This document shows positions 1 through 64,000 of a stretch of DNA of 64,000 bases, in pieces. Positions within the stretch are counted from its first letter, which is position 1. Every line of letters begins with the position of its first letter. The position numbers were made by a program, and so were the translations under genes. Below the pieces are notes generated by a model, which was not told the origin of the DNA, ran no database searches, and saw nothing but the letters and a program-made list of their open reading frames with translations. The DNA lies in the NCBI GenBank assembly GCA_963774265.1, contig CAVZDU010000001.1, forward strand, positions 768,001 through 832,000, in the 5' to 3' direction. Origin of the DNA: an uncultured Chloroflexia bacterium (GTDB lineage: Bacteria > Chloroflexota > Anaerolineae > CG2-30-64-16).

Positions 1-344
1 CTACTGCACGGTCCGCTGCCCCCAAGACGTCCACATCACCGACATCATGTATACGCTCAAACGCATGGCCGTCGCAAGGCCAGTTGTATGACCACCCGGC
101 CGCGCCCGATTTCTCCAAGGTGTTCATCAACTGGGTTGAGAACTACGGCCGCGCCTTCGAGCTGGGGTTGATGTCGCAGCACATGTTGCGGCACAACCCG
201 CTGGGCGTGTTCAAGATCGCAGACATGGGCCTCGGCATGGTCAGTAAGGGGCGCATGGCGTTCACACCCAAGCGCATCCGGGGCATCCAGGGCCTGAAGG
301 CGATCATCGCCAAGGCCAAAGAGCTGGAGGTGGTGCATGAGTAG
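1..344 (+). CDS. hdrC: Heterodisulfide reductase subunit C, 5' end outside window, one frameshift near 80
   Basis: Frame from base 2 reads YCTVRCPQDVHITDIMYTLKRMA (end of 4Fe-4S motif), continues into ORF 84..344; directly upstream of hdrB. Confidence 0.85.
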   Translation, partial: TARSAAPKTSTSPTSCIRSNAWPSQGQLYDHPAAPDFSKVFINWVENYGRAFELGLMSQHMLRHNPLGVFKIADMGLGMVSKGRMAFTPKRIRGIQGLKAIIAKAKELEVVHE

Positions 345-1354
345 CTTCGCTACAGCTACTTCCCAGGCTGCTCGCTGGAGCGCAATGCCGAGGCCTACCA
401 GCGTTCGACGCTGGCCATTGCCGGGCCGCTGGGCATCGAGTTCGCCGAGATCGATGACTGGAACTGCTGTGGGGCGACGGAGTACATCTCGCTGAACATG
501 CTGGCCTCTTACGCGCTGATTGCCCGCAACCTGGCGCTGACGGCCCGGCGCATGCCGGACAGCGGGCAGCACGAACTGGTTGCCCCGTGCAGCGCCTGCT
601 ACCTCAACCTGAGCAAGTGCGACAAGTACATGCGCAGCGACGCGGACCTGGCCGAGAAGGTGAACCAGGCGCTGGCGGCGGGCGGCCTGCAGCTACACGC
701 CCGGCTCCGTCAAGGTGCGCCATCTGCTGGATGTCATCGTGAACGATGTCGGCTGCCGTAACCGTCAAGGCCGCAGGTCACGCGGCCGCTGTCGGGGTTG
801 CGCGTGGCGCCCTACTACGGCTGCCTGATCTCTCGCCCCGGCCTGCGCACCGACGCGCATGATCCCGAATACCCCACGTCCCTGGACGAACTGCTGAGCT
901 GCCTGGGCGCCGACGTGGTCGACTTTCCACTGAAGACTCACTGCTGCGGCGGGCACATGACGCAGATCTCCGAGGGCGACCGGCTTCGAGCTGATCCGCC
1001 GGCTGGTGAAGGGTGCGGCCGACTATCACGCCGACGTGATCGTCACCGTCTGTCCCATGTGCCAGCTCAACCTGGACGCTTTCCAGGGAGCTATGAATCG
1101 CTACTTCAAGAGCAGCTACCACATGCCGGTGCTCTACTTCACCCAGATGATGGGCCTGGCCTTCGGCCAGGACGCCGCAGCGCTGGGCATCGGCGCCGAG
1201 CTCGTGGATGCGCGGCCGGCGCTGGCCAAGATCGGCGTCGAGCTGCCGCCGCCGGTGACCGAGGGTGCGCCCAAGCGCAAACGGGACGACAAGTCGCTGC
1301 CGATGCCGAAGATGTCCAAGCGCGAACCCGCGGGGCGAGGAGGCGGCGCCATGA
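337..1354 (+). CDS. hdrB: Heterodisulfide reductase subunit B (two CCG domains), several frameshifts
   Basis: Pieces [47 protein letters not shown] in successive frames; ATG overlaps the 3' end of hdrC. Confidence 0.9.
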
Positions 1355-3353
1355 AAGACCAGGCACGGATCGGCGTCTACGTCTGCCACTGCGGCAGCAA
1401 CATCGCCGGCATGGTGGATGTGGAAGATGTGGCCACGTGGGCCGGCGCAGCTCTGCCCAACGTGGTGGTCGCCCGCGACTACAAGTTCATGTGCTCCAGC
1501 CTGGGCCAGGAGTTGATCGAGAAGGACATCAAGGAGCAGGGGCTGAACCGTGTGGTGGTGGCGGCCTGCTCGCCGCATCTGCACGAGGCGACCTTCCGCA
1601 ACGCGTGCCAGCGCGCCGGTCTGAATCCCTACCTGTTCGACATGGTCTCGATCCGCGAGCAGGTTTCCTGGGTCACCACCGACCGGGCGATCGCCACCGA
1701 GAAGGCCAAGGCGCTGATCTCCGGCGGGGTGCACCGCGTGGTCGCACAATGAGCCGCTGGAGCCGATCCTGGTGGACATCAACCCGAACGTGCTGGTGGT
1801 GGGCGGCGGCATCGCCGGCATCCAGGCCGCGCTGGAGATCGCCGACAGCGGCAGCCACGTCTACCTGGTGGAGCGCGAGCCGTCGATCGGCGGGCACATG
1901 GCCCAGTTCGACAAGACCTTCCCCACCCTGGACTGCTCGGCCTGCATCCTGACCCCCAAGATGTTCACCGCGGGCAACCACAAGAACATCACCCTGCTGA
2001 CCTAGAGCGAGGTTGAGAAGGTCGACGGCTTCATCGGCAACTTCACGGTCACGATCCGCCAGCGGGCCCGCAAGGTCAAGACCGAGCTGTGCACCGGCTG
2101 CGGCGTCTGCGAGGAGAAGTGCCCGAAGAAGGTGGTCGACGACGTCTTCGAGGCCGGGCTGGGCTATCGCAAGGCGATCTACCGGCCGTTCCCGCAGGCC
2201 GTGCCCAAGTACCCGGTGATCGACGTCGAGAACTGCACCTACTTCCAGCGCGGCACCTGCAAGGCCTGCGAGAAGTTCTGCCCGACCGGCGCGATCGACT
2301 TCAAGCACAGCAGGACGAGATCACTCACCGTCCAGGTGGGCAACATCATCCTGGCCACCGGCTTCGACCTGTTCGACTGCCGGCGCATCCCGCAGTACGG
2401 CTACGGCCGGCTGGCCAACGTCTTCACCAGCCTGGAGTTCGAGCGCCTGTCCAACGCGGCCGGGCCGACCGGCGGCAAGGTGGTGCTGCGCGATGGCGTC
2501 ACCGTGCCGCAGCAGCGTGGCGATCGTCCACTGCGTGGGCAGCCGCGACCGCAACTACAACAACTACTGCTCGGCCATCTGCTGCATGCAGTCGCTGAAG
2601 TTCGCCCACCTGGTCAAGGAGCGCACCGGCGCGCGCGTCTACAACTTCTACATCGACATCCGCACCCCGGCCAAGGCGTACGACGAGTTCTACCAGCACA
2701 TCCTCGAGGAGGGGATCATCTTCGTCCGCGGCAAGGTGGCCGAGGTCACCGATGCCGCCCGGCTGCCCGGCGAAGAGGGCAAGCTGATCATCCAGGTCGA
2801 GGACACCCTGGTCGGCAAGCAGCGCCGCATCCCGGTGGACATGGTGATCCTCTCGGCCGGGCTGGAGCCGCGCGCCGACGCCAAGGAGATCGCGCAAGAA
2901 GTTCGGCATCTCGTGCAGCATGGACGGCTGGTTCATCGAGCGCCATCCCAAGCTCGACCCCGTGGCGACCATGACCGACGGCATCTTCATCGCCGGCGTC
3001 GTGCCAGGGGCCGAAGGACATCCCGGCCTCGGTGTCGCAAGGGCGCCGCGGCGGCCGCGCGCGTGCTGGGCCTCATCAGCCAGCGGCAGATCAGCCTGGA
3101 ACCGGTGCGCGCCAGCGTGGACGCCGACAAGTGCTCCGGCTGCCGCATCTGCAACACCATGTGCCCGTTCAACGCCATCACCTTCCTCGAGGACCGCCAG
3201 GTGACCGAGATCAACCCGGCGCTGTGCCAGGGCTGCGGCACCTGCGTGTCGGCCTGCCCGGCCGGCGCCATCACCGGCACGCACTTCAGCAACGAGCAGA
3301 TCATGGCGCAGATCGAGGGCGTGATGTTGATGCTCAGCGAGCATGCCGCGTAG
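1351..3353 (+). CDS. hdrA: Heterodisulfide reductase subunit A (FAD, Fe-S), frameshifts plus one in-frame TAG at 2003
   Basis: [60 protein letters not shown]-terminal [24 protein letters not shown]; GGAGG RBS before ATG 1351. Confidence 0.95.
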
Positions 3354-3403
3354 CCAGTGCGCGGCCGAGCTTGCTGCCTGCGTAGGAGGGGAGAGGACAC
3401 ACT

Positions 3404-3833
3404 ATGCCTGGCAATGGCATTCGAACCCGTCATCGTCGGTTTCACCTGCAACTGGTGCTCCTACCGCGCGGCCGACACGGCCGGGATGGCCCGCATCAAG
3501 TACGCGCCCAACGTGCGCCTGATCCGCCTGATGTGCTCCGGCCGGCTGGACCCGCAGTTCGTGCTCAAGGCGCTGGCCGAGGGCGCCGACGGCGTGCTGA
3601 TCAGCGGCTGCCATCCGGGCGACTGCCACTACATCGAGCAGAACTACAAGACCATGCGCCGCTTCGAGCTGCTGAAGAAGACGCTGGCCAGCCTGGGCAT
3701 CGAGGACGGCCGCGTCAAGCTGGTGTGGGCCTCGGCCGCCGAAGGCGCTATCCTGGCCGAGGAGATCGACAAGATGGTCGCGGAGGTCAAGGCGCTGGGA
3801 CCGCTGAATTGGAAGCGCGAGCCTGGCTTCTGA
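3404..3833 (+). CDS. mvhD: Hydrogenase iron-sulfur subunit MvhD (2Fe-2S)
   Basis: FTCNWCSY, LMCSGRLDP, GCHPGDCHY; RBS before ATG 3404 implies a frameshift in the first codons. Confidence 0.93.
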
Positions 3834-3848
3834 CGACCGGAGGCACCG

Positions 3849-4863
3849 ATGGCGCAAGAAACGGCAGACAGCCAACGCAAACCCAAGTTCGCCATGTACT
3901 GGGCCGCGTCGTGCGGCGGCTGCGAGATCGCCGTGCTGAACATCCACGAGGGGATCCTGGACGTGGACGCCAACTTCGACGTGGTCTTCTGGCCGGTGGC
4001 GATGGACGCCAAGTACAAGGACGTCGAGGCGATGGAGGACGGCAGCATCACCCTCTGCCTGTTCAACGGCGCCATCCGCAACGAGCGAGAACGAGGAGAT
4101 GGCCCACCTGCTGCGCCGCAAGTCCAAGATCCTGGTGGCCTTCGGCTCGTGCGCCTGCGAGGGCTGCATCCCCGGCCTGGCCAACCTCTACTCCAAACAG
4201 GCGCTGCTGGACACCGCATTTCAGCACCGTCTCCACCGACAACCCGGACGGTCATCCGTCCGCAGATCGCCTACCAGATGCCGCGAAGGCGAGCTCCACA
4301 TCCCGTTCCTGTACGAGACCGTGACGACCCTCGACCAGGTGGTGCCGGTGGACTACTACATGCCCGGCTGCCCGCCCGAGAGCGGCCAGATCGCAGCCGT
4401 CATCGGGCTGGTGATCAAGGCGCTGAAGGGCGAGGCCGCAGCTGCCGCCCGCCGGGCTCGGTGCATCGGCGCGGGGAACAGCACCGTGTGCGACGAATGC
4501 CCGCGCAAGCGCGAGGAGAAGACCATCAGCGAGTTCCGGCGCATGGCGACCTTCCAGCCCAACCCGACCGACTGCCTGCTGGAGCAGGGCATCCTCTGCT
4601 GCGGGGCTGGCGACGCGCAGCGGCTGTCAGGCGCGCTGCCCAAGCGCCAACATGCCCTGCATCGGCTGCTACGGCCCCGCGCCGGACGTGGTCGACCAGG
4701 GCGCGCGCATGATGAGCGCGGTCGCCTCGGTGATCGACAGCAACGACCCCAAGGAGATCGCGCAAGATCCTGGACGGCATCGCGGATCCGGCCGGCACGT
4801 TCTACCGGTTCAGCTTGCCGGCGTCGCTGCTGCAGCAGCACGTAGCCGCCGGAATCGCGATGA
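3849..4863 (+). CDS. mvhG: Group 3c [NiFe]-hydrogenase small subunit, frameshifted, 3' end approximate
   Basis: WAASCGGCE, AFGSCACEGCIPGL, MPGCPP, VCDECP, CLLEQGILC, PCIGCYGP. Confidence 0.9.
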
Positions 4864-4926
4864 CACGATGCTGCGAACTTGCCGAGACCTTCCTCTGAAT
4901 TCGTGAGTGTGAGGGAGGAGTGTACG

Positions 4927-6403
4927 ATGCAGCGCATCACCATCGATCCGATCACCCGCCTGGAAGGCCACGGCAAGATCGAGATCTTCCTGGACGAGCG
5001 AGGGCAACGTCGCCAACACCTACTTCCAGATCCCGGAGCTGCGCGGCTTCGAGCAGTTTGCGTCGGCCGGCCGGTCGAGGAGATGGCGGTCATCACCAAC
5101 CGCATCTGCGGCGTGTGCCCCGAGGCGCACCACATGGCCGCGGCCAAGGCCGCCGACGCCGTCTACCACGTCGACCCGCCGCGGCCGGCCAAGATGCTGC
5201 GCGAGCTGCTCTACAGCGCCTTCTACTGCACCGACCACACCACCCACTTCTACGCGCTGGGCGGGCCGGACTTCGTCATGGGGCCGGACGCGCCGGTGGC
5301 CGAGCGCAACATCCTGGGCGTGATCCACAAGGTGGGGCTGGAGATCGGCGGCAAGGTCATCCAGATGCGCAAGTACGGCCACACCGTCATCGAGATGATC
5401 GGCGGGCGCAAGGTGCATCCCTGCACCTCCATCCCCGGCGGCATGAGCCACGGCATCACCGAAGAGCAGCGCGCCGAGATCGAGAGGATGGGCCGCTGGG
5501 CGATCGAGTTCGCCCAGTTCAGCCTGAAGCTGTTCAACGACATCGTGCTGGGCAACGAGCGCCTACCGCGACCTGATCCTGGGCGACACCTACTACCACC
5601 GCACCTACTCCATCGGCCTGGTGGACGAGACCAACAAGGTCAACTTCTACGACGGCAAGGTCAGCGTGGTCGACCCGGACGGCAAGCGCATCGGCAAGTA
5701 CGCGCCGGCCGAGTACACCGACTGGATCGCCGAGCACGTCGAGCCGTGGACCTACCTGAAGTTCCCCTACCTGAAGAAGGTCGGCTGGAAGGGCTTTGTG
5801 GACGGCACGGACTCCGGCGTCTACATGGCGACGCCGCTGTCGCGGCTGAACGCCGTCCGACGGCATGGCGACCCCGCTGGCCCAGGCGGAGTACGAGAAG
5901 TTCTACGCGGCGCTGGGCGGCAAGCCGGTGCACCACCGCCTGGCCATCCACTGGGCGCGGCTGATCGAGCTGCTCTACGCGGCCGAGCGCTGGGTGGAGC
6001 TGGCGACCGATCCCGGAGATCACCTCGGACAACTTCCGCACCGTGCCGACCGCGACGCCGACCGAAGGGGTCGGCATCGTCGAGGCGCCGCGCGGCACCC
6101 TGACCCATCACTACTGGACCGACGAGCGCGGGCATCGTCACCAAGGCCAACCTGATCGTCGGCACGACCAACAACTATGCGCCGATCTCCATGTCGATCA
6201 GCAAGGCGGCCCGGATCGTTCATCAAGCAGGGCACGGTGGTCACCGAAGGGCTGCTGAACCGGGTCGAGATGGCCTTCCGCGCCTACGATCCCTGCTTCG
6301 GCTGCGCCACCCACAGCCCTGCCCGGCCAGATGCCGCTGGAGGTCACGGTGCGGGACGCGGCGAGGCCAGGTCGTGACGGTGTTGCGGCAGTATGTGGAT
6401 TGA
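4927..6403 (+). CDS. mvhA: Group 3c [NiFe]-hydrogenase large subunit, frameshifted
   Basis: [11 protein letters not shown]1 motif [18 protein letters not shown]2 motif [11 protein letters not shown] with C-terminal extension. Confidence 0.95.
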
Positions 6404-6968
6404 CGGCGGCCCTGCTCCGATCCCCCGTCGGACCCTGGTCGTCGGCCTGGGCAACCCGATCCTGGGCGATGATGGGGTGGGGTGGCGGGTGGTGGAGGAA
6501 GCCGCGGCAGCTTGCAGAGACGCGGTTCCCGGGCGGATCCGGTCTCTGCGATCCATGTGTCTCTGTGGTGAAAAGTGGTCTCGAGTTCGACTGCGTTTCC
6601 CTGGGCGGCCTGGCGCTGATGGAACGGCTGGTGGGCTACGATCGGGCCATCCTCGTGGATGCGATCCAGACTCCGGGCGGCGTGCCTGGGACGATCTACC
6701 GGCTGACCTGGACGATCTGCCCACCCTCCACGCCGATTCGGCCCACGATGCGTCGCTCACGGCCGCGCTGGCGTTGGGGCGGCGGTTGGGGGCGCACTTG
6801 CCTGCGTCGCAGGAGATCACCATCGTAGCGGTGGAGGCCGAGAACGTGCTGGATTTCGGTGAAGACCTCTCGCCCTCTGTGGCTGCCAGCGTGGGGCGAG
6901 CAGCGGAGCTGGTCCTGGCAGAATTTGGTCGCCGGCAGGCGCCAGGCCCTGCAATTGCCCATCCATGA
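6393..6968 (+). CDS. Hydrogenase maturation endopeptidase, frameshifted, with an internal repeat-like insert
   Basis: VVGLGNPILGDDGVG, YDRAILVDAI, SAHD, FGEDLSPSV. Confidence 0.88.
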   Translation: MWIDGGPAPIPRRTLVVGLGNPILGDDGVGWRVVEEAAAACRDAVPGRIRSLRSMCLCGEKWSRVRLRFPGRPGADGTAGGLRSGHPRGCDPDSGRRAWDDLPADLDDLPTLHADSAHDASLTAALALGRRLGAHLPASQEITIVAVEAENVLDFGEDLSPSVAASVGRAAELVLAEFGRRQAPGPAIAHP

Positions 6969-6978
6969 GGAGGACGCC

Positions 6979-7434
6979 ATGGTCTCACCCGAGCTGCTGC
7001 GCCGTTATCCTTTTTTTGGCGGGTTGACCGACGAGGAGTTGGCCGGCATCGCCATGATTGCCGAAGAGGTGGGATTCCCGGACCGCGCCATTGTTTTTCG
7101 GGAAGGGGAAGTTGCCACGAAGATCTATGTGTTGAGTGCGGGCATGGTGGAGCTGATCTTTGAAATTCACCGGCCGACCGGCACAGACACTTCCTATGTC
7201 GGGGCCATCGCCCAGGGCGAGCCATTCGGCCTGTCGGCCTTCTTGGAGAACCATGAATTGACCGCGACCACAGGCGCGACGGGTCCGATCAGGGCCATCG
7301 CCATCGACGCCCCCGGACTGCGCGCCATGTCGGAGGTGGACTGCCACCTGGGCTACACCCTCATGCGCCAGATCGCCCGCGCGCTGGCCGAGCGGCTCAA
7401 CTTCGCCCGCGTGCAGTTGGCGGCCTGCGCGTAG
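6979..7434 (+). CDS. Stand-alone cyclic-nucleotide-binding domain protein (no HTH)
   Basis: FFGGLTDEEL, IVFREGE, GEPFGLSA; GAGGAGG RBS; 151 aa. Confidence 0.85.
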   Translation: MVSPELLRRYPFFGGLTDEELAGIAMIAEEVGFPDRAIVFREGEVATKIYVLSAGMVELIFEIHRPTGTDTSYVGAIAQGEPFGLSAFLENHELTATTGATGPIRAIAIDAPGLRAMSEVDCHLGYTLMRQIARALAERLNFARVQLAACA

Positions 7435-7495
7435 GCGGGGTAGGGACGGGGTGGCATCGCGGTCCCCGCACGGCGCGCCCCCCGTCCTACCCGCC
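7434..7495. repeat. GTAG-type inverted repeat hairpin after the hydrogenase operon
   Basis: ggcggggtagggacgggg ... ccccgtcctacccgcc, near-perfect inverted repeat. Confidence 0.6.
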
Positions 7496-7620
7496 AACGT
7501 CCTTGAGCGTGTGCTGGCTGAACTCAGGCATTTGTCGAGGAACAGCACACCCCGGTGCGCCATGCTGACACCTGCCCCACAGTAGGTGCGGGTCTCTCCT
7601 GGCCGTAACCACTGCGCACC
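7487..7620 (-). pseudogene. Internal fragment of ComM/YifB Mg-chelatase-like ATPase
   Basis: Reads RPGE-[insert][11 protein letters not shown] then, after a frameshift, MPEFSQHTL, matching ComM [21 protein letters not shown]. Confidence 0.75.
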
Positions 7621-7718
7621 AGGGGTATACTTGAATCGTGGCCGCCGATTCAAGAAGCAGACCCCGATCATCAAGCAGATCTTCAGCGCGAACGACAAGG
7701 CTTGAAGTTGAAGGTTGC

Positions 7719-10219
7719 ATGAAGGAAACCGCAGACCGGCAGCCTGTCCCTGGCAACTTGCAGCGCCTGCGCGTCGAGATCCACGGCGCGGTGCAGGGCG
7801 TCGGCTTCCGGCCGTTCGTCTACCGCCTGGCGACCGAGCTGGCGCTGACCGGCTGGGTCATCAACGACACGCAGGGCGTTTTCATCGAGGTCGAAGGGCC
7901 CGACGACGACCCTGCAGCGCTTCCTCGAACGCCTGCCCGCCGAGGCTCCGCCGCGCGCCATCGTCCAGTACGCTCGAGCAGCGCCTGGCTGGAGCCGGTC
8001 GGCTATCGAGCGCTTCGAGATCCGCCACAGCGACAACACCGGCGCCAAGACCGTGCTCGTCCTGCCCGACATCGCCACCTGCCCCGATTGCCTGGCCGAG
8101 GTGCTCGATCCGGCCGACCGCCGCTACCGCTACCCCTTCACCAACTGCACCAACTGCGGCCCGCGCTTCAGCATCATCGAGGCGCTGCCCTACGACCGGC
8201 CCAACACGACCATGCGCCGGTTCACCATGTGCCCGGCCTGCCAGCGCCGAGTACGAGAACCCGCTCGACCGGCGCTTCCATGCGCAGCCGAACGCCTGCC
8301 CGGTCTGCGGGCCGCGGCTGGCGCTGTACGGACGATGGACGACGCGACGACGTGGACGACGGATCGCAGCAGGCGCTGGCGATCGACGCTGCCGCTCGTG
8401 CAGGCGCGCGGCCGAGCGCGCTGCGCTGCGCGGGCCGGATCGTCGCGGTCAAAGGGCTGGGCGGGTTCCACCTGATGGCCGACGCGGGCAACGACGCGGC
8501 GATCGGCCGGCTGCGCGAGCGCAAGCCGCGCCGCGACAAGCCGTTCGCCATCATGGCGCCGCGATCTGGCCCAGGTGCAGGCGCTCTGCTGAGTCCCGCC
8601 CGCAGCCGAGGCGCTGCTGACCTCGCCGAAGCGCCGATCGTGCTGCTGGAGCGTCGGCAGAGGCGGACCAATCGGGTCAGCTGATCAGCGGCGCAGGACA
8701 GGCGGCATCGATCGTCCGTCGTCCAGCCGAGGTCGCGCCCGGCAACCCGAATCTGGGCGTCATGCTGCCCTACACGCCGCTGCACCACCTGCTGCTGCGC
8801 GAGATGGGCTTCCCGGTCGTCGCCACCAGCGGCAACCTGACCGACGAGCCGATCTGCACCGACGAGCGTCGAGGCCTTGCAGCGGCTCGGCCACATCGCC
8901 GACGTCTTCCTGGTGCACGACCGGCCCATCGCCCGCCACGTCGATGACAGCGTGGCGTGGATCGTGCGCTGGCGTGCCGCGCCTGCTGCGCCGGGCGCGC
9001 GGCTATGCGCCGCTGCCGGTCGCTGCTGAAGGACGACGTCCCGCCCATCCTGGCCGTCGGCGCGCACCTGAAGAACACGGTCGCGCTGAGCGTCGGCCGG
9101 CAGGTCTTCATCAGCCAGCACATCGGCGACCTGGAGACGCCGGAGGCGATGGCCGCCTTCGAGCGCGTCATCGCCGATTTCCTGCGCCTGTACGAGGCGC
9201 AGCCGGTCGCCATCGCCCACGATCTGCACCCGGACTATCTCTCGACGCAGTGGGCGAGGAGATTGGGACGATCGGACGAGTGACAAGGACGATTCGCCGT
9301 CCGCCATCCACGTCGCTCGCATCTCGTCGCCGTGCAGCACCACCATGCGCACCTGGCGGCCTGCCTGGCCGAGAACGCGGTCGACGGCCCGGCGCTGGGC
9401 GTGACCTGGGATGGCACGGGCTACGGCACCGACGGGACGATCTGGGGCGGCGAGTTCCTGCTGGGCGACGCGTCCGGCTTCGAGCGCGTGGCGCACCTGC
9501 GGCCGTTCCGCCTGCCGGGCGGCGACGCGGCCGTGCACGAGCCGCGGCGCGTGGCGCTGGCGCTGCTGTGGGAGATGTACGGCGAGGCGGCGCTGGAGAG
9601 GGACGACCTGGCGCCGGTCCGCGCCTTCTGCGCCCGACCGAGCGCAAGCTGCTGGCGCAGATGCTCGCCACGGGCGTCAACGCGCCGGTCACGACCAGCG
9701 CCGGACGGCTGTTCGACGGCGTCGCGGCGCTGCTCGGGCTGCACCAGCAGGTCAGCTTCGAGGGCCAGGCGGCGATGGCGCTGGAGTTCGCGGCGGACCG
9801 GCGCGAGCACGGGGCGTATCCGATTGGCCTCGCTGCCGGACTGCGTAGGCTGCCGGACGACGGTGCAGACCGGGACGACCGCTCGAGCGTCAGCCTGCCG
9901 CCTGCGTTCTCGACTGGCAGCCGCTGCTCGAGGCCGTGCTGGCCGACTTGCGGCGCGGCGTCGCCGACGGGTATCATGGCCGCGCGATTCCACAACGCGC
10001 TGGTGGAGGCGATCGTGGCGGTGGCGCAGGCCGTCGGCGAGCAGCGGGTGGCGCTGACCGGCGGCTGCTTCCAGAATCGCCTGCTGACCGAGCGCGCCGC
10101 CGAGCGGCTGGAGCGCGCCGGCTTCGAGGTGCTTGCTGCACCGCCAGGTGCCGCCGAACGATGGCGGCATCAGCCTGGGGCAGGTGGCGGTGGCGGCGGC
10201 ACGGCTGAGCGAGACGTGA
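7719..10219 (+). CDS. hypF: Carbamoyltransferase HypF, many frameshifts
   Basis: [84 protein letters not shown]. Confidence 0.95.
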
Positions 10220-10285
10220 GCAGAATGCAGTAGTCGGGTCACTGATCGGCAGTCTGCACTACTGCATCTGAGACGGAGGCTGATC

Positions 10286-10538
10286 ATGTGTCTGGGTGTT
10301 CCGGGAAAAGTGCTGAGCATTGAGCCGAATTCGCGTGGGCATGACGATGGGCAAGGTCAGCTTCGGCGGCATGGCCAAGGAAGTGTGCCTGGCCTACGTG
10401 CCCGAAGCTGAGGTCGGCGACTACGTCATCGTCCACGCCGGCTTCGCGCTCAACAAGCTGGACGAGGAAGAGGCGAAGGAGGTGTTCGAGCTGCTGAGGC
10501 AGATGGGCGAGGTTGAGGAGTTACAGGTTGACGGCTGA
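10286..10538 (+). CDS. hypC: Hydrogenase chaperone HypC, one frameshift
   Basis: MCLGVPGKV start, VGDYVIVHAGFAL. Confidence 0.93.
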
Positions 10539-10594
10539 AGTCGAAGGTGAAGCGCCTTTGACTCGAACCCTCGACCTTGAATCAGGGAGTTCCT

Positions 10595-11688
10595 ATGCGC
10601 TTCATTGACGAGTATCGGAACGAAGCGGACGCCCAGAAGCTCCTCCACGCCATCGAGCGCTCGGTGACGCGCGCCTGGGTCGATCATGGAGATCTGCGGC
10701 GGGCAGACGCACACGCTGATCAAGTCCGGCATCGACCGGATGCTGCCGCCGCAGGTGACGCTGGTCCACGGGCCGGGCTGCCCGGTCTGCGTCACGCCGC
10801 TGGAGCTGATCGACCAGGCCATCGCCATCGCGCGCCGGCCCGAGGTGATCTTCACCTCGTTCGGCGACATGCTGCGCGTGCCCGGCTCCGGCGTCGACCT
10901 GCTGAGCGTGAAGGCGCAGGGCGGCGACGTGCGCATGGTCTACTCGCCGCTCGATGCCGTCAAGCTGGCGCAGAAGCACCCCGACCGCCAGGTGGTCTTC
11001 TTCGCCGTCGGCTTCGAGACGACCGCGCCCGGCAACGCGATGGCCGTGTGGCAGGCGCAGCAGCTGGGGCTGACCAACTTCTCGATCCTCTGCTCGCACG
11101 TGCTGGTGCCGCCGGCGATGGAGGCGATCCTCGGCGCGCCCGACAACCAGGTGCAGGGCTTCCTGGCCGCCGGCCATGTCTGCACGGTGATGGGCTACTG
11201 GGAGTACGAGCCGATCGCCGCGCGCTACCGCGTGCCGATCGTCGTCACCGGTTTCGAGCCGCTGGACCTGCTGCAGGGCATCTACATGACGGTCAAGGCG
11301 CTGGAGGAAGGCCGCTGGGGCGTGGAGAACCAGTACACCCGCGCCGTGACGCGCGAGGGCAACCTGCCCGCGCAGAAGCTCCTCGCGCAGGTCTTCGAGG
11401 TCGTGCGACCGGCAGTGGCGCGGCATCGGCACTGATCCCAGCGAGCGGCTACCGCCTGCGGCCCGAGTTCGCCGCCTTCGACGCCGAGCAGCGCTTCGGC
11501 GTGGCGGGCGTCACAGCCGAGGAATCGCCGCTCTGCATCGCCGGGCAGATCCTGCAGGGGCTGAAGAAGCCGCACGAGTGCACCGCCTTCGGCACGCAGT
11601 GCACGCCCGAGCACCCGCTGGGCGCGCCGATGGTGTCGCAGCGAAGGCGCCTGCGCCGCCTACTATCAGCTACGGACGGGCCGCATGA
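10595..11688 (+). CDS. hypD: Hydrogenase formation protein HypD, frameshifted
   Basis: [44 protein letters not shown]. Confidence 0.95.
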
Positions 11689-12783
11689 CCGACAACCTTC
11701 AATCTCAGACCTTCAACCTGCACTGCCCCATCCCGATCAGCGACTACCCGACCGTCACGCTGGCGCACGGCGGCGGCGGGCGGCTTGACGCAGATGCTGA
11801 TCGAGCGCATGTTTCGTGCCGGCCTTCCGCAACGCGACCTGGAGGTGCTGCACGACGGCGCGGTCTTGGATTTGCCTGCCCCGCCCGCCTCCCTGCAGGG
11901 GCGGGGTCGCGTCTGGCCTTCTCCACCGACTCGTTCGTCGTCAGCCCGCTCTTCTTCCCCGGCGGCGACATCGGCTCGCTGGCGGTGCACGGCACGGTCA
12001 ACGACCTGGCCATGTGCGGCGCGCGCCCGCTGGCGCTCTCGGCCGGGTTCATCCTGGAAGAAGGCCTGCCGATGGACGAGCTGTGGCGCATCGTCCGCTC
12101 GCTGAGCCGGCTGCGGCGCAGGCCGTGGGCGTGCCGATCGTCACCGGCGACACGAAGGTGGTCGACCGGGGCAAGGGGGACGGCGTCTTCATCAACACGG
12201 CGGGCATCGGCGTGATCCCGCCGGGCGTCGACATCTCGCCGCGCGCGCGTGCGCCCGGCGACGTGGTGCTGATCAACGGCGCGATCGCCGCGCATGGCAT
12301 CGCCATCATGTCGGTGCGCGAAGGGCTGGAGTTCGAGACGGCATTGCGAGAGCGACTCGGCGCCGCTGCACGACCTGGTGGCCGGCGTTCTGGCCGCGGC
12401 CGGCGAGCAGGTGCACGTGCTGCGCGATCCCACGCGCGGCGGCGTGTCCAGCACGCTCAACGAGATCGCCGGCCAGGCGCAGGTCGGCATCCGCCTGAAC
12501 GAAGCCAGCATCCCGATCGGCGACGCAGGTGCGCGGCGCCTGCGAGATCCTGGGGCTCGATCCGCTCTACGTGGCGAACGAGGGCAAGTGCCTGGTGATC
12601 GTGGCGCGCGAGGCGGCCGAGGCGGTGCTGGCGGCCATGCGCGCCCATCCCTTGGGCCGCGAGGCGGCGATCATCGGCGAGGTGGTGGCCGATCACCCGC
12701 GCAAGGTGATCCTGCGCAGCCGCATCGGCGGCCTGCGCGTCGTCGACATGCTCAGCGGCGAGCAGTTGCCGCGCATTTGCTGA
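11685..12783 (+). CDS. hypE: Hydrogenase expression/formation protein HypE, frameshifted
   Basis: [36 protein letters not shown], terminal LPRIC. Confidence 0.95.
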
Positions 12784-12924
12784 AAGAATCTTGATGGCGG
12801 CCAATTACAGTGTTGCCAACTGCAGCAGGGTGATACTCAACTACTCATTGCCGGAGACGCAACCAACAACCCGGGGATTGGTGCCTAGCACCCGGCTGCG
12901 CGTTCGCGCGAATGCAGGCGCACA

Positions 12925-13563
12925 TCACGCCTCTCCAATTGCCTCGCGGTCCAACTGATCGAAGAACTGGCGCATGAACGCGCGGCGGTCTTGGGCGATC
13001 GACCTGGCCGTCGTGGTGTATAGTCGTTCGGGGATGCGGTCGAGCTTGTAGACGAACTCGTGCACGGGGGTATAGCCTTCGCCCAGCTCGGCGGGCGCTT
13101 TGGCTGCATCGCCGCCCTGTCCCGCGATCTCGCGCCACGGCCCCCGCCAGAGCGCCGTGCCCGCCGCGCCCGCGTAGGCGAACGCCCGCGCGACGCCGAT
13201 CGCGCCGATGGCGTCGAGCTTGTCGGCATCGGACAGCACTTGCGCCTCGAGCGTGCGGGGCGCGGCGCGTGCGCGGAAGCGGTGCGCCTCGATGGCGTGC
13301 GCCACCGCGTCGACGAACGCCGCCGGCTGGTCCGCGAGGATGTCACGCGCCCGCTGTGCACCCAGCAGGTGATGGCGTTCCCGGTCCTACGTTCTCGCCA
13401 CATCGTGCAGCAGCGCGGCGGTGCGGACGATGGCGAGGTCCGCGCCCTCGGCCTGCGCGATGCGCTCCGCCAGCGCCGTCACCCGCAGCACGTGATCGAA
13501 GTCGTGCCCGCCGCCGCCCGCCTCGTACAACGCGCGCGCGGTGTCAATATCTATAGTCGTCAT
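12925..13563 (-). CDS. HD-domain metal-dependent phosphohydrolase, frameshifted
   Basis: [37 protein letters not shown]. Confidence 0.85.
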
Positions 13564-13570
13564 GAAACAC

Positions 13571-14572
13571 CTAATAATCCGGCACTCTGAGTCGTGAGTC
13601 TATTGTCCGGCCGCGGCAGGCGGCTCGCCGTTTCCCAGGAGCCAGAGAACGCCGCCGGGCAGGCTGCCGAGAAGCATGACGGCCTGCATCAGCAGCGACA
13701 CGGCGAGCGCATGATCTGCGGGCACGCCGGCCAGGCCGAAGAAGAACGGGTAAGCCGTCTGGTTGACGCCGATGCCGCCGATGGATATCGGGACCATCAG
13801 CACGAGCGCGATCAGCGGGTTGAAGAGGAAGATGGCTGGCAGCGACATCAGGCCGCCCATCGACTGCGAAAGCACCAGTTGACGAAGGTCGTGCAGGCGA
13901 TGCCGACCAGCGCGACGCCGAAGGCAGCGCCAGCGGCCAGTAGCGGAAGCGATAGGCGTTGAACGCCTCGGAGATGCGCCCCAGAGCGGCGCCAGCGGCG
14001 CCAGCAAGCGCCAGCTGGAAGATGCGAGCTATCAGCATCGCGCAACCGCCGGCTGAGCAGCACGCCGAAGCCGAGCGCCAGCACTGCCAGCGCAACAATG
14101 GCGACCCACTCCACCTGTTGCAGGTCAGCATGTCCGGTGAAGTTCACCGCGACGATGGCGGCGACGACGGCGGTGCTCATGTAGGCCATCAGACCGATCG
14201 ATGCGATCCACGATGACGGAGACGGCTGCGTCTGCGGTGCGGTCGGTGTAGCGCGCCAGGCCGTAGCCGCGCATCACGTCGCCGCCGACGTTGGCCGGCA
14301 GGAAGTTGTTGAAGAAGAAGCCGACGAAGAGGAACCGGCAGCACCGCGCCGAACGGCACGTGCACGCCCTGGGCGCGCGAGCAGCACCTGCCACTTGACG
14401 CCGTTGACGGTGATGGCCAACATGTAGAGCGGCCAGCGCCAGCAGGAACGTACAGCGGTCGGGCCGGCGAGCTGGGCGGCCACCCGGCGCAAATCAACCC
14501 GGCAGAAGGCCGAGCGACGATCAGGCCGAGGCTGATGACGATCTTGAGGAGGGTGAGCAGTTTATCGCGCAC
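13571..14572 (-). CDS. Lysylphosphatidylglycerol synthase TM / flippase-like membrane protein (UPF0104), frameshifted
   Basis: [33 protein letters not shown]; hydrophobic. Confidence 0.82.
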
Positions 14573-15538
14573 GGGGGCTCCGCCACCGCCGTACGGCGCG
14601 CACATCGTCGGTGGCCTCGGTTTGCGCCCGCTCGGCCTCCACGTCGGCCTTCTGCGACCAGGCCATGTCCCACACGACGTGCCGGTCCTTCTTGATGGCG
14701 AAGTCGTACCAGCCCGAGGAGTCGGGCCCAGGCCTCCAGCACGGCCAGCAGGAACAGCGTCCACACCAGCCGGATCGCGCCCCAGATCTCCTTGAGGGCC
14801 ACCTTGGCCACGCGGGTGTTCTGGATGCTGGAGACCGCGTAGCCGTACTTGGACTTCAGGTAGAGATGGCCGGCGTGGTTGCGCCGCCGCTGGCGCACGA
14901 AGTCCTTGATCGTGTCCGGCCCGGTGTTGTAGACGACGGCATCGGGCGCGTAGCGCACCTGCATGCCGCGCTGGACGACCAGCGCCTCGACGAACGCCTC
15001 GTCCATCGCCACGTCGGGCGGGATGCGGTCGAACACCTTGCGGAAGGCGATCATCTCGCCCAGCCGCGGGATCTCCAGGCACAGCTGGTGCTCCAGCCGC
15101 AGCCGCAGGTGCGTGAACAGGCCCGACCAGGTGATCGGGCGTGTTGACGGGGATCTTGTGCGCGCCGGTCATGCCGACGGTCGGATCGGCGAACATGCGC
15201 ACCAGGTGCTCGACCGCGTCTTCGTGCGGCAGCGTGTCGCCGCTCTCCAGCACGCAGATGTCTTCCCTGGCGTTGCCCAGGAAGATATTGATGGCCGCGG
15301 TCTTGCCCTCGCGCTTCGGTTGGATGAAGAGCTTGATGCGTGGATCGCGCGCGACGAACGATTCGACGATCGGGACGGTGTTGTCGGTGCAGCCGCTGGC
15401 GACGACGATGATCTCGCTGATCTCGACGTCGCGTAGATGTTGGGTCAGCAGCGCATCCAGCAGCCGGCCGATGTTGGCCTCTTCGTTGTAGGCCGTGACG
15501 CCGACGCTGCAGCGCAACTGGGGCTGAATTTGATCCAA
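14562..15538 (-). CDS. Family 2 glycosyltransferase, frameshifted
   Basis: VTAYNEEANIG, SGCTDNT, REGK, SGD, QRRRN (QxRRW-like). Confidence 0.85.
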
Positions 15539-15566
15539 CAGTTCCTCCGGGGATGCTGATATTGCG

Positions 15567-15575
15567 ATTATACCA
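15567..15575 (-). promoter_or_regulatory. Extended -10 promoter (TGgTATAAT) for the GT2-flippase-HD unit
   Basis: Exact TGnTATAAT about 30 nt upstream of the GT2 start. Confidence 0.55.
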
Positions 15576-15606
15576 GCATCCCATCGCGCGCGCTAATGGC
15601 GCCGCT

Positions 15607-16742
15607 CTAGCAGCGGGCGATCTCGATACCCTGGCCGACGACATGCGTTGGGGTGCGGTGGAGCGGCAGATAGCCTTGGGCGGCAAGCGGGGGCAAGGGC
15701 GAAGTGGCTTCGTCGGGCTTGTCGGACAGGGCTACCATCAGGCAGCCGCGCTCTTTGAGCCATTGACATGCCTCCAGGACCTCGCGCGTGATGCAGATCT
15801 CCTCGACGAGCCGTTGGCCCAGGGGCGTGCCCTCCGGCAGGTGGCCCATGCGTTCGACGGTCTCCTGGAATTCCCGGCGCCGGAATGCCTTGAAGGGCGT
15901 CAGGTCGCCGGCAATGCGTACGCGCATAGATGTCATCGTGCAGGGCCCGTACCTCCGGCGTCAGTTCAGACCGCATGCCGTCGATGTGTGCCATGAACTG
16001 ACGGAAGTCGGTCAACTCCAGGGCATCGATCTGGGAGAGCACGGTCTCCAGATCGACAACGCCTGCGCTGAGCATCAGGCAGATGTAGGCGACGTTGTCC
16101 TGGTTATCAGCCGTGAACGAATGATACCTCGGAGCGTTGAGCACTGCGTATACCTGCAGGAACTCGTCGTGCTTGAACACAGATCCGACGGCCTCACTCA
16201 AAGTCGCGTCGATGGCCGCGAGGCGCGCCCGGTCGATGGATTTGTCGTTGCGGCCCCGGGCGCCCAGAGCGGTCTTGTCGATGTCGACGATCGCGACGGT
16301 GCGCCGGTCAATGCTGGCGCCCTCGGCTTGCGCCCGTTCCAGGAAATCGGCCAGAGCCGTCCACCGATTCGCCTGGTAAAGCCCGTCCTGTCCGGTGATT
16401 TGCAGCGTCTGATCTCTTTCGGACCCGATGAAGCACCATCCAGGCCAACCGGTGAGTGTGCGTAGATTCTGGAAAGCGCCGCCGTCGTTCAGGAGCGTAT
16501 CGCCAAAATAGAGGATCTCGCTCGAGCGCGGGTCTGCCCGGATCTACGGTCGTCTGGGCTTGCACCAACAGCCATGCCAATGCCTGCGCGTAGGCCATGT
16601 CCAGTTTGCGCGGCGGGATTCGTCCCTCCATGCCCATTTCATGCCATGCCTCGCCGTAGCGGGGCAACCGCGTATCCATCGCGTTCAGATCCCGATAGAT
16701 CACCAGATCGCCGAAGACATCGGATAACGCACATAGTTCCAT
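15607..16742 (-). CDS. Uncharacterised HAD-like protein with permuted motif order, two frameshifts
   Basis: PRK ... YFGDTLLND ... AIVDIDKT ... ALSDKP; ATG 2 nt after the asd stop. Confidence 0.7.
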
Positions 16743-16743
16743 A

Positions 16744-17831
16744 TTAGAGCCAACCTTGTGCGAATAATAGTTCCGCGTTCAGCAACGCGCCACCGGCCGC
16801 GCCCCGGATCGTATTGTGTCCCAGCACCAGGAACTTGTAATCAAACAGCGGGTCGGCGCGCAGCCGGCCCACGCTCGTCGCCATGCCCTTGCCTGCCAGC
16901 CGGTCGAGCCGCGGCTGCGGCCGGTCGGGTGCGGTGTGCAGGATGATCGCCGGGTCAGGTGCGGAAGGCAGCCCCAGGCGTTGGGGTTCTCCCCGATAGG
17001 ACGTGAACGCCTCGGCCATCTCTTCCAGCGTTGCGGTTTGTCGCAGCTTCACGCTGACGGCCTCCAGGTGTCCGTTGCGGACTGCAACCCGGTTGCCTGC
17101 GCGCTGATGATGAGATCGGCCCAATGGATGCTCTCGCCTTCCAGCACACCCAAGAGCTTGCGCGGCTCAGTCTCGATCTTCTCCTCCTCGCCGCCGATGT
17201 AGGGCATCACGTTGTCGAGGATGTCCATGGACGGAACGCCGGGATAACCCGCGCCCGAAAGGGCCTGCATGGTCACAACGTTTACGGCGGCCAGTCCGAA
17301 CGCGTCGTGCAGCGGCTTGAGCGCACACACCAGATGCGTGCTGGAGCAGTTCGGGTTGGTGACGATGAAGCCAACCTGTTTACCCGACGCGCGCCGCCGG
17401 CGTTGCTGGCCCCGGATCAACGCGGTGTGTTCCGGGTTGACGTCTGGAATCAGCAGCGGCACATCGAGATCCATGCGATGCGCGGATGCGTTGGAGCAGA
17501 CCGCAAAACCCGCGTCGGCCAGTTCCTCTTCCAGCACGCCCGCGGCGTCGCCCGGGATGGCCGAAAACAACAGTCGTATGTCTCGGTCGATGGCGCCGGG
17601 TCCGGTGGGGGTGACGACTCTATCGGCCACCGCATCCGGCATGCCTCCGCGGAGCAGCCATTTGGTCGCCTCGCGATATGACTTACCCACCGAGCGGTCG
17701 GATGCAGTCAGAGCAGCGATCTCGAACCAGGGATGGTCCGCCAACAGGTGGACGAAGCGCTGGCCGACCGCGCCGGTCGCGCCCAGCACGCCCACCTTGA
17801 TCTTGTCTTGAGGCGGTGTAACACCGTTCAT
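16744..17831 (-). CDS. asd: Aspartate-semialdehyde dehydrogenase (archaeal/fungal type), one frameshift
   Basis: GVLGATGAVGQ, TNPNCS, QALSGAGYPG, GHNTIRGAAGG. Confidence 0.95.
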
Positions 17832-17832
17832 T

Positions 17833-18912
17833 TCATCCCTCCCCGTATTGTGCGAGCGCGACGATGTCGGCGTGTACGCCTGCCGCGGCGGCCTCGACGC
17901 CCGCGCCCCGGCCTTGCAGCACGAGCGGGGTGTCGGGGTAGTAGCGCGTCTGGAATGCAACCAGGTTATCGTTTCCTTTGAGTTGCCCTAACGCCGAGTC
18001 GGCCGGCACGGCCCGCATGCCTACCGCAGCGCGGCCATCTTCGATCTCCGCAACATAGCGCAATACCTGCCCTTGCGCAGCGGCCGCGGCGACCTGGGTC
18101 GCGAAGCCGGCATCCAATTCGGGCAGGCGAGCCAGGCAGTCGGCCAGGGAGAGATCTACGTAGTCGGCTGGCAGCAGCCCGGCTACTTGCACGGCGCTCA
18201 ACTCCAGATTCCACCCCAAGGTGCGCGCCAGGATCAGTGCTTTGCGGGCCACATCCATGCCGCCCAGGTCGATGCGCGGGTCCGGCTCGGTGTAGCCGCG
18301 CTGCATGGCCTCGGCCACCAGGCTGGAGAAGGGTTGGCCCGCCTGCAACCCGGTGCACAAGAATCCCAATGTGCCGCTTAGCGCGCCCTGCACCGCATCG
18401 ACCCGGTCGGCGGCACGCATCAGGCCGAGCGTGGCCTCGATCACGGGAACGGCCGAGCCGACGGTGGTTTCGTAGCGGAACCGTTTGCTGGCGGTTAAGC
18501 CATCAAACACTGCCTGCGGCCCGACCAGCGGTATCTTGTTCGCCGTGGCCACGCGGTAACCGCTCTGCAGCGCAAACTCGAGCGCCGGCACTGTCGCGTG
18601 TGATGCGGTCACATCGGCCACAATGCAGTCTCTCATGCCGGCGACCTCCACGATGGCGCTAAGATCTGGCTCATAGGTAGGCTGGCTCAGGGGGAAAGGC
18701 GCGCCGGCAGCCTTGGCGTCTGCAATCGCCTGCAAATCTTGGTCGCTGAGGCCGCCTGCATCCGCAGCCGCGCCGTCGATATCGCACCAGGCGACGATTC
18801 GAAATGCAAGACCGTCGCGTTCGGTGTGGAGCTGCCGCGCTTCGGTCAGTTGTCGCACCAGCGCCCGCCCCACCTTGCCGGCGCCGAAGATGATGAGTGG
18901 AACTCGTTTCAT
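17833..18912 (-). CDS. hom: Homoserine dehydrogenase
   Basis: GAGKVG, TANK, YETTVG, SGTL, GYTEPDPRIDLGGMDVARK, GRGAG. Confidence 0.92.
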   Translation of the reverse strand: MKRVPLIIFGAGKVGRALVRQLTEARQLHTERDGLAFRIVAWCDIDGAAADAGGLSDQDLQAIADAKAAGAPFPLSQPTYEPDLSAIVEVAGMRDCIVADVTASHATVPALEFALQSGYRVATANKIPLVGPQAVFDGLTASKRFRYETTVGSAVPVIEATLGLMRAADRVDAVQGALSGTLGFLCTGLQAGQPFSSLVAEAMQRGYTEPDPRIDLGGMDVARKALILARTLGWNLELSAVQVAGLLPADYVDLSLADCLARLPELDAGFATQVAAAAAQGQVLRYVAEIEDGRAAVGMRAVPADSALGQLKGNDNLVAFQTRYYPDTPLVLQGRGAGVEAAAAGVHADIVALAQYGEG

Positions 18913-20313
18913 GCTTCACCCAACCCAAATGCACTGTGAATGTACCGGATGCCTGCATCCGCATCGGCCGCGCCGAGCACCAGCGAGATGTTCGTCTCAG
19001 AGGACCCCTGGGCGACTGCGATGACGTTAACGCTGTTTTCACCGAGCGCAGAGAACAGGCGAGCTGCAATGCCCGGCGTGCCCCGCATTCCTTCGCCCAC
19101 CACCGCCACGATGACCACGTCAGGCTCGATGCTCACGCGATCGATCAACCGGCGCTTAATCTCTTCTCCGAACGATCCCTCCAACGCCGCGCCCACCGGC
19201 TGCGCGTCGGATTCGGGCACGACGAAGCAGATGCTCTGCTCGGAGGAGGCCTGCGAGATCATCAGCACACTTGCCCCGCGCTGAGCAACTGTTGCGAAAG
19301 TGCGGGCCGCGATGCCGGGCACGCCCATCATGCCGCGCCCTGCCACGGTGACCAGTGCCAGTCCGCGGATCACGGTCAGCGCCTTGACCGTGCCGCCGTT
19401 GGACGACTTCGGAACGACGCGCGTGCCGGGGAAAGCCGGGTTGAAGGTGTTGCGCACACTGATCGGGATGCCGCGATCGATGGCCGGCAGCATGGTCTTC
19501 GGGTGCAGCACTTTCGCGCCGAAGTAAGCCAGCTCCGCGGCCTCACTGTAGGTCAGCTCGGGCAGCGGTCGCGCGCCCTTGACGATGCGGGGGTCGGCCG
19601 TCAGCACGCCGTCTACATCCGTCCAGATCTGGATTTCGTCCGCATCCAAAGCGGCGCCGAGGATCGCAGCCGAATAGTCCGAGCCGCCCCGGCCCAGGAC
19701 GGTGGGGACGCCCTCGGGGGTGGCCGCAACGAAGCCGGTGACCACTGGCATGACGCCCTTTTCGAGCAGCGGCAGCAACCGGCCGCGCGTCGCGGTGCGG
19801 GTCGCCGCCATGTCGGGCGCAGCCGAGGCGTAGTTGTCGTCGGTGACGATTAATTCGCCGGCATCGACTAACTCGGTCTCGACGCCGCGTGCCGCGCATG
19901 GCCGCGGCCAGGATGGGAGCCATCAGGCGTTCGCCCAGCCCGGAGATGACCGCCAGCCCGCGGTCGGTCAACTCGCCGAGGATCGCGACCGCCATGCAGA
20001 GTCGCTCGAACTCGCGCACCCGCTCGTCCGTCTGTGCCTGGATCGCGGCCAGATCGTCCAGGTCATCGACCAGCGCTTCGGCCGCGTCCCGGTGCCGCGC
20101 GATGAGCGTCAGGCGCGCGTCGCGATAAGCCTGCCGGTCGCCCCTGGCTGCGGCGTTGGCCGAGTCGATCAGAAGGTCGGTGACGCCGCGCATGGCCGAG
20201 GTGACGACCACGATCTGGCGGTCGGTGCGCAACTGGTCGGAAACGATGGACGCGACCTGGGAAATCGCCTTGGCGTCGTTGACGGAGGTGCCGCCAAACT
20301 TCAGAACTTGCAT
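18909..20313 (-). CDS. lysC: Aspartate kinase with two ACT domains, one frameshift
   Basis: VLKFGGTSV, LGRGGSDYSA, WTDVDG, DPR, FGAKVLHP, SQASSEQSI. Confidence 0.93.
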
Positions 20314-20377
20314 GATCATACTCCTGCTGTGCATGCGGGTGCTGAGCAGATGCGGTGTGCTGAGCACAAAAAAGCCC

Positions 20378-20684
20378 CTCGCCGTTGGGGCGAGGGGCTT
20401 CGCGGTTCCACCCAATATCAGCCATCCCGCCTTTGTGTGTAGAGACGTAGCATGCTACGTCTCTACACACAAAGGCGAGAAGACTATCTTTGTCGGCCGT
20501 AACGAGGCCAGGCGGAGCGCCATACACTCCCCGGTCGGCCCTGCATCATGAGGTGGCCGGCGGCCGGATTTGAGACGCTCACTCTCGGGGGGTTTTCAGC
20601 GGGCTGATGGCGGGGCAGGCTCACAGCCGATGACCTGCCTTCTCTGGCACCTAAGCGTCGCCTACTCGTCCCGATCAACGTTTT
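20378..20684 (-). ncRNA. T-box riboswitch, probable Thr (ACC) specifier
   Basis: Minus strand: AGUA, AGAGA and GCUGUGA stem I motifs, GAAA-ACC specifier (20591-20593), UGGGUGGAACCGCG T-box, terminator aagcccctcgcc/ggcgaggggctt plus U run; precedes the aspartate pathway genes. Confidence 0.9.
20428..20477. repeat. Perfect 50-bp palindrome with GTAG-family REP core
   Basis: cgcctttgtgtgtagagacgtagca|tgctacgtctctacacacaaaggcg. Confidence 0.9.
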
Positions 20685-20704
20685 GCGTATTTCAGGTGAC
20701 GCCG

Positions 20705-20732
20705 ATTATAACCGGTGGTTCGCATATGTCAA
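20705..20732 (-). promoter_or_regulatory. Sigma70 promoter of the T-box operon
   Basis: TTGACA-N16-TATAAT just upstream of stem I. Confidence 0.8.
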
Positions 20733-20790
20733 ATTGCGTTTCAGTTGAGGGCTATATCACCGGCTCCACGAGCCGGCTGTTGCGCAGCAT

Positions 20791-21768
20791 TCAGGTCTTA
20801 ACGAGATTCACCCAGTAGTCGATCACCTCGAACCCGCGGCGGCGGAAGAGTGAAAATGCCTCAGGATTGTCTTTCGCGTGAACGTGCACCTCTACGGAAA
20901 GGTAACCCCGGTTCGTCATCTCCGCCAGGCCGCGGTCCAGCACGTAGGACCCGAAGCGTAGGCCGCGGTACTGCCGATCCAGGCCGATCCAGGCGAGCGC
21001 TGCGATCGTCGGGTCGGGCATGGGGTACCACACCACGCTGCCCACCGCGCGGGTGCCATCCGCCACGACCAATCCCTGGTACTTGCGTCCGCCGTTGTAG
21101 CCCCAGGCGCGCAGTTGATACACGGGCTCGTCGCCCTGCCAGGGTGAACGTTCATCGATCGGGACCAGGCGCAGATTGCGTGCTTCCAGGCCCGGATTCA
21201 CGGGCTGTTCCCGGCCATGTAACGATGCAGACATGGTGACATCGCCAGGACTGCTGACCTGGTACCCGCGCTTGCCCAGCCAGGCCACCAGTTCCTTATC
21301 GTTGACAGCGCTGATCGCCATGCTCTCGGTGGAGCCGTACCAGGGCGCCCACAACCGTTCCATGATGCCGTAGAAAGGCGCATTCTGGGCCGCAAAGTGA
21401 ATGGGACAGTAGTAGAGGTGGTTTTCCGCCGCGCTCAGCAGGCGGGAGCCGAGGCGAGCCTTTCGAAAATCGGGATCGACCGCAAGCCAGGCGATGTGAT
21501 GTCGGAGTTCGGCCGAACGAGTGGCCGGGACAATGGCCGGCGGCTTAATGGCATGAACTGCCCCGGCAACCCGATCTCCGTCTGTGGCCAGGATCAGGCC
21601 GCGGGCATCGAACTCGGGCCGCACCAACACACGTTCGGCGAATTCCGCTTCGGTAATGGGCGCGTAGTGGCGGTGTCCGGCAAAGGAGCAGTTTAGGAAG
21701 GCCGTCAGTGCGGGCAGATAGGGCGCGGTGAAGTGGCGCAGGACTACCGTCGGCGCTTCGCCCACCAT
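20791..21768 (-). CDS. Tandem GNAT acetyltransferase
   Basis: Two motif-A copies: AVDPDFRKARLGSRLL and LDRQYRGLRFGSYVL. Confidence 0.8.
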   Translation of the reverse strand: MVGEAPTVVLRHFTAPYLPALTAFLNCSFAGHRHYAPITEAEFAERVLVRPEFDARGLILATDGDRVAGAVHAIKPPAIVPATRSAELRHHIAWLAVDPDFRKARLGSRLLSAAENHLYYCPIHFAAQNAPFYGIMERLWAPWYGSTESMAISAVNDKELVAWLGKRGYQVSSPGDVTMSASLHGREQPVNPGLEARNLRLVPIDERSPWQGDEPVYQLRAWGYNGGRKYQGLVVADGTRAVGSVVWYPMPDPTIAALAWIGLDRQYRGLRFGSYVLDRGLAEMTNRGYLSVEVHVHAKDNPEAFSLFRRRGFEVIDYWVNLVKT

Positions 21769-21771
21769 GTC

Positions 21772-22809
21772 TCACATCCCCACGTAGCGCGCATATAAGG
21801 TGGCGGCCTCGGCCTCGTCATGCACACCTTTGATGATCGCGCGGCCATCTCCGAATACGGTGAACTCGCGGCCATCCAGGGTGACGCGCAGCAGGAAGGG
21901 AGTCTGGCGCACATCCGTGGCTCCGCCGAGTCGCAATCGATCGGCCAACGCTGCGAGCGAGAGCGCGTCATCCTCCGCGCCTGCTACGCTCACCTGCACC
22001 GCATCGCGGCCACACAGCGACGTCGTCCGCGCGCCGGCCGACGCTTCGAGGAATTCGAAGTGGTGCAGCGCACACGCGGGGCAGTCAGACCGGGGTTCGC
22101 CGAGCTCGAAACGGTCGAAGGTCCCGTCCCAAAGGTCCACGTGGATCATCCCATCGTTGAGCGTCCCATCGCCGACGAGCAGCTTGATGGCCTCCGCGGC
22201 CACGATTGAGCCCATGAGCGAGACGATCGGGCCGATGATGCCCGCGGTGTCGCACGTTGCGACCGTCCCGGGCGCGGGCATTTCGCCCATGGTGCAGCGC
22301 AGGCACGGTGAGACGCCTGGCCGCACAGTGTGGGTCATACCGTAGGTAGCGAGAACGCCGCAGTAGACCCACGGCTTCCCCAGCTTGACGCAAGCGTCGT
22401 TTAACGAGTATCGCGTCGAGAAGTTGTCCGTGCCGTCGAGCACCACATCGGCGTCGGCGATGAAGGAGAGGATGTTGCCGGGGTTGACGTCTGCGACGAC
22501 CCCTTCGATGGCGATGGTGCTGTTGATCCGGCGCAGCTTGGCCGCAGCGGCAACCGCCTTGGGCAACACCTCCCTGACGTCGTCTTCGTCGTAGAGCAAT
22601 TGCCGCTGGAGGTTGTTTAGTTCGACGAAGTCGCGATCGACTAAACGCAGGTGGCCTACGCCCGCGCGGGCCAGGTGGTTGGCCAGCACCGACCCCGTTG
22701 CGCCCACCCCAATGATGGTTATGTGCGCGTCGAGGAGCCGGCGCTGACCCGCTGCGCCAATGCCGGGATAGATGGTTTGCCGCGCGTATCGTGCTAGGTC
22801 TGCTTGCAT
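21772..22809 (-). CDS. ThiF/MoeB family adenylyltransferase
   Basis: RYARQ, GVGATG, DRDFVELNNLQRQ, DGTDNF, PCLRC, CPAC, SLCGRDAVQ. Confidence 0.9.
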   Translation of the reverse strand: MQADLARYARQTIYPGIGAAGQRRLLDAHITIIGVGATGSVLANHLARAGVGHLRLVDRDFVELNNLQRQLLYDEDDVREVLPKAVAAAAKLRRINSTIAIEGVVADVNPGNILSFIADADVVLDGTDNFSTRYSLNDACVKLGKPWVYCGVLATYGMTHTVRPGVSPCLRCTMGEMPAPGTVATCDTAGIIGPIVSLMGSIVAAEAIKLLVGDGTLNDGMIHVDLWDGTFDRFELGEPRSDCPACALHHFEFLEASAGARTTSLCGRDAVQVSVAGAEDDALSLAALADRLRLGGATDVRQTPFLLRVTLDGREFTVFGDGRAIIKGVHDEAEAATLYARYVGM

Positions 22810-22827
22810 GATGTATTCCTCTGCCAC

Positions 22828-22860
22828 AAGTGCCCGGCACTTTCGAAGTGCCGGGCACTT
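22828..22860. repeat. REP-like palindrome
   Basis: aagtgcccggcactt-tcg-aagtgccgggcactt; related copy at 48605-48660. Confidence 0.85.
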
Positions 22861-22888
22861 AGGGGGCACTTAGGATTTCGGCGCACTG

Positions 22889-23062
22889 TCACTTCCCTGT
22901 CACTTCCTCTGCTTCGCGCAGCTTGGTCGCCAGCGTGCGCAGTAGATCAGATTCGGTCACGATGCCGATGACGCTGGCCTTCTCGTCTACCACGGGCAGG
23001 CCGGCGATTTTTTTTCGGTCATTCTCGACCACGGGCAGATGACGGATGTGACGTTCCTTCAT
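22889..23062 (-). pseudogene. Internally deleted CBS-pair gene (57 aa)
   Basis: MKERHIRHLPVVEND joined directly to RKKIAGLPVVDEKASVIGIVTESDLL. Confidence 0.7.
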
Positions 23063-23063
23063 G

Positions 23064-24343
23064 TCAGGCCGGCACCTTGTCCGGCACGCTGTGTATCCGA
23101 TCGTGTTCGGCGACCTTAGCCTGCAGCAACACGCCGAGGCGGCGGATGCCCTCCTCGATCTGTTCGGGCAGCGCGTTCGAGAAGTTGAGGCGCATGTTGT
23201 TCCGTCCGCGTGTCATGTCCGCATAGAACGCAAAGCCAGGCACGAAGGCGACCTTCGCCTGTACGGCCTCCTGCAGCAGCGGCTCGGTATCGATCCATTC
23301 CGGCACCCGGGCCCACAGGAATAGCCCACCTTCGGGCTGCGTCCACGAACAGCCCTCGGGGAAGTAGCGTCTCCATCGCAGCCAGCATGACGTTGCGCCG
23401 CTCGCTATACACCCGGCGGATCAGTTGGATGTGCTCGTCCAGGAAGCCGTTCTTGACCATTTCCTATGCCAGCATCTGGTCAAAGGTCGATGATGTGCAG
23501 GTCGGTGCCCTGCTTGGCCATGACCAGCTGATCGATCACCTCCACCGGGGCCACCACCCAGCCAAGACGCAGCCCGGGCGCCAGCGTCTTCGAGAAGGTG
23601 CCCAGGTAGATGACGTTGCCTTCCATGTAGCCGTGGCCGTTCAACCCGGCGTCTGCCTGAAAGTCAGCATCCAGCGCCACCAGCGGCGGCAGATGTTCGC
23701 CCTCAAAGCGCAGGGCGCCGTACGGATCATCTTCGACGATCGGGATGCCGTACTTGTTCGACAGACGCACAAGTTCCAGGCGCCGGTCCAACGACAGTGT
23801 CGTGCCGCCCGGATTTTGGAAGTTCGGCAGCACATACATGAACTTCGGTCCGACTCGCAGAGCGGCTTCCAGTAGCTCGGTGCGCAGCCCGTGATCGTCG
23901 ATCGGCACCCCGACGTATTCGGCCTGATAGGCATTCCAGGCCTGCAGCGCCCCCAGGTAGGTCGGTTCTTCGACCAGGATTCGGTCGCCGGGGTTGATCA
24001 GCAGCTTGCCGATCAGGTCCAGCGCCTGCTGCGAGCCGTTCGTGATGAACACGTTGTCGGCCTCTGCCTGGATGCCATAACGCGCCATGCGTTCGCAGAT
24101 GAAGTGCCGCAGCGGCACGAATCCCTCGGTCGGGCCGTATTGCAGCGCCTTCTCGCCCTGCTCTGTCAAGAGCCGGCAGGCCGCCTCCTGCGCCTGTTGC
24201 TTCGGAAACAGCTCAGGCGCGGGCAGGCCGCCGGCAAAGGAGATGATGTCGGGCTGCTGCGCGTACTTCAGCAGTTCGCGAATGATCGAACGCCCCATGC
24301 GCTGGTTGCGCTGGGCGTAGCGACTTTTCCAGAGTGTCGCCAT
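23064..24343 (-). CDS. PLP-dependent aminotransferase class I/II (LysN-like), frameshifts and one in-frame TAG
   Basis: ISFAGGLPAPE, LQYG, GSQQALD, PNFQNP, EDDPY, GTFSKTLAPGLRLGW, RLNFS. Confidence 0.9.
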
Positions 24344-24372
24344 TACTCAACCTCCTTGTTGAGCTTCACGTG

Positions 24373-24927
24373 CTAACATGACAGGTTCTCGCTGCGCGCA
24401 CTCTGCGCCGCGCCGCAGGGCTTCCTTGTTAGCTGGCCAGGAATTTGCGCTGACGCTCGCCCAGGTGGCGATCCAGGGCGGTCTCCACCGCCTCCGACGG
24501 CAGCATGTTCGTGGCAACCAGGTAGGCGCCGAGCAGGACGACGTTCGCCTGTCGCACGTTGCCGAGCTCCTCCGCGATGTCGTTGGCCGGCACCGGCGAC
24601 GAAGCGGATGTCAGGCCGCGACGGCTCCACCGGTACGAGCGACTATTGTACACCAGGAGCCCGCCCGGCTTGACCAACGGCTCGTATTTCTCGAACGAAG
24701 GCAGGTTCAGGGCAACGACCGATTGGGGGCCGGCGCACCAGCGGCGAGCCGATCGGCTCATCTGAGACGACTACGGTGCAGTGCGCGGTGCCGCCGCGCA
24801 TTTCCGGCCCATAAGACGGAATCCAGGTGACGTGCAGACCTGAGTCGAGCGCAGCGTAGGCCAGCAACTGGCCGGCGAAGAGCGCGCCCTGCCCGCCAAA
24901 GCCGGAGAAGATGATCTCCTCGTGCAT
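24373..24927 (-). CDS. 2-oxoacid:ferredoxin oxidoreductase gamma subunit, frameshifted
   Basis: [27 protein letters not shown]. Confidence 0.9.
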
Positions 24928-24938
24928 GGTAGGCTCCT

Positions 24939-25743
24939 TCAACCCAACGCCTTGACTTCGTCCGACACTTTGAAGTCGCCCAGCGGGAAGTACGGGACCA
25001 TGGTGTCGCGGATCCAGGCCAGGGCGTCGGGCGGCGACATGTGCCAGTTGGTCGGGCAGCTCGACAGAAACTCGACCATGCTCAGCCCCAGGCCGGCCAG
25101 CTGCGCTTTGAACGCCGTCACGACGGCCTTCTTGGCCTGGCGGATGGTGCGCGCGTCGTAGACCGAGCGGCGCACCACGTAGGACGCGCCCGGCAGCCCG
25201 GCGATGATCTCGGCCATGCGCATCGGGATAGCCGTGCAGCTTCGCGTTCGCGGCCCATCGGCGAGGAGGTGGTGACCTGACCCGATCAGGCTGGTCGGCG
25301 CCATCTGGCCGCTGGTCATGCCGTAGACTGCGTTGTTGACAAAGAAGACGGTGATGTTTTCCCCGCGATTGGCCGCGTGCAGGATTTCCGCCGCGCCGAT
25401 CGATGCCAGGTCGCCGTCACCCTGGTAGGTGAATACCATCTTGTCGGGCTGCGTGCGCTTCAGCCCGGTCGCCATCGCAGGCGCCCGACCGTGCGCGGCC
25501 TCCACCGCATCTACGTCGAAGTAGTAGTACATCAAGCACCGAGCAGCCCACCGGCGCCACCATGATCGTCCTGTCCTTGATCCCCAATTCGTCGATCGCC
25601 TCGCCGATCAGGCGGTGGATGATGCCGTGGGTGCAGCCGGGGCAGTAGTGCGTCAAGGCGTCGGAGAGTGCGTCCGGTCGCTGATATACGACTTGCCCAT
25701 GCTCCATGATCTCAATGGGTGAAAGCTGGTTTTCGTCTGACAT
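24939..25743 (-). CDS. 2-oxoacid:ferredoxin oxidoreductase beta (TPP) subunit, frameshifted
   Basis: [40 protein letters not shown]. Confidence 0.9.
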
Positions 25744-25751
25744 CTTTCCCC

Positions 25752-26855
25752 CTACCAATACCGCGCTTCGACGCCGGCTTCCCGCGGGCGGTTCGTGAAC
25801 GCGACGCCGCGCAAGGCTTCAAGGATTTCGTCCGGCAGCGGCATCACGCCGCCCATTCGTCCGTAGAACTCGACTGGGCACGCGGTCATGCAACGCGCCA
25901 GCCGCACATCTTCCAGCATCTGGCCGGCGCTCATCTCGACCACCAGGATGGCCCGCTTGCCCTCCGCGGCCCTCGCCAGGTGCGTCATAGGGAAACGGCC
26001 ACAGGCTGATGGGCCGGAAGAGGCCGGCCGTCAGGCCCTGCGTGCGCGCTTCCTTGACCACCGTCTTGCAGGTGCGCGCCAACGGTGCCGTACGCCACCA
26101 GCAGGTACTCGGCGTCCTCGGTCTGGTACTCTTCCCAGCGCTGCTCGTGCCTCGCGGATGGCCTGGAGCTTGGCCTGCAGGCGGTGGTTGAGCGCTTCAA
26201 GCTCTTCTTCCTTGAGGAACAGCGAGGTGATGATGCGCTTCTCGCGGCCCGTCTGCCCCGCGCACAGCCCAATCGCCGCGTTCTGCCTCGGTCAGCAGCG
26301 GACGCATGGGCGGCATCTCGGCCGGCTCCATCATCTGACCGAGCGAGCCATCGGCCGCAATGATGACGATCGTGCGATACTTTTCGGCCAGGGGGAAAGA
26401 CTCGTATATGAGATCGACAGCTTCCTGGATGGTCGACGGGGCCAGCACGATCGGGTGGAAGTCGCCGTGGCCCGCCGAGCGGGTCATCTGGAAGTAGTCG
26501 GACTGGCTGGGCTGGATGTTGCCCAGGCCGGGACCGCCGCGCATGATATCCACCAGCACCGCGGGCACTTCGGATGCGGCGATGTAGGACAGACCCTCCT
26601 GCATCAGGCTGATGCCGGGGCTGGAGGAGGAGGTCATGGCACGCGCGCCACCGCAGGCCGCGCCGTAGACCATGTTGATCGAGGCTACCTCGCTCTCGGC
26701 CTGAAGGAAGGTGCGGCCTAGCTCGGGCATGCGCACTGACATGTATTCGAGCAGCTCGGTTTGTGGGGTGATGGGGTAGCCGAAGAAAGCTTCAACCCCG
26801 CCCGGATGGCGGCCTCTGCGATGGCCTCATTGCCTTCCCAGAGCTCCTTTGCCAT
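25752..26855 (-). CDS. vorB: 2-oxoacid:ferredoxin oxidoreductase alpha subunit (VorB type), frameshifted
   Basis: [64 protein letters not shown]. Confidence 0.88.
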
Positions 26856-26870
26856 GGAAAAAGCCTCCGT

Positions 26871-27110
26871 TTATGCAAGCACCTTACGTGAATCGTACCG
26901 GTAGACGGTCAGCACGACGTCGGGGCACATCAATGCGCAGAGCGCGCAGCCAGTGCATTTGCCTTCCGGGTCGACCAACTCGACGGGCCGGTAGCCGCGC
27001 GCGTTGAACGTCGCGCGACTCATGTGGAGGATGTCCTGTGGGCACACCTTCGTGCACAGCTCACATCCCTTGCAGCGGTCGGTCTCGATGGCAACAGTTC
27101 CTCGGACCAT
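26871..27110 (-). CDS. 2x[4Fe-4S] ferredoxin (oxidoreductase delta subunit)
   Basis: CKGCELCTKVCP and CTGCALCALMCP; AAGGAGG RBS. Confidence 0.9.
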   Translation of the reverse strand: MVRGTVAIETDRCKGCELCTKVCPQDILHMSRATFNARGYRPVELVDPEGKCTGCALCALMCPDVVLTVYRYDSRKVLA

Positions 27111-27115
27111 ACCTG

Positions 27116-28927
27116 TCACCTCCTTGGGACAGTATTGTATGCTATTCGTTTTCGGCAGGCGCCGCTGGCCGGAATGGCGCGATCAGCGCGCGGCCGAGCA
27201 CCTGCCGCGGCGTCCTTGACTATCATATGCGCAACCTGCCCGTAATTCAACTTTGGGCCCTTGACATCCAGATTGAGCTCCCGTTTGTCGCACACGGTGG
27301 ACATATTGGCCTGTTCGATTTCGGGGCGCAGCCGGGCCATTTCTCGCTGGAATTCCTCTTCGGTCGTGCTTATGATCAACCGGTCGATCTCCGCGATCAG
27401 GCTGACGGCCCAGTCGATGCGCTGTTCAGTGGCCGCGGCCTGCGTCTGAGGGATCAGGCCATACTCTGCCTTGATCTGGTTGAGTCGCTTGCCGGCAGCA
27501 TAGGTGGCATCCACCAGTTGGTGGCGATTCATCCACTCCGTCTCGTAGTTCAGCACATACTTCCAGCTCGGCGCGACCAGCAGCCGGCGGTGCTCTTCCA
27601 GCGTCCGCGCAAACATCTTGTAGCCGTGCTCGTGCGGTTTCTCGAAGCCCCGGCTGCCGGGATCCAGGAATGGCGCCAGCGGCGAGATGAACGGGGCAAG
27701 ACGGCCATCTTTGCCGAACCGGCGGAGCAGCTCCTCGCAGTAGTCGATGGTGCCCAGCACAGATTCGGCCGTTTGTTGGGGCAGGCCTGCCATGAAGAAG
27801 ACATCGAGCCGCTTCGCACCCACGTCCAGGGCGTCGGCGATGGTGCGTTCGATCGGCTCGTTGCCGTAATGCTTGCCGAACGCGTAGCGCACGACCGGAT
27901 CGTGGCTCTCCAGCGAGACTTCCAGGGTGAAATTGGGCATGGCATTTGCCATGTCGGCCAGAAACTCGCGTGAGGCGGGCGAGAAGAGCTCGGTGATGAT
28001 CGGGCCGTTGAAGCCGTGCATGGCGTCGAAAAAGCGCCGAGCGTAGTCGCGGCCCGCTTGGCGCAGGTCACCCAGGATAAAAACCGGACCGCCGCTCATG
28101 CGTGCGATGCGACGCACATCTGCGGCCAGCATGTCAGGATCGCGGAACGCGGGCTTGTCGCGGCCGTGCATCTTCTTGAACGCCGCGCTTGAGCCGCCGC
28201 AGATCACGCAGCTCTGGGTGCAGCCCCGGCACGACAGAGCCGCCATGATCGGGTAGTCCAACCAGTCCTTGAAGGGGACATAGTTGCTCAGATCCATGTC
28301 GCGCACGGCCGCGCGCACCACGTAGCGATAATCGAGCATGACGTGGTCGAGCTTGTCGGGCCGGTAGGTGTGTTCGTTGACGTGGACCTCGCCGCTGCGA
28401 TCCTTCCAGGTGAGGTTGGGGATTTCGCGCAATGCGCGGGCCTTGGGCGCACCGGTCAGGTGATCCATGAGCTGGCGGAGCGGCTCTTCGGCCGAATCAC
28501 CGCGGATCACATAGTCCACGAACGGATAACGGATCAGCTCCTCGTGGAAGTAGGTGGAGGAGAAGCCTCCGAAGATGATCGGGGTGTTGGGATGATGCTT
28601 TTTGACCATCTCGGCTACGGCCAGTGCGCCGTGCGCGTGAGGCAGCCAGTGCAGGTCGATGCCAAACGCGACCGGGTTAAGCCCCTTCACCAGGGCTTCC
28701 GGATCAAAGTTGTCGTCCTTCAGCATGCGCACGGCCAGGTTGACGATGCGCACCCGCAGCCCATGCCGTTCGAGGTACTCGGCCATCGTAGTAAAACCGA
28801 TAGGATACATCTCGAACACTGGGGTTGATGGCACCAGGTCGCTCACAGGCCCGTAGAGGATCGAGTGCTTGCGGAAGTCGTATACGCTGGGGGCGTGCAG
28901 GAAGATCAAATCAGCGCGACTAAACAT
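27116..28927 (-). CDS. B12-binding radical SAM protein (Ta0216/TIGR04190-like)
   Basis: HAPSVYDFR...EMYPIGF, IDLHWLPHAHG, GCTQSCVICGGS (CxxxCxxC), PLAPFLDPGS; family assignment from memory. Confidence 0.8.
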   Translation of the reverse strand: MFSRADLIFLHAPSVYDFRKHSILYGPVSDLVPSTPVFEMYPIGFTTMAEYLERHGLRVRIVNLAVRMLKDDNFDPEALVKGLNPVAFGIDLHWLPHAHGALAVAEMVKKHHPNTPIIFGGFSSTYFHEELIRYPFVDYVIRGDSAEEPLRQLMDHLTGAPKARALREIPNLTWKDRSGEVHVNEHTYRPDKLDHVMLDYRYVVRAAVRDMDLSNYVPFKDWLDYPIMAALSCRGCTQSCVICGGSSAAFKKMHGRDKPAFRDPDMLAADVRRIARMSGGPVFILGDLRQAGRDYARRFFDAMHGFNGPIITELFSPASREFLADMANAMPNFTLEVSLESHDPVVRYAFGKHYGNEPIERTIADALDVGAKRLDVFFMAGLPQQTAESVLGTIDYCEELLRRFGKDGRLAPFISPLAPFLDPGSRGFEKPHEHGYKMFARTLEEHRRLLVAPSWKYVLNYETEWMNRHQLVDATYAAGKRLNQIKAEYGLIPQTQAAATEQRIDWAVSLIAEIDRLIISTTEEEFQREMARLRPEIEQANMSTVCDKRELNLDVKGPKLNYGQVAHMIVKDAAAGARPRADRAIPASGACRKRIAYNTVPRR

Positions 28928-28955
28928 AATATGTTGTTTTCCTAAACACGAACAG

Positions 28956-28979
28956 GCACCTGCGTATGGGCGCAGGCGC
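28956..28979. repeat. Short CACCTGC/GCAGG palindromic element
   Basis: gcacctgcg-tatggg-cgcaggcgc, similar to 7569-7592. Confidence 0.55.
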
Positions 28980-29009
28980 TGGTGAGCATGGCTGGCTTCT
29001 GGACGAGAC

Positions 29010-29447
29010 TTAGGCTGGCACAGCTTCGCTGCTGAGTATCTCGATCAGGAAGTCGAGCAAATCAGTCTCAGTGATGATGCCCGTCAGTTGTCCGTCGATG
29101 ACCACGGGCAGGCCGCCGATTTTGTGGTCCCGCATCGTGCGGGCGGCCTCAGCAATGGTTGCCGACGGCTCGATGGTAAGCGGGTTCGGGGTCATGCAGG
29201 AACCCACTTCGATGTGATCCAGGATGAAGTTATCATACCACTGCTCGCGCACCACGAAGGGCGAGTTTGCAGCGCGGCGCAAATCCCGATCGGTGATGAT
29301 GCCGACGAGGCGGCCGCGATCGATCACTGGCAGTCGTCGATAACCACCCTCGCGCATCAGGTTGATCGCAGTGCGGATGGCGTTCCGAGGCGTCACTGAC
29401 ACCGGATTGGGAGTCATAATATCAGCCACCAGGCGCTTGGCGGGCAT
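29010..29447 (-). CDS. CBS-domain pair protein (AcuB-like)
   Basis: VADIMTPNP, RRLPVID, GIITDRD, KIGGLPVV, GIITETD. Confidence 0.9.
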   Translation of the reverse strand: MPAKRLVADIMTPNPVSVTPRNAIRTAINLMREGGYRRLPVIDRGRLVGIITDRDLRRAANSPFVVREQWYDNFILDHIEVGSCMTPNPLTIEPSATIAEAARTMRDHKIGGLPVVIDGQLTGIITETDLLDFLIEILSSEAVPA

Positions 29448-29547
29448 AGCAGTTCTCCGTGTCGTGGTTGACGGTGGCGCCAACCCTAGAGACTAGACGG
29501 CATTGGCCCAGCCATCACGACCGGTCAACGCCTCTGGCATTGCCTGT

Positions 29548-29590
29548 ATTGTAGCACCTGGTGATGATAGACTGTATGATGCGGGTCATG
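29548..29590 (-). promoter_or_regulatory. Extended -10 (TGcTACAAT) with CRP/FNR-like site centred at -41.5
   Basis: TACAAT 29548-29553; TATGA-N6-TCATG 29575-29590. Confidence 0.5.
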
Positions 29591-29608
29591 TCATGGGAAA
29601 TGCTAATG

Positions 29609-29695
29609 GTAGTAACGACTTCCGCCGCCGGCCCAGGGCGAGACGGCTTTAGTCGTCACGAAGTCAACCGGCGAGACGACTAAAGCCGTTACCAC
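29609..29695. repeat. GTAG-family REP-like inverted repeat downstream of rex
   Basis: gtagtaacgactt; 15-bp inverted repeat acggctttagtcgtc / gacgactaaagccgt. Confidence 0.7.
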
Positions 29696-29708
29696 GGCAT
29701 GAGGCCAG

Positions 29709-30332
29709 TTAGAGGTAATAAGTCATCCGCTGCAAGCCAACCACCGGGTCAATGTACTGGACGCGGACGTTGCTGGGCACCGTCAGGGTGATGGGCGCGT
29801 AGTTCAAGATGGCCTTGACGCCGGCCTCGACCATCGTGCGGGCAATTCCTTGCGCCTCTTCTGCCGGCGTAGCAATGATGCCGACCGTGATGCCCCGGGA
29901 CTTGATGGTCTCCCCGAGCTCGGTGACCGGCTGCACCGTCACGTTGTCAATGCCCATGGGTTTGCCGATCTTGTCTTCCTTATTGTCAAAGATCGCCTTG
30001 ATGGCGAAACCCTTGCCCTTGAACCCGTCGTAGTCCGCGATGGCTTTGCCCAGGTTGCCTGCGCCGACCAGCGCCACATCCCACATCGAATTGACTTTCA
30101 GGATCGTGCGCAGTTGTTCGTGCAGGAAATTGATATCATACCCGGTGCCTTGCTTGCCGAATTCACCGAAGTGCGACAAGTCCTTGCGGATCTGGGCGGA
30201 TGAAATGCCCAGGCGGTCCCCCAACTCCTGCGACGACGTAATCTGCCGGCCCTCGGCGATCAGGAACCCCAACGCGCGCAGGTAAACAGGCAGCCGACCA
30301 ATCACGATATCGGGAATCACCCTCTTCGCCAT
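29709..30332 (-). CDS. rex: Redox-sensing transcriptional repressor Rex
   Basis: RLPVYLR, QIRKDLSHFGEFGKQGTGY, GAGNLG, ILNYAP. Confidence 0.97.
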   Translation of the reverse strand: MAKRVIPDIVIGRLPVYLRALGFLIAEGRQITSSQELGDRLGISSAQIRKDLSHFGEFGKQGTGYDINFLHEQLRTILKVNSMWDVALVGAGNLGKAIADYDGFKGKGFAIKAIFDNKEDKIGKPMGIDNVTVQPVTELGETIKSRGITVGIIATPAEEAQGIARTMVEAGVKAILNYAPITLTVPSNVRVQYIDPVVGLQRMTYYL

Positions 30333-30430
30333 GTTACTCTCCTTGCTGCAGGCATGCCGCCTGCCACCCTACCACGCGGTCGCACGTGTTCTGTAGCTGG
30401 CTCGTGTGCCGTTTGTGATCTGTATAGTTT

Positions 30431-30469
30431 ATTCTAGCACACGTGCAATTGTTGTGCAACTCTTGACAA
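30431..30469 (-). promoter_or_regulatory. rex promoter with overlapping Rex operator
   Basis: TTGCAC-N17-TAGAAT; TTGTGCA-actc-TTGACAA (30452-30469) has 2 mismatches to TTGTGAA-N4-TTCACAA. Confidence 0.7.
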
Positions 30470-30623
30470 GGCCGTAAAGCTTGTCACAAGGCGCCCCTGT
30501 GGGCGCCACTGTGCGATGATGGGGCTGGGTGTGGCCCAGGCTGAATAGATGACTCAATGTGGCGCCGGCGATTTTCCGCAAGTCACGTCGGGGCTGTTTG
30601 GCGACATTCTCGCTGCCTCTTGG

Positions 30624-31961
30624 CTAGGGACTGTTGCGGAGCACCATGGGCAGGCGCAGCATGTACTGCAGGAGCAGCCCGTGGATATCGCGGTTGCCTC
30701 CGCTGTCCCGCTGGTGCTCCCAGGCGACCAGAAAGCCGGCCCGACCGCCCGCCACGGCAGGGTATTCGCGATCGGTTGTTGATCCCGGGAGCTTCACCAG
30801 GAAAGGCGGAGGTAGATTTTCGTTAGGCCATGCGCTGCGCGCCCAGATTGCGTAGTGTATAGGATTGGCGTAGCGGGTCTGCCAGGCCAGCAGATATCGG
30901 TCCCCCGCCCAATTGCAGTCGACGTCCACGTTCACCTCCGGTGAGGTCGTGTCGTCTATCTCGTACACGTTGCCGGGCACGGCGTCGCCGTTGAGGTAGC
31001 GGGCATAGATCGCATAGTTCTTCTCGGCCGGCGCTTGATCGGACTGCCAGGCGACCAGGTACTGATCGGCCGCCGCGCAGGCGGCCACCGCAGGCGCCGC
31101 CTCAAAGGAGGGCCAGCCGGCGATGACAAATTCACCGGTGACCGTGGGGCTGCCGCCGGTCAGCGGGACGCCGTCGCCCCGCAGACGCATCCCCCAAATG
31201 TCGATGTTGCTGGCGCTAAGCTCCAGATCCCAGGTGACCAGGTACTCGTTACGATGCAGGTTGTACGCCACGTCAGGGAAGTCGCGGATCTGGGCCCCGC
31301 TGGAGATCGTGAAGCCGTCGCCACCCGGAAAGCCGCCCGTCGCGGCAGTGATCCGCACCGCGCTAATGTAGCCGGGGACATTGATGGTCTCGCTCTTCCA
31401 CACCACCAGGAATTCTTCCTGAGCGCGGCCGTACGCCACCGCAGGGTGCCCCTGGTTGCTGGGCCATGAGCAGATCGGAAAATCCGTCGGATCAGGTGGT
31501 CCGTTCCAGGGGACAAAGCGCCCGTACACATCCCAATTGCTGCCGTTTCCGGAGATGTCGTCGGCCCACACAACCAGATAGCGGTCGTTGACCGGATCGT
31601 AGGCCACCGCCGGGTTCGTCTGGCTATGACCGGACGCGAGGGCAAACCAGCTCAAAAGCCGCCCGTCGCCGGAGATGCGCTGGGCATAAATGTCGTGGTA
31701 GCCACCGCCCCAATCGTTCTCCCAAACCACGAGATACTGGTTGTGGAGCGAGTTGTAGGCAATTGCTGGGCTGTACTCCGCGCTGTCGCGCTCCGAGATA
31801 ATGATCTCGCTGCTGAGGTTCGATGCGGCGACAGATTCAAGGGTCAGATGGCTGTCGCCACGTGGGTCGACGGGAGCTTCGGGGGGTGTCCATGCTACCG
31901 ACGCGACCGCCAGGAGCAGGGCCAGGCTGGCCCAGATGCGCAAGGGGTTTCGGGCGAACAT
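30624..31961 (-). CDS. Secreted beta-propeller-like repeat protein with Chloroflexi-type C-terminal sorting motif
   Basis: Signal peptide; 7 repeats of P-x-V-A-Y...YLVVW...DIY; ends LRLPMVLRNSP. Confidence 0.75.
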   Translation of the reverse strand: MFARNPLRIWASLALLLAVASVAWTPPEAPVDPRGDSHLTLESVAASNLSSEIIISERDSAEYSPAIAYNSLHNQYLVVWENDWGGGYHDIYAQRISGDGRLLSWFALASGHSQTNPAVAYDPVNDRYLVVWADDISGNGSNWDVYGRFVPWNGPPDPTDFPICSWPSNQGHPAVAYGRAQEEFLVVWKSETINVPGYISAVRITAATGGFPGGDGFTISSGAQIRDFPDVAYNLHRNEYLVTWDLELSASNIDIWGMRLRGDGVPLTGGSPTVTGEFVIAGWPSFEAAPAVAACAAADQYLVAWQSDQAPAEKNYAIYARYLNGDAVPGNVYEIDDTTSPEVNVDVDCNWAGDRYLLAWQTRYANPIHYAIWARSAWPNENLPPPFLVKLPGSTTDREYPAVAGGRAGFLVAWEHQRDSGGNRDIHGLLLQYMLRLPMVLRNSP

Positions 31962-32013
31962 TGGCGGCCCTCCTTCCGCGAAACGGAACAAGTCGGCCTG
32001 CAACGGCCTCCGC

Positions 32014-32054
32014 AAATAAAAAGTCGCCCGCGCCATGACTCGACGCCGACGACT
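32014..32054 (-). terminator. Intrinsic terminator within the 5' leader of the secreted protein
   Basis: agtcgtcggcgtc/ggcgcgggcgact stem followed by ttttattt. Confidence 0.65.
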
Positions 32055-32072
32055 CGTTTCGTTCGCATGTTC

Positions 32073-32140
32073 ACCCGTTCTCGGCCGTAGCGTCTACGCT
32101 GTAGCCTTGGGCGCCCTGGCCATTCCAGCAGCGCGGGGTA
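32073..32140 (-). ncRNA. Candidate cis-regulatory RNA (three-way junction)
   Basis: Two hairpins closed by cccg/cggg, between promoter TTGAAC-N17-TAACAT (32156-32184) and a terminator. Confidence 0.45.
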
Positions 32141-32339
32141 TTTCCGTTTGCGATCATGTTAGCACGAGTGGCCGCGGAGTTCAAGTACGAATGATGCCCA
32201 AATAATCTGCGACGCACACGGGTGCGGAGTATTCTTGCCGATGAGGCTTCCGTGATATTTTGTGGCCTGTCAGGAGGATGATAAGATTGTCTCATAGAGC
32301 ACCACAAAACGATAAACGCAAACGGAAAGGAGTCACACA

Positions 32340-32453
32340 ATGGGAGACAAAGGTGGGAAAAAGGATAAGAACAAGACTCAGAAACAGAAGGTAGTCAAGC
32401 AAGACCAACAGACCCAGAAGAAGCAGGAGAAGCAACCGAAGAGCACTCCGTGA
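32340..32453 (+). CDS. 37-aa Lys/Gln-rich small protein
   Basis: AAGGAG RBS; MGDKGGKKDKNKTQKQKVVKQDQQTQKKQEKQPKSTP; TGaTAAGAT promoter at 32279-32287. Confidence 0.7.
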   Translation: MGDKGGKKDKNKTQKQKVVKQDQQTQKKQEKQPKSTP

Positions 32454-32798
32454 GAGGAGTCAGGCTTCGAGCAGCGACCAGGCTTTGGCGCGCTTGCAGA
32501 AGGTGGGCGGCGACATGGAGCGCTTCATCGATGGCGCTCTCGCTGCCCACCGGCCAACCCGCCGGCTAGGAGCAGGGTCAGGCGCCGGGTCAGGCGCCGC
32601 CCTGCCTCGCAGCACGTATCACCACCAACCGATCATGGCCCCGCGCAACTCAGACAGCCTGCATGGATGTATCTTGCATTATCTCACCTCTAAGCTAGCT
32701 TCCGGACTCATTGCCCTTGCTTGCTTTCTTCGCGAGTCAGCGGCGCACTGAAAAGAGTGCTTACCTGGAGCCAGATCAGGTTGCGGAAGTGAGGCTGC

Positions 32799-34232
32799 AT
32801 GCCCGAATACGACTTCTTCACGCCGGCGGCCGGCGTGGAGCAAATCCACCAGGGTGCGCTCCGGCTGCTGGCTGAGACCGGGATCTACACGGATCACGTC
32901 GAGATGCGCGAGCGGCTGGTCGGCCTCGGCTGCCAGGTCGCCGGAGCGCGCGTAACCTTCCCGTCCGAGCGGGTCGCGGCGACGCTGGCGGCGATCCCGT
33001 CCGGTTTCAGCGTATACGGGCGCACCCCGGTGGTCACCGCACGGGTGGACGCCGACGGCCCCATGCTGTGCACCAACACCGGCATTCTGCCCGACATCTA
33101 TGATCTGGCGACCGGGGCACTGCGCAGGGCAACGCTGGCCGACGTGGAGGCGACGACGCGCATCCTCGACGCGCTGTCCAACGTGGACATCGTCTACGTC
33201 TCGCTGCTGGACGCGACCGACCAACCGGCATCCCTGATCACCCTCGTCGACTTCGCGGCTACCCTGGCCAACACTACCAAGCCGCTGATCGGTCCCGGCG
33301 TCGTCAACGGCGCAGAAGCCGAGGCGATCGTGGCCATGGCGCGGGCGCTGCGCGGCCCCGATCTGGCGCGTTATCCGGCCTGCGTCCCGTTCATCTGCCC
33401 GATCAGCCCGCTGCGCTTCCCGGCGGCGCTCGTGGATGCGCTGATCGTCGTTGCGGAGTCCGGCCTGCCGCTAGAGGTGATATCCAACCCGGTGATGGGC
33501 GTCACCGCGCCCTACACTCTCGCCGGCGCGGTGGCCCTGGGGCACGCCGAAGTGCTGGCCGCGGCCGTGATGGCGCATGCCGTGCGACCCGGGCTGCCCA
33601 TATTGAATGCGAGCACGCCGAGTATCGCTGACATGCGGACGCTCATCTCCACCACGGGCGGGCCTGAGACCGGGTTGATCCGGCGCGCGGTGGCGGAGCT
33701 TTCGCACTACTTGGACCTGCCGTCGTGCATTCACGGCCACACCAGTTCTACGCGTCCCGACTTCCAGGCCGGCGATGAGAAGGCCCTCAACACGCTCCTG
33801 CTGGCCAGCGCCCGGCCAACCATTCTGGGCGGGCTGGGGGGCCTCTCCAACGTTACGCTGGGCAGCTACGAGATGCTGGTGCTCGACGACGAGCGCTTCG
33901 GCGCCGTGCGCCGTGTCCTGGCCGGCATCGCCGTGGACAGCGACCATCTGGGCCTGGATGTTATCGCGCACGCCGCCGCGGGTGGCGACGGGCTTTGCGT
34001 GGGCCACGACCATACGCTGAAATACCTGCGCAGCGCGGAGGTGTGGCGGCCGCGGATGGCCTTGCGCACGGGGCTCGTGAACGGCGCGCCGGCGGTCGAG
34101 AGTTCCGTGGATCGGGCTCGGGCAGAGGCCCGGAGGATCCTCGACACGCACGAAGTAGCGCCCTTGCCGGTTGATGTGCAGCGCGCCATCGCTGAGATCA
34201 TCCAGGCCTACGCGGGCGCGCACCCCTCCTGA
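32799..34232 (+). CDS. Trimethylamine methyltransferase (MttB) family protein, non-pyrrolysine
   Basis: IHQGALRLLAETGI, NTTKP, PISPL, MGVTAPYTLAG, DMRT, GGPE, DFQAGDEK, HDHTL. Confidence 0.85.
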   Translation: MPEYDFFTPAAGVEQIHQGALRLLAETGIYTDHVEMRERLVGLGCQVAGARVTFPSERVAATLAAIPSGFSVYGRTPVVTARVDADGPMLCTNTGILPDIYDLATGALRRATLADVEATTRILDALSNVDIVYVSLLDATDQPASLITLVDFAATLANTTKPLIGPGVVNGAEAEAIVAMARALRGPDLARYPACVPFICPISPLRFPAALVDALIVVAESGLPLEVISNPVMGVTAPYTLAGAVALGHAEVLAAAVMAHAVRPGLPILNASTPSIADMRTLISTTGGPETGLIRRAVAELSHYLDLPSCIHGHTSSTRPDFQAGDEKALNTLLLASARPTILGGLGGLSNVTLGSYEMLVLDDERFGAVRRVLAGIAVDSDHLGLDVIAHAAAGGDGLCVGHDHTLKYLRSAEVWRPRMALRTGLVNGAPAVESSVDRARAEARRILDTHEVAPLPVDVQRAIAEIIQAYAGAHPS

Positions 34233-34369
34233 GCCTCATCGTGAAGATCCTCATGAAGATGACCGAATCCGGGAATGTACCTTGCGGAGCAAAGGACGGC
34301 GCGCGCCTAAGATAGAGGTTGTGCAAACTATATGCACAGAGGTCCTAACTGAATTGGAGCAGGCAGAGA

Positions 34370-35799
34370 ATGCGGAAGTTTTTCATCGTTGTCATCATCC
34401 TTGCCATCCTGGGCGCGGCGGGCTACTTCGGCTACCAGCAATATCTGAAGCGGCAGACGGCGCAGAAACCCGATTATGAAACCGTGACGGTCAGTCGTGG
34501 CAATATCTCGGCCACGGTGAGCGCGACGGGCGCGGTGCTGCCGGAGCGCGAGGTGAGCCTCGCTTTTAGTGCGTCCGGCGCGATCGCGGCCGTGAACGCA
34601 GAGGTCGGACAGCAGGTGGCCGGGGGGCACGTGCTCGCCGCGCTGGACACCGCAGACCTTGAGCTGGCAGTGCGCCAGGCGGAGGTCGGGGTGGCACAGG
34701 CGCAGGCGCAGCTTCGCCAGTTGCAGGAGAAACCAAACCCGGTGGACGTGGCTGCTGCGCAGGCTGCGCTGGACAGTGCACAGGGCAGCCTGCGCAGCAC
34801 GCAGGCCGCGTATCAGCAGACGGTCAAGGGGCCTGATCGCGATACCCTGGCCGCGGCACAGGCGCAGGTGGACCAGGCCAAGGTGCAGTTGGGTCAAGCG
34901 CAGCAGGCGTACGATAAGGTGAAGGATCGGGCGGACGTGGGCATGATGCCGCAGTCCGTTCAACTGCAAAACGCGACGATTGCGCTCGAAACCGCCGAGG
35001 CCCAGTTCCGGGCCGCCCAAAAGTCGGTGACTTCGGCGCAAGTGTCTGCCGCACTGGCCCAGGTGGCCGGGGCCGAGGCCCAGGTGGCCCAGGCGCAGGC
35101 CGGCCTGGATAAATTGCTGCGCGGACCGTCGGCCGAACAGGTGGCCATCGCACAGGCAGGGGTCGACCAGGCACAACTGGCGTTGGAACAGGCTAAGCGC
35201 CGGTTGGCGAACGCCCAGCTTGTTGCACCCTGGCCCGGAGTGGTCACAACAGTGGCCATCGTGCAGGGGGGATCGGCATCCCTCGGGCAGCCGGCCGTGC
35301 GGCTGGCCGACACTACTAAATTCCACCTGGATGTGCAAGTAGATGAGGTCGATATCGCGGTCATTCAATCCGGGCAGACCGTGCAAGTCGAGATCGATGC
35401 GCTGCCGGATGTGCGCTTGACGGGCAAGGTGAGCCGCATCTCTCCTGCCTCTACAGTCTCTCAGACGGGCGGGGTTTCGTATAGCGTGCGGCTGGACATT
35501 GATCCAACCGATGCGCCTTTGTTGGCGGGCATGAGCACAACTGCGACCATCATCGCCAGGACGCGGGAGAATGTCCTGCTGGTCCCGAACCGCGTTGTCC
35601 AGCTGGAGCGGGAGACTGGCCGCACATTCGTCGAGCGCGTGGCCGGTGAGAAGCTGGAGCGGGTCGAGGTGCAGCTGGGCCTGCGCGACGATCAAACCAG
35701 TGAGGTGCGCGAGGGGGTCGCAGAGGGCGACGTCCTGGCCATCATCAGCCGTACGAGCGCGGATCAGTTGCGTAATCTCTTCGGGGGTGGGTTCTCACA

Positions 35800-35803
<4 letters not shown>
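34370..35803 (+). CDS. Efflux membrane-fusion (HlyD/MacA-like) adaptor
   Basis: N-terminal TM, VSATG, long coiled coil, [22 protein letters not shown]. Confidence 0.9.
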
Positions 35804-36579
<776 letters not shown>

Positions 36580-36590
<11 letters not shown>

Positions 36591-37832
36591 CGAGGAAATC
36601 CGCCTGGCGCTGCGTGCCCTTTCTGTCAACAAGCTGCGTTCTGCGCTGACGATGTTGGGCATCATCATCGGTGTGGGCGCGGTGATCACCCTGCTCTCGG
36701 TGGGCCAGGGCGTGCAGAACCTGGTCACGGGTCAGTTGCAGAGCATCGGCACGAACCTGCTCTTCGTCGTCCCGGGCAACCTGGACGCGAGCACCGGACA
36801 GCGCCAGCTCGGGACTCACGTTGACGCTGAACGACGCTGAGGCCATCGCAGATCCTTTCAATGTGCCGGACGTGGTGGGCATCGCACCCGAGGTGCTCTC
36901 CACCACCGGGGTCAGCTACAAAAAGACCACTTTGCGGGTTTCCGTCTCCGGCGTGACGCCAGCCTACGCTGTGGTTCGCAACCGGCCGGTGGCCATCGGC
37001 AATTTCATCACCGAGACCGACGTGAACGGACGCACCCGGGTGGCGGTGATCGGCAGCCGTATCGCGGAGCGGTTCTTCGCTGAGGCGAACGTGTATCCGG
37101 TCGGCGCGACGATCAAGATCAACAACGTCCCCTTCAAGGTGATCGGCGTGCTCGAAGCGCGCGGGCGGCACAGGCGGACCCGGCGGCAACCAGGATGAGG
37201 TCGTCATGGTGCCGCTCAGCACTGCACACGAGCGGTTGTTCCCGCGATACCATAACAGCAGGGGCGAGCCGCTGCTCTCGGTGATCTACGCACAGGTGGT
37301 GAGCGAGGACCGCATGGACGCCGCATCGGCCGAGATCAGCGATCTGCTGCGCCAGCGCCACGACATCCGTTTCCAGGACGAGGATGACTTCACGGTCATC
37401 AACCAGCAGGATCTGCTGTCGATTTTCGGGCAGATCACCGGCGTGTTGACCATCTTCCTGGGCGCGATCGCCGGCATCAGCCTGCTGGTGGGCGGCATCG
37501 GCATCATGAACATCATGCTGGTGTCGGTCACCGAACGGACGCGGGAGATCGGGCTGCGCAAGGCAGTGGGCGCGAAGCGGCGGGACATCCTGGTCCAGTT
37601 CCTGATCGAATCGGTCGTGCTGTCGCTGCTCGGCGGCCTGCTGGGGATTGCACTGGGCGCCTCGGGAGCGCTCGGGATTTCATCGTTGCAGAACGACCTG
37701 ATTGCGGTGGTGACGCCCCAGTCGATCCTGCTCGCGACCGGCTTTTCGGCAGCCGTGGGGCTCTTCTTCGGCATCTATCCGGCGACGCGCGCCTCGCGGC
37801 TCAACCCGATTGATGCGCTGCGGTACGAATGA
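36580..37832 (+). CDS. MacB-like ABC permease, frameshifted
   Basis: [45 protein letters not shown]. Confidence 0.92.
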
Positions 37833-37851
37833 CCTTGTAGAATCGTGTTCA

Positions 37852-37863
37852 GAACGCACGTTC
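37852..37863. promoter_or_regulatory. LexA (SOS) box upstream of recA
   Basis: GAAC-gcac-GTTC. Confidence 0.75.
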
Positions 37864-37985
37864 ATGGCCTCTAGCATTTGCGTATTTCCTGATAGTAGGG
37901 TAACATAAGCTGCGGGTTGGCAATGTACCTTGCGCACCCCGACGTTCTATAGGAACGATTCCTGGAGGAAGTGGGGACTATCAGA

Positions 37986-39023
37986 ATGGCGGATAACGCG
38001 CGACTGAAGGCGCTGGATACAACGTTGGCAAACCTGAAGAAGCGCTTCGGTGAGGGAACGATCATGAAGCTGGGTGAAGCTGAGCGCTCGAAGATCGCTG
38101 CCATCCCAACCGGCTCCCTCTCGTTGGATCTCGCCTTGGGCATCGGGGGCGTGCCACGCGGCCGAATCACTGAGATCTACGGCCCGGAATCGTCGGGAAA
38201 GACGACGATTTGCCAGCATATCATTGCAGAGGCCCAGAGGATGGGCGGCATCGCGGCGTTTGTCGACGTCGAGCACGCGCTTGACCCGGATTACGCGCGG
38301 CGGTGCGGCGTCAATGTGGACGACCTTTATATCTCCCAGCCCGACACGGGCGAGCAGGCGCTCGAGATCGCTGAGGCGCTGATTCGTTCGGGTGCGGTGG
38401 ATGTGGTCGTGATCGACTCGGTCGCGGCATTGGTGCCGCGCGCCGAAATTGAAGGTGAGATGGGGGACAGCCACGTCGGCCTTCAGGCGCGCCTGATGTC
38501 GCAGGCGTTGCGCAAGCTGGTGGGCGCGATCAAGACCAGCAACACGGCGCTCATTTTCACCAACCAGTTGCGCCAGAAAATCGGCATTATGTTCGGCAAC
38601 CCTGAAACGACCTCAGGCGGCATGGCGCTGAAGTTCTACGCCAGCGTGCGCCTGGATGTGCGGCGCATCGAGGGCATCAAGTCGGCCGGCAACACGGTGG
38701 GCAGCCGCACGCGGGTCACCGTGAAGAAGAACAAAGTCGCGGCGCCGTTCCGCCAGGCTGAGTTCGACATCATGTATAATAAGGGCATCAGCAAGTCGGG
38801 CGACTTGCTGGACCTGGGCGCCACCATGGGCATTATCGACAAACGGGGCGCCTTCTATAACTTCAACGACACCCGGCTCGGTCAAGGCCGCGAAAACGCC
38901 AAGGATTTCCTGGAGGCATCCCCGGCGATTGCGCAGCAGATCGAGGACGCGATCCGCGGCAAGGCCTCGCTTGCGCCGGTGCAGGTGGCTGGCCCCGAGG
39001 ATGACGGGGACGCTGAAGAGTAG
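37986..39023 (+). CDS. recA: Recombinase RecA
   Basis: [47 protein letters not shown]. Confidence 0.99.
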
Positions 39024-39292
39024 GGCGAACGGTCGCCCTGATCATGGTTCAACTTGTTCTTGACGCGCCGCGTGGCGGCGTTGGCAACGAAAGCCCAACG
39101 CGCATGGGCTAATTCAATCGACTGCACTGCTTTCACTTGCCTCGCAGGTTCTGGCTTATGAGGGGTGTGAGTTCGTAATTCGGCATTCGTGCTAACGCTG
39201 CTGCACGGTTAATTCGACCTAGACGTGATCTGGACAAGAGCCGTGGTTGGGGCCCTTCGGGGTGACCTGTCGCCACGGCTTTTTGATTGGCA

Positions 39293-39928
39293 ATGGCCGG
39301 AACCATCACGAGCTTGCGTTATCAGAAGCGGACCGACGAGCGCGCCAATGTGTACCTCGACGGCCAGTATGCCTTCGCGCTGCCAGCGATCGACGCAGCC
39401 CGGCTGAAGGTCGGCCAGCACCTTAGCGACGCGGACATCACGCGGCTACAGGCGACGGATGCCGAGGCGAAAGCGTACGATAAGGCGGTGCGATACCTGA
39501 GCTACCGGCCGCGAAGCACGGCTGAGGTGCGCCGTTCGCTCGAAGAGGCTGAGTTCGCACCTGAGGCCATCGAGGCTGTCCTGGGCCGGCTGACCGACCA
39601 GGGCTATCTGAACGACGCAGCGTTCGCGGCGTATTGGGTGGATAACCGGCAGCATTTCCGGCCCAAAGGCGAGCAGGCTCTGCGACAGGAGTTGCGACGC
39701 GCAGGCGTCGACAAAGAGACCATCGATGAAAGTCTCGATGGACTGGACACCAGCGAGGCGGCCTATACGGCGGCTCAGCCGAGGGCAAATCGTCTCGCAG
39801 CGTTGGCCGCAGAAGACCCGGCGGCATTCAGGCGCAAGTTGAGTGAATTCTTACTGCGCCGTGGGTTTACGTATGACGTCGTACGCGAGGTTGTCGCGCG
39901 TTTATTGCGTGAGATGAAAGAGGACTGA
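39293..39928 (+). CDS. recX: Regulatory protein RecX
   Basis: LSYRPRSTAEV, YLNDAAFA, LRQEL, LLRRGF; follows recA. Confidence 0.93.
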   Translation: MAGTITSLRYQKRTDERANVYLDGQYAFALPAIDAARLKVGQHLSDADITRLQATDAEAKAYDKAVRYLSYRPRSTAEVRRSLEEAEFAPEAIEAVLGRLTDQGYLNDAAFAAYWVDNRQHFRPKGEQALRQELRRAGVDKETIDESLDGLDTSEAAYTAAQPRANRLAALAAEDPAAFRRKLSEFLLRRGFTYDVVREVVARLLREMKED

Positions 39929-40048
39929 GGGCGACTGGCGCTTGACCGTGCCATCTCGTCCTGGTCGCTGATGTGCACTTATGCGGCGATCCTATCGTTG
40001 GTTCGCCGGCCATATACCCACCCATGACATTTGAAAGGTAGGAATCCT

Positions 40049-41620
40049 ATGTTCGGAGGAAGTCCAGGTCTCCGCATCATCGTGGACCTGTTGATCTTCC
40101 TGGCAGCAGGCGTAGCTGGCGGCGTAATTGGTTATCTGCTCATTAAGTCGCGCCAGCTCCAGGCTCGTAACGAGGCGGAGGCGCTCCTCAAGAATGCCGA
40201 AGTTGAGTCCAGGCGCGCGGTGGCCGAGGCGGAAACCCGGGCCAAGTCGATTGAACTTGCTGCACAGGAGCAAAAGGTCCAGATTCTGGAGGAAGCTGAC
40301 CAGGAAATTGTACGCCGGCGGCGCGAAATAGACCGCGCCGAAGAGCGGATCCAGCGACGTCAGGAGGCGGCGGAGAGCCGCATGGAACAGATCGAGCAAC
40401 GCAATCGCAAGCTCGATCAACGCCAGGGCAAGCTGGATAAACGGGAAACTGATCTGACCAAGCTCGAAGAGGAGCGCGCAGCCGAGCTCGAGCGGATCGC
40501 GCAGATGACCCAGGAGGATGCGCGGCAAGAGTTGCTGGCTGCCGTGGAGCAGAGCACGCGGCAGGACATGGCGCGCAAGATCCGCGAGGTTGAGGCACTG
40601 GCGAACACCGAGGCCGAGAGTCGGGCGCGCGAAATCATCACTCGTGTGATGGAGCGCGTCGCATCCGAGCACGTGTCGGAAACAACGGTGGCCAGCGTGC
40701 CGCTGCCTACCGACGAAATGAAGGGCCGTATCATTGGCCGGCAAGGGCGCAACATCCGCTCTATCGAGCAGGCCACGGGTGTGGACCTGGTGGTGGACGA
40801 CACGCCGGAAGCGATCCTCATCTCGTCGTTCGATCCGATCCGCCGGGAAGTCGCAAGAATCGCCATCGGCCGGCTAGTGCAGGACGGGCGCATCCATCCC
40901 GCGCGCGTCGAGAAGGAAGTTGAAAAGGCGCGCGGCGAGGTCGAGAAGTCAATCAAGGATGCCGGCGAACAGGCGGTCATCGAAGCGGGCATGCAGATGC
41001 TGCATCCGGAGATCGTCAAACTGCTGGGCCGGTTGAAGTATCGTACGAGTTATGGCCAGAACCAGCTCAACCATGCGGTCGAGGCCACTCATATTGCGGC
41101 TATGCTCGCGGCTGAGATGGGCGCGAATGTCCAGATCGCAAAGATGGGCGCGCTGTTGCACGACATCGGCAAGGCGGTAAGCCACGAGGTGGAGGGCGCG
41201 CACGCACAGATCGGCGCGGATATCGCCAGGCGCTATGGAGTGCCTGCGGAAGTGGTCAACATCATCGCTTCGCACCACCACGAGGAGGACCAACTCTCGG
41301 TGGAGGCGGCCATCGCGACAACCGCGGACGCCATCAGCGGTTCGCGGCCGGGTGCGCGACGTGAGGCGCTCGAGAGCTACGTCAAGCGCATCCAGGCCCT
41401 GGAGGACATCGGCAACTCGTTCAACGGCGTGCAGCAGACGTACGCCATCCAGGCTGGCCGAGAGGTGCGGGTGATCGTCCGTCCCGAGGACGTGGATGAT
41501 CTGGGGTCGATCCGGTTGGCCAAGGATATCGCCAAGAAGATCGAGGACAACCTGGAGTATCCGGGGCAAATCAAAGTGATGGTAGTGCGCGAGACGCGCG
41601 CGATTGAAACTGCCAAGTAA
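40049..41620 (+). CDS. rny: Ribonuclease Y
   Basis: TM plus coiled coil, KGRIIGRQGRNIR (KH), RTSYGQN, LLHDIGK (HD), AIQAGREVR. Confidence 0.97.
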   Translation: MFGGSPGLRIIVDLLIFLAAGVAGGVIGYLLIKSRQLQARNEAEALLKNAEVESRRAVAEAETRAKSIELAAQEQKVQILEEADQEIVRRRREIDRAEERIQRRQEAAESRMEQIEQRNRKLDQRQGKLDKRETDLTKLEEERAAELERIAQMTQEDARQELLAAVEQSTRQDMARKIREVEALANTEAESRAREIITRVMERVASEHVSETTVASVPLPTDEMKGRIIGRQGRNIRSIEQATGVDLVVDDTPEAILISSFDPIRREVARIAIGRLVQDGRIHPARVEKEVEKARGEVEKSIKDAGEQAVIEAGMQMLHPEIVKLLGRLKYRTSYGQNQLNHAVEATHIAAMLAAEMGANVQIAKMGALLHDIGKAVSHEVEGAHAQIGADIARRYGVPAEVVNIIASHHHEEDQLSVEAAIATTADAISGSRPGARREALESYVKRIQALEDIGNSFNGVQQTYAIQAGREVRVIVRPEDVDDLGSIRLAKDIAKKIEDNLEYPGQIKVMVVRETRAIETAK

Positions 41621-41647
41621 GAAACCCAAACTCCGTAAGACAACCTG

Positions 41648-41684
41648 AACCTCCGAGGTCTCCCAGACCTCGGAGGTTTTTTTT
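41648..41684 (+). terminator. REP-like hairpin with T tract terminating rny
   Basis: aacctccgaggtct-ccc-agacctcggaggtt followed by T run. Confidence 0.85.
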
Positions 41685-42131
41685 ATTATGCCCAACAATC
41701 TATCACCTCTGATTCACTCCCGAATAGGGTTTGCCGAATGGGACCCGCGAAAGAATATTGCGTCAAACATCTGCCTTTTTTGCGACACTGTAACGATAAG
41801 TTCACGATATCCGGGCTGTTATCCAACGATGATTTTGCGGTCTGGTTGTATACCTGTCATTGAAAGATCCAAACGAGGAAACATCACATGTCACAGCATC
41901 TCGCTCGCGTACGTTCTTTGTTGGTTCTGGCAACGGTACTGGCACACTCAGCGCGACGGACAAGGACGCGGGAACGGGCCAGGCCGCGGCGATGGCCGCG
42001 CTGTTCGGGGTCATGCTGCTCGTCTTTTTCAAGCGTTTTCCCGCAGTTTCATTGTGGGAAGTGGCCGAGGGCCGCGTCGTATGCGTATCCAACTTCGGTA
42101 CGCCACAACTATCACGAAAGGACAGGATGAA

Positions 42132-42257
42132 ATGGACATAGTAGCCCTGTGGGAAGCGATCATCGCCACGGCGATCTTTCCGGTCGCCTTTCTCGCCATG
42201 GTGGCGGTCGGCTGGGTTATGGTGATCGTTCTCGTCAAGATGACGTATCGCCCTTAG
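42132..42257 (+). CDS. 41-aa hydrophobic membrane peptide
   Basis: MDIVALWEAIIATAIFPVAFLAMVAVGWVMVIVLVKMTYRP; AGGA RBS. Confidence 0.45.
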   Translation: MDIVALWEAIIATAIFPVAFLAMVAVGWVMVIVLVKMTYRP

Positions 42258-42282
42258 CGTTGTGTAAATCGTCTATAGATGC

Positions 42283-43140
42283 ATGAATAGCAGAAAAGAA
42301 GAGAAGACCGAAATGCAAACCGATATACTTCTAAAGCGAACGATTCAAGATGGAATGACCCGCGCCCAGGCGGAACGGACGGATCAATACACCCTCTGGC
42401 AGATCCTCGGCATTTGGGCGATCGTAGCCGTGCCGATGGCGCTGCTGGCCTGGGTGGTCGCTCCCGCCCTCATCCCCTACAGCCCGTTGCCGCCCGGCAT
42501 CACCTACTGGCTGTTGATCATCGCCGGCATGGCATGGCAGTTTGTCGTATCCCTGGTGATCGTGTACCGCGAGCTCGGCACGCTGCGTTGGAGCGCCATC
42601 CGCCAGCGTACCTGGCTGCAAACCCCGCGCGATCCAGGGACAGACCAGCCAAATCGAAAGCTGTACTGGTGGGTGCTGCCTGCCTTGCTCTACAACGGCT
42701 TGATGGGTTGGGTGCTTGGCCGGTATCTGGATGCGCCCATGGGCTGGCTCTTTCCCGGTCTGCAGCAACCCCAGTTCACGGATGTGAATCAGCTGGCTGG
42801 CCCCGCGTTCCAAGGCGCATGGTGGCTTCTGGGAATTGTCCTGGTCAGTCAAATCTTCAACTATTTCCTGGGCGAGGAATTTCTCTTCCACGGCGTCCTC
42901 TTGCCCAAGATGCATGGAGTTTTCGGCAAGTACGATTGGGTCGCAAATGCCGTTCTCTTCGGTTTTTATCACGTGCACAAGCCTTGGGCGCTCCCCAGCG
43001 TCATCGCAACCAACCTGGCGTACGGTTGGCCGGCCAGGCGTTTTCGCAGCAACTGGATGGCGATCATCGTGCACAGTGTGGAAGGGCTCCCGGTTCTGGT
43101 GATGGGCCTGGCTGTCATCCTGGGGTTGGGGATCGGATAG
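42283..43140 (+). CDS. CPBP (Abi/CAAX) intramembrane metalloprotease
   Basis: GEEFLFHG, LFGFYH, IIVH; multiple TMs. Confidence 0.88.
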   Translation: MNSRKEEKTEMQTDILLKRTIQDGMTRAQAERTDQYTLWQILGIWAIVAVPMALLAWVVAPALIPYSPLPPGITYWLLIIAGMAWQFVVSLVIVYRELGTLRWSAIRQRTWLQTPRDPGTDQPNRKLYWWVLPALLYNGLMGWVLGRYLDAPMGWLFPGLQQPQFTDVNQLAGPAFQGAWWLLGIVLVSQIFNYFLGEEFLFHGVLLPKMHGVFGKYDWVANAVLFGFYHVHKPWALPSVIATNLAYGWPARRFRSNWMAIIVHSVEGLPVLVMGLAVILGLGIG

Positions 43141-43142
43141 AA

Positions 43143-43856
43143 ATGAATACGTTCATACTCGTGCATGGGGCCTGGCATGGGGCATGGTGCTGGTACAAGA
43201 TCGTGCCCCTCTTGGAAAGGGCGGGGCACCGGGCAATTGCGGTTGACCTGCCAGGCCTGGGACAAGACCGAACGCCCTTGCGTGATGTCTCGCTGCAAAG
43301 CTTCGTCGATCGCGTTTGCAGCACCATCGACCGGCACACCGGGCGGGTAATTCTTGTTGGGCACAGTCGAGGCGGGATTGTCATTTCGCAGACTGCGGAG
43401 CAGCGGCCGGCGAGAGTTCGGACCCTGGTCTACCTCGCCGCGTTCCTGCTGCCTGGCGGCCAAGCTCTGCTCCCCATGGCCATGAACGACACTCGGTCGC
43501 TCCTGCTCCGGAATCTGGTCGTCAACGAAGACCAGGGCTACCTGACCGTGAAGCGGGAAGCGTACCGGGAAGCGATGTACGGAGACTGCTCCGACGAAGA
43601 TGTCACGTTGGCTTCCTCACTGCTGACGCCCGAACCCATCGCACCTTGTGCCACGCCTCTGGACTTGAGCGAGCGGAACTTCGGCCGAGTCCCGCGTGTC
43701 TACATCGAAACGCTCTGTGATAACGCATTGACTCTCTCGGCGCAAAGAGGGATGGTCGCCACCTTGCCCTGCGACGAGGTCATCTCGCTGAACACGAGTC
43801 ACTCGCCCTTCTTCTCCGCGCCGCAAGAACTCGCGTACCACCTCGCTTCGCTCTAG
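43143..43856 (+). CDS. Alpha/beta hydrolase (SABP2/methylesterase-like)
   Basis: FILVHGAWHGAWCW, GHSRGG, SHSPFFS. Confidence 0.9.
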   Translation: MNTFILVHGAWHGAWCWYKIVPLLERAGHRAIAVDLPGLGQDRTPLRDVSLQSFVDRVCSTIDRHTGRVILVGHSRGGIVISQTAEQRPARVRTLVYLAAFLLPGGQALLPMAMNDTRSLLLRNLVVNEDQGYLTVKREAYREAMYGDCSDEDVTLASSLLTPEPIAPCATPLDLSERNFGRVPRVYIETLCDNALTLSAQRGMVATLPCDEVISLNTSHSPFFSAPQELAYHLASL

Positions 43857-43902
43857 CTTGAGGGAGCAAGCCGCGCTGACAACCGGCAAACAGGTGCGCG
43901 GC

Positions 43903-46900
43903 TCATGATGTGACAATCGAGCCGGCCAGAAGTTTTTGCACGATTCCGGCCAGCGGCTCAGAGCAGGTGCAGAGCTCAATGTCCTGTATTTGTTCAGGCG
44001 TGAGTTGCGCCTCCAGCTCCGCACGAAGCTGTTCCGCGAGGTCTCTCGCGGCGACAGAGCTGAGAGGATGGTGCAGGATGAAAGTGACCGGCTCCAGCGC
44101 GTACTCCGCAGCCCCTTTCCGAGCGAGCACACTCGCCCACCCGGCCAATGCGTTGATGGCCGGCACGTCAAGCTGGTACTCGGTTGCGATGCTCGCCGCG
44201 GTGCGAAAATGACTCTCCGCCTCACGCGTATCGTCTATCGCCAGGGCGAGATGTCCCAGTCTGCAATATGCGCTTATCAAACCAATAGTATCGCCCGTTT
44301 CCTTCAGGAGCTCGATGCTTTTCGCGAGCAGCCCACGCGCCTTGGCCGGCTCGCCCAGGCGGCTGGCCACCTGGCCCAACAGAGCCCAGCTGTTTGCAAG
44401 ATCATAGCGATCGCCTGTTTCCTGGGCGAGGGATAGGGCTTGTTCCGCGAGCTCTCGCGCCGGGATGGGCTGGCCCAGCGCAATAAGCGCGAAGCCCAGG
44501 CCGTTGCAGCTGAACGCGAACAGACGTGGATCGCCCAACTTGCGACTGATCTCCAAGGCCTGAGAGTAATAGTCTTGCGCTTGTTCGAGCGCACCTCGCT
44601 CGCGCGCCAGGCCGCCGAGATAAGCATTGTCTATCCCGATGTCCCACGGGCGCTCCGCCGCCCGGCTCAGTTCATGGCTCTCATTCAAGTAGGATTCCGC
44701 TTCGTCAAAGCGCCCCAGTGTCATGGCCGCGATTCCACAGTAGCGGAGCGAATAGCGGAGCACCATCTCGTCGCCAAGCGAGCGCAGCCGTTCGGAACAC
44801 CGGCGGTGCAGCGCGTATGCTTCAGCGGGCCTGCCCAGGCGGTGGCCAAAATAGGCCTGATTCGTCTCCATGTCGAGCAGGGAGATTTGCCGGCTTCTTT
44901 CCCTCTCAGGATCAGTCTCTGCAAGCTTCTGCAATTTGGCAGCTGCATCACGAAATATCGACTCGCCTTCGCGATACCAGCCGCGAATCTCGTAGAAGTA
45001 TAGGAGTGGAAAAGAGACTTGGCGAAGCTGCTCTATCTTATGCCTGTCGATGGCCCACGCGAGGGCAAGACGAATGTTGGAGACTTCGCTTGCCATTTCC
45101 ACCAGCGCCTGTTTCTGGTGGTGACTGCACAGCCGGCTCTCCAGCTCTCTGACCAGGGTGAGATAGTAATCGCTGTGCCGGTCGCGCAGGGTCTCCGCTT
45201 CGCCGGCGTCGACCAGTCGCTCCAGGGCATACTCGCGGATCGTCTCCAGCAGTCGATAGCGTCCCCCTTCTGGGATAACCAGCGAGCGGTCCACCAGCCG
45301 GCCGAGCAGGTCGACCACCTCATCCTCGGCCAGCTCCCCGACGGCGCAAATTCTTTCCGCCGTCGCCAACGTACAGCCGCCGACAAAGACGGCCAGCCGC
45401 TGCAGCAACAGACGCTCCGCCTCCGTGAGCTGGTTATAGCTCCAATCGATTGACGCCCGCAAGGTCTGGTGGCGGGGCGGCGCCAATGTGCTGCCCGACA
45501 CCAGCAGACGCAGCCGGTTCTGCAGTCGAGTCAGGATGTCGTCCAGGCTTATCGCCCGCACCCGGGCTGCGGCCAGCTCGATCGCCAGGGGGATGCCTTC
45601 AAGCTGGCGGCAGATCTCAGCCACCTGGGCTGCGTTGTCACTCGTCAGCTCGAATGTGGGCTGGTGCATCCTGGCCCGCTCCACGAACAGCCGGACCGCA
45701 TCGTAACTCAGCAGGCACTCCGGGTCCAGGTTTTTCTCCGCAGTCGGGACGGAGAAGGTCGGCACCGGCCAGAGCTGCTCGCCGGGCACACCCAGCGGCT
45801 CACGGCTGGTGGCCAGCATTTGGACGCCCGGGCAGGATTGCAGGATCGATGTCGCCAAGTGAGCGCAGGCCTCAGCCAGGTGCTCGCAATTGTCGAGCAC
45901 AAGGAGCAGGCTGCGCTGGCGCAGAAAGATGATGAGCGTCTGCACGGGCGGCTGGCCCGGGGCCGCCGCCACACCCAACTGTGCCAGCACCGTGTCGGGC
46001 AGGAGGGCTGGGTCTTGTAGCGAGCTGAGGTCGACCCACCACACCCCGTGGCGGCGCTGCGGGATGATTCGCCTGGCCGCCTCAATCGCCAGGCGCGTTT
46101 TGCCGCTGCCCCCCGCGCCGGTCAGGGTCACCAGGCGGCGCCCGCCGGTGGGCGAGCCGCCGTCTTGCAGGAGCCCGCCGACCTCGCCCAGCTCCCGCTC
46201 TCGGCCGACGAAGCTGGTCAGGGGCATGGGTAAGTTCGTGAGCTGAGCGTCCGCCCCTCCGGCTGTGGCTGCCATTGTCTCGGCCGCGGCAGCCCCGACC
46301 GTTGCCGCCGCAGTCGTCGCGACTTCCCCGTAGGCGCGGGTGATCGACTCGACAAGCGCCAGAGTTTCGGCCGATGGCTCCACGTCGAGTTCTTCTTTCA
46401 GGCTGCGGCGGCAGTTCTCGAACTGGCGCAGCGCGGCGGACCGGTTGCCGGTGATGTCGTAGAGGAAAATGAGGTGCCGATGCGCGCGCTCCTCGGCTGG
46501 ATCTACCGTCAAAACCTGGCGTGCGGAAGCGATGGCCTCACCATAACGCGCCAGGCCGCGCAGGCGCCCGACCTGGTGCAGCAGGGCGTCCAGGTACAGC
46601 TGCTGCAGGCGCTCGCGCTCGATCAGCACCCAGTCGTCGTAATGTCCGGTCAGTAACTCGCCGCTGTAGAGGCCGGGGTCGAAGGTAGCAGGATTGGCCG
46701 ACGCGTCGCTGAGAAAGCGCGTCGCCTGGGCTCGGAACTCAAGCACATCCACCTGGACGGTTGCGGCTGGGCTGAATTGAACGACCACGCGGTCGCTGAG
46801 CAGTGCGTCGGGTCCCAGGGCGGCCCGCAGGTCGGCCAGCGCGGCGCGCAGCGACGCCCTGGCCTGCCGTTCCGGCGTATCGCCCCAGCAGAGCTCCGCC

Positions 46901-47079
46901 AGGACCTCGCGCGAGTGGCTGTCGGGATAGAGAACCAGGTAGGCGAGCAGGGCTTGTTCTTTGCGCGTTCGCAGCCGGACTGCCCTGCCGTCCTGCTCCA
47001 GGTTGAACGGGCCAAGGAGTGAAAGCCTGGAACCCGCCGCACGCACGCCTGAAACGGTCCCTGCCAAAGAGGTAGACAT
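43903..47079 (-). CDS. SARP/BTAD - NB-ARC (STAND) - TPR transcriptional regulator
   Basis: LLGPF..LLAYL, BTAD, LTGAGGSGKTRLA, LVLDNCEH, ATSRE, GIPLAIELAAAR, TPRs. Confidence 0.9.
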   Translation of the reverse strand: MSTSLAGTVSGVRAAGSRLSLLGPFNLEQDGRAVRLRTRKEQALLAYLVLYPDSHSREVLAELCWGDTPERQARASLRAALADLRAALGPDALLSDRVVVQFSPAATVQVDVLEFRAQATRFLSDASANPATFDPGLYSGELLTGHYDDWVLIERERLQQLYLDALLHQVGRLRGLARYGEAIASARQVLTVDPAEERAHRHLIFLYDITGNRSAALRQFENCRRSLKEELDVEPSAETLALVESITRAYGEVATTAAATVGAAAAETMAATAGGADAQLTNLPMPLTSFVGRERELGEVGGLLQDGGSPTGGRRLVTLTGAGGSGKTRLAIEAARRIIPQRRHGVWWVDLSSLQDPALLPDTVLAQLGVAAAPGQPPVQTLIIFLRQRSLLLVLDNCEHLAEACAHLATSILQSCPGVQMLATSREPLGVPGEQLWPVPTFSVPTAEKNLDPECLLSYDAVRLFVERARMHQPTFELTSDNAAQVAEICRQLEGIPLAIELAAARVRAISLDDILTRLQNRLRLLVSGSTLAPPRHQTLRASIDWSYNQLTEAERLLLQRLAVFVGGCTLATAERICAVGELAEDEVVDLLGRLVDRSLVIPEGGRYRLLETIREYALERLVDAGEAETLRDRHSDYYLTLVRELESRLCSHHQKQALVEMASEVSNIRLALAWAIDRHKIEQLRQVSFPLLYFYEIRGWYREGESIFRDAAAKLQKLAETDPERERSRQISLLDMETNQAYFGHRLGRPAEAYALHRRCSERLRSLGDEMVLRYSLRYCGIAAMTLGRFDEAESYLNESHELSRAAERPWDIGIDNAYLGGLARERGALEQAQDYYSQALEISRKLGDPRLFAFSCNGLGFALIALGQPIPARELAEQALSLAQETGDRYDLANSWALLGQVASRLGEPAKARGLLAKSIELLKETGDTIGLISAYCRLGHLALAIDDTREAESHFRTAASIATEYQLDVPAINALAGWASVLARKGAAEYALEPVTFILHHPLSSVAARDLAEQLRAELEAQLTPEQIQDIELCTCSEPLAGIVQKLLAGSIVTS

Positions 47080-47202
47080 TCGTAGCCGCGCCTATCAGGT
47101 AGATTTCAATGTCAGAACAACTGATAACCGATGCTAGCACGAATGCAGAACAATGTCCAACCCGGTCCGGAGTGCATAACAGGCTCCAGGAATCCCGGAG
47201 GT

Positions 47203-47382
47203 TCATGCCTGGTTATCGCGCGAGTCGTCCGGAGTTGGTTTGCGCTTGCGGGGCCGGCGCGCGGATTGGGTGTCTTTGATGACGCGGTCGACCACGTTGG
47301 GATGTTCTTTCTTGATGCGGAGGGTTTCGAGGAAGAGGGCGTCAAGTTCTTCTTCGAACGTTTGCCGTTTTTTCCTGGTCAC
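47203..47382 (-). CDS. 59-aa hypothetical protein
   Basis: GTG start with AGGGGA RBS; MTRKKRQTFEEELDALFLETLRIKKEHPNVVDRVIKDTQSARRPRKRKPTPDDSRDNQA. Confidence 0.5.
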   Translation of the reverse strand: MTRKKRQTFEEELDALFLETLRIKKEHPNVVDRVIKDTQSARRPRKRKPTPDDSRDNQA

Positions 47383-47548
47383 GGGCTTCCCCTGAGATGT
47401 GATTGTACCTCAGGATAGCACAACTTCCCGAAGAATGCAAACAAAGGTTCGGAGCGAGCATGGCTTAGTAGCCCACCCGTGCGCCCTTTGGGCGTAAGGG
47501 TGGGCGGTCACTGATGCGGGCTGGACGATGGCCGGGCGGCCAGGGCGT

Positions 47549-47923
47549 CTAGCGTCTGGACGGTGGCTCGGCGGTGACGGCGTCGAGGGTGGCGCGCCAG
47601 GCAGCCAGGACCAGTTTGCGCCGCTCGACCGGCAACTCCTGGATTTCAGCCACCAGGTCTCGCAGCTCGGGGGGGACCACGGGCGCGTCGTTTTCAATGG
47701 ACATGAGGCCGGCCTGGCGCAGGACGTATTCCGGGGGCAGGTTGAGCGCACCGGCGAGCGCCAGACAGGTGGTGATGCGCGGGCGCTGGTAGCCGCGCGC
47801 GACGAGCGATACAGTGCTGCGATTCAACCCGGCCATGAGCGAGAGATTGGTCTGGGTGATGTCGCGCGATTTGCACTCCTCAAGCAGCCACTGGCCAAAG
47901 GGGGTTAGTTCACGCCTGGTCAC
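47549..47923 (-). CDS. XRE-family HTH regulator (phage-repressor-like)
   Basis: FGQWL...ITQTNLSLMAGLNRSTVSLVARG..P....LALAGAL; GGAGG RBS. Confidence 0.85.
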   Translation of the reverse strand: MTRRELTPFGQWLLEECKSRDITQTNLSLMAGLNRSTVSLVARGYQRPRITTCLALAGALNLPPEYVLRQAGLMSIENDAPVVPPELRDLVAEIQELPVERRKLVLAAWRATLDAVTAEPPSRR

Positions 47924-48007
47924 GCTTCCTCCAAGGGATTTTGGTCGAACTCATTGTAGCACATAACCCAAACATTTCCCAAATGCGGCGGATATCCCAA
48001 AATTCGC

Positions 48008-48048
48008 TTGACACAGTTGTGATTGAGAGTATAATAGAACACGAGTTC
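48008..48048 (+). promoter_or_regulatory. Consensus sigma70 promoter with LexA box over the start site
   Basis: TTGACA (48008)-N16-TATAAT (48030); GAAC-acga-GTTC 48037-48048. Confidence 0.8.
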
Positions 48049-48185
48049 ATGTTTACCTTCAGGGTGATCTGCATCAATTCGGAAGGGGGAGGATAGGATG
48101 CGGGTGTTTCACCTGACGCGACTGGTGTTGGCCGATGCCGGAGAGGAAGCTTCTGCCGGCGTCGGCGCGGCGCGGCATGAGGTGG

Positions 48186-48285
48186 CACCGCGTCACCGCG
48201 TCACCGCTACGAGTTGGGTGTTTTTCAAAGATCAACGCGCTTTCGAAAAATGGGGGAGGTTAAGCGGTGACGCGGTGACGCGGTG
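48186..48285. repeat. 23-bp perfect inverted repeat built from 8-mer tandem units
   Basis: caccgcgtcaccgcgtcaccgct ... 54 bp ... agcggtgacgcggtgacgcggtg. Confidence 0.9.
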
Positions 48286-48297
48286 ACAAGCGGGGGG

Positions 48298-48507
48298 ATG
48301 AGCGAAGTGGAAGAGTTAACGCCGGAGCCGATTACGCTGACGGTGCTGCGGTGCGGACTGCGAGAAACGCTGGATCGGGTGGTGTATTTCGATGAGCGGT
48401 TTGTGGTGACGCGGAACGGGGATCCGGTGGCGGTGATCGTGGGGGTGGAGGCGTACCGGAGGTTGGTGGGGATGGGGAAGGAGGAGGATCGGCAATCCCA
48501 GAGGTGA
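48298..48507 (+). CDS. Phd/YefM antitoxin-like small protein without toxin
   Basis: LRETLDRV...FVVTRNGDPVAVIVGVEAYRRL. Confidence 0.75.
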   Translation: MSEVEELTPEPITLTVLRCGLRETLDRVVYFDERFVVTRNGDPVAVIVGVEAYRRLVGMGKEEDRQSQR

Positions 48508-48604
48508 CCCGCGGCGATCAACCGCGAAGAGCGCAAAGATCACAAGGAAAGCCAAAGTATGCGTTTTTTGCGGCAGCCTGGCTGTTCCAACATGCTGCAT
48601 GGGA

Positions 48605-48660
48605 AGGCGCCCGGCACTTCGCAAGTCCCCTGCGGGGACGGTTCCCAGTGCCGGGCGCCT
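48605..48660. repeat. REP-like palindrome with nested second palindrome
   Basis: aggcgcccggcact / agtgccgggcgcct enclosing gtcccc-tgc-ggggac. Confidence 0.85.
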
Positions 48661-48677
48661 GGATTACTGAGAGTCCG

Positions 48678-50241
48678 TTACGGCATCTTCAACCCGCGCT
48701 CGGGGCGGGTGAAGGTGTGGCAGGTGGAGCAGTCGTACTGCTTGTCTGTCACGTGCTTGTTGTGCAGGTCGTAGAAAGGCTTGCTTTCCTTTACCCCATG
48801 GCACTGGGTGCAGACGGCGGACTCCGGGCCCTTCAAGCCGTAGCCGAGCGCGGCGAAGTCCATCTGATCACCCCCCTCGTGGCAGTTCTCGCATCGGAGC
48901 GCGCTGTCCTTCGGCGCGACGCCGTGTGTGACCAGTTGCTCCGCGGTTGTGCGCACCCACGTGTAGGAGCCGCCAAGCCCCATATAGGCCACGCCACGTG
49001 CGGCAGCTTCCTCATACTTCCCAGTCATGAAGTTCCACAGGACGTCGTACTGCACCATCCGACTGCTGGCATCGTGGCGAGGTTGCACAGCCTGGTGTAG
49101 TTTGATGGGGTAGAGCTTCGCATCCTGGATGTCGCCAAGCGCCTGAGCCATCGCGTAAGAGCCATCGGGCTGGGGCTGGATGGGATCGGCGAGACTGTAG
49201 ACGTAGCTGTCGCCGTTCCACCAGGTGTAGTTGGGCTTCACGTTGGAGGCCTTGACCTCCTCGCCGACCCAGCCGCCCTGCCCGCTGCAGCTCGCCGGGT
49301 TGAACACGGGATGGGTCCAATCGCGCGACATCTCGGTCGGCATGTCGCGGGCGAAAGCGGGGATATGGCAGGCCTGGCAGGCCACGCGATCGGTGTGATT
49401 GTCCAGCTTGCTTGTCTCGTGCGGCTTGGTGCTGTGGCAATCGGCGCAGAGCTTGGTGCCGGGGCCCTCAGAGATGCGGAGATCGATGCCCTTACCGGAG
49501 ATCTTGTGGTCCTCGGTCACGTGGCAAGTCTGGCAGGTGAAGTTGCCGCCGTCCGGAGACATGTGTACATCAGAGGTGAGCGGCGGGTTGATATTGACGC
49601 TGCTCATGTCGCCGCGCTTGACGCCATCGCCCCCGCCTGCGGATGCGTGACAGCGCAGACATGTGGCGGCGGGTGGGCAGGTGGACATTCTGTGCAAGGC
49701 TGACCATGGTGGTGCCCGGGGGCATCAGGTCGAAGCGCGGCTGCATCGTGTAGTTGCCCTCGGCATTCTTGCTGGGCGTGTTGTAGGTTTTCGAATTCCC
49801 CTGCCAGTCCACGACGGTGACGGGAATGTCGAGTGGCTGCAACGAGCGCTTGTACGTGTCGTTGTGGCACACCAGGCAGTCGACGTCGTTCGCGGTCTGG
49901 TTTGTGACCTTGCCGGTGGAGGCGTGGCACGACAGGCAGGCGTAGTCAGCGGGAGCCGGAGATGTGCAGTAAGTGTTAACCTGCTGCCACTTGCCCTCCC
50001 ACTGCATGTGCTCGCTGTGCAAGGCATCCTGGGCTTGTGTTGCATGACATTGCACGCAGGTCTCGGGCCCGTTGTACTCGGTGATAGTCGAATGAGGGTT
50101 GCCGGAAGACGGCGGCGGGGTCGCTGGCGTCGCGGTGGGCGTTGGTTTGGGCTTTGCGCGTGAATCGGCCAGGACGGGTTGCACCAGCAGCAGCGCTGCC
50201 AGAAGCGACACCGCGACTCTGACTAAGGATCGCAAATGCAT
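48678..50241 (-). CDS. Secreted multiheme cytochrome c (10 CxxCH; octaheme tetrathionate-reductase-like core), one frameshift near 49670
   Basis: Signal peptide; CVQCH, CLSCH, CLVCH, CLRCH, CQTCH, CADCH, CQACH, CENCH, CTQCH, CSTCH; GGGDGVKRGD, DVHM. Confidence 0.85.
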
Positions 50242-50502
50242 GTGGTCCTCCTCGGATGGTGGAGATGCACGGTCGGGTCGAGGGCACAGGGACACCCCAT
50301 ATTAAGTGCATCTTCAAAGCACATTATACACGGGATTGCAATATGCGCAAAGTTACAATTGGCATGCAGGCTGTAATCGAGGTGTGGAGTTCGTGGGGGG
50401 GGAAAGTTGACTTTGGGGTGTCTCTGGAGCAGAATCGCGCTGCACGGCCACGACGGCCACTTCCCGAAACCAAACACACCTTCACCCCAAAGAGAGGTCA
50501 TC

Positions 50503-51675
50503 ATGAATCGATCCGCCCTGATAACGCCGGAAATGCAAAATGAACTGATCGAGTTTGCTCAGAGCCTGGTCAGAATAAAAAGCTTGTCTGGGCAGGAGAG
50601 AGAGATCATTCAGTTCATTGAGCAGAAGATGAAGGCTCTTGGATATGATGAAGTCAGCATCGATGCGATGGGCAATGTCGTTGGAAGGATCGGAAATGGT
50701 GACAAATCTATTCTGTTCGACTCTCACGTTGATACGGTTGAGGTCACTGATGAAGAGAGGTGGGATGTTCCACCATTCAGCGGCAGCATTGTAGATGACC
50801 GCCTGTATGGCCGGGGTTCGGCCGACATGAAGTCGGGCGCCGCAGCGTCGATCTACGCAGGTGCGCTTGCGAAAAAGGCGGGGTTGGATGCGGGCAAGAC
50901 GATTTACGTTTCCTGCACCGTCTTTGAAGAGGATTGCGATGGAGAAAACCTGAAGCACCTGTTTGCGGAACTGAGTCTCAGGCCGAATTACGTGGTCATC
51001 TGCGAGCCATCCGATAACAAGATTGCCCTGGGTCATAAGGGCAAGGTCCAGGCTTCTATCAAAACACGCGGCATTTCGGCTCACGGTTCGGCGCCGGAAA
51101 AAGGGGTCAATGCAATCTATGAGATGGCCGAGATCATCCAACGCGTCGAGAAGAAGAATCTTGAACTCATGAAGCAAGATAGTCCCAGGGGGACCCTGGT
51201 CATGTCACGGATTTCGAGCGTCAGCGCTTCTCTCAATGCCGTGCCATCCGAGTGCGAAGTGTATTTGGATCGAAGAATGGTCCCCGGAGAGACCGAAGAC
51301 GATATCAGGAAAGAAATGGAGCAACTCATCAGGGGCAAGAATGCGACCTGGGAGGTGGGAACACTCCGGCGGAAGAGCTGGACAGGCCTGGACATCAAGT
51401 ATCAGCCGTCCCATGCGGCCTGGAGAATTGACCTGAATCACGAGCTGACCAGGGCGTGCGTCGCAGCCTACCAGGCATATTTCGGCAGCGATCCAGCCGG
51501 ATACGATTTCTGGGACTTCAGCACCAATGCAGTCACGCCTGTCAGTATGGGCATCCCCACAATTGGTTTTGGTCCGGGGGAGAACAAATTGGCTCACATG
51601 GTCAACGAGAACTGCAGGGTGAGTCAAATCATCGATGCGTGCGGTTTCTATATGGGCGTCATCGACCAGATATAG
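50503..51675 (+). CDS. M20 metallohydrolase, YgeY-like
   Basis: DSHVDTV, GRGSADMK, EEDCDG, SAHGSAPE, FSTN, AH. Confidence 0.85.
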   Translation: MNRSALITPEMQNELIEFAQSLVRIKSLSGQEREIIQFIEQKMKALGYDEVSIDAMGNVVGRIGNGDKSILFDSHVDTVEVTDEERWDVPPFSGSIVDDRLYGRGSADMKSGAAASIYAGALAKKAGLDAGKTIYVSCTVFEEDCDGENLKHLFAELSLRPNYVVICEPSDNKIALGHKGKVQASIKTRGISAHGSAPEKGVNAIYEMAEIIQRVEKKNLELMKQDSPRGTLVMSRISSVSASLNAVPSECEVYLDRRMVPGETEDDIRKEMEQLIRGKNATWEVGTLRRKSWTGLDIKYQPSHAAWRIDLNHELTRACVAAYQAYFGSDPAGYDFWDFSTNAVTPVSMGIPTIGFGPGENKLAHMVNENCRVSQIIDACGFYMGVIDQI

Positions 51676-51695
51676 GAGGAAGGGAGCAAGCCGCT

Positions 51696-52136
51696 ATGGA
51701 CCAGAGGCCAGGTGTGGGGGTCGCGGTGATTATCCGGAAGGGCGATGCGGTGCTCTTGATGCTTCGTCAGAACGCACATGGCGCGGGAAGCTGGGCGCCG
51801 CCGGGCGGGCATGTAGAGTTCGGGGAATCGCTGGAGGAATGCGCGATCCGCGAGACGGTGGAGGAGACTAACCTCCATGTTGCGGACGTGCGGTTCAGGG
51901 CGATCACGAACGATGTGTTCGAGGCAGACGGCAAGCACTACATCACGATCTGGATGGAAGCTATGGTCGTGGCGGGCGAGCCGGTGGTGAACGCCGCGGA
52001 GGAGATGTCGGAGTTGGGTTGGTTTGCCTGGGATGCGCTGCCCCAGCCGCTCTTTCTGCCTTTGCAACACCTGTTGGATGGGGTGTGTTATCCGGCGCCA
52101 AACCGTACAGAATTGAAGAGTGTACAGACTTCATAA
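51696..52136 (+). CDS. Nudix hydrolase (NUDT15-like)
   Basis: PGVGV, GGHVEFGESLEECAIRETVEETNL, HYITI, LPQPLF. Confidence 0.9.
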   Translation: MDQRPGVGVAVIIRKGDAVLLMLRQNAHGAGSWAPPGGHVEFGESLEECAIRETVEETNLHVADVRFRAITNDVFEADGKHYITIWMEAMVVAGEPVVNAAEEMSELGWFAWDALPQPLFLPLQHLLDGVCYPAPNRTELKSVQTS

Positions 52137-52487
52137 GCGTACAGTTATGAACCGCACAAGTGATCGGTTTTTCGGGTGAAAACCTATTGACTTTGGGGTG
52201 CGAACGTGCGATAGTGTGGCCAGAACAAGCGTTTTTCTGTTTGTTCTGCGGGTCCTCACTCCTCATTCTGTAAACCGTGGGGCTGATTCGTCTCCGGACG
52301 AGGCCCACCTGGCCGAGAGACCGGCCAACCGGGAGGAGGAGGACCGGCGCCCCGTCGAGACGTAGCACGATCGAGAAGTGGTGTGGAGAGATGGCGTTGT
52401 AGCGGAAGGAGATGCAGCGTGCTACGTCTCTACGGGGAGGGTTGAGGTTGTGGTCGGCGCAGATGACGGGAGTCGAGGAGGTCAGTT

Positions 52488-52952
52488 GTGGCGAGGTGGA
52501 TTGCCGGGCAGTCGGGACAACCGAAGAAGCGTCGGTGTCGCGGGAAGAGCTTGACGGAGCTGCTGCGAGAGGTTGGGGAGGAGCGGGTCGCCTTCGAGGA
52601 CCGGGTGAAGGAGGGGGACTACGATTCACCCGTGGAAGTGAACATCATGACGCGGCGGGAGAGAATGGCCCGCGTGCTGTGGACGATGGCGTTGGAGGGG
52701 AACTTGCGGGCCATGCAGTTGCTGGCGGAGTACGCGGATGGGAAGCCGGTGCAGCCGGTGGCGGTGGCGATGGAGGCGCACTTCACGGCGGATGATTATG
52801 CGGCCGCGAGCATGCAGTTGGCGAGGTGGCGCGGATCTGCTGAACTAAGCTCGTTGGGGTTCAGGTCCGCCCGCCGGCGCCACGGTGGGCACAGGAAACC
52901 GCTCGTGCAGGGCGGTTTCCATCTTTCCGGGGCCAGTGGTATAGAATGGTGA
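52488..52952 (+). CDS. DUF5681 / phage terminase-small-subunit-like protein, 3' end possibly degenerate
   Basis: GQSGQP N-terminus, SLTELL, ALEGNLRAMQLLAEYADGKPVQ; GAGGAGG RBS. Confidence 0.55.
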   Translation: MARWIAGQSGQPKKRRCRGKSLTELLREVGEERVAFEDRVKEGDYDSPVEVNIMTRRERMARVLWTMALEGNLRAMQLLAEYADGKPVQPVAVAMEAHFTADDYAAASMQLARWRGSAELSSLGFRSARRRHGGHRKPLVQGGFHLSGASGIEW

Positions 52953-52999
52953 TCCAAGATTCTAATTATCCGAGCGATAGCGAAGGGAGATCCTCATCG

Positions 53000-54229
53000 A
53001 TGGAACCATCCAGCTTCAGGGTCTACCGTTACCGGTGGATCGTGCTCCTTGCGTTTATGGCCGTCATCATCGTCAACCAGCTCCTCTGGATCACATTTGC
53101 CCCGATAACAGTTGAGGCCGCGAAATACTACGGCGTCTCGGACCTCGGCATCGGTCTACTGTCCCTGATCTTCATGGTTGTCTATATCGTCGTCTCGATT
53201 CCAGCATCCTGGACCATTGACACCTATGGAATCCGCGTCGGGGTGGGGATAGGCGCTGCCCTCACCGGCGTTTTTGGCTTGCTCCGGGGCGTGGTAGCCC
53301 AAAGCTACCCGCTGGTGCTTATTGCCCAGGTGGGAATTGCTGTTGGACAGCCATTCATTCTCAATGCGGTGACCACCGTGGCAGCGCGCTGGTTTCCGAT
53401 TGGAGAGCGGGCCACGGCCTCGGGTTTGGGGTCACTCGCCATTTACCTCGGCATCTTCGCTGGTTTGGCGCTGACTCCCTATCTCACGATTCACTCAAGC
53501 ATCGGTAGCGTGCTCGTGGCCTACGGGATCGTTTCCGTGATCGCCGCTGTTGTATTCTTTGGTTTCATCCGAGAGCGTCCCCCGACGCCTCCATCCTTCC
53601 GGGAGGAAACGGGGCGAGCCCTGGTTCTCGATGGCCTTAGGAGCAGCCTGCGCCACAGGGACTTCGTCCTGCTGCTGATCGTTTTCTTCGTGGGCCTGGG
53701 GGTGTTCAACGCGGTCACGACCTGGATCGAGGACATTGTGCGGCCGCGCGGCTTCTCGATCACGCAGGCCGGCGTCGCGGGCGGACTGATGATCGTCGGC
53801 GGCATCGTCGGCGCCCTGATTCTGCCGGCGCTATCTGACCGCCAGCGGCGCAGGATCCCGTTCCTGGTCGTGGCTCTGATCGGCGCGGCCGTGGGTCTTG
53901 CCGGCGTCACGGTTTCGGCGAGTTATCCGTTGCTGCTCGGCTCGGCCTTTGTGCTGGGTTTTTCCCTGTTGAGCGCTGGCCCGATCGGGTTCCAGTACGG
54001 CGCGGAGGTCACCTACCCGGTGCCAGAAGGCACATCGAACGGGCTGATCCTGCTCGCGGGGCAGATATCGGGGATCGCCTTCATCCTCGGCATGGACAGC
54101 CTCAAGTCTGCTGCGACCGGCTCCATGACGCGTCCCTTGATCGTCCTCATTGCGCTCATGATTCTGAGCGTGGTTCTCTGTACGAGACTTCGAGAAGCGG
54201 CGGCATTGCCCGTGACAACTGAGGTCTAG
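53000..54229 (+). CDS. MFS transporter (FLVCR-like)
   Basis: YRYRWIVL, WITFAPI, GQPF, WFPIGERATA, AEVTYPVPEGTS; about 12 TMs. Confidence 0.88.
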   Translation: MEPSSFRVYRYRWIVLLAFMAVIIVNQLLWITFAPITVEAAKYYGVSDLGIGLLSLIFMVVYIVVSIPASWTIDTYGIRVGVGIGAALTGVFGLLRGVVAQSYPLVLIAQVGIAVGQPFILNAVTTVAARWFPIGERATASGLGSLAIYLGIFAGLALTPYLTIHSSIGSVLVAYGIVSVIAAVVFFGFIRERPPTPPSFREETGRALVLDGLRSSLRHRDFVLLLIVFFVGLGVFNAVTTWIEDIVRPRGFSITQAGVAGGLMIVGGIVGALILPALSDRQRRRIPFLVVALIGAAVGLAGVTVSASYPLLLGSAFVLGFSLLSAGPIGFQYGAEVTYPVPEGTSNGLILLAGQISGIAFILGMDSLKSAATGSMTRPLIVLIALMILSVVLCTRLREAAALPVTTEV

Positions 54230-54338
54230 TTCTGCCCACATATCATCAGCGCCACCACCGTGGCAGTGCGCTTCGATGAAGCGGGGCGCCTCCGAACACT
54301 GGCGAGGGGACTCATGCAAGAAGAACTTATGACTCGTC

Positions 54339-55838
54339 CTAAATGGCGGAGATATTGGCCAACAAAACCCGATTGACGGCGTCTTTCCAACCGGCATACA
54401 GCCGGTTCCTCGAGGCATCATCCATCGCCGGCTCGTAACGCACCTGCGGCCGCGCAAGAGCGGCGATTTCTGCTTCCGAGGCCCACAGTCCCACGGTTAG
54501 TCCCGCCAAGTAGGCCGCGCCCAGCGCGGACACGTCGCTCGCCAGGCTGCGCAGCACCGGCACACCCAGGATGTCCGCCTGGAATTGCATCAATGCCTGG
54601 TTGCGGGTGGGACCGCCATCCACCAGGAGCACCTGCAGCGGCGTTCCTGCCTCCGCCTGCATCGTTTCAAAAACGTCCCGGATCTGGTAAGCGATCGATT
54701 CTTGGGTCGCCCGGGCCACCTGCGCCGCGGTCGAGCCGCGGGTGAGACCGGTGATCAGACCGCGTGCCGCGTCCTTCCAGTAGGGCGCGCCCAGGCCGGC
54801 CAACGCCGGGACGAAATAGACCCCGCCGTTGTCCTCGGCTTGTGAAGCGAGCGCTTCCACCTTTTCGGGCGCGCCCAGCCCTAAGAAATCCGCAAGCCAG
54901 TGGACGGCCGCGCCGGTGACATAGATATTGCCTTCCAGGGCGTACTTCACCTGCTGGTATCCCCAGGCAATACTGGAAGACAGCCCCTTCTCGGAGAAGA
55001 TCCTGGCGGAGGTCGGCGTCATCAGCGAGGAGCCGGTGCCGTAGGTGGCTTTGATGGCGCCGGGTTGGAAGCCGGCGTGACCGTATAGGGCGGCATGGGA
55101 ATCGCCGATCAATGAACCAATCGGCACGCCCGCCGGAATCCCTGGCAAATTCACGGTCTCGCCATAGAGGGCGCTGGATAATCTCACTTCGGGCAGGGCC
55201 GCGGACGGGATGTCAAAGATGCTCAGCAGCGCCTCGTCCCAAACCAGGGTTTGCAGGTTGAACAACTGGGTGCGCGACGCGTTGGTCACGTCGCAAGCAT
55301 GGATCGCGCCGCCCGTCAGATTCCACAACAGCCAGGCATCCACCGTGCCCAGGAGAATCTCTCCCGCGTGGGCGCGCAGCTGACCGTCAGGAATACTCTC
55401 CAGCAGCCAGCGGGCCTTACTGGCCGAAAACATGGGATCAACGGTCAATCCGGTCAGGCGATAGATCGTATCGGTCAGGCCGCGCTCGCGCAGCTCGGCG
55501 CAAAAGGGCGCGCTGCGATGGCATTGCCAGGTGATGCACGGGCCGAGCGGCTGGCCCGTGGCGCGCTCCCAGGCCAGCACGGATTCGCGCTGGTTGGTGA
55601 TAGCCAACGCGGCCACCTGTCCGGCGGGCACGTCTTCCAAGACCTGGGCCGCGGCCGCCAGTGACGTCCGCCAGATCTCCCAGGCATCTTGCTCGACCCA
55701 GGCCGGCTGGGGATAGGTGATGGAGACCGGGCGCGAGGCCTGGCGGACGATGCTGCCCGCCTCGTCCACCAGGAAGGCTTTCGTGTTGGTGGTGCCCTCG
55801 TCAAGGGCGAGGATGAACTTCCGGTTGGACGTGCTCAT
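54339..55838 (-). CDS. FGGY carbohydrate kinase (glycerol-kinase-like; possible apulose kinase)
   Basis: LDEGTTNTKA, TNQRES, NASRTQL, GDSHAAL, TYGTGS, GLGAPYW, DGG. Confidence 0.88.
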   Translation of the reverse strand: MSTSNRKFILALDEGTTNTKAFLVDEAGSIVRQASRPVSITYPQPAWVEQDAWEIWRTSLAAAAQVLEDVPAGQVAALAITNQRESVLAWERATGQPLGPCITWQCHRSAPFCAELRERGLTDTIYRLTGLTVDPMFSASKARWLLESIPDGQLRAHAGEILLGTVDAWLLWNLTGGAIHACDVTNASRTQLFNLQTLVWDEALLSIFDIPSAALPEVRLSSALYGETVNLPGIPAGVPIGSLIGDSHAALYGHAGFQPGAIKATYGTGSSLMTPTSARIFSEKGLSSSIAWGYQQVKYALEGNIYVTGAAVHWLADFLGLGAPEKVEALASQAEDNGGVYFVPALAGLGAPYWKDAARGLITGLTRGSTAAQVARATQESIAYQIRDVFETMQAEAGTPLQVLLVDGGPTRNQALMQFQADILGVPVLRSLASDVSALGAAYLAGLTVGLWASEAEIAALARPQVRYEPAMDDASRNRLYAGWKDAVNRVLLANISAI

Positions 55839-56784
55839 GATTCTCGCTTGCGCAGCAGCAACTGACGGGCTGTCTCTGCCAGGCCGTCAGGCGAAATGCC
55901 ATAATGGTTGAAGATTTCTTTCTGGGAACCGGAGACCATGTGCTCATCCGGGAAACCGACAATCTTGAAGGGCAGACCGGCGCCTTGCTGCATCAAGACG
56001 GCCGCGCACGCCTCACCTAGCCCACCGAAAATGCTGTGTTCCTCAACCGTAATGATCGCCCCGGTTTCCTGGGCGGCCTTGCGCACGGCTTCTTCGTCCA
56101 AGGGCTTGATGGTGTGCATGCTCAAGACCCGGCACGTTACCCCTTCGGGGGCCAACTGCTGGGCCGCGGCAACCGCAATCGAGACGGTTTCACCACAGGC
56201 GATAAAGGTCAGATCCCGCCGTCCTGGATTTGAGCCGCCCTCCCGATGGTGAAGCTGCTGCCCTCGGCATGCACGTGCGGTATCGCTGCCTTGCCCAGGC
56301 GCACGTAGACCGGATGGGCCGCGTTATGGATGGCCTTGATCGTCTCCCGGGTCTCGAAGTTATCGGCCGGGGCAATGATCGTGATGTTATGAATGGCGCG
56401 CAGGGCGGCGAAATCATGCAGCGAGTGGTGGGTGGCGCCCAACGCGCCGTAACTCACCCCCGCGCTGATCCCGATGATTCGCACCGGTTGATCGGAGTAC
56501 GCGACGTCGTTCTTGATCTGCTCGAAGCTGCGGGCGGTGATGAAACAGGCCGGCGAGGCCGCGAAGACCTTCTTCCCGGCGGAAGCCAAACCGGCCGAGA
56601 TGCCGATCACGTTTTGTTCGGCGATGCCGAGCTCTACGATTTGGTCCGGCAGGGTCTCGCCAAAGTGAGTCAGCTTTCCTGAACCACGCGAGTCACTGGT
56701 GACCACCAGCACGTCGCGATCCTGACTGGCAAGCTCCAGGAGGGTCTCCGCGAAGACATCCAGGTTAGCGCGTCCCAGGTCCAT
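55835..56784 (-). CDS. Transketolase C-terminal subunit, one frameshift
   Basis: SDSRGSGKL, GIAEQN, YGALGATHHSLHD, HTIKPLD, EEHSIFGGLG. Confidence 0.9.
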
Positions 56785-56786
56785 GA

Positions 56787-57623
56787 TTACCTTCCTTCAT
56801 CCAATTCGTAGTCGAAGGTCAATTCACGCAGGGCGCTATCGTATTCCTCATCGCTCGGAACCCGATGGTGCCATTTCACGGAATTCTCGATGAAACTGAT
56901 GCCCTTGCCTTTGATGGTGTGGGCGAGCACCAGGTTGGGCTTGCCGGCTTCGAAGGGCACCTGGTCGAAAACCTCCACCAGCGCCTGCGTATTGTTGCCG
57001 TCCACCTCACGCACGGCATACCCAAAGGCGCGGAATTTGTCGCCCAACGGCTCGAGTGGGTTGATCTTCTCCGTCGGGCCGGTGATTTGCAGCCCATTCC
57101 GATCGATGATCACGGTCAGATTGTCCAGGTGGTAATGGGAGGCGGCCAGCGAGGCTTCCCAATTAGATCCCTCATCCAACTCGCCGTCTCCCAGGAGCGT
57201 AAAGACGCGATAGCTGCGTCCATCCAGCTTGGCGGCCAGCGCCATGCCCACCGCGACCGCCAGGCCGTGACCGAGCGCGCCCGTGTTCTGTTCGATGCCG
57301 GGCACGTCGCGGGTGGGATGACCGATGAAGTGCGATTGGTACTTGCCAAGCGTATCCAGCTCTTCCGGCGGGAAGAAGCCCCGATCGGCCAGCACCGTGT
57401 ACAGGGCCTCGACGCAGTGCCCTTTGCTCTGCACGTAGCGGTCGCGATTCGGATCGGCGAAAGTGGCGGGGGAGACGTTCAGAACATTGTTGTAAAGCAC
57501 GTTGAGGATATCGACGGAGGACAAGTCTCCCCCCGTATGGCCGGCGCGGGCCTGCTTGATGATGCGCAGAATGGTCTTACGATATTCGATGGCCTTCAGT
57601 TTGAGTTCTGGATCGGTCAACAT
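56787..57623 (-). CDS. Transketolase N-terminal (TPP) subunit
   Basis: GHTGGDLS, QSKGH, GALGHGL, GDGELDEGSNWE, TIKGKG, WHH. Confidence 0.92.
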   Translation of the reverse strand: MLTDPELKLKAIEYRKTILRIIKQARAGHTGGDLSSVDILNVLYNNVLNVSPATFADPNRDRYVQSKGHCVEALYTVLADRGFFPPEELDTLGKYQSHFIGHPTRDVPGIEQNTGALGHGLAVAVGMALAAKLDGRSYRVFTLLGDGELDEGSNWEASLAASHYHLDNLTVIIDRNGLQITGPTEKINPLEPLGDKFRAFGYAVREVDGNNTQALVEVFDQVPFEAGKPNLVLAHTIKGKGISFIENSVKWHHRVPSDEEYDSALRELTFDYELDEGR

Positions 57624-57654
57624 AGCCTGTTTCCTCATCGAGGAGTTGGTTGAT

Positions 57655-57797
57655 TGCATAATTATGCAGTGCTGCGTTTTTATTACCAACACGCAAAGCA
57701 TACCACCAACAGCGAGTCTTTGTCAAGTGCCTTCTTCGTTTCCTTGTGAGCTTTTTAAGGTTAGCCTATTGACAGCGGTCTAAAACCGTGTTATATT
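57655..57797. promoter_or_regulatory. Divergent promoters with palindromic operator
   Basis: Plus: TTGACA (57769)-N17-TATATT with TG extension; minus: TTGACA (57726)-N18-TATGCT; perfect palindrome tgcataattatgca 57655-57668. Confidence 0.65.
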
Positions 57798-57849
57798 CGC
57801 AATTGAATATATTTTGTCCTTAGAATAAATATTCAAAGGGATCAGCCAC

Positions 57850-58557
57850 ATGAAATCGAGAAAAATCTTCATCACCCTGGCGTGCCTGGTCGTTCTTCTC
57901 GTGGTGGGCTATTTCGGCTGGCCCGCCGCCTTCACGGTTGTCCCCATCGCCCAGGTGGAGCAACAGAAGCTCAGTGAAGCCTTTGACCCCGTCAAGTACG
58001 TCGATGGCGTCTGGGATAGCCAGGTCCTCCCCACGATCAATACGAAAGCGGTCAACCTGACCGACGTCTTGAACGCCATGCAGCCCAATGCCGAAGGGCT
58101 TGCCGTCAAGGCTGACTTGATCAAGGTGGCGAACAAGTATGGACTGATCACCGTCGGCGAGGCGCACGTCTACCTGGTAAAAGGCGAGGCCAAGGTCGTC
58201 TCGCTCGACACCAAGACCAGCCTGGGCGTGATGGAAATCCAACCCAGCGGCTACAACGGCCCAATCAAGGTGCTCGTTTATGTGGGCCCACGCATCCCCA
58301 GCGACGAGACCTCGGTGCGGGATGGCGTCGGTTTCATCAATTTCGGCGATTTCAAGGAACAGACCGAGTTCGGCAAGGTTGGCGCGGAAATCAACAAGCG
58401 CGTTCTGGCCCAGGCCTATGCCTCCGCGGACAGAGAACAACTCGTCGGTAAAACAATCACTTTCTCGGGCGCCATGACCATCCGCACGTTCAACCTGGTC
58501 AACATCGATCTGAAGAAGGTCACGATCGTTCCGGTCAAGGTCGAAGTAAAGGGGTAA
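57850..58557 (+). CDS. DUF2291-family periplasmic protein of sugar ABC transporters
   Basis: FDPVKYVDGVW, GPRI..TSVRD, FGDFKEQTEF..VGAEIN. Confidence 0.78.
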   Translation: MKSRKIFITLACLVVLLVVGYFGWPAAFTVVPIAQVEQQKLSEAFDPVKYVDGVWDSQVLPTINTKAVNLTDVLNAMQPNAEGLAVKADLIKVANKYGLITVGEAHVYLVKGEAKVVSLDTKTSLGVMEIQPSGYNGPIKVLVYVGPRIPSDETSVRDGVGFINFGDFKEQTEFGKVGAEINKRVLAQAYASADREQLVGKTITFSGAMTIRTFNLVNIDLKKVTIVPVKVEVKG

Positions 58558-58561
58558 GGCA

Positions 58562-60169
58562 ATGAATCAGCAGGCGCCAGTGATGCCAGCACCCGAATTG
58601 GGCACCAGTCCCGACCCGGTTGTTCTCCGAGCGGAGAATATCACTAAGGTCTATCCCGGCACCATCGCCCTGGACAACGTCGATTTCAATGTCTACCGCG
58701 GCAAGGTCAATGTCCTCGTCGGCGAGAATGGCGCGGGAAAGTCGACCCTGATGAAGATCCTGGCCGGCGTGGAGCGGCCCAGCTCGGGACGCATCTTCCT
58801 GGAAGACAAGGAAATCCAGATCCAGAATATTGCGGATGCCACCTCACACGGGATCGGCATCATCTTCCAGGAGATGACCTTGTGCCCGAACCTGAGCGTG
58901 GTCGAAAACATTTATCTGGCCCGCGAAGTCACCCAGCGTGGCGTAGTCATCGACCAGAAAACGCAGAAGGAGCACACCCGCGAACTGGTGCGCCGCCTGG
59001 AACAACATATTGACCCGGACACCCTGGTCGGTGATCTACGCATCGGCCAGCAGCAGACTATTGAAATCGCCAGGGCTTTGGCGCAGGACGTTCGCATCCT
59101 GATCATGGATGAACCCACCTCGGCGCTGAGCACCGCGGAGGTCGCCGTGCTCTTCCGCGTGATCAACGAGCTGAAGAACCGCGGCGTCTCGATCATCTAC
59201 ATCTCGCATAAGCTGGATGAACTCCTCCAGATCGGCGATTACGTCACGGTTCTGCGCGATGGTCGTCTGGTGGAAACCGCCCGCGCGCAAGACATCTCGG
59301 TCCCCTGGATCATCGAAAAAATGGTCGGCAAGAATCCGGCGGCGTTTTTTTCCCGCAAGGAACAGTACGTCGGCGATGTCCTGATGAAGGTGGAAGAGCT
59401 GACCCTACCCCGCCCCGGCGGCGGTTATATCGTCGATCACGTGTCGTTCGACCTGCATGCCGGCGAAATCCTGGGCCTCTATGGCCTGATGGGCGCCGGA
59501 CGCTCCGACCTCGTGGACTGCCTCGCCGGGGCTCGCCCTGAAGCCAGCGGGAAGATCTGGCTCAACGATCAACCCGTGTTGGGCGCCACAGTCTCTGACC
59601 GGATCAAGAATGGGATTGTGCTGGTTCCGGAAGATCGCCAGCGCGAAGGCCTGGTGCAGACCATGTCGGTCACCGACAACATTTTGCTGGCCAGCCTGAA
59701 TCGTTACATGACCGGCTTCTTCCTGGCGTCCAAGAAAGAGAAGACGGCGGTCAAGGGAATGGTGAAAGACTTATCGATCCGCGTGGCCAATGTCGGCCAA
59801 CCCATCACCAGCCTCAGTGGCGGCAACCAACAAAAGTGCGTGGTGGCCAAGGCGCTGCTGACGTCGCCCAGGGTGCTGATGCTGGATGAGCCCACCCGCG
59901 GCATCGACGTCGGTGCGAAATCCGAAATCTTCGAAATCACCACCCGCCTGGCTCAACAAGGTTACGGTGTCATCTTCATCTCTACCGAATTGAAAGAAGT
60001 CCTGGCCATGTCCGATCGCATCCTCGTGATGTCGAAGGGCGCGATCACCGGGGAATTCAGTCGTGAGGAAGCTACCGAAGAGAAATTAGTCGCCGCATCG
60101 GCGATTGGTCACGGACTGGCAGCCAAAGCCGATCACAATGGAGGAGCCACGAACGATGGACACAACTAA
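58562..60169 (+). CDS. Sugar ABC transporter ATP-binding protein (RbsA-like)
   Basis: GENGAGKST, DEPTSAL, LSGGNQQK, DEPTRGIDVGAK. Confidence 0.95.
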   Translation: MNQQAPVMPAPELGTSPDPVVLRAENITKVYPGTIALDNVDFNVYRGKVNVLVGENGAGKSTLMKILAGVERPSSGRIFLEDKEIQIQNIADATSHGIGIIFQEMTLCPNLSVVENIYLAREVTQRGVVIDQKTQKEHTRELVRRLEQHIDPDTLVGDLRIGQQQTIEIARALAQDVRILIMDEPTSALSTAEVAVLFRVINELKNRGVSIIYISHKLDELLQIGDYVTVLRDGRLVETARAQDISVPWIIEKMVGKNPAAFFSRKEQYVGDVLMKVEELTLPRPGGGYIVDHVSFDLHAGEILGLYGLMGAGRSDLVDCLAGARPEASGKIWLNDQPVLGATVSDRIKNGIVLVPEDRQREGLVQTMSVTDNILLASLNRYMTGFFLASKKEKTAVKGMVKDLSIRVANVGQPITSLSGGNQQKCVVAKALLTSPRVLMLDEPTRGIDVGAKSEIFEITTRLAQQGYGVIFISTELKEVLAMSDRILVMSKGAITGEFSREEATEEKLVAASAIGHGLAAKADHNGGATNDGHN

Positions 60170-61232
60170 TGCCGTTCCGGCAAGGAAGTCGCGCCGCTTC
60201 ACCAGGACAGACGCCCTACAGTTCCTGTTGCGCGGCCGGGCCTTTATTGCCCTGATCCTGGTCGTTGCATATTTTGCCGCCACCCTCTGGCCGCAGTTTC
60301 TGAGCGGTGAGAATATCCAGATTGTCTCGAAGCACGTCGCTCAGAACGCCCTGCTGGCCATCGGCATGACCTTTGTGATCTTGACCGGCGGCATCGATCT
60401 TTCGGTCGGCTCGATCGTTGGCCTCACCGCGATGATTGCCGGCATGTTGATCAACAACGGCATTGCCATCCCGGCTCTAGGAATTATCGTCTACCCCCAC
60501 ACCTGGATGATCCTGGTGATCTCGACTGTGATTGCCACGCTGATGGGGATGGTTAATGGTTTTGTGATCACCCGGTTTAATGTAGCCCCATTTATCGCTA
60601 CCCTGGGTACGATGTATATTGCCCGCGGTTTCGCCGGGCTGCTTAACAACGGCTACACCTTCCCGAACCTGGTCGGCCGGCCCGAACTGGGTAACACCGG
60701 CTTCGAAAAGCTGGGCGCCGGAGAATTCCTGGGCATGAATTACTCGATCTGGATGATGATTGTGTTCGCCCTGGTTGCCTGGTTCATCACCACCCGCACA
60801 CCCTTCGGCCGCCATGTCTACGCCATCGGCGGCAACGAGCGCTCAGCCGAGCTTTCGGGCGTGCGCATCAAGCGCACCAAGGTGTTCGTGTACATGATCA
60901 GCGGCTTCTTCTGCGCTCTTGTCGGCCTGATCATTGCGTCCCAGTTGGTGGCCGCTCACCCCGCGACCGGGAATAGCTTTGAGTTAACCGCCATTGCCGC
61001 CGTCGTGCTGGGCGGCACCTCCCTGGCAGGTGGTCGTGGCAGCATCGGCGGCACGCTGATCGGCGCCTTCGTCATCGGCGTCCTGAGCGATGGCCTCGTG
61101 ATGTCCAATGTCTCCTCTTTCTGGCAAATGGTGATCAAAGGCACCGTAATCGTCCTGGCAGTCGTTATCGACCAGGTGCAGGCGCGGATGCAAGCGCGCA
61201 TCGCCTTGCAGCAGCAACAAGAAATGAGATAG
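60156..61232 (+). CDS. Sugar ABC transporter permease (RbsC-like)
   Basis: GMTFVILTGGIDLSVG, PFIATLG, AIGGNE, IAAVVLGGTSLAGGRG. Confidence 0.95.
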   Translation: MDTTNAVPARKSRRFTRTDALQFLLRGRAFIALILVVAYFAATLWPQFLSGENIQIVSKHVAQNALLAIGMTFVILTGGIDLSVGSIVGLTAMIAGMLINNGIAIPALGIIVYPHTWMILVISTVIATLMGMVNGFVITRFNVAPFIATLGTMYIARGFAGLLNNGYTFPNLVGRPELGNTGFEKLGAGEFLGMNYSIWMMIVFALVAWFITTRTPFGRHVYAIGGNERSAELSGVRIKRTKVFVYMISGFFCALVGLIIASQLVAAHPATGNSFELTAIAAVVLGGTSLAGGRGSIGGTLIGAFVIGVLSDGLVMSNVSSFWQMVIKGTVIVLAVVIDQVQARMQARIALQQQQEMR

Positions 61233-61346
61233 GGGCGGTAACCCTGAGGAGGTGAACTCGACGAAAATGGCTCAATGACGAAAGCGTCCGTCGCACACCC
61301 GATACTCGATTGTGAGTCCAATCCAAGCATATTCAAGGAGAGAAAG

Positions 61347-63304
<1,958 letters not shown>

Positions 63305-63317
63305 TCTGACGGCTCGA

Positions 63318-63348
63318 CAGGGTGGCGGATACTCTCCGCCACCCTGTG
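63318..63348 (+). terminator. Stem-loop after the binding-protein gene (mRNA stabiliser or weak terminator)
   Basis: acagggtggcgga-tactc-tccgccaccctgt, no T tract. Confidence 0.55.
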
Positions 63349-63380
63349 TCAACCCTGCGTCCTGATCGAGGTGGTGAGCT

Positions 63381-64000
63381 GTGGCCAGAATCGTTGTTGT
63401 GGGCAGCTTCAACATGGACCTGGTGGTGCGCATGCCCGTCATTCCGAAGCCGGGCGAGACCTTGCTTGGCGGGGTGTTTGCCACCTACCCGGGCGGCAAA
63501 GGCGCGAACCAGGCCGTGGCCGCTGCCCGCCTGGGCGGCGAAGTCACCATGATCGGCCGTGTTGGCGCCGATGCCTTCGGCGATCAACTCCTGACCATGG
63601 CCCGCTCGGAAGGCATCGACACCCGCTTCGTGGGTATCGACCCACATGCGGCCACCGGCGTCGCCCTCATTGAGGTGGACGCCCAGGGGCAAAACAGCAT
63701 CGCGGTCGCTTCCGGCGCCAACTTCACGCTCACCGCCGCCGACGTTGCCGCGGCCTTTGCTCAGATCGAGCGGGTCGATCTGGTGGTCATGCCGCTGGAA
63801 ACCCCCATGGACACGATCGTGACCGCTGCCGAGCTGGCCCGCAAGGCCGGGGCGCGCGTCGTGTTGAACCCGGCGCCTGCCCAACATCTTGCCCCCGAGT
63901 TACTGAGAAACGTTGACGTGCTCATTCCCAACGAACATGAAGCGGCCTTCTTGACCGGAGCAGCGAAATTCATTCAGCGCAAGACGCCCACCAGGCTGCC
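63381..64000 (+). CDS. rbsK: Ribokinase (PfkB family), runs off window
   Basis: VVVGSFNMDL, PGET, GGKGANQAVAAARLG, LNPAPA, PNEHEA. Confidence 0.9.
   Translation, partial: MARIVVVGSFNMDLVVRMPVIPKPGETLLGGVFATYPGGKGANQAVAAARLGGEVTMIGRVGADAFGDQLLTMARSEGIDTRFVGIDPHAATGVALIEVDAQGQNSIAVASGANFTLTAADVAAAFAQIERVDLVVMPLETPMDTIVTAAELARKAGARVVLNPAPAQHLAPELLRNVDVLIPNEHEAAFLTGAAKFIQRKTPTRL

What the first reader, a model, noticed from the sequence alone, without database searches (positions are those of the whole stretch)
15607..16742. Circularly permuted HAD-like enzyme closing a Thr T-box operon that lacks thrB
Seen: the reconstructed protein has PRK (motif III-like) and FGDTLLND (motif IV, 16485-16508) before AIVDIDKT (motif I, 16271-16294) and ALSDK (motif II), giving order III-IV-I-II instead of I-II-III-IV. 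It starts 2 nt after asd, and the next gene has its own promoter. Known: Pseudomonas ThrH, a HAD phosphotransferase, can replace homoserine kinase. Inference: this may be an undescribed homoserine phosphotransferase or phosphatase of the aspartate pathway, or a phosphatase serving the adjacent glycolipid genes.
Basis: partly seen in the sequence, partly recalled or inferred. Interest (0 to 1): 0.72.

Follow-up and report, generated by a model that had tools for sequence, protein, structure and literature searches.

The report
Permuted HAD-like candidate homoserine kinase
The last gene of a threonine-controlled operon in an Anaerolineae-type bacterium encodes an unannotated enzyme that looks like a rearranged HAD phosphoryl-transfer protein, and it is the best candidate for the homoserine-phosphorylating step of threonine synthesis that these bacteria otherwise seem to lack.

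Summary
On the minus strand at 16742-15607 lies one gene, read in three frames in this window. Intact 374-378 aa orthologues exist in relatives, and a near-identical short-read contig lacks the extra base at the first break, so the breaks look like assembly errors. The family has no Pfam, NCBIfam or PDB sequence match. It keeps the four HAD motifs in the order III-IV-I-II. A confident AlphaFold model (pLDDT 97.7) places each motif where a circularly permuted HAD core with a 170-residue helical cap would have it. Sequential fold searches are inconclusive, and profile matches to HADs are weak but permuted as expected. Function is inferred from context. asd lies directly upstream in 66 of 75 loci. 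The operon is ask-hom-asd-X behind a T-box whose specifier ACC (Thr) is invariant in 20 of 20 leaders. thrC follows X in 4 loci. Seven protein clusters are aspartokinase-X fusions. No X-bearing genome searched (0 of 33 and 0 of 18, G000 counted in both) has thrB. thrC is kept in 40 of 41 relatives. I read X as the missing homoserine kinase or phosphotransferase (confidence about 0.55). The phosphate donor is unknown. The main rival is a diverged HomK-like (apgM-like) gene elsewhere in this genome.

The parts
20705..20732 (-). Sigma-70 consensus promoter of the operon (TTGACA, 16 nt, TATAAT)
   Evidence: 12 of 12 consensus matches. It is the only promoter-like site found in 15300-20900. The same hexamers align in the related leaders.
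20383..20687 (-). T-box leader with specifier ACC (Thr), T-box sequence and intrinsic terminator (20401-20371)
   Evidence: RF00230 scores 58.1 bits, below the gathering score of 93, with E 6e-12 in a local search. It is not listed at the gathering threshold. The terminator is reported. The ACC triplet is invariant in 20 of 20 aligned leaders while the bases on both sides vary.
18909..20319 (-). Aspartokinase (ask), split by one frameshift near 19893
   Evidence: tblastn with the intact L020 protein gives two frames, 20391-19894 and 19892-18912. The L020 orthologue carries Pfam AA_kinase plus ACT.
17833..18912 (-). Homoserine dehydrogenase (hom), intact
   Evidence: An ORF of 359 aa. It is 85% identical to the L020 hom in one frame. 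Pfam Homoserine_dh matches the orthologue.
16744..17831 (-). Aspartate-semialdehyde dehydrogenase (asd), split by one frameshift at about 17094
   Evidence: tblastn gives two frames. Near-identical contigs of runs X1 and X2 carry an extra C behind 17094. Pfam Semialdhyde_dh matches the orthologue.
15607..16742 (-). Gene X: permuted HAD-like protein (about 377 aa when read through), in three frames in this assembly
   Evidence: Searches give the frames. Intact orthologues are P0001 and P0002. An AlphaFold model built on P0002 with 82 sequences has pLDDT 97.7 and pTM 0.94.
16523..16524 (-). First frame break: one extra base
   Evidence: DNA alignment to L020 shows one extra base. A 163-nt contig of run X2, with 2 other letters over 16493-16656, leaves out one base at 16524.
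15915..15917 (-). Second frame break: one extra base
   Evidence: DNA alignment to L020 and the tblastn frame boundaries at 15917/15915 show it. No near-identical contig covers this place.
16605..16613 (-). PRK: motif III-like lysine (K46) just before helix 49-66
   Evidence: P44, R45 and K46 are kept in at least 90% of 82 sequences.
16484..16507 (-). FGDTLLND: motif IV (G80-D81 ... D86) at the end of strand 75-80
   Evidence: G80 is invariant, and D81 and D86 are kept in at least 90%. This stretch aligns to the GDxxxD of a PDB HAD and of SerB-like HADs.
16271..16294 (-). AIVDIDKT: motif I (D153-x-D155-K-T157) at the end of strand 148-153
   Evidence: Kept in at least 90% of 82 sequences. It aligns to the DxDGT of HADs.
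15718..15732 (-). ALSDK: motif II (S339) at the end of strand 334-338
   Evidence: S339, D340 and P342 are invariant in 82 sequences. It aligns to the motif II strand of SerB-like HADs.

Best explanation
Gene X encodes a member of an undescribed Chloroflexota family. Its catalytic core is a circularly permuted HAD (haloacid-dehalogenase-like) Rossmannoid domain. The chain starts at the motif III lysine and helix. It then runs through the motif IV strand, a further strand and a hairpin, the motif I strand (Asp153 nucleophile, Asp155 acid/base), a cap of about 170 helical residues at the C1 position, the motif II strand (Ser339) and a last strand.

I propose that X supplies O-phospho-L-homoserine to threonine synthase in organisms that have no ThrB. 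By HAD chemistry, Asp153 would take a phosphoryl group from a donor. The donor is not known; candidates are phosphoserine as in ThrH, aspartyl-4-phosphate from the neighbouring or fused aspartokinase, and ATP. The phosphoryl group would then pass to the hydroxyl of homoserine held under the cap.

The operon ask-hom-asd-X is switched on by uncharged tRNA-Thr through a T-box.

Shown here: motif conservation, motif order, the secondary-structure layout of the model, gene context, the fusions and the phyletic pattern. Inferred: the HAD fold in three dimensions, the reaction, the phospho-aspartyl mechanism and the donor. The frame breaks in this window are most likely assembly errors, not decay of the gene.
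For: Family and fold.
- Orthologues are intact and 374-378 aa long.
- 2434 homologues were found, all unnamed or 'hypothetical', and none of the 120 listed has a Pfam domain.
- 316 clusters at 50% identity match at E <= 0.001.
- 546 species genomes encode a relative. The 80 loci listed are all labelled Chloroflexota lineages: Anaerolineae, Caldilineales, Thermoflexales.
- The HAD motif residues are invariant or kept in at least 90% of 82 sequences.
- The model has pLDDT 97.7, and each motif sits at a strand end or helix start in the order expected for a permutation.
- The top PDB profile hit is the HAD hydrolase 2hcf_A, E 0.06. Its three pieces are X149-175~3-29, X311-335~85-109 and X62-99~157-193.
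- hhalign against 19 SerB-like HADs gives the same three pairings as its top three hits, P 0.027-0.046.
- Only block orders that join 311-377 to 36-140 give one colinear match of 105-107 columns. That is 3 of the 7 orders tried. The best score is 29.6 with P 0.0009; the other orders score 22-24.
- The nearest named ESM clusters are HAD_2/Hydrolase families, cosine 0.76-0.77.

Pathway link.
- asd lies directly upstream on the same strand in 66 of 75 loci with enough upstream DNA. ask is within 5 kb in 37 of 52, and hom in 31 of 52.
- thrC (217-227 bits, cut-off 167) lies just downstream in 4 loci.
- All 7 longer homologues (841-896 aa) are aspartokinase-X fusions, one of them from a Levilinea MAG.
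- There is a consensus promoter, a T-box and a terminator. ACC is invariant in 20 of 20 leaders.

Phyletic pattern.
- Among 41 relatives, X is in 33 and thrB over its cut-off is in 5, all of them X-negative.
- In a phylum sample of 201 genomes, X is in 18. thrB is over its cut-off in 137, none of them X-positive. The 18 X-positive genomes have best thrB E-values of 1e-9 or weaker.
- thrC is over its cut-off in 40 of 41 relatives.
- Other known homoserine kinases were not found over their cut-offs in the 41 relatives: HomK TIGR02535 0, NF040667 0, thrB_alt 0, and ThrH 0 even at E <= 1e-5.

Frame breaks.
- 6 of 10 consecutive genes are split when compared with L020.
- Near-identical contigs lack the indels at 16524 and 17094.
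Against: - No HAD model matches. Pfam and NCBIfam give 0 families at E <= 10, and phmmer against PDB gives 0 hits.
- The profile matches to HADs are individually weak.
- I could not read model coordinates, so convergence of the four motifs on one site is not shown.
- G000 has an apgM-like gene (TIGR00306 356 bits, NF003160 556 bits) in addition to gpmI and gpmA. A protein of that class is the proven homoserine phosphotransferase of Dehalococcoides (GapMind 2026 preprint, passages seen).
- 9 of 75 loci have no asd upstream.
- The T-box motif was found in only 19 of 80 loci, all close relatives, and the window's T-box is under Rfam's gathering score.
- The X-positive genomes fall in few families, so the thrB complementarity may rest on few evolutionary events.
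- 40 X-negative genomes of the phylum sample also lack thrB.
- HAD enzymes are mostly phosphatases.
Confidence: 0.55

Rival explanations
1. X is an ordinary HAD-type phosphatase acting on a small phospho-metabolite such as phosphoserine or another phosphorylated amino acid. Homoserine is phosphorylated by another protein, for example the apgM-like gene acting as a diverged HomK, or by an enzyme not yet recognised.
For: - Most HAD enzymes are phosphatases (general knowledge of the superfamily, recalled).
- G000 has three phosphoglycerate-mutase-type genes, so the apgM-like one could be spare.
- A TIGR00306-class protein of Dehalococcoides rescued an E. coli thrB deletion (GapMind 2026 preprint, passages seen).
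- DUF1015, proposed there as a serine kinase and SerB substitute, lies beside X in 18 of 80 loci.
- No serB reaches its cut-off in the 41 relatives.
Against: - The apgM-like gene was found in only 12 of 24 other genomes of the same family. It was not found in several that are 95-99% complete and have X and thrC but no thrB. It is also present in thrB-bearing genomes.
- A SerB-like HAD of 90-106 bits is present in 20 of 33 X-positive and 4 of 8 X-negative genomes, so X does not complement serB.
- A phosphatase induced by threonine starvation and fused to aspartokinase has no obvious role.
Confidence: 0.2
2. X works with aspartate-semialdehyde dehydrogenase on another branch or in control of the aspartate pathway. 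It might hydrolyse or transfer the phosphate of aspartyl-4-phosphate, or act on a metabolite derived from the semialdehyde. It would not be in threonine synthesis proper.
For: - asd is the most constant neighbour, in 66 of 75 loci. This holds also in loci where no ask or hom was seen within 5 kb, such as L050-L058.
- Aspartokinase-X fusions exist.
Against: - The Thr-specific T-box.
- thrC follows X in 4 loci.
- The strict complementarity with thrB in particular.
Confidence: 0.12
3. X is a phosphatase serving the downstream GT2 / LPG_synthase_TM / HD glycolipid-like genes.
For: These genes follow X in the window and in close relatives. There is no terminator-like site between X and GT2.
Against: The GT2 neighbour is seen in 21 of 80 loci only, all close relatives. 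More distant loci have DUF1015, thrC, FtsH or other genes there, while asd stays upstream.
Confidence: 0.03
4. In this particular organism the gene is a decaying pseudogene, and the frame breaks are real.
For: There are two frame breaks in the window. The second one is not covered by any independent contig.
Against: - 6 of 10 neighbouring genes are also broken, including the essential asd and ask.
- The two breaks that are covered, 16524 in X and 17094 in asd, are absent from near-identical short-read contigs.
- The pieces are 82-91% identical to intact orthologues, with no stop codons within the frames used.
Confidence: 0.05

Closest known systems
ThrH of Pseudomonas aeruginosa (phosphoserine:homoserine phosphotransferase / phosphoserine phosphatase; NCBIfam TIGR02137)
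   Same: Both have a HAD-type active site (DxDxT nucleophile motif with an Asp at +2, a Ser, a Lys and a GDxxxD). ThrH can stand in for homoserine kinase, as stated in passages of PMC5764234 and the GapMind 2026 preprint that cite Singh et al. 2004. Both are linked to threonine synthesis.
   Different: There is no detectable sequence match: TIGR02137 gives 0 hits in the 41 genomes, and NCBIfam gives nothing for X. X has the motif order III-IV-I-II. Its helical cap is about 170 residues, against a small cap in the SerB-like proteins of about 220 aa. X sits in the core thr operon of genomes without thrB, whereas ThrH is an accessory enzyme beside ThrB.
SerB / PSP-type HAD phosphatases (TIGR00338-like)
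   Same: Weak profile matches pair X's motifs I, II and III/IV with those of 19 SerB-like proteins from the same lineage.
   Different: The matches are permuted and are not significant one by one. The same genomes also keep a SerB-like HAD.
HomK / ThrB2 (TIGR02535 and diverged apgM-like forms)
   Same: A non-kinase phosphotransferase replaces ThrB, with an unknown phosphate donor, possibly phosphoserine (GapMind 2026 preprint, Appendix 3 passages).
   Different: HomK has an unrelated fold (alkaline-phosphatase / iPGM-like, with a catalytic Ser). No protein in the 41 relatives reaches the TIGR02535 cut-off.
ThrB (GHMP kinase, TIGR00191) and the Desulfovibrio shikimate-kinase-fold homoserine kinase (NF040667)
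   Same: The same proposed product, O-phosphohomoserine. X and ThrB exclude each other in the genomes searched.
   Different: These are ATP-dependent kinases of other folds. Neither is found over its cut-off in X-bearing genomes.
ThrA-type aspartokinase-homoserine dehydrogenase fusions
   Same: Aspartokinase with ACT domains is fused to a later enzyme of the same pathway. The source annotation even calls five of the seven aspartokinase-X fusion clusters 'bifunctional aspartokinase / homoserine dehydrogenase'.
   Different: The C-terminal part is X, not a dehydrogenase. Pfam finds only AA_kinase and ACT in these proteins.

Membership tests
HAD superfamily | Motif I DxDx[TV] at the end of the first core strand | tested here: met
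   D153, D155 and T157 are kept in at least 90% of 82 sequences. They follow strand 148-153 in the model.
HAD superfamily | Motif II Ser/Thr at the end of the second core strand | tested here: met
   S339 is invariant. It follows strand 334-338.
HAD superfamily | Motif III Lys before the helix that leads into the motif IV strand, and motif IV acidic residues (GDxxxD) | tested here: met
   K46 is kept in at least 90% and lies before helix 49-66. G80 is invariant, and D81 and D86 are kept in at least 90%, after strand 75-80.
HAD superfamily | Canonical order of motifs I-II-III-IV along the chain | tested here: not met
   The order is III-IV-I-II in all aligned members. Only block orders that join the C-terminal block to the N-terminal block give a colinear match to SerB-like HADs.
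HAD superfamily | Rossmannoid HAD fold with the four motifs meeting in one pocket | tested here: inconclusive
HAD superfamily | Significant match to a curated HAD sequence model | tested here: not met
   Pfam gives 0 families and NCBIfam gives 0 families at E <= 10 for P0001 and P0002. The best PDB profile hit is a HAD at E 0.06.
ThrH (TIGR02137) | Match to the family model | tested here: not met
   There is no NCBIfam hit for X. TIGR02137 was not found in the 41 genomes at E <= 1e-5.
ThrH (TIGR02137) | Phosphoserine:homoserine phosphotransferase activity | not testable with these tools
   This needs an enzyme assay or complementation.
T-box leader (RF00230) | Score at or above Rfam's gathering score | tested here: not met
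   58.1 bits against 93. There is no hit at the gathering threshold in the window.
T-box leader (RF00230) | AGAGA and AGUA elements, a specifier loop with a codon, the T-box sequence UGGGUGGNACCGCG, and a terminator | tested here: met
   The full-length model alignment covers positions 1-219. The elements and the ACC triplet are conserved in 20 of 20 leaders. Placing the codon one base after GAA rests on Rfam's consensus line and on the pattern of variation, not on an experiment.

The most novel reading that the evidence does not exclude
X is the first natural circularly permuted HAD enzyme, and it phosphorylates homoserine without a dedicated kinase. Its Asp153 would be charged directly by aspartyl-4-phosphate, the acyl phosphate made by the aspartokinase that X is encoded next to and, in seven protein clusters, fused to. 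In lineages where DUF1015 follows X, the donor might instead be phosphoserine supplied by that proposed serine kinase. The first enzyme of the pathway would then also pay for its fourth step.
Probability: 0.12. Interest if true: 0.88.

Novelty: new variant of a known kind. Interest (0 to 1): 0.76.

Why it matters
Homoserine kinase is one of four steps that account for most of the remaining unexplained gaps in amino-acid biosynthesis of prototrophs. It is missing in 16 of 208 genomes in the GapMind 2026 preprint (passages seen). The main text of that preprint does not mention Chloroflexota (0 occurrences).

If X fills this step, threonine auxotrophy would no longer be wrongly predicted for Anaerolineae, Caldilineales and relatives. 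At least 546 species genomes carry the gene. These bacteria are abundant in soils, sediments and digesters.

It would also add a fifth unrelated solution to this reaction, and a natural example of a circularly permuted HAD core. My literature searches turned up no such example. The hypothesis is directly testable by complementing an E. coli thrB deletion.

Tried and rejected
Searches that gave nothing useful.
- Pfam, NCBIfam and PDB sequence searches of the pieces and of intact orthologues gave nothing, or only noise.
- The search for related loci with the diverse alignment A2 failed for lack of a conserved stretch. The closer alignment A1 worked.
- The search of earlier findings by sequence and by place returned nothing.

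Ideas tested and dropped.
- DUF1015 as an obligatory partner: it was found in 29 of 33 X-positive and 3 of 8 X-negative relatives, so it is not obligatory.
- X as a SerB replacement: there is no complementary pattern.
- Known homoserine kinases in X-bearing genomes: thrB, thrB_alt, HomK, the shikimate-kinase-fold type and ThrH are all under their cut-offs or not found. The 65-95-bit NF040667 hits lie in frames of about 550 aa in most genomes that have them, and they occur in thrB-bearing genomes too. I read them as the shikimate kinase proper; that reading was not tested further.

Sequencing runs.
- Public runs held only small shares of the stretch (at most 0.16). They were used only where a near-identical contig crossed a frame break. 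The second break is not covered.

Literature.
- Searches for a permuted HAD used 'circular permutation' + 'haloacid dehalogenase' (9 papers), 'circularly permuted' + 'HAD' (swamped by the English word) and 'HAD superfamily' + 'permut' (28 papers, 15 listed).
- Passages read in PMC2575518, PMC9207746, PMC7824862 and PMC6957218 do not describe one.
- Searches for 'homoserine kinase' with Anaerolinea or Chloroflex found nothing on this gene in the listings.
- Subscription journals are not covered. In particular, I did not see the 2006 HAD survey by Burroughs et al., which is cited in those papers.
Full report
What is in the window

On the minus strand between 16742 and 15607 there is one gene whose reading frame changes twice. 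tblastn with intact orthologues places the three pieces at 16742-16521, about 16531-15917 and 15915-15616. They are 82-91% identical to the closest proteins, P0005 and P0006, with no stop codons inside the frames used. DNA alignment to the orthologous locus L020 shows one extra base at 16524/16523 and one at about 15916.

The same kind of damage affects the neighbours. Compared with the proteins of L020, 6 of 10 consecutive genes in the window are split over two or three frames: the aminotransferase, ask, asd, X, GT2 and the LPG_synthase_TM gene. The genome has 10 contigs and only 84% estimated completeness. This fits a long-read assembly with indel errors.

A short-read contig of public run X2 is 163 nt long and differs by 2 letters over 16493-16656. 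It leaves out one base exactly at 16524. Contigs of runs X1 and X2 carry an extra C behind 17094, the site of the asd break. The second break in X is not covered by any contig. I therefore treat the gene as intact in the organism.

The protein family

Relatives encode intact proteins of 374-378 aa in the same place. Neither the pieces nor the intact proteins match any Pfam or NCBIfam model at E <= 10, and phmmer finds no PDB chain.

The family is sizeable but taxonomically narrow:
- 2434 homologues among the candidates scored, all unnamed or 'hypothetical';
- 316 clusters at 50% identity with E <= 0.001;
- relatives in 546 species genomes, of which the 80 listed are all labelled Anaerolineae, Caldilineales, Thermoflexales or unclassified Chloroflexota.

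In 41 relatives of the window's genome the gene is present in 33. That is all 25 of the same family, counting G000, and 8 of 16 other families of the class.

Is it a permuted HAD?

- P44-R45-K46;
- G80-D81 and D86;
- D153-x-D155-K156-T157;
- S339-D340-K341-P342.

The AlphaFold model built on this alignment is very confident: pLDDT 97.7, pTM 0.94, and 374 of 377 residues at 90 or above. Its secondary structure runs as follows:
- K46, then helix 49-66;
- strand 75-80, ending at GD81;
- helix 83-97 and strand 101-106;
- a hairpin, then helix 127-139;
- strand 148-153, ending at D153xD155;
- an all-helical region, 166-330;
- strand 334-338, ending at S339;
- helix 350-354 and strand 365-368.

In the canonical HAD core, as I recall it from the literature, the order is: strand 1 with motif I, a cap at the C1 position, strand 2 with motif II, strand 3, a helix headed by the motif III lysine, strand 4 with motif IV, and strand 5. 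The model's order is this chain cut between strand 3 and the motif III helix and rejoined at the old termini, which is a circular permutation. The Asp two residues after the nucleophile is the general acid/base of HAD phosphatases, mutases and phosphotransferases (recalled). It fits transfer to or from an alcohol.

Independent but weak support:
- A profile of the 82 sequences has, as its best hit among 177,635 PDB sequences, the HAD hydrolase 2hcf_A (E 0.06). The match is in three pieces whose order is permuted: X149-175 to 3-29, X311-335 to 85-109 and X62-99 to 157-193.
- hhalign against 19 SerB-like HADs taken from the same lineage gives the same three pairings as its three best local hits, P 0.027-0.046.
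- I re-ordered alignment blocks in seven ways. Only the three orders that place block 311-377 directly before block 36-140 gave one colinear alignment of 105-107 columns spanning motifs II, III and IV (best score 29.6, P 0.0009). The other four orders gave separate pieces scoring 22-24.
- The language-model atlas lists HAD_2/Hydrolase clusters as the nearest named neighbours, but at 0.76-0.77, which is only a lead.

Fold searches with sequential aligners cannot see a permutation, and they are inconclusive:
- Foldseek gives no match at E <= 0.001.
- The second look is similar, with no HAD among the 50 rows.

I could not inspect coordinates, so the meeting of the motifs in one pocket is inferred. 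I put the permuted-HAD reading at about 0.8.

Context

The operon reads, on the minus strand:
- a 12-of-12 consensus promoter, 20732-20705;
- a T-box leader, 20687-20383, with its terminator at 20401-20371;
- ask, hom, asd and then X, with 1-nt gaps between hom and asd and between asd and X.

The T-box scores 58 bits, under Rfam's gathering score of 93, and is not reported at that threshold. The same leader precedes the operon in 19 related loci. In the alignment of all 20, the triplet ACC in the specifier position is invariant, while the base before it (A or G) and after it (C or A) varies. ACC is a threonine codon.

Across the 80 related loci:
- asd lies directly upstream on the same strand in 66 of the 75 with at least 1.3 kb of upstream DNA. 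ask is within 5 kb in 37 of 52 and hom in 31 of 52.
- What follows X varies. GT2, LPG_synthase_TM and HD genes follow only in close relatives (21 loci). DUF1015 is in 18 loci, followed by serine hydroxymethyltransferase in the one locus I scanned. FtsH follows in Caldilineaceae (9 loci). Threonine synthase, over its NCBIfam cut-off, follows in the 4 loci tested.
- All seven longer homologues found (841-896 aa, 25 member sequences, one from a Levilinea MAG) are aspartokinase (AA_kinase plus ACT) fused to X.

Does the genome lack homoserine kinase?

In G000:
- thrB (TIGR00191) has a best hit of 31 bits against a cut-off of 168;
- thrB_alt and ThrH give nothing;
- HomK (TIGR02535) gives 174 bits against 446;
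- thrC is present.

Across the 41 relatives, thrB is over its cut-off in 5 genomes, all of them among the 8 without X. Across a phylum sample of 201 genomes, X is in 18 and thrB is over its cut-off in 137, with no overlap. Six further X-negative genomes have sub-threshold hits with E <= 1e-30, and 40 X-negative genomes have neither.

thrC is over its cut-off in 40 of 41 relatives, so O-phosphohomoserine is still needed. thrB_alt and ThrH are likewise not found.

These genomes are related to each other, so the number of independent events behind the pattern may be small.

The main rival

The GapMind 2026 preprint (passages read) reports three relevant things:
- homoserine kinase is still missing in 16 of 208 prototrophs;
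- the iPGM-like HomK replaces it in Bacteroides;
- a Dehalococcoides protein that TIGRFAMs classes as apgM also rescues an E. coli thrB deletion.

G000 has such an apgM-like gene (NF003160 556 bits, TIGR00306 356 bits) beside gpmI, and also has gpmA, so it could be spare. However, this gene was found in only 12 of the 24 other genomes of the family. It is also found in thrB-bearing genomes. X, in contrast, is in all 25 of the family. In the family members without the apgM-like gene, X is the only candidate I can see.

A SerB-replacement role is not supported by the phyletic pattern. DUF1015, which the same preprint proposes to be a serine kinase that substitutes for SerB, is common in X-bearing genomes (29 of 33) but not universal.

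Mechanism proposed

X would form a phospho-Asp153 intermediate and pass the phosphate to homoserine, yielding O-phosphohomoserine for ThrC. ThrH of Pseudomonas does this with phosphoserine as donor, according to passages in PMC5764234 and the preprint that cite Singh et al. 2004.

The donor for X is open:
- Phosphoserine fits the DUF1015 and glyA neighbours.
- Aspartyl-4-phosphate fits the constant ask/asd neighbourhood and the aspartokinase fusions.
- ATP cannot be excluded, given the large conserved cap. Its conserved residues include R162-G-R-N-D166, T210-x-D-N-Q-D215, T281-P-F-K284 and R287.

None of this is shown. I give the homoserine-phosphorylating role about 0.55.

Novelty

My literature searches found no description of a circularly permuted HAD or of this gene. 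Coverage excludes most subscription journals. I rate it a new variant of a known kind: HAD-type phosphotransfer standing in for homoserine kinase, as with ThrH, but in a new, permuted, unannotated family that appears to be the primary enzyme of a large lineage.

Noticed in passing
window 12900-24300 (whole neighbourhood): Frame breaks are frequent in this assembly. 6 of 10 consecutive genes are split when compared with the L020 orthologues. Elsewhere in G000, gpmA, a second thrC copy and DUF1015 are also matched in pieces. Gene calls in this genome should be read through indels.
   Followed up: partly
proteins P0220, P0231, P0235, P0250, P0265 (576-620 aa) and P0207 (816 aa): Distant homologues, 30-34% identical, carry the X domain with all four motifs behind an N-terminal extension of about 210-440 residues that has no Pfam match at E <= 0.01. 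Their function and taxonomy are unknown.
   Followed up: partly
protein P0129 (528 aa): X is fused to a C-terminal Prok-JAB domain (Pfam PF14464, E 2.9e-24). JAB proteins often work with sulfur-carrier proteins (recalled). I did not check whether this is a true fusion.
   Followed up: no
G000:C1:365966-371434 (outside the window; locus L014): An apgM-like gene lies between two genes for proteins of about 400 aa with C-terminal phosphoribulokinase/uridine-kinase-like domains, and about 1.3 kb from gpmI. It could be a diverged HomK.
   Followed up: partly
window 20430-20480, minus strand, inside the T-box leader: A long, nearly perfect inverted repeat (about 20 nt arms around GCATGC) sits in the variable region between Stem I and the T-box sequence. 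It is present in the window and in L020 but not in the other leaders.
   Followed up: no
window 20794-22809 and loci L020, L022, L023, L026, L028, L029 and others: ThiF-family and double-GNAT genes lie just upstream of the T-box operon on the same strand. They recur in several related loci. No link to the operon was examined.
   Followed up: no
loci L060, L061, L066: The gene order is X, DUF1015, and then a further conserved gene. In L060 that gene is serine hydroxymethyltransferase by Pfam. This points to a serine/phosphoserine connection in part of the family.
   Followed up: partly
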